Positions 1 to 18,326 are shown, numbered from the stretch's first letter. The stretch: 18,326 nucleotides of DNA from an uncultured Methanosarcinales archaeon (GCA_964637115.1 CAZWVL010000014.1:1-18326), one strand, 5' to 3'. The notes: generated from the letters alone by a model not told the origin. Translations and numbers: made by a program.

Positions 1-1113
1 ATGTCAATGAAGAAACAGGTTGAGGCGCTTTTCTCAAAAGCGGATGTACAGATCAATGGTAAACGACCCTGGGACATAAAAGTTCACGACGAACGATTTT
101 ACCAAAGAGTTCTATCAGACGGCCAGCTTGGAGTTGGAGAATCTTACATGGACGGCTGGTGGGATTGCGATGATATGCCTGAAATGTCGTTCCGCGTCTA
201 TCGCGCAGGCCTGGAAACTCAAATCAAGCCAACCTGGGGATTGGGGCTCGCTATGCTTGAAGCAAAATTCCTGAATTTACAAACAAAATCGCGAGCAAGC
301 AAAGACGTACAATACCACTACAACATTGGCAACGACTTGTACAAGGCGATGCTGGACAAAAGAATGGTATACACCTGCGGATACTGGAAAAACGCCAAGA
401 ATTTGAATGAAGCGCAGGAAGCAAAACTGGATTTAGTATGCAAAAAGATTGGATTAAAGAAAGGAGACAAAGTCTTAGACATCGGCTGCGGCTGGGGAAG
501 CTTTGCAAAATACGCTGCCGAGAAGTATGGCGCTCACGTCGTGGGCATAACTATCGCAAAAGAACAAGTTGAGCTTGCACGCGAGCTGTGCAAAGGACTA
601 CCGGTTGAAATAAGACTGCAGGACTATCGAGAAATCAACGAGAAATTCGACCACATAATCTCTTTAGGCATGTTTGAGCACGTTGGCTACAAAAACTTCA
701 GAGAATACATGAAAGTGGTGCACAGATGCCTGAAAGACGACGGACTATTTCTGCTGCACACGATTGCAAGCCACGTGACAATAAAACGCGCAACACCGTG
801 GGTTGACAAGTACATCTTCCCAGGCGCGGTAATTCCATCAATTACGCAAATGGGCCAAGCAATAGAAGGATTATTTGTCATGGAAGACTGGCACAACTTC
901 GGCAGCTATTACGCTAACACAACCCTTGCCTGGTGGAACAACTTCAACAAGGCATGGCCAAAATTACAGGATAAGTACGGAGAAAGATTTTACCGAATGT
1001 GGAAATTCTATTTGCTAATGGGCAGCGGCATTGCAAAAGCAAGAGGAGTGGGGCTCTGGCAAATTGTTCTGTCAAAGAAAGGCGTACTTGGCGGGTATAA
1101 TTCAATAAGATAA
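1..1113 (+). CDS. cfa: Cyclopropane-fatty-acyl-phospholipid synthase (bacterial-type, SAM-dependent)
   Basis: 370 aa. Motifs HYNIGNDLY..MLD.RMVYTCGYW, SAM-binding LDIGCGWG, SLGMFEHVG, LHTI, KYIFPG, F.RMWKFYL and C-terminal WQIVLS match the Cfa family. The ORF starts at base 1, so the upstream context is not visible. Confidence 0.92.
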   Translation: MSMKKQVEALFSKADVQINGKRPWDIKVHDERFYQRVLSDGQLGVGESYMDGWWDCDDMPEMSFRVYRAGLETQIKPTWGLGLAMLEAKFLNLQTKSRASKDVQYHYNIGNDLYKAMLDKRMVYTCGYWKNAKNLNEAQEAKLDLVCKKIGLKKGDKVLDIGCGWGSFAKYAAEKYGAHVVGITIAKEQVELARELCKGLPVEIRLQDYREINEKFDHIISLGMFEHVGYKNFREYMKVVHRCLKDDGLFLLHTIASHVTIKRATPWVDKYIFPGAVIPSITQMGQAIEGLFVMEDWHNFGSYYANTTLAWWNNFNKAWPKLQDKYGERFYRMWKFYLLMGSGIAKARGVGLWQIVLSKKGVLGGYNSIR

Positions 1114-1133
1114 CAGTATTGTATGTACACAAT

Positions 1134-1141
1134 CTTAATAA
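1134..1141 (+). promoter_or_regulatory. Putative TATA box (CTTAATAA) for the ATG at 1165
   Basis: The box ends 24 nt before ATG 1165, the same spacing seen at most genes in the window. Confidence 0.5.
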
Positions 1142-1164
1142 TTCTAAGTGTGAGCTATCAATAC

Positions 1165-1446
1165 ATGAGCGAAAAAATTGCTTTCGGCATTGTTGCAACG
1201 GTTCTTGCAGTCAGCATAATCGGAATTGTGCAATTCAATGACGAAACAACCGGAGCAGCACTGCTTGAAAGAGCACAATGCTGCTGCGAACTCACAAGAT
1301 ATGATTTCTACGGACAAGCTATAGGAACAGAAGTACACCCAGTAAGACCAAAAAGCCGGGCAACACTAACTGAAGCAGGATGCGAAGTACAGTGCGACAG
1401 AATGTACACACACAAATACACTGACGTGACAGGAAGTCCGTGCTAG
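1165..1446 (+). CDS. Small exported or membrane-anchored Cys-rich hypothetical protein (93 aa)
   Basis: Start moved from 1123 to ATG 1165 on promoter spacing. N-terminal hydrophobic helix IAFGIVATVLAVSIIGIV, then a TTGAA motif and 6 Cys (CCC, C-x3-C, terminal C). Confidence 0.7.
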   Translation: MSEKIAFGIVATVLAVSIIGIVQFNDETTGAALLERAQCCCELTRYDFYGQAIGTEVHPVRPKSRATLTEAGCEVQCDRMYTHKYTDVTGSPC

Positions 1447-1458
1447 GTTTTTAGCAAG

Positions 1459-1466
1459 TTTTAAAT
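1459..1466 (+). promoter_or_regulatory. Putative TATA box (TTTTAAAT), leaderless gene
   Basis: Ends 24 nt before ATG 1490. Confidence 0.6.
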
Positions 1467-1489
1467 GCCGTATTTCTAGCATCAACACA

Positions 1490-2158
1490 ATGAATTGGGA
1501 GAAAAAACTACTGGTCACAACAATATCCCTAACACTTGCACTCATCCCTCTGTATTTTTTGGGAATTTACCTCAACAAAACATTGGACATACAAATATTC
1601 TCCACGTTACTTAATTTGGACGGAGAAAACAACCTGGTATCATGGTATACAAGCATTCTTCTCTTCTCTTCATTTCTTTGCCTATTTGCACTTTCACGCA
1701 CAACAAAGAACAGACAAGAAAAGTTCGCATGGCTCAGTCTGTCTGCCATCTTCCTGCTTCTTTCAATTGACGAAATAGCGGAAATACATCACATAGCAGG
1801 GCACTTACTTGGCAAGCTAATGAGCAAACCGCTCTTTCAGGTTGAAACCCTCTCGTATGCCTGGGTCATTGTGGGGCTTCCAGCAGCAATAATAATTTTC
1901 TTGATTTGGAAAAAAGCATTGCAACACGCAATGCCTCGAAAAGCAAAATATGCAGCGCTGCTGGGATTGGTTTGCCTCATCATTGCAATGCTCGGAGAAA
2001 TTTTGGCATTATTCTTGTCCGCAAAAGGGATTTACGGAACATCTGCAGTTACAACCATAGAAATAATAATTGAAGAAACATTTGAACTCTTTGGCGTAAT
2101 ACTTTTCCTGTACTCATTCCTTTTCACACTTAAAAGAAAAACTACACTGAATATTTGA
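1490..2158 (+). CDS. Multi-pass membrane protein of unknown function (about 6 TM)
   Basis: 222 aa with alternating hydrophobic segments. Polar motifs lie at or in the helices: DGENNLVSWY, SIDEIAEIHH, IEETFEL. Confidence 0.75.
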   Translation: MNWEKKLLVTTISLTLALIPLYFLGIYLNKTLDIQIFSTLLNLDGENNLVSWYTSILLFSSFLCLFALSRTTKNRQEKFAWLSLSAIFLLLSIDEIAEIHHIAGHLLGKLMSKPLFQVETLSYAWVIVGLPAAIIIFLIWKKALQHAMPRKAKYAALLGLVCLIIAMLGEILALFLSAKGIYGTSAVTTIEIIIEETFELFGVILFLYSFLFTLKRKTTLNI

Positions 2159-2183
2159 TTCGACTGGCAGGCTTCACGGAACC

Positions 2184-2191
2184 TTTAAAAA
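2184..2191 (+). promoter_or_regulatory. TATA box (TTTAAAAA) with upstream BRE-like CGGAA
   Basis: Ends 23 nt before the ABCE1 ATG at 2214. Confidence 0.65.
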
Positions 2192-2213
2192 CCCACTTCT
2201 CAGAGAATAATGC

Positions 2214-3971
2214 ATGCCACGCATAGCAATAGTGCGAAAAGACCGGTGCAACCCGCAGGGATGCGGAGGCTATCTCTGTGCAAGAGTATGTCCGGTCAAC
2301 ATGGAAGGACAAGATTGCATAGTTCCAGCGCCGACAGGAGACAAAAAGCCGATCATTGATGAGCATTTGTGCACAGGGTGCGGAATTTGTCCCAACAGAT
2401 GTCCGTTTGGCGCGATTGACATTATCAACTTGCCAGAACAGCTTGAGAATCCCATTCACAGATATGGACGAAATGGATTTCACCTGTATTCACTGCCAAC
2501 GCCGCTCTTTGGACAAGTGGTTGGAATAGTTGGAAGAAACGGAATAGGAAAATCAACAGCAATAAAGATTCTTGCAGGCGCTTTAAAGCCGAACCTTGGA
2601 GGAGAAAAAGAAGTAGAATGGAGCGAGTTGGTGAAGTTCTTCAAAGGCAAAGAAGCACAAACATATTTCGAATCAGTCAGAGACGGCAAGATTAAGGTTG
2701 CATACAAACCGCAACACGTTGAGTTCATCGCGCAAACACAGAAAGGAAAAGTGGGAGAATTGTTGCGAAAAGTTGATGAAAGAAAAAAGTTTGACGAAGT
2801 GGTTGATGCGCTACAATTAAGGGATGTTCTTGACAGAGATGTAAGTCAGGTTTCTGGAGGAGAACTGCAAAGAACAGCCATAGCTGCAACTGTATTACGG
2901 CAGGCAAACTTTTACATCTTCGATGAGCCTAGTTCGTATCTTGACATCAAGCAGAGAATTCTAGTAAGCAAGTTCATCAAATCGCTTGCAAATGAAAATA
3001 CAGCAGTGCTTGTAGTAGAACACGATTTAATAATACTGGATTACATGACCGATTTATTGCACATAATGTACGGAAAAGAAGGAGCATATGGAATTGTGAG
3101 TCTGCCAAAGCCAACAAGAACAGGAATGAACATCTATCTGGAAGGATTCATACGCGATGAAAATATGCGCTTCAGAGACCATGAGATAAAATTCTTTTCA
3201 AGACCGCCGCCAAAAGCAATCAGCAGGGTTACAATGACGACGTGGGGAGCGATTGACAAGAAATTAGGAGACTTTCACTTACACGCGCATGAAGGCACAA
3301 TTGGAAGAAACCAGATAATAGGCATATTAGGAGAGAATGGAATAGGCAAGACAACCTTTGTCAAGATTCTCGCTGGCGTGATTAAGCCGGATTCAGGAGA
3401 AGTGGATACAAAAATAAAAGTTGCATACAAGCCGCAATATCTGGAAGGCGGAAGCGATGTGCTTGTAATGACATTGCTCAAGGATGCAGCATCAAAGTAC
3501 AGGAATCAACTGATTGTGCCGCTGGAAATTGATACGCTGCTATTGAAGCCGTTGAACACTTTATCGGGTGGAGAATTACAGAGAGTTGCCATAGCACATT
3601 GTTTGTCTCAGCCAGCGGACTTGTATCTTTTGGATGAGCCGAGTGCATATTTGGATATTGAACAGAGATTGGCATTTAGTAAAGTTATTCGCGATATTGC
3701 AGAACAAAGAGGAGTAAGCATACTGATTGTAGACCACGATTTGCTATTTATCGATTATCTTGCTGATAAATTAATAGTATTTGACGGCAAACCGGCACAT
3801 GAAGGTGTTGTTGAAGGACCATTCTCAATGGAACAAGGAATGAACGAATTCTTGACAGATTTGAAAATAACAATGAGACGAGACAAAGAAAGCAACAGGC
3901 CAAGAATCAACAAGCCAGACAGCAGACTGGACAGAGAACAACGGGAAGCTAACAAGCTGTATTACACTTAA
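2214..3971 (+). CDS. rli: ABCE1/RLI ribosome recycling ATPase with N-terminal Fe-S domain
   Basis: Two Cys clusters (CNPQGCGGYLCARVCP, CTGCGICPNRCP), two Walker A motifs (GRNGIGKS, GENGIGKT), two signatures (SGGELQR) and two Walker B motifs (FDEPS, LDEPS). Confidence 0.97.
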   Translation: MPRIAIVRKDRCNPQGCGGYLCARVCPVNMEGQDCIVPAPTGDKKPIIDEHLCTGCGICPNRCPFGAIDIINLPEQLENPIHRYGRNGFHLYSLPTPLFGQVVGIVGRNGIGKSTAIKILAGALKPNLGGEKEVEWSELVKFFKGKEAQTYFESVRDGKIKVAYKPQHVEFIAQTQKGKVGELLRKVDERKKFDEVVDALQLRDVLDRDVSQVSGGELQRTAIAATVLRQANFYIFDEPSSYLDIKQRILVSKFIKSLANENTAVLVVEHDLIILDYMTDLLHIMYGKEGAYGIVSLPKPTRTGMNIYLEGFIRDENMRFRDHEIKFFSRPPPKAISRVTMTTWGAIDKKLGDFHLHAHEGTIGRNQIIGILGENGIGKTTFVKILAGVIKPDSGEVDTKIKVAYKPQYLEGGSDVLVMTLLKDAASKYRNQLIVPLEIDTLLLKPLNTLSGGELQRVAIAHCLSQPADLYLLDEPSAYLDIEQRLAFSKVIRDIAEQRGVSILIVDHDLLFIDYLADKLIVFDGKPAHEGVVEGPFSMEQGMNEFLTDLKITMRRDKESNRPRINKPDSRLDREQREANKLYYT

Positions 3972-4540
3972 GCACGGCCTCTGCTTTCTCCTTTTACGAT
4001 GCCGGCTGCAATAATGTGGGCCATACGCAGAGGCTCAGGAATGTATGAATGAATTGTTGTCAGGTTCATAAACTGCTTTGTTCTTTCCAAATCAATACTG
4101 ATATGCTGCACATAGACTTTGCCGATTTTTATTGGAAGTGGCAATTGGGTGATAAGCTTGACCTTCTTTTCCATTCCCAGATTGACTAATGTTGTTAGGA
4201 TTTTGGGAATATCTGGATTTTGGCGAGTAACAGCAATGACTGGAAGCTTTGTGAGCTTTGACAATTTTGGCAAGTCAATGATGTTAAAGCCGCCGACGCC
4301 AATACCGTTCAGAAAAATAACGCGCAACTGGCTCTTGAATTTGGACTTGTTAATCATTCTTGCAATGTTTTTCGTGCTGTCAGAACCGTCAACTTTTGCA
4401 ATGGTTGAGACAACACCATCCATATAGTCGCCTCCCCGGTAAATTGTGCCGACAACAAGAACTGTTCCTTTCCTGAACTTGAAAAACGGACCATCGTCAA
4501 TGCCGATGATGCGAACCTCTCTCCGCAAATGCTGACGCAT
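3968..4540 (-). CDS. DUF99 (endonuclease V-like fold) family protein, 190 aa
   Basis: Motifs RIIGIDDGPF, DGSDST, GIGVGGFNIID, IPEPLRMAH and C-terminal GESRGRA. Start moved from 4657 to ATG 4540: homology begins there and a CTTAAATG box lies 23 nt upstream. Overlaps the ABCE1 stop by 4 bp (TTAA). Confidence 0.88.
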   Translation of the reverse strand: MRQHLRREVRIIGIDDGPFFKFRKGTVLVVGTIYRGGDYMDGVVSTIAKVDGSDSTKNIARMINKSKFKSQLRVIFLNGIGVGGFNIIDLPKLSKLTKLPVIAVTRQNPDIPKILTTLVNLGMEKKVKLITQLPLPIKIGKVYVQHISIDLERTKQFMNLTTIHSYIPEPLRMAHIIAAGIVKGESRGRA

Positions 4541-4562
4541 GCACAAGTCAATTGAAAATGAG

Positions 4563-4570
4563 CATTTAAG
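4563..4570 (-). promoter_or_regulatory. Putative TATA box (CTTAAATG) for DUF99
   Basis: Ends 23 nt before ATG 4540 on the minus strand. Confidence 0.55.
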
Positions 4571-4656
4571 CATTGCGGCTCGCTGCACTCGAAAACGCTC
4601 CTCACAGTGCGCTCCTGACTCCGTCATGTCGCGCTTGTTCGTCGAGACTAATAACA

Positions 4657-4665
4657 TTTTTATAA
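4657..4665 (+). promoter_or_regulatory. Putative TATA box (TTTTTATAA)
   Basis: Ends 22 nt before ATG 4687. Confidence 0.6.
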
Positions 4666-4686
4666 TGAGCAGGATGAGGATTGCGC

Positions 4687-6327
4687 ATGTCTATTGAAAA
4701 AGAGGTCTTTGAACTCTGGAAAGAAATAAGCCCTGAAAGTGCGTTTGGCAGTGGATTGAAAGAATATGCAGGACAATTGTGGATACCTTCTCATGCCAAT
4801 GTTAAAAAGGCATTGACGAAAATAGAAAAACTGCACAAGAAAGCAGATCCGGTTGTCAAAAAGTTTCTTGCTGCAATGAGAAGAGATTTGCTCATAGAAG
4901 AGCCGCAGGACCCGCCAGGAGCATTGCTCAGCGTATTTTTTACACATTTGATAGTTGAAGGTGTAAATGAAAAGCACTTGATATCATTAGCAGAACAGAG
5001 CCTGAACTTCTTAGGCGTGCAGGAAGACTTATGGGACAAAAAATGGCCGATAGAATTACAAATTTTTACGGCGCAAGAATGTGATGGGGCACGAGCAATC
5101 ATTGAGACAATCAAGAAAAAATGCAAGAAAAAAGAGACAAAAGACGCGCTGATGGCAGTACAGAAACGGCTGGATATATGGAAACACAATGTTTCCACGA
5201 TTACACTCAAGAAAAACGATTTCACTGAGACGTATCCTATTCTCAAGAAGAAATCAAAAGGGCTTGGAAGAAAGGGCTATTATCGAGCAGTACTGAAAGA
5301 CGAATACGACTATATTGAGACCCCTGATGAAATAGAACGACTTGCTGAATCCTGGATTGATAGAGAACTGCCAGGATTCAAAAAGCTTATGAAAAAAATC
5401 GCGAAAAGATACAAATGCAAGGCAACAGTAGAAGACATTGAGAAAGCGCTTGATAAGCATCAAAAAGTACCACCGCAAAAACTCCTGAAGGTTATTGCAG
5501 GATTAAGAAAAGCATTACAACAGCTTGCTAGCAAAGAATGGGTAGAGATAACGTCCAAGTATGACGTGCGAGTAATAGAAACGCCGCCTTACCTGGTACC
5601 ATTTTTGCCAACAGCAGCAATGCAGACATTCAACAGCTTAACGAAAAAACCATTTTGTTTGTTCTTTGCGACAACAGACGCAAAAGCAAGCCCGAGCAGC
5701 TCACTGCCGGATGTCGCGCAAACAACGATTCACGAGGAATATGGACATTGTGTAAACTTTTTGAACAGCTATGCAGGCGTTGTTGGCAAGCCAAGATTGA
5801 CAGAAATACTAGGCTCTAGTTTGGATACGCCAATAACAGAAGGAATATCATTTTTCAGAGAACTGGAGTCCATAAGAACATTTGACAGAATGCTCCATCG
5901 AGGAGCGCATAACTCAATTGAAAGAAGAGTGATAAGAGAGATTGAAAAATACGTTCCATTTGAAGAATTTGCAGACGGAGTGTTCTTTGTGGTAATGCAA
6001 TGGAGAATGGTCAGATTTTTGAGAGCAGTCAGCGATGTCAGGCTGAACTTGGAGAAACAGACATTCTCCCAATTTATTGAATGGGCGCACAAGAAAACAG
6101 GATTAAGCAAGAAACTAATATTCGACCAGACATTCCACTTCCAAGAAAATCCAGGATACGCACCATGCTACAGCGTATTTGGACAAAGATTAAGAGAAAT
6201 GCAAGCAGATGCAATGAAGAAAGGAATTTCACAGAAAAAATTCAATACTTACGTGGCAAGTATTGGATTTCCTGCAAGAAGCATATTTGAGAAGAGAGTT
6301 AGGCAGAAATTTTCCTTACAAAAGTAA
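4687..6327 (+). CDS. Putative zinc metallopeptidase, DUF885-like / HExxGH (M49-type motif), 546 aa
   Basis: TIHEEYGH at 5731-5748, downstream ITEGISFFRE (compare DUF885 EGWALYAE) and NPGYAPCY (compare DUF885 PGQAxxY). No signal peptide. ATG 4687 preferred over TTG 4681. Confidence 0.62.
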   Translation: MSIEKEVFELWKEISPESAFGSGLKEYAGQLWIPSHANVKKALTKIEKLHKKADPVVKKFLAAMRRDLLIEEPQDPPGALLSVFFTHLIVEGVNEKHLISLAEQSLNFLGVQEDLWDKKWPIELQIFTAQECDGARAIIETIKKKCKKKETKDALMAVQKRLDIWKHNVSTITLKKNDFTETYPILKKKSKGLGRKGYYRAVLKDEYDYIETPDEIERLAESWIDRELPGFKKLMKKIAKRYKCKATVEDIEKALDKHQKVPPQKLLKVIAGLRKALQQLASKEWVEITSKYDVRVIETPPYLVPFLPTAAMQTFNSLTKKPFCLFFATTDAKASPSSSLPDVAQTTIHEEYGHCVNFLNSYAGVVGKPRLTEILGSSLDTPITEGISFFRELESIRTFDRMLHRGAHNSIERRVIREIEKYVPFEEFADGVFFVVMQWRMVRFLRAVSDVRLNLEKQTFSQFIEWAHKKTGLSKKLIFDQTFHFQENPGYAPCYSVFGQRLREMQADAMKKGISQKKFNTYVASIGFPARSIFEKRVRQKFSLQK

Positions 6328-7072
6328 TAAAACCACTGTGGCCGATGTCAGTGCCTTTTGGATGGACAATCCTGCCTTTAACTTTCCACAAGCGCTCGAT
6401 GATTTCTATTGTTTTCGTATGCAAGAGGTTGTCATACTTCTGAACTTCGTTCACAAATTCCTGCACTTGAGTTGTGTTAGGAGAATAGTTCACCATAAAA
6501 CCGCCAATTTTCAAAGCTTTGGCAGCGTGCTTGATAACGTGCCAGGGCTCTGGAACGTCAATTGTGACGATATCAACGTCTTTTTCATCAATGCCTTCGT
6601 ATAAGCTCTTTTTCTTAATTGTAATATTAGTGATGCCCAGTGCTTTGAGGTTTTCTTCAGCTGTTTTGATGCAGTCATCACGAATTTCATAGGCAGTAAT
6701 GTGTTTTGCAATGTGAGCTAATGCGCCAGTCAATGCGCCACTACCGATGCCGCCGTCGACCACAATCGAGTCTTTATTCAGGCCGGTTTCAGCAATTATG
6801 ATTCCAATGTCTTTCAATGGAACCGTCTGCGGCAATTTTCTTAAGCGCTTGAAAATATCAATGTAAGAAGCGTCCAAAATAACGAATTCCTTGTCCATAT
6901 CAGTCTTGATAATGCTGCCAGAAGGTTTGGAAAGGTCTTTCTGTGATACTGTGCCGTAAAGAGTTTGCACGTCTTTGGAAAGGTCAGTTACGAAATAGGT
7001 CTTGGCTTTGGCTACAACGAATTCTCTGCCATCGACCACTTCACGCTTTTCCTTATGGATTAAGAGCTTCAT
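6299..7072 (-). CDS. trmI: tRNA (adenine-N1, m1A57/58) methyltransferase
   Basis: KLPQTVPLKDIGIIIAETG, SAM motif DGGIGSGALT, YEIRDD, DVPEPW, YSP...QV and C-terminal GHSGFITFVRK. Overlaps the convergent upstream ORF by 29 bp. Confidence 0.9.
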   Translation of the reverse strand: MKLLIHKEKREVVDGREFVVAKAKTYFVTDLSKDVQTLYGTVSQKDLSKPSGSIIKTDMDKEFVILDASYIDIFKRLRKLPQTVPLKDIGIIIAETGLNKDSIVVDGGIGSGALTGALAHIAKHITAYEIRDDCIKTAEENLKALGITNITIKKKSLYEGIDEKDVDIVTIDVPEPWHVIKHAAKALKIGGFMVNYSPNTTQVQEFVNEVQKYDNLLHTKTIEIIERLWKVKGRIVHPKGTDIGHSGFITFVRKISA

Positions 7073-7094
7073 ACTAAGAAATCGACGATAACGG

Positions 7095-7102
7095 TTTAAA
7101 AA
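7095..7102 (-). promoter_or_regulatory. TATA box (TTTTTAAA) for trmI
   Basis: Ends 23 nt before ATG 7072. Confidence 0.65.
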
Positions 7103-7110
7103 GTTAATGG

Positions 7111-7138
7111 AAAAAAGAGAAAAAAATGAATAAAAAAA
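7111..7138 (-). terminator. Oligo(T) terminator after DoxX
   Basis: The minus strand reads TTTTTTTATTCATTTTTTTCTCTTTTTT immediately after the stop codon. Confidence 0.7.
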
Positions 7139-7579
7139 TTATCGCTTCTTTTTCACGCACTGCTTGCAGCCAGAGAAAGCCAAGCTCATTAATCCAATGA
7201 AGTAAGCGAAGTTCACTGCGGTGTTGCCGCCGCCAGTGTTCATCACCAAGATTTCTCTCACTGTGCCAACCATGTTTCCTGCTGCGCCAAGCTTAAACGT
7301 CTTGACAAAGGCAATCAAGATGAAAACTGCCAAAATTACAGCTGCACACGATGCGTGCCAGTTGAACAACAATGCAAGACCGCCAAGCAATTCAATTGCG
7401 ATTGCCAAATACAGCAATGCCGGACCTGCGCCGCCGAACAATTGGGTGAACATGCCCTTAGCCATCTCCAAACCCATTATCTTGTCCAAAGCTGCCACGA
7501 TAAAGGCAATGCCAAAGCCAAGTCTCAAAATTGCAGAAGCCCACTCAGGGTGCTCGTTAAAAAATTTCATTCCTGCCAT
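7139..7579 (-). CDS. DoxX family membrane protein
   Basis: 146 aa, about 4 TM, with LRLGFGIAF...DK and IELLGGLALL motifs. SD-like GGAGGATGA lies upstream (GGAGG at 7587-7591) and a TTTTAAA box at 7624-7630. Confidence 0.85.
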   Translation of the reverse strand: MAGMKFFNEHPEWASAILRLGFGIAFIVAALDKIMGLEMAKGMFTQLFGGAGPALLYLAIAIELLGGLALLFNWHASCAAVILAVFILIAFVKTFKLGAAGNMVGTVREILVMNTGGGNTAVNFAYFIGLMSLAFSGCKQCVKKKR

Positions 7580-7650
7580 AACTCATCCTCCTTAATGATT
7601 TTAAGAGAATAAAGCAAAGGAGGTTTAAAAGGGTTTTCCCAAATTGAGCA

Positions 7651-7723
7651 AGGCGAGGGAGGGACTCGAACCCCCGAATCGCAGGGTTGCAGCCTGCTGC
7701 CTTTGCCGCTTGGCTACCTCGCC
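7651..7723 (-). tRNA. tRNA-Cys (GCA), intronless, CCA not encoded
   Basis: GGCGAGG-TA-GCCAAGCGGCAAAGGC-A-GCAGG-CTGCAAC-CCTGC-GATTC-GGGGG-TTCGAGT-CCCTC-CCTCGCC-T forms a complete 73-nt cloverleaf with a U73 discriminator. Confidence 0.97.
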
Positions 7724-7748
7724 GATATCATTTTCCCCTTCACGGCGG

Positions 7749-7780
7749 TATATATAACTTTTGGCAGTAACCTTTTTAAA
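7749..7780. promoter_or_regulatory. Back-to-back TATA boxes for tRNA-Cys (minus, TTATATATA 7757-7749) and leuS (plus, TTTTTAAA 7773-7780)
   Basis: The boxes end 26 nt before the tRNA 5' end and 23 nt before ATG 7803. Confidence 0.65.
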
Positions 7781-7802
7781 AACGGCACAGTCAAAAGAAG
7801 CT

Positions 7803-10607
7803 ATGGCACTTGATTTTCACAAGCTAGCAAGAAAATGGCAAAGGAAATGGAAAAGCCAGCACGTGTTTGAAGCAGATATGGATACAAACAAGCAGAAGTT
7901 CTTTCTGACTACACCATATCCGTATGTCAATGGATTGCTACATATTGGACACACTTATACTTACATGCGCGTAGAAGCGTTTGCACGATTCAAAAGAATG
8001 AGAGGCTACAATGTGCTGTTTCCATTTGCATTCCACGCAACCGGAGCGCCAATTGACACAGCTGCAAAAAGAGTGGCAGAAGGCGAAGAGAAACAGATAA
8101 ACGCACTCAAGATGATGGGCTTTACTGATATTGAAGCTTTCAAAGATCCCATACACTGGATAAAGACATTTTCTAAAGGTGCAGAGAAAGATTTGAACGA
8201 ATATGGGCTGGCGATAGACTGGAGAAGAAGCTTCATAACTACAGACCTTAATCCAAGATATGACAAGTTCATCAAATGGCAATTTAATACTCTCAAGAAA
8301 AAAGGACTAGTTGCACAAGGAGAACATCCGGTTGTTTGGTGTTCAAAAGAAAACACTCCAGTAGGTGACCACGCACGTTCTGAAGGCGAAGGAGAAACAC
8401 CACAAGAGATGATTGTGTTAAAGTTCAGGGCAGACGGTCATATTTTACCGTGTGCGACTTTTAGGCCCGAGACAATATTTGGAGTTACAAACATCTGGGT
8501 AAATCCTGAGTTGACGTATATTGAAGCAGATGTAGACGGCGAGCACTGGATGATAACAGAACAGTGCATGCGCAAACTGGCTGACCAAAAGCATACTGTG
8601 AAAGAGATTAGAAAGATATCAGGCAAAGAGATTGTTGGAGCAAATGTCACAAATCCGGTGACTGGGACAAAGATTCCAGTATATCCAGCGCATTTTGTAA
8701 CAGCAGATACTGGAACTGGCATTGTCATGAGCGTGCCAAGCCACGCACCATACGACTGGATGGCACTAAAAGAACTGCAGGACAAAAATTATTCTGGAGC
8801 TAAAGAGATAAAACCGATTTCGCTAATTTCTGTTGAAGGATTTGGAGAACATCCGGCAGTAGAAATGTGCACGAAGATGGGCATAAAGAATACTTCAGAC
8901 GCCAAACTTGAAGAAGCAACAGGCGAAGTATACAAAAAAGAGTTCCACACAGGAAAATTAAAACAGAATACCGGAAAGTACGCAGGAAAGACAATACAAG
9001 GAGCAAAACCAGAGATAATAGCGGATCTAACTTCTGAGAAAAAAGCAGTTATCTTGTTGGAATTGATAAATCCGGTCATTTGCCGATGCCTGACAAGGTG
9101 TCATGTTAAGATTGTTGACAATCAATGGTTCTTACGATATGGAGACACTGCTTGGAAACAGCAGGCAATGAAATGTTTGCAAGAAATGAAACTTTATCCT
9201 GAGAAAATAAGACCGCAATTTGAGTATGTGGTTGACTGGCTGAAAGACTGGGCGTGCACAAGAGAATTCGGATTTGGCACGGATTTGCCATGGGACAAAA
9301 AATGGAAAATAGAAAGTCTCAGTGATAGCACAATTTACAATGCGTTTTACACTATTGTACACCATTTGAAGAAAGTGCCACTTGGCAAAATAAAGGACAG
9401 ATTGTTTGATTATGTGTTCTTAGGAATCGGAGACCCAGATGAATTGGGCGTGGATGTTAAAGTATTGCAGGACATGCAAAGAGAATTCAGATACTGGTAT
9501 CCGGTAGATTTCAGAAGCTCAGGAAAAGACTTAGTGCAGAATCATCTGACATTCTACATCTTCAATCATACAGGCTGCTTCCCAGAACAATACTGGCCAA
9601 GAGGAATTGCCGTTAATGGTTACGTGAGCATCCAGAAACAGAAGATGAGCAAGAGCAAAGGAAACTTCAAGACACTTAGAGATGTGATTAAAGCATTCGG
9701 CGCAGATATTGTAAGAATAAGCATTTTATCGACGGGAGAAGAACTAAATGACGTTGACTGGGACCCCGATCTAGCAGAAACAATGAAGGGCAAATTAGAG
9801 CAATGGTATGATTTCGCACTCAAAAATTACGGCAAAAATGGCGTTACTCGAGCAAAAAACGAGATAGACAAATGGATGGAGCATCAACTGCATTCCGCAA
9901 TAAAGGATGCTACTACTGCAATGGATGAGACGTTGTATAGGACGGCGCTTGCACGCGGATACTTTGACGTACAAAGACATTTGAAATGGTACATCAGAAG
10001 AACAGCAGGAGAAATGAATCAGGATGTGCTTAATCAGATTATTGAAGCACAGACGTTGATGCTGCAGCCATTTACGCCGCATCTTTGTGAAGAAATATGG
10101 TCAAAATTAGAGAAACCACAGTTAATTGTAAATGAGAAATGGCCTCAACATGATGAAAACAAGATAAATCCTGCAATAGAGCAGGCAGAAGGATTAATGG
10201 CACAAGTGCTTGACGATGTAGGACAAATATTGAAATTGGCAAAAGTTGACAGGCCCGTCATGATAACATTATTTGTTGCGCACGACTGGAAAGCAAAGTT
10301 GTTTATAAAATTGAAAGAAATAATGGCAAGTACAAGGGATATTGGGCAGATCATGAAGGCCATTATGGCGGAGTTCAAAGAACACGCACAGGAAGCTAGC
10401 GGACTTGTGCAGAAGATTGCGAAAGATCCAAGCAAATTGCCCAAGCAAATGGCACACCAGGAAGCAGAATACCAGAATTTGATGGACGCGATTGCGTTCT
10501 TCAAACAGGAATTTGGATGCCCTGTCGACATAATCAAAGAACAAGAAAGCGCTGAAGCAAAAGCAAAACAAGCACTGCCTGGAAAACCGGCGATACTCGT
10601 CAAATGA
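7803..10607 (+). CDS. leuS: Leucine--tRNA ligase, archaeal type, single chain
   Basis: PYPYVNGLLHIGH (HIGH), KMSKSKGN, editing-domain motifs TFRPET and GTGIVMSVPSHAPYD, GKDLVQNHL and C-terminal KALPGKPAILV. ATG 7803 preferred over TTG 7761. Confidence 0.97.
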   Translation: MALDFHKLARKWQRKWKSQHVFEADMDTNKQKFFLTTPYPYVNGLLHIGHTYTYMRVEAFARFKRMRGYNVLFPFAFHATGAPIDTAAKRVAEGEEKQINALKMMGFTDIEAFKDPIHWIKTFSKGAEKDLNEYGLAIDWRRSFITTDLNPRYDKFIKWQFNTLKKKGLVAQGEHPVVWCSKENTPVGDHARSEGEGETPQEMIVLKFRADGHILPCATFRPETIFGVTNIWVNPELTYIEADVDGEHWMITEQCMRKLADQKHTVKEIRKISGKEIVGANVTNPVTGTKIPVYPAHFVTADTGTGIVMSVPSHAPYDWMALKELQDKNYSGAKEIKPISLISVEGFGEHPAVEMCTKMGIKNTSDAKLEEATGEVYKKEFHTGKLKQNTGKYAGKTIQGAKPEIIADLTSEKKAVILLELINPVICRCLTRCHVKIVDNQWFLRYGDTAWKQQAMKCLQEMKLYPEKIRPQFEYVVDWLKDWACTREFGFGTDLPWDKKWKIESLSDSTIYNAFYTIVHHLKKVPLGKIKDRLFDYVFLGIGDPDELGVDVKVLQDMQREFRYWYPVDFRSSGKDLVQNHLTFYIFNHTGCFPEQYWPRGIAVNGYVSIQKQKMSKSKGNFKTLRDVIKAFGADIVRISILSTGEELNDVDWDPDLAETMKGKLEQWYDFALKNYGKNGVTRAKNEIDKWMEHQLHSAIKDATTAMDETLYRTALARGYFDVQRHLKWYIRRTAGEMNQDVLNQIIEAQTLMLQPFTPHLCEEIWSKLEKPQLIVNEKWPQHDENKINPAIEQAEGLMAQVLDDVGQILKLAKVDRPVMITLFVAHDWKAKLFIKLKEIMASTRDIGQIMKAIMAEFKEHAQEASGLVQKIAKDPSKLPKQMAHQEAEYQNLMDAIAFFKQEFGCPVDIIKEQESAEAKAKQALPGKPAILVK

Positions 10608-11140
10608 AAGAAACAGAAGTTAAAATTCTGGAAGTAAATGTTGCAGGAATACAACGAAAATTACGCAAGCTTGGCGCTAAAAAGGTTGAAGAATGCATTA
10701 TTCACGAGAGGATTTTTGATTTTGCTGACAAACCAATACCAAAAGGAGAATTGTGCAGAGTGCGCCACCACGGCAATAGAACAGAAATCACGTACAAACA
10801 AAACCCAACAAAAGGGACAAAATTTCTTGAGCACGACGAATATCAGACAAATGTTGATGATTTTGAAGAAATGTGCAAAATATTCCAGTGCATTGGAATG
10901 AAAATAAAAGCTGATAGACAAAAAAGGAGAATTTCTTATAAGCTTGGAAAAATAAAATTTGAAATTGACAAATATCCAACCATTCCAGCATATATGGAAG
11001 TTGAAGGAACGCGCAGTGACATTGTAAGAGCCCTGAAGAAGTTAGGATATACGCTTAAAGACACCACAAATATGTCAGGATCGCAAGTTCTGAAGCAGTA
11101 TGGCGTGAATGTGAAGTATCAGCGATTCAAAAATAAGTAG
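10604..11140 (+). CDS. cyaB: CYTH-domain protein (class IV adenylate cyclase / triphosphate tunnel metalloenzyme)
   Basis: N-terminal ETEVK (ExExK), CRVR, ITYK, K.R.SY and EIDKYP...YMEVEG. ATGA overlap with the leuS stop suggests translational coupling. The actual substrate is not established. Confidence 0.85.
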   Translation: MKETEVKILEVNVAGIQRKLRKLGAKKVEECIIHERIFDFADKPIPKGELCRVRHHGNRTEITYKQNPTKGTKFLEHDEYQTNVDDFEEMCKIFQCIGMKIKADRQKRRISYKLGKIKFEIDKYPTIPAYMEVEGTRSDIVRALKKLGYTLKDTTNMSGSQVLKQYGVNVKYQRFKNK

Positions 11141-11411
11141 GCGGACACGCCCAAGAGTGGGTACACAAGTACACAAGAGTTTCGCCTCATGCCTTTCTCA
11201 GTTCCGCAACCCGACAAGCATTGAGAACTACAGTTATGGTTGCTACCGTCAGGTCCTGGCCAGATTCCTGCAGCCACAATCCTGCCGGACAGAACGTCAG
11301 TGTCCAGCACAAGACTCCTGCGCAGATCGTGCACTGCCTCTCGAACTTCGACACCGTTTAAAGCCCGTTAACGGTAACAGGAGAGGGCTAATCTCCCTGC
11401 CTAGTCCGCCC
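11139..11411 (-). ncRNA. ffs: Archaeal signal recognition particle (7S/SRP) RNA, non-canonical S domain
   Basis: Helix 1 GGCGGAC/GUCCGCC. Alu domain with a UGU motif and complementary loops AGCCC (11385-11389) and GGGCU (11362-11366). Helix 5 pairings GUGCACGA/UUGUGUAC, UGCGCAGGAGU/ACUCUUGUGUA and CUUGUGCU/GGCAUGAG; their G-U wobbles fix the minus strand. SRP54 site GGC-CAGG-ACC-UGAC-GGU-AGCA-ACC. Own promoter 22 nt upstream. Confidence 0.93.
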
Positions 11412-11432
11412 ATGTAGAAAACAATTTGATGC

Positions 11433-11450
11433 TTTAAAAAGGTTTCGACG
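11433..11450 (-). promoter_or_regulatory. BRE-TATA (CGTCGAAACC-TTTTTAAA) for the SRP RNA
   Basis: CGAAA BRE-like element directly 5' of TTTTTAAA, which ends 22 nt before the RNA 5' end. Confidence 0.75.
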
Positions 11451-11454
11451 AGAA

Positions 11455-12258
11455 CTACTTTGGCGGAGACGCTGTAGGTGGCACTTGTGTGTTTGGCAAT
11501 TTTTTCAGGGCGTTCTGGAAATAAGTTGCCATTTCATCAAGCATAGTGTGGAATCCTTCTATTTTTGGCCCAACAACTGTTTTAAGCATTCTTGCATAAG
11601 TCAACGCGTCTGAAATTTCTTTTGCAGCTTGCCCATATTCATGCTCCTGTTTAATAACAGCAGCTTCACGGTCCTTGAGATCTTTTCTCATTCCACTCAA
11701 CTCATTGGTTTTTCTCTCAAGATTGAGCTCCAAAATGCCCAATTCCTCAGAGCGTGCTTTTAATTTGACATCATAATCATTAACACGAGCCAGTTCAGCA
11801 TCATAACGCCTGCCTTTCTCAGTTACTTCGGCTTCACGCGCTTTCGCGTCGGCCAAATACTGCATATTTTCTTTCCTAATTTTTTCATCTTCCTGCGCTT
11901 TATCTCCCACAATCTTCATACGCTCTTCGAGAGTAGCACGCTCTCTTTCCGTAAGGCGATTAAAATATAAAAGAAGAGATTCACGCAATGCCACAGTATT
12001 TTGAGGCATTGCCTTGTCAATTTCTTCAATTTCACTGAGATATTTCTGATAATTCTTGCTTTTTGCAAACATTATCTCCTGCCGGTCAGGGGGCGAATTT
12101 GGAAATTCATTCTTAATGTACCACGCTTTCAGCTCTTCCTTTCTCCTGGAAACGTCGCCTTCAGCCAGAATTTTAGCTAACTCATCAATTGTCTTAAATC
12201 CAGCAGGGATGGCATACAGTATGTCATCCTTCTTACCGTGCTTTGATGTCTCATTCAT
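11455..12258 (-). CDS. Hypothetical coiled-coil protein (267 aa)
   Basis: Long open frame, rich in E/K/R/A with heptad-like runs (e.g. LKARSEELGILELNLERKTNELSGMRKDLKDRE). BRE-TATA (CGAAA, TTTATAAAA 12290-12282) ends 24 nt upstream. No family recognised. Confidence 0.75.
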   Translation of the reverse strand: MNETSKHGKKDDILYAIPAGFKTIDELAKILAEGDVSRRKEELKAWYIKNEFPNSPPDRQEIMFAKSKNYQKYLSEIEEIDKAMPQNTVALRESLLLYFNRLTERERATLEERMKIVGDKAQEDEKIRKENMQYLADAKAREAEVTEKGRRYDAELARVNDYDVKLKARSEELGILELNLERKTNELSGMRKDLKDREAAVIKQEHEYGQAAKEISDALTYARMLKTVVGPKIEGFHTMLDEMATYFQNALKKLPNTQVPPTASPPK

Positions 12259-12278
12259 ATACTACTACATAGTAGTAT
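12259..12278. repeat. Perfect 9-2-9 inverted repeat, candidate operator
   Basis: ATACTACTA-CA-TAGTAGTAT fills the gap between the TATA box and the ATG of the coiled-coil gene. Confidence 0.8.
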
Positions 12279-12361
12279 CACTTTTATAAAGCTTTCGGCT
12301 GAAGTACGTCTCTTTTTAAGGCAACAAATCATTTTATAGCAAAAGGCTTTTTCGCTGGCAT

Positions 12362-12826
12362 ATGGCGCCAAAGATACACTTTGGACAGGACGCGTTTCTA
12401 ATACATCTAAAAGACTCGCACGTTTTAGTAGGCAATGGACCAAGCTTCATGGATGTAGAAATAGCGGGCACACTCAAAGCAGATGGTGTTGAAGAGAAGA
12501 AGCACATTCAGGATGTTGTTGCTACAAAGAAAAAAGAAGGAATCATCATACAACTGCCTGAAGGGACAATTAGCTACATATATGCGGCAGGTGCTAAGGC
12601 AAAAGAATACGGCGCAGATGTATTAGTACTTGCCACACCTGACGAAAAAATAATCAGCAAAGTGCAGCCAAAACTCTGCGTTTTGATGAACAGCAATGTT
12701 TACACTGCACGCGAACTACATCAAAAAACAGGCATACAAGTAATAGCAGCACAGCACGGAATGACAATTGACCTTTCAGACTACAATGCAACATCAAAGC
12801 AGAAAGCACTTTCTCAGTATCGCTAA
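12362..12826 (+). CDS. Hypothetical protein, possibly a degenerate metallo-beta-lactamase-fold protein with a PIP-like C-terminus
   Basis: 154 aa with a beta-rich pattern (FLIHL, IIIQLPEGTISY, DVLVL, PKLCVL, GMTIDL) reminiscent of MBL-fold proteins, but no HxHxDH motif. Ends QKALSQYR. TTTTATAG box ends 23 nt upstream. Confidence 0.55.
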   Translation: MAPKIHFGQDAFLIHLKDSHVLVGNGPSFMDVEIAGTLKADGVEEKKHIQDVVATKKKEGIIIQLPEGTISYIYAAGAKAKEYGADVLVLATPDEKIISKVQPKLCVLMNSNVYTARELHQKTGIQVIAAQHGMTIDLSDYNATSKQKALSQYR

Positions 12827-12841
12827 CTGCTATTACCGAGT

Positions 12842-12868
12842 ACATCAGAATTCTTCGAATTCCGATGT
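12842..12868. terminator. Hairpin between convergent genes
   Basis: Minus strand ACATCGGAATTC-GAA-GAATTCTGATGT gives a 12-bp stem with one G-U pair, directly after the presenilin-like stop codon. Confidence 0.55.
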
Positions 12869-13726
12869 TTACAACAAAAGAAGAGTAATGACATAGCCGA
12901 ATGCGCAACCTAAAGTCAGGAAGGGCATTGCAGGATAGAATTTGTCACGCTGGCTCATCAATAACAGGATGAAAAGAGAAGCAGTTGCGCCAAGGGCGAC
13001 AATAAATGCGTTAAGGAAACCGGATGCTACTAAGACAGTTCCTGCAAATATCAATGGAAAACCAATGTCTCCGCCGCCTAACACAGCAGTACGGACTTGT
13101 TTCTTAGGACCACGAATAGATGGAATGCGGTATGGCAATAACAAGCCGGCAAAAATACCGCTCTTTGTCTGGAATTTTGCCATCTTAATCATATGCTTGC
13201 TGTGCCAAACGGCGTACATGTCATAGACTGAGAGTGCGAGAAGCAAGATAAACGCGTAAAAGACGTCTAATATTGGAACAAATATCCTCGCAAGACCGCC
13301 ATAAATGAATAATTCAGTTATATTGTGAACGTATAGATTGGGTTTGAAGATTTTAAACCAACTAAGTAACAAAGCGAGCAATAAAGCATACGTTGTCGGA
13401 ATAAATGCGCCAAGAGCAATTGCAAGACACACTGTAACCGCAAAATAAAACCAAATCTTCCACAAAAACGTCTGAGCAAACTTAATGATGAGCAGAATCA
13501 AGAGTGTTCCAACAATAACTGCGCCAATAATGTACCACATACTAAATGCAGGCGAGCTTTCTTCAGAAGTTGGACAGTCGATAAAAGGACACTGATTAAA
13601 AACGAGCTTTCCCTGCTCCGCAGAAGCTTGAACGTCAATATAAGCATTAATTATTCCGAGACCAATCACCTGCGCTCCGAAAAACAAGACCAGCAAAAAA
13701 CAAGTCACAATCCCGGTGTGTTTCAT
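12869..13726 (-). CDS. Presenilin/signal-peptide-peptidase family intramembrane aspartyl protease (PSH-like)
   Basis: Catalytic YD (SVYDMYAVW), GxGD (VLGGGDIGFP) and PAL-type (YPAMPFL) motifs in a multi-TM protein of 285 aa. Confidence 0.93.
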   Translation of the reverse strand: MKHTGIVTCFLLVLFFGAQVIGLGIINAYIDVQASAEQGKLVFNQCPFIDCPTSEESSPAFSMWYIIGAVIVGTLLILLIIKFAQTFLWKIWFYFAVTVCLAIALGAFIPTTYALLLALLLSWFKIFKPNLYVHNITELFIYGGLARIFVPILDVFYAFILLLALSVYDMYAVWHSKHMIKMAKFQTKSGIFAGLLLPYRIPSIRGPKKQVRTAVLGGGDIGFPLIFAGTVLVASGFLNAFIVALGATASLFILLLMSQRDKFYPAMPFLTLGCAFGYVITLLLL

Positions 13727-13747
13727 GAGGTTTGCGAAACGTGAAGC

Positions 13748-13757
13748 TTTTTATAAA
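13748..13757. promoter_or_regulatory. Single overlapping bidirectional TATA element (TTTTTATAAA)
   Basis: Plus-strand TTTTTATA ends 23 nt before ATG 13778. Minus-strand TTTATAAA ends 24 nt before ATG 13726. Confidence 0.65.
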
Positions 13758-13777
13758 TTTACGCATTTGCACAGAAA

Positions 13778-14239
13778 ATGCGATGGATACACAGAGCAAC
13801 ACTCACTGCGCTGGGAAAGCCGGAAGAAAATGTAGAAGAGGTCAGAGAAGGAATACGCGCATTGGTGCCGTTTAATCTTGAAGAAGCAAAAGTGCCATTT
13901 CAAACTCAGAATGCAGAGGGGTTTGATGACAGAATAATCAAAATTTTCACAATTGTGCTGATGAAAGAAGCACATACGAATGACTTTTTGCAGTTTTTAC
14001 TGGATAATTTGAGCGATGAACAGAAGCAATTGATTATTTCACAAGCGGAGAGCAGACTGGACGAAGAATACGACTTTTTCATGCGCATTGACAAAGATGC
14101 ATGGATAGATGAAAGGAAGATTTTATTCACGGACAGCGGGAATTGCTTTCATATTAAGATGTCATTGGCAGTATTCCCAAAAAAGAAGGAAGCTGCTTTA
14201 CAGCTGGTTGAAAAAATATTCAACCAGAAAAATATATAA
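13778..14239 (+). CDS. Archaeal RNA-binding protein, COG1325-like (predicted exosome-associated)
   Basis: Pattern E..E.V...I..L.P, EG...R.I, SRLDEEYDFFMRIDK and DSGNCFHIKM resembles the COG1325 family (R.D....LY.R.DK, D.D.I.I). Confidence 0.7.
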   Translation: MRWIHRATLTALGKPEENVEEVREGIRALVPFNLEEAKVPFQTQNAEGFDDRIIKIFTIVLMKEAHTNDFLQFLLDNLSDEQKQLIISQAESRLDEEYDFFMRIDKDAWIDERKILFTDSGNCFHIKMSLAVFPKKKEAALQLVEKIFNQKNI

Positions 14240-14262
14240 AGACTGTGATGCTGAGCAAACAT

Positions 14263-14481
14263 ATGGCACGCGCGATGAGATATGCACCAATAAAGACAAG
14301 CTTCATGGCTGCTTCCATGATAGGATTCCTAATCAGCGCGTTATACCTTCCACAGTTCTCACGGACTTGGGCGTTTGCATTTGGATTAATATTCACGTTA
14401 ATGTTCGTTGCAAGTTTAATCTCAATGGTACACGCGACACCTGACGAACAGTTGTCGCCAATTCCAAGAAAAATGTTATAG
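14263..14481 (+). CDS. Small two-TM membrane protein (72 aa)
   Basis: Start moved to ATG 14263 because TATATAAA (14233-14240) ends 23 nt upstream. Two hydrophobic helices: SFMAASMIGFLISALYL and WAFAFGLIFTLMFVASLISMV. Confidence 0.75.
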   Translation: MARAMRYAPIKTSFMAASMIGFLISALYLPQFSRTWAFAFGLIFTLMFVASLISMVHATPDEQLSPIPRKML

Positions 14482-14494
14482 GGAGGAAATAAAA

Positions 14495-15277
14495 ATGAAA
14501 ATAATATGGGTTTTGGGAATTATCGCATTATTATTCCTGGTAGCATGTGCGCCGCAAGCACCGCCAGAAAGAAAAGAAGTGGTTACGGAGCCTGTGACAG
14601 AACCAGCAGCACCAGTTGTGCAAGAGCCGGAAACTGGCAGAGCACCACCAGTACGCGCATTGCCGTCAGAAAGACAGACAACACAACCGCCATCAGAAGT
14701 GGTAGTAACGCAGAAAGTGACAATGAGCCCTGCACTTCGTGATTTATTGAAGAGAGCAGATGAGAAAGTTTCATCACTGCAATACTTGTATGGCGGTACG
14801 GACACAAGCGACTTGTTCCTGAATACATATTTGGTAAAAGGAACAAAAATGAGAATCAAGATGTATGAAGAAGACTATTACGTCAGAGAAGGATACTATG
14901 ACAATGTCTATCTGGATGCGGGTGTTGGCTGCTGCGAAGAAAACAGCAGATGCAAGAGCCACAACATAGACAACACAGGCAAAAAGTTTGACGTGGATGC
15001 CTCTATGCTGAAGATACCGAAGACGCCATATCAGTGGACTAAGGAGATACCAGCAGATGCGAAGATTGTGGGACCACAAACCGTCAACAGCAGAAGCGTA
15101 ACGTACCTCACGTACAGCCTGCCAGACGGTTCAGGAGTAGAGATGTGGGTAGACGACACGTATGGAGTGCCGCACAAGGTCATTGTTGACAAGAATGGAA
15201 ACAAAATGAAATACCAGTTCAACGACATGACCTTCAACTCACTGAAGGACACTGACTTCGTGCCACCTTGCGCGTAA
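14495..15277 (+). CDS. Putative lipoprotein with a Pro/Glu/Thr-rich stalk and a LolA-like C-terminal domain
   Basis: Signal MKIIWVLGIIALLFLVA-C (lipobox LVAC), SD GGAGG at 14482-14486, low-complexity linker, and C-terminal EMWVDDTYGVPHKV...YQFNDMTFNSLKDTDFVPP resembling LolA/LppX-like domain ends. Confidence 0.7.
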   Translation: MKIIWVLGIIALLFLVACAPQAPPERKEVVTEPVTEPAAPVVQEPETGRAPPVRALPSERQTTQPPSEVVVTQKVTMSPALRDLLKRADEKVSSLQYLYGGTDTSDLFLNTYLVKGTKMRIKMYEEDYYVREGYYDNVYLDAGVGCCEENSRCKSHNIDNTGKKFDVDASMLKIPKTPYQWTKEIPADAKIVGPQTVNSRSVTYLTYSLPDGSGVEMWVDDTYGVPHKVIVDKNGNKMKYQFNDMTFNSLKDTDFVPPCA

Positions 15278-15300
15278 GCGCATTATTTTTTTCTTATTTA
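15269..15300 (+). terminator. Hairpin plus T-tract terminator
   Basis: TGCGC-GTAA-GCGCA (GNRA loop containing the stop codon) followed by TTATTTTTTTCTTATTTA. Confidence 0.6.
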
Positions 15301-15304
15301 TTTT

Positions 15305-16633
15305 TTAGAATTTAAAAGCTTCTTTTCTCTCCATAATAACGCCAGGTGCACCGCCGCCGTGCCAACTCATTCTTGGGCGAATTCGCATAGGGTACATGCG
15401 CTCGTTGACATCATCAACTGCAATACACGCGCCTGCAACTCTTGGCAAGTTGGCGAGTTCTTTGTCAAGGCCAACTCGCAAATAACTTTGTAATAAAGAG
15501 CCGAGAGCGTCTGTGTCGATTTTTGCTGTCAATCTATGAGACAAGATAATGTCAGACTGAGTCATAGCATCGGTATGAATTTTGCCAGGCTGCTGTGTTG
15601 CTAATACTAATGCAATACCGGGCTGACGGCCTTCTCTGAGAAGCGTGATTAAAGCATCTGAACTGGCTGTTTTGCCAGTGTTCGGAAGGAATTCGTGCGC
15701 TTCATCCACCATAATCCAACAAATTGGCATCTCGGATTCTTTGGGTTCTTCGTGATCTTCCAGAATGTAATGAATTGCCTGATGGACTGCAGCATATTCT
15801 TCATCTTTTCTTGCTTTCATACGCTCCATGAAAAGTTTATTGCAGACTAAGCCCATGACTAAATGCTTAATACGCCAGCCGTTGGGCATTATAGCGTATG
15901 CGCTAAGGTCAAGAATGGTAACTTGACCGGCCTGCGCGAGTTCTTTCATCGAGGTTGCATCTGGCCTGAACAAACCCCACTCTTCCACGGCAATGAAACG
16001 GTTCTTTGCAGCTTGTTTGGTATGCAATTCTTCAGTTTTGTCCTCATCAAGAGCCTGAATAATATCGGGAATATCATATTTGCCATGAGTTTTCTTGAGC
16101 TGAAGAATAATACGCTCGATAAAAACAGCAATAGGATCAGTCGTTTCAATTTCGAAAGTCAGGTTCCAGTCTTCCGGAGAAAGTTCTGCAGGATTCAGGG
16201 CAAATGCAACGTCTGTTGGAATGCCCAATTCTTTCCAACGCTGGAAAAAACCAAAAGGCGTGTAGATTTTACAATCAATACCCTTGCCTTCCATACCCCA
16301 TTCTTTCAAGAGAGCTTCGTCCTTATGGTTCGGGTATTTCATAGTCCAATAAATGCCCATAGTATCAAGCAAGATGACAGAAAGACGATTACGAATATCT
16401 GGAGGCAAAAGGGAAATGCCTTCAGCAATAACACCAAGACAGTAAGATTTTCCTGAACCTCTTTTGCCGCACACGAAAACAACGTGAGCTTTGTTAAGGT
16501 CCATATAGACAGGTTGGGAAAGTGTTGTAACTGCGCCCATCTTGACATAATGCTTGCCTAGAAGAATAGTGCCTCTATTGCCCCACTTCTCCTGGTCGGC
16601 GGCTTCACGCCCTAGAATAATCTCGTACACCAT
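15305..16633 (-). CDS. HerA/DUF87-family (FtsK-HerA/VirB4-like) ATPase, stand-alone
   Basis: Walker A CGKRGSGKS, LLDTMGIY, Walker B MVDEAHEF, arginine-finger region LREGRQPG and LATQQP. 442 aa with no apparent TM segment or N-terminal HAS barrel. Confidence 0.85.
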   Translation of the reverse strand: MVYEIILGREAADQEKWGNRGTILLGKHYVKMGAVTTLSQPVYMDLNKAHVVFVCGKRGSGKSYCLGVIAEGISLLPPDIRNRLSVILLDTMGIYWTMKYPNHKDEALLKEWGMEGKGIDCKIYTPFGFFQRWKELGIPTDVAFALNPAELSPEDWNLTFEIETTDPIAVFIERIILQLKKTHGKYDIPDIIQALDEDKTEELHTKQAAKNRFIAVEEWGLFRPDATSMKELAQAGQVTILDLSAYAIMPNGWRIKHLVMGLVCNKLFMERMKARKDEEYAAVHQAIHYILEDHEEPKESEMPICWIMVDEAHEFLPNTGKTASSDALITLLREGRQPGIALVLATQQPGKIHTDAMTQSDIILSHRLTAKIDTDALGSLLQSYLRVGLDKELANLPRVAGACIAVDDVNERMYPMRIRPRMSWHGGGAPGVIMERKEAFKF

Positions 16634-16642
16634 CTTTTAACA

Positions 16643-16684
16643 TCGGAATTGCACAATTTGTTATATAAATCTGTGCAATTCCGA
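16643..16684. repeat. 13-bp perfect inverted repeat enclosing the ATPase TATA box
   Basis: TCGGAATTGCACA (16643-16655) and TGTGCAATTCCGA (16672-16684). The 16-nt spacer contains TTTATATA on the minus strand (16669-16662). Confidence 0.85.
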
Positions 16685-16690
16685 GTGTGC

Positions 16691-16733
16691 TCAAGAACTC
16701 GAAGTATCAAAATATTATTTAGCGAGTTCTTGA
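16691..16733. repeat. 11-bp perfect inverted repeat with a 21-nt AT-rich spacer
   Basis: TCAAGAACTCG (16691-16701) and CGAGTTCTTGA (16723-16733). Confidence 0.85.
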
Positions 16734-16740
16734 CAGATAG

Positions 16741-16754
16741 AAATAAAAAAAGAA
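16741..16754 (-). terminator. Oligo(T) terminator after dnaG
   Basis: The minus strand reads TTCTTTTTTTATTT, about 15 nt after the stop codon. Confidence 0.6.
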
Positions 16755-16768
16755 GTATAAAAATGTAC

Positions 16769-18031
16769 TTACAACATCGCAGCTGTAACTATGTTAATCC
16801 TGCAATCAGCAGGGTCAACTTTGGTATCCATGGCGATAATGTGCTTGATTGTGCCCTTTTCAGCCACTTCAATCAGGCCTGCTTCGACGATGCCATCAAA
16901 TACAACAGCGTACACGCCGGTGTTCAATGATTTCAACGTGCTGTTAAGCTCTGTGAAAGGAACCTTTCCCAACACATTCATCTTATCGTCAAGCACGTAA
17001 GCTCCTCTGGTGCCAATGAGACCTTCGAGCATTTCGCCCAAACGCTTTTTCTCTTCATCCCGGAGAATTGGTTTGCTTGATACTGGTCTTGGAGCTGCGC
17101 TAATTGGCGCTACAGGACGCAACGGCGGCTGCTGAGGTCTTGCAGGCGGCAAAGGCCTTGCAATCATCGGCTTTCTAATGCTTTCACTCGTGTTCATAGA
17201 CGCGAGCTCCAATTTAGCCTGCTCAGCAGTAATTCTTGAACGCAAAGCCTTGTGAATTTCCTTCTTTGCCAGCTCTTCAACTTCTTTTCCGTCAGGAGCT
17301 CTGGTTACGAAATCAATTTCAGCAATGTTAAGCAAGTCTCTCAAGATAAGGTTTCCTCCCCTATCTCCGTCAACAAAAGCAACAAGATCTTTTCTGTGGC
17401 TGAGCTCGACAATCGTCGGCGGAATTGACGTTCCATTCATTGCAATCACGTTCTTGAAACCATGCTTCAACATGTTAATCACGTCAGCACGGCCTTCAAC
17501 CACAATGACTTCATCAGATTCCTCAATGCCCGGACCCGCAGGAAGGCGGTCCTTGCCATATTCAGTCACTTCCATGATTCTAACAGAGTGCGCGACTTCT
17601 TCTGCAAGCTCCTGAGAATCAGGCATAACCTGGTCCATCAACTGCCTGAGCAATTGCTTTGCTCTTTCGATAACAAAGCCACGCTTACTGATACGGACAT
17701 CTTCAATATTTTGAACCTTGACTTTAGCATTGCACGGACCAATTCTTTGGATAACTTCCAAAGCAGCACCAACAATGGCAGTTTCTGCCTTGTCCAACGA
17801 ACTTGGAATTATGATCTGGCCAATACTCTTGCCACCCTTAGTGTCTATATTGACTTCAATTCTGCCTATTCTACCGGAACGCTGAAGTTCTCTTAGTTCT
17901 AAATCTTCACCTAAGAGGCCTTCTGTCTGGCCGAATATTGCACCAATGACGTCTGGTCTGTCTACAACGCCCTCTACTTCAATCGTTGCGTTAACAATGT
18001 ATTTTGATGATACTGGGCTGATTTTTCCCAT
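16769..18031 (-). CDS. dnaG: Archaeal DnaG (TOPRIM protein; exosome-associated in characterised archaea)
   Basis: N-terminal GVVDRPDVIGAIFGQTEGLLG..LELRELQRSGRIGRI and TOPRIM motifs IVVEGRADV and FVDGDRGG, ARAP-like TRAPDGKEVEEL. SD-like AGGGGG at 18045-18040 and CTTAAATA box at 18101-18094. Confidence 0.96.
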   Translation of the reverse strand: MGKISPVSSKYIVNATIEVEGVVDRPDVIGAIFGQTEGLLGEDLELRELQRSGRIGRIEVNIDTKGGKSIGQIIIPSSLDKAETAIVGAALEVIQRIGPCNAKVKVQNIEDVRISKRGFVIERAKQLLRQLMDQVMPDSQELAEEVAHSVRIMEVTEYGKDRLPAGPGIEESDEVIVVEGRADVINMLKHGFKNVIAMNGTSIPPTIVELSHRKDLVAFVDGDRGGNLILRDLLNIAEIDFVTRAPDGKEVEELAKKEIHKALRSRITAEQAKLELASMNTSESIRKPMIARPLPPARPQQPPLRPVAPISAAPRPVSSKPILRDEEKKRLGEMLEGLIGTRGAYVLDDKMNVLGKVPFTELNSTLKSLNTGVYAVVFDGIVEAGLIEVAEKGTIKHIIAMDTKVDPADCRINIVTAAML

Positions 18032-18201
18032 TTTGGTTTCCCCCTGTACGGCTAAAACAGAACAAGCTTGCCTATTTACGGCTAAATCGCGCTTATTTAA
18101 GCTGATTCCAGTCGTAATTGGCTTATTTTTGACTTCATTTGATGATTAAATGAATGTTATTATTGGCTTGCTCTATTTCGGCTCGAATATTGTTTTAAGC
18201 T

Positions 18202-18310
18202 TCAAAAAGGTCTTGTAGCCCCAGACACTAACCCCCAACGGTCATCGCTTGGCAAAGCCGACAGCTACGGTGGGTACTCTCGTGAAGGGCAGTTATTATG
18301 ACCTTTTTGA
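18202..18310. ncRNA. Unidentified GC-rich structured element bounded by an 11-bp inverted repeat; candidate small RNA, minus strand tentatively favoured
   Basis: TCAAAAAGGTC (18202-18212) and GACCTTTTTGA (18300-18310). Interior 18211-18290 is 47/80 GC versus 33/100 in 18101-18200. CTATAAAA box at 18325-18318 and a T5 run at 18208-18204 on the minus strand. Confidence 0.45.
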
Positions 18311-18326
18311 CTGAAGATTTTATAGG

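Follow-up and report, generated by a model that had tools for sequence, protein, structure and literature searches.

The window, an 18,326-nucleotide stretch of DNA, carries a gene for an SRP RNA that we read, with a probability of about 85%, as a functional molecule without helix 6 that would form a Bacillus-like particle with SRP54 alone, and in which the UGAC tip of helix 8 would be a change separate from the loss of SRP19. Reviews place SRP19 and helix 6 in every archaeal group and describe an adenosine clamp between helices 6 and 8 that "likely exists in all archaea" (PMC2905702). In the open-access literature we found no published account of DPANN archaea that lack SRP19 or helix 6, and an earlier mention is possible.

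The SRP RNA gene and its host genome

An Rfam covariance search assigns the 273-nt gene to positions 11139-11411 of the minus strand, where RF01857 matches with 131.4 bits (E 3e-30), above its curated gathering score of 96.5, and is covered end to end over model positions 1-317. In cmscan this family is the best among the overlapping SRP-clan matches, ahead of Bacteria_large_SRP (RF01854). The minimum free energy (MFE) fold (-114 kcal/mol, z -3.6) and orthologues in the phylum further support identification as an SRP (7S) RNA, and the gene is the single SRP RNA match in the window's 98%-complete genome.

All elements of the RNA described below lie on the minus strand. Helix 1 is closed by its 5′ strand, GGGCGGAC (11404-11411), pairing with 11139-11146, and the corresponding alignment pairs (1-7 with 275-281) covary. 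The Alu domain (11353-11399) comprises the helix 3 hairpin (11378-11399), the helix 4 hairpin (11353-11375) and the UGUNR motif, here UGUUA (11375-11379). Both of its stems covary in 71 relatives which, together with the Rfam alignment, bears out the proposal made from the sequence alone that a full Alu domain is kept. The two Alu loops, AGCCC and GGGCU, are complementary as read from the sequence, and relatives such as L007 (AGCCG/CGGCU) keep this complementarity. Distal helix 5 is formed by a 5′ strand at 11277-11296, which includes the conserved CUGUCC of the 5e region, and by the 3′ strand CAAUGCUUGUCGGGUUGCGGAACUG at 11199-11223, and the two strands covary with each other. A 3-nt junction, UGG (11274-11276), separates helix 5 from helix 8 at the site of the helix 6 branch of other archaea. 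Helix 8 (11228-11273), the hairpin bound by the SRP54 M domain, is defined by the Rfam alignment, covariation and conservation: pairs 156-158/179-181 and 164-166/171-173 covary, and conservation reaches at least 90% in the AGCA and in the asymmetric-loop GAA. Its symmetric loop, CAGG/AGCA (11255-11258 / 11241-11244), is intact, just as the sequence-only reading had described it.

Outside the RNA, a TATA-box-like sequence, TTTTTAAAG (11432-11440, minus strand), precedes the RNA 5′ end by 21-29 nt, and a run of five T (11129-11133, minus strand) follows just past the 3′ end; read from the sequence, these are a putative promoter of the SRP RNA and a candidate archaeal terminator. The gene is convergent with a CYTH-domain ORF (10604-11140, plus strand) whose end lies 2 nt inside the RNA 3′ end and whose start is overlapped by 4 nt by leuS (7761-10607), and a tRNA gene (7651-7723, minus strand, Rfam 62 bits) is located just upstream of leuS on the opposite strand. 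Directly upstream of the SRP RNA is a 267-aa ORF (11455-12258) without a Pfam match. Two genes upstream, on the same strand as the SRP RNA, lies a signal-peptide-peptidase gene (presenilin-type, PF06550; 12869-13726, minus strand), which shares with the SRP RNA the theme of secretion.

The genome to which the window belongs comprises 1.27 Mb in 27 contigs and is 98.3% complete. Its nearest SRP54 relatives bear the name Candidatus Woesearchaeota, and by these names the host would be a DPANN archaeon, Candidatus Woesearchaeota, Woesearchaeales, in agreement with an earlier guess at a DPANN organism. The genome encodes SRP54 and FtsY of archaeal type: the SRP54 M domain (PF02978) matches with 101 bits on contig C1, PF00448 matches occur on contigs C1 and C8, and the FtsY ORF spans 432 aa.

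Helix 6 and SRP19

Helix 6 is the docking hairpin of SRP19. In the Rfam alignment of the window RNA, 40 model positions of helix 6 are deleted and 1 nt remains, and in the MFE fold helix 5 continues directly into helix 8. A hairpin at the proposed helix-6 site is absent both from this fold and from the RNAalifold consensus of the 71 relatives, which constitute alignment A1 and were drawn from SRP RNAs gathered from 30 relatives of the order and 45 more across the phylum. On A1, RNAalifold recovers compensatory changes in 74 of 79 pairs and no helix 6. A control SRP RNA from Archaeoglobaceae contains the complete 40-position helix 6 with a GGAG loop, and SRP RNAs of Aenigmatarchaeota and Micrarchaeota carry the same 40-position deletion as the window. 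The window RNA thus contains no hairpin with the GNAR tetraloop of a canonical helix 6, and with helix 6 removed, helix 5 enters helix 8 through a junction of 3-4 nt.

The sequence-only reading had instead described a helix 6 of about 28 nt, capped by UCCGG or GGCA (11283-11289), within a span (11238-11302) that proves to hold helix 8 and part of helix 5 inside the SRP RNA gene. The segment taken for helix 6 is the 5′ strand of distal helix 5, where GUCCGGCAGGAUUG, within 11277-11296, forms 15 pairs with 11199-11223 that are intact in 97.7% of cells. This pairing is marked by 213 doubly changed cells and 13 pairs with two-sided changes, is matched by 0 of 500 column shuffles, and drops to 37-53% when the partner is shifted by 1-3 columns. 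We consider it very improbable that helix 6 persists as a hairpin of about 28 nt whose new UCCGG or GGCA loop changed together with the helix-8 loop after loss or divergence of SRP19. SRP19 is indeed absent from the window genome, and GUCC-GGCA-GGAU can be drawn as a 4-bp hairpin that is pairable in 90% of cells among relatives. That figure arises because the sequence is conserved, however, and no covariation backs the hairpin: doubly changed cells number 2, 346-492 of 500 shuffles score equally well, the nucleotides of the hairpin covary with the helix 5 3′ strand, and Rfam deletes helix 6. The alternative register CUG-UCCGG-CAG is pairable in only 75% of cells. An extra hairpin, UUCUCA...UGAGAA (11195-11227), that would create a four-way junction coincides partly with the helix 5 3′ strand and is 59% paired in relatives, not above shuffles.

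SRP19 was not found in the 98.3%-complete window genome with Pfam PF01922 at E ≤ 10. Because the Pfam route misses the Sulfolobus acidocaldarius control, we built a custom SRP19 profile and applied it to a six-frame translation. The profile comprises 13 proteins from lineages labelled Euryarchaeota, Crenarchaeota, Thaumarchaeota, Bathyarchaeota, Thorarchaeota and others, taken from named archaeal genomes that were located by a 16S signature scan and PF01922. Run with all filters off against the window genome's full set of 15,179 six-frame ORFs (40 aa or longer), it gave a best E of 0.4 at 11 bits. In leave-one-out searches at the same database size, every SRP19 left out was recovered at 65-111 bits with an E of at most 6e-18, and a canonical SRP19 in the window genome would therefore have been detected. 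The suspected loss or divergence of SRP19 is thus borne out in that neither PF01922 nor the exhaustive custom-profile search reveals an encoded srp19, and a proposed genome search for the three protein genes finds srp54 and ftsY without srp19.

Beyond the window genome, PF01922 detected no SRP19 above cut-off in 41 relatives, in 151 phylum genomes that are all at least 90% complete, in nine named DPANN genomes (Micrarchaeota, Nanohaloarchaeota, Aenigmatarchaeota, 'Parvarchaeota', Nanoarchaeia and Pacearchaeota), or in 80 genomes from the phyla Micrarchaeota, Aenigmatarchaeota and Nanohaloarchaeota. The custom profile found none in 80 DPANN genomes, closed single-contig ones included, and overall SRP19 was found in none of about 270 other DPANN genomes from four phyla. 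This survey of DPANN covers the Nanoarchaeota/Woesearchaeota-Pacearchaeota phylum, Micrarchaeota, Aenigmatarchaeota and Nanohaloarchaeota, with Altiarchaeota, Iainarchaeota, Undinarchaeota and Huberarchaeota outside the sample. Two unpublished genomes, G010 and G023 (both with GGAA tips), are counted in the order-level tallies, the tip alignments and the set of 76 SRP RNAs discussed below, and a third, G235, in one length tally of further DPANN phyla; all three were excluded from A1, both 80-genome SRP19 searches and the search for FtsY relatives, and no claim depends on them.

Among 16 non-DPANN archaea, PF01922 identified SRP19 in 13, and the custom profile raised this to 14 by recovering a divergent Ferroplasma SRP19 that Pfam had missed. 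This protein (L264; G201:C33:4587-4826) scores 33 bits with the custom profile in a Ferroplasma MAG and fits a deviant AAAG helix-6 loop of the kind reported for Thermoplasmatales. For genomes other than that of the window, the first-pass filter misses some true SRP19s, namely Sulfolobus acidocaldarius and, before the custom profile, Ferroplasma. SRP19 was also not found, with either PF01922 or the custom profile, in two non-DPANN MAGs named 'Thermococci' and Hadesarchaea, and a negative from a single MAG is accordingly weak evidence. The 'Thermococci' MAG B88_G9 (L219:1501-1792) has a 17-nt helix-6 stub, and in the Hadesarchaea MAG (L226:335-665) helix 6 is complete and 29 nt are inserted at the tip of helix 8. 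The pattern of SRP19 loss in DPANN rests on the numbers of genomes and on closed genomes.

The length of the RNA provides a second measure of helix-6 loss. SRP RNA orthologues are 263-278 nt long in 141 of 150 phylum genomes, about 44 nt below the archaeal consensus, and those of Micrarchaeota, Aenigmatarchaeota and Nanohaloarchaeota are mostly 260-289 nt, as against 292-331 nt for non-DPANN SRP RNAs in the same sample. The helix-6-less architecture occurs in more than 200 independent assemblies, and the loss of helix 6 and SRP19 is common to every DPANN genome sampled, not special to the window organism.

Longer SRP RNAs are present in Woesearchaeales genus g46 (309-320 nt), Aenigmatarchaeota (310-358 nt) and Micrarchaeota (288-312 nt), and were considered as possible keepers of helix 6; the seven that were folded or aligned have insertions in helix 8 or the Alu domain, and their genomes lack SRP19. 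In L061, L062 and L063 (Woesearchaeales f29, g46), a hairpin of 40-50 nt is inserted in the helix 8 5′ strand just 5′ of the symmetric-loop AGG, and all three RNAs have a UGAC tip and neither helix 6 nor SRP19. An apical extension of about 40 nt (20-40 nt) replaces the helix-8 tetraloop in the Aenigmatarchaeota RNAs L255, L257 and L259, 81 nt are inserted in the helix 8 5′ strand of L258 from the same phylum, and Alu domain insertions of roughly 50-85 nt occur in L260 and L262 (one Aenigmatarchaeon and one Micrarchaeon); helix 6 and SRP19 are absent in all six cases.

A function of SRP19 could still persist in a highly diverged or non-homologous small RNA-binding protein acting on helix 8 or helix 5, an explanation we regard as quite improbable. 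The Pfam route misses some real SRP19s, DPANN genomes encode many small proteins of unknown function (the 267-aa ORF upstream of the SRP RNA, without a Pfam match, is one example), and a protein without detectable similarity to SRP19 could bind the S domain. Against this, no sampled DPANN retains the helix-6 docking site, the exhaustive profile search in the window genome returned noise where leave-one-out recovery across phyla reached at least 65 bits, and even where it occurs, SRP19 can be dispensed with (PMC2905702).

The UGAC tip of helix 8

The apical tetraloop of helix 8 is UGAC (11248-11251), of the URRC type, in place of the usual GGAA. It is confirmed on the RNA strand as originally read, and is closed by the 3-bp stem ACC/GGU, whose Watson-Crick closing pair at 11247-11252 produces a C-UGAC-G arrangement that fits the URRC class. 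A 2010 survey gives only GRRA helix-8 tips for 81 archaeal SRP RNAs from all groups (PMC2905702), and the window RNA, with UGAC, falls outside this pattern. URRC and URRU are common alternative helix-8 loops in bacterial SRP RNAs (PMC4091067).

In a phylum-wide set of 76 SRP RNAs, helix 8 ends in GGAA in 61, UGAC in 11, GGGA in 2 and UGAU in 2, and GGAA accounts for 59 of 74 when G010 and G023 are left out. The tip ACC-UGAC-GGU is identical in three other species-level genomes of the window's genus, and UGAC occurs with other stems in seven further genomes. Because of this recurrence UGAC is not an assembly slip, and the possibility first raised with the loop, that reads would reveal GGAA or GNAG instead, is correspondingly remote. 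An artefact, either an assembly error or a decaying SRP RNA pseudogene, has next to no probability in our view: nothing favors it beyond the deviation from consensus, and it is opposed by the recurrence of the same architecture in more than 200 independent assemblies and of the identical tip in three congeneric species, by compensatory changes throughout the RNA, and by the lack of a second SRP RNA match in a 98%-complete genome encoding SRP54 and FtsY.

Within the window's genus, UGAC is present in five species and GGAA in seven, and the FtsY nearest to that of the window (95% identity) comes from a GGAA species. On the FtsY tree, U-type tips imply no fewer than 4 switches with good support, and parsimony raises the number to as many as 10. 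A URRC tip occurs in 1 of 15 helix-6-bearing archaea sampled, and Methanomassiliicoccus sp. UBA6 (L229:1501-1811) combines a CCC-UGAC-GGG tip with an SRP19 of 78 bits and a full, GGAG-capped helix 6. URRC loops are therefore found in canonical archaeal SRP RNAs as well, at odds with the GRRA-only list of the 2010 survey. These distributions do not sustain the sequence-only reading that both loops changed together, since all DPANN sampled are without helix 6 and SRP19, yet 61 of 76 RNAs keep GGAA and 11 have UGAC. The correlation between URRC tips and absence of srp19 that had been suggested as a check fails when tested: most SRP19-less genomes have GGAA, and UBA6 has UGAC with SRP19. The retention of GGAA in 80% of helix-6-less relatives and the Methanomassiliicoccus case, where UGAC accompanies SRP19 and a canonical helix 6, likewise argue against a remnant of helix 6 that changed in concert with the helix-8 loop. 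In the reading favored here, UGAC is a separate and much younger change, unlinked to the loss of helix 6 or SRP19, that has arisen repeatedly in an already SRP19-less lineage, and the 10-nt helix-8 tip is a local hot spot of change.

Two congeneric RNAs (L019 and L017) read CGG-GGAA-CCG where the window, within 11241-11258, reads ACC-UGAC-GGU, and the flanking helix 8 is identical.

A model summarised in PMC4091067 has Lys399 of FtsY tethering the GGAA loop in E. coli. Residue K399 of E. coli K-12 FtsY aligns with K343 of the FtsY encoded in the window genome, and the equivalent lysine is invariant in 70 of 70 FtsY NG domains, whatever the loop. Among these 70 relatives, no NG-domain column sets U-type lineages apart from G-type ones; the lysines at positions 200 and 204 of this domain seemed enriched for change and failed an independent-pairs test. 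UGAC probably contacts FtsY in the manner of GGAA.

Selection offers a different explanation for the tip, in which UGAC is an adaptive response to the lost adenosine clamp between helices 6 and 8 and is compensated in FtsY or SRP54. We judge this unlikely. DPANN helix-8 tips are unusually varied, encompassing GGAA, GGGA, UGAC, UGAU and, in some Aenigmatarchaeota, apical extensions of 20-40 nt, and the 81 archaeal SRP RNAs tabulated in reviews all have GRRA tips (PMC2905702), both of which an adaptive response would accommodate. However, no FtsY NG-domain column follows loop type, the K399-equivalent lysine is invariant, and UGAC also occurs together with an intact helix 6 and SRP19.

The proposed particle and known SRPs

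Gene content points to an SRP54-only particle as most likely. The host is, by its SRP54 relatives, a DPANN archaeon, no SRP19 is encoded and the full Alu domain is kept, and for these reasons an SRP19-independent particle, as the sequence-only reading had suspected, is still the best interpretation. The RNA retains helix 1, the Alu domain, a long helix 5 with its 5e region and the SRP54-binding helix 8, with helix 6 cleanly removed. In the mechanism that we propose, SRP54 would bind helix 8 directly without SRP19, and the resulting SRP54-RNA particle would deliver ribosome-nascent-chain complexes to FtsY, with the UGAC tip serving as a URRC alternative to GNRA that would make the same contact with FtsY as GGAA. 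For helix 5 and the Alu domain, a role like that in other archaea is presumed. Published work documents that Haloferax volcanii survives without its SRP19 gene and that SRP54 of archaea can associate with SRP RNA when SRP19 is missing (PMC2905702, PMC6098224).

A set of archaeal phyla, represented by hundreds of genomes that include closed ones, thus lacks helix 6 and SRP19 but has SRP54, FtsY and a full Alu domain. The DPANN SRP complements the SRP19 knockout of Haloferax as an experiment of nature, and provides a minimal archaeal SRP for structural work. For the DPANN lineages, which are disputed as a monophyletic group, the shared lack of helix 6 and SRP19 supplies a clean uniting molecular marker, and SRP19 is unfit as a universal archaeal completeness marker where DPANN are concerned. 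UGAC itself is of minor importance; it extends the URRC tips of bacteria to archaea, both those with SRP19 and those without. What the window adds is that URRC is unlinked to the loss, that it occurs in a helix-6-bearing archaeon, that the FtsY lysine is invariant, and a catalogue of helix-8 insertions.

We also advance, as a distinctly unlikely proposal, a broader reading in which the DPANN-wide absence of helix 6 and SRP19 defines a two-component Bacillus-like SRP whose unclamped helix-8 tip is labile, taking the forms GGAA, GGGA, UGAC, UGAU, apical extensions and inserted hairpins, and in which the absence could be ancestral. If DPANN branch near the archaeal root, SRP19 and helix 6 could be a later invention of the remaining archaea and eukaryotes.

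Canonical archaeal 7S RNA (RF01857; Methanocaldococcus jannaschii, Archaeoglobus fulgidus) resembles the window RNA in helix 1, in Alu helices 3 and 4 with the UGUNR motif, in the long helix 5 with its 5e region, and in the CAGG/AGCA site of helix 8. The window SRP differs from the canonical archaeal form in lacking helix 6 and an SRP19 gene, in having a UGAC tip and not GRRA, and in an RNA that is about 44 nt shorter (273 nt compared with about 310-317 nt). The bacterial URRC/URRU RNAs (PMC4091067) share the loop class, with the window UGAC fitting URRC, the UGAU of relatives fitting URRU and the equivalent of FtsY K399 kept, whereas in the window the URRC loop sits in an archaeal 7S-type RNA. 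Bacillus-type large SRP RNA (RF01854) combines, like the window RNA, an Alu domain, helix 5 and helix 8 without helix 6 or SRP19, and in its S domain one SRP54/Ffh protein binds a single hairpin, as we propose for the window. The window RNA is set apart from RF01854 by its archaeal sequence and covariance-model affinity, archaeal helix 1, host and SRP54, and its resemblance to the Bacillus type reflects convergent reduction, without membership of RF01854.
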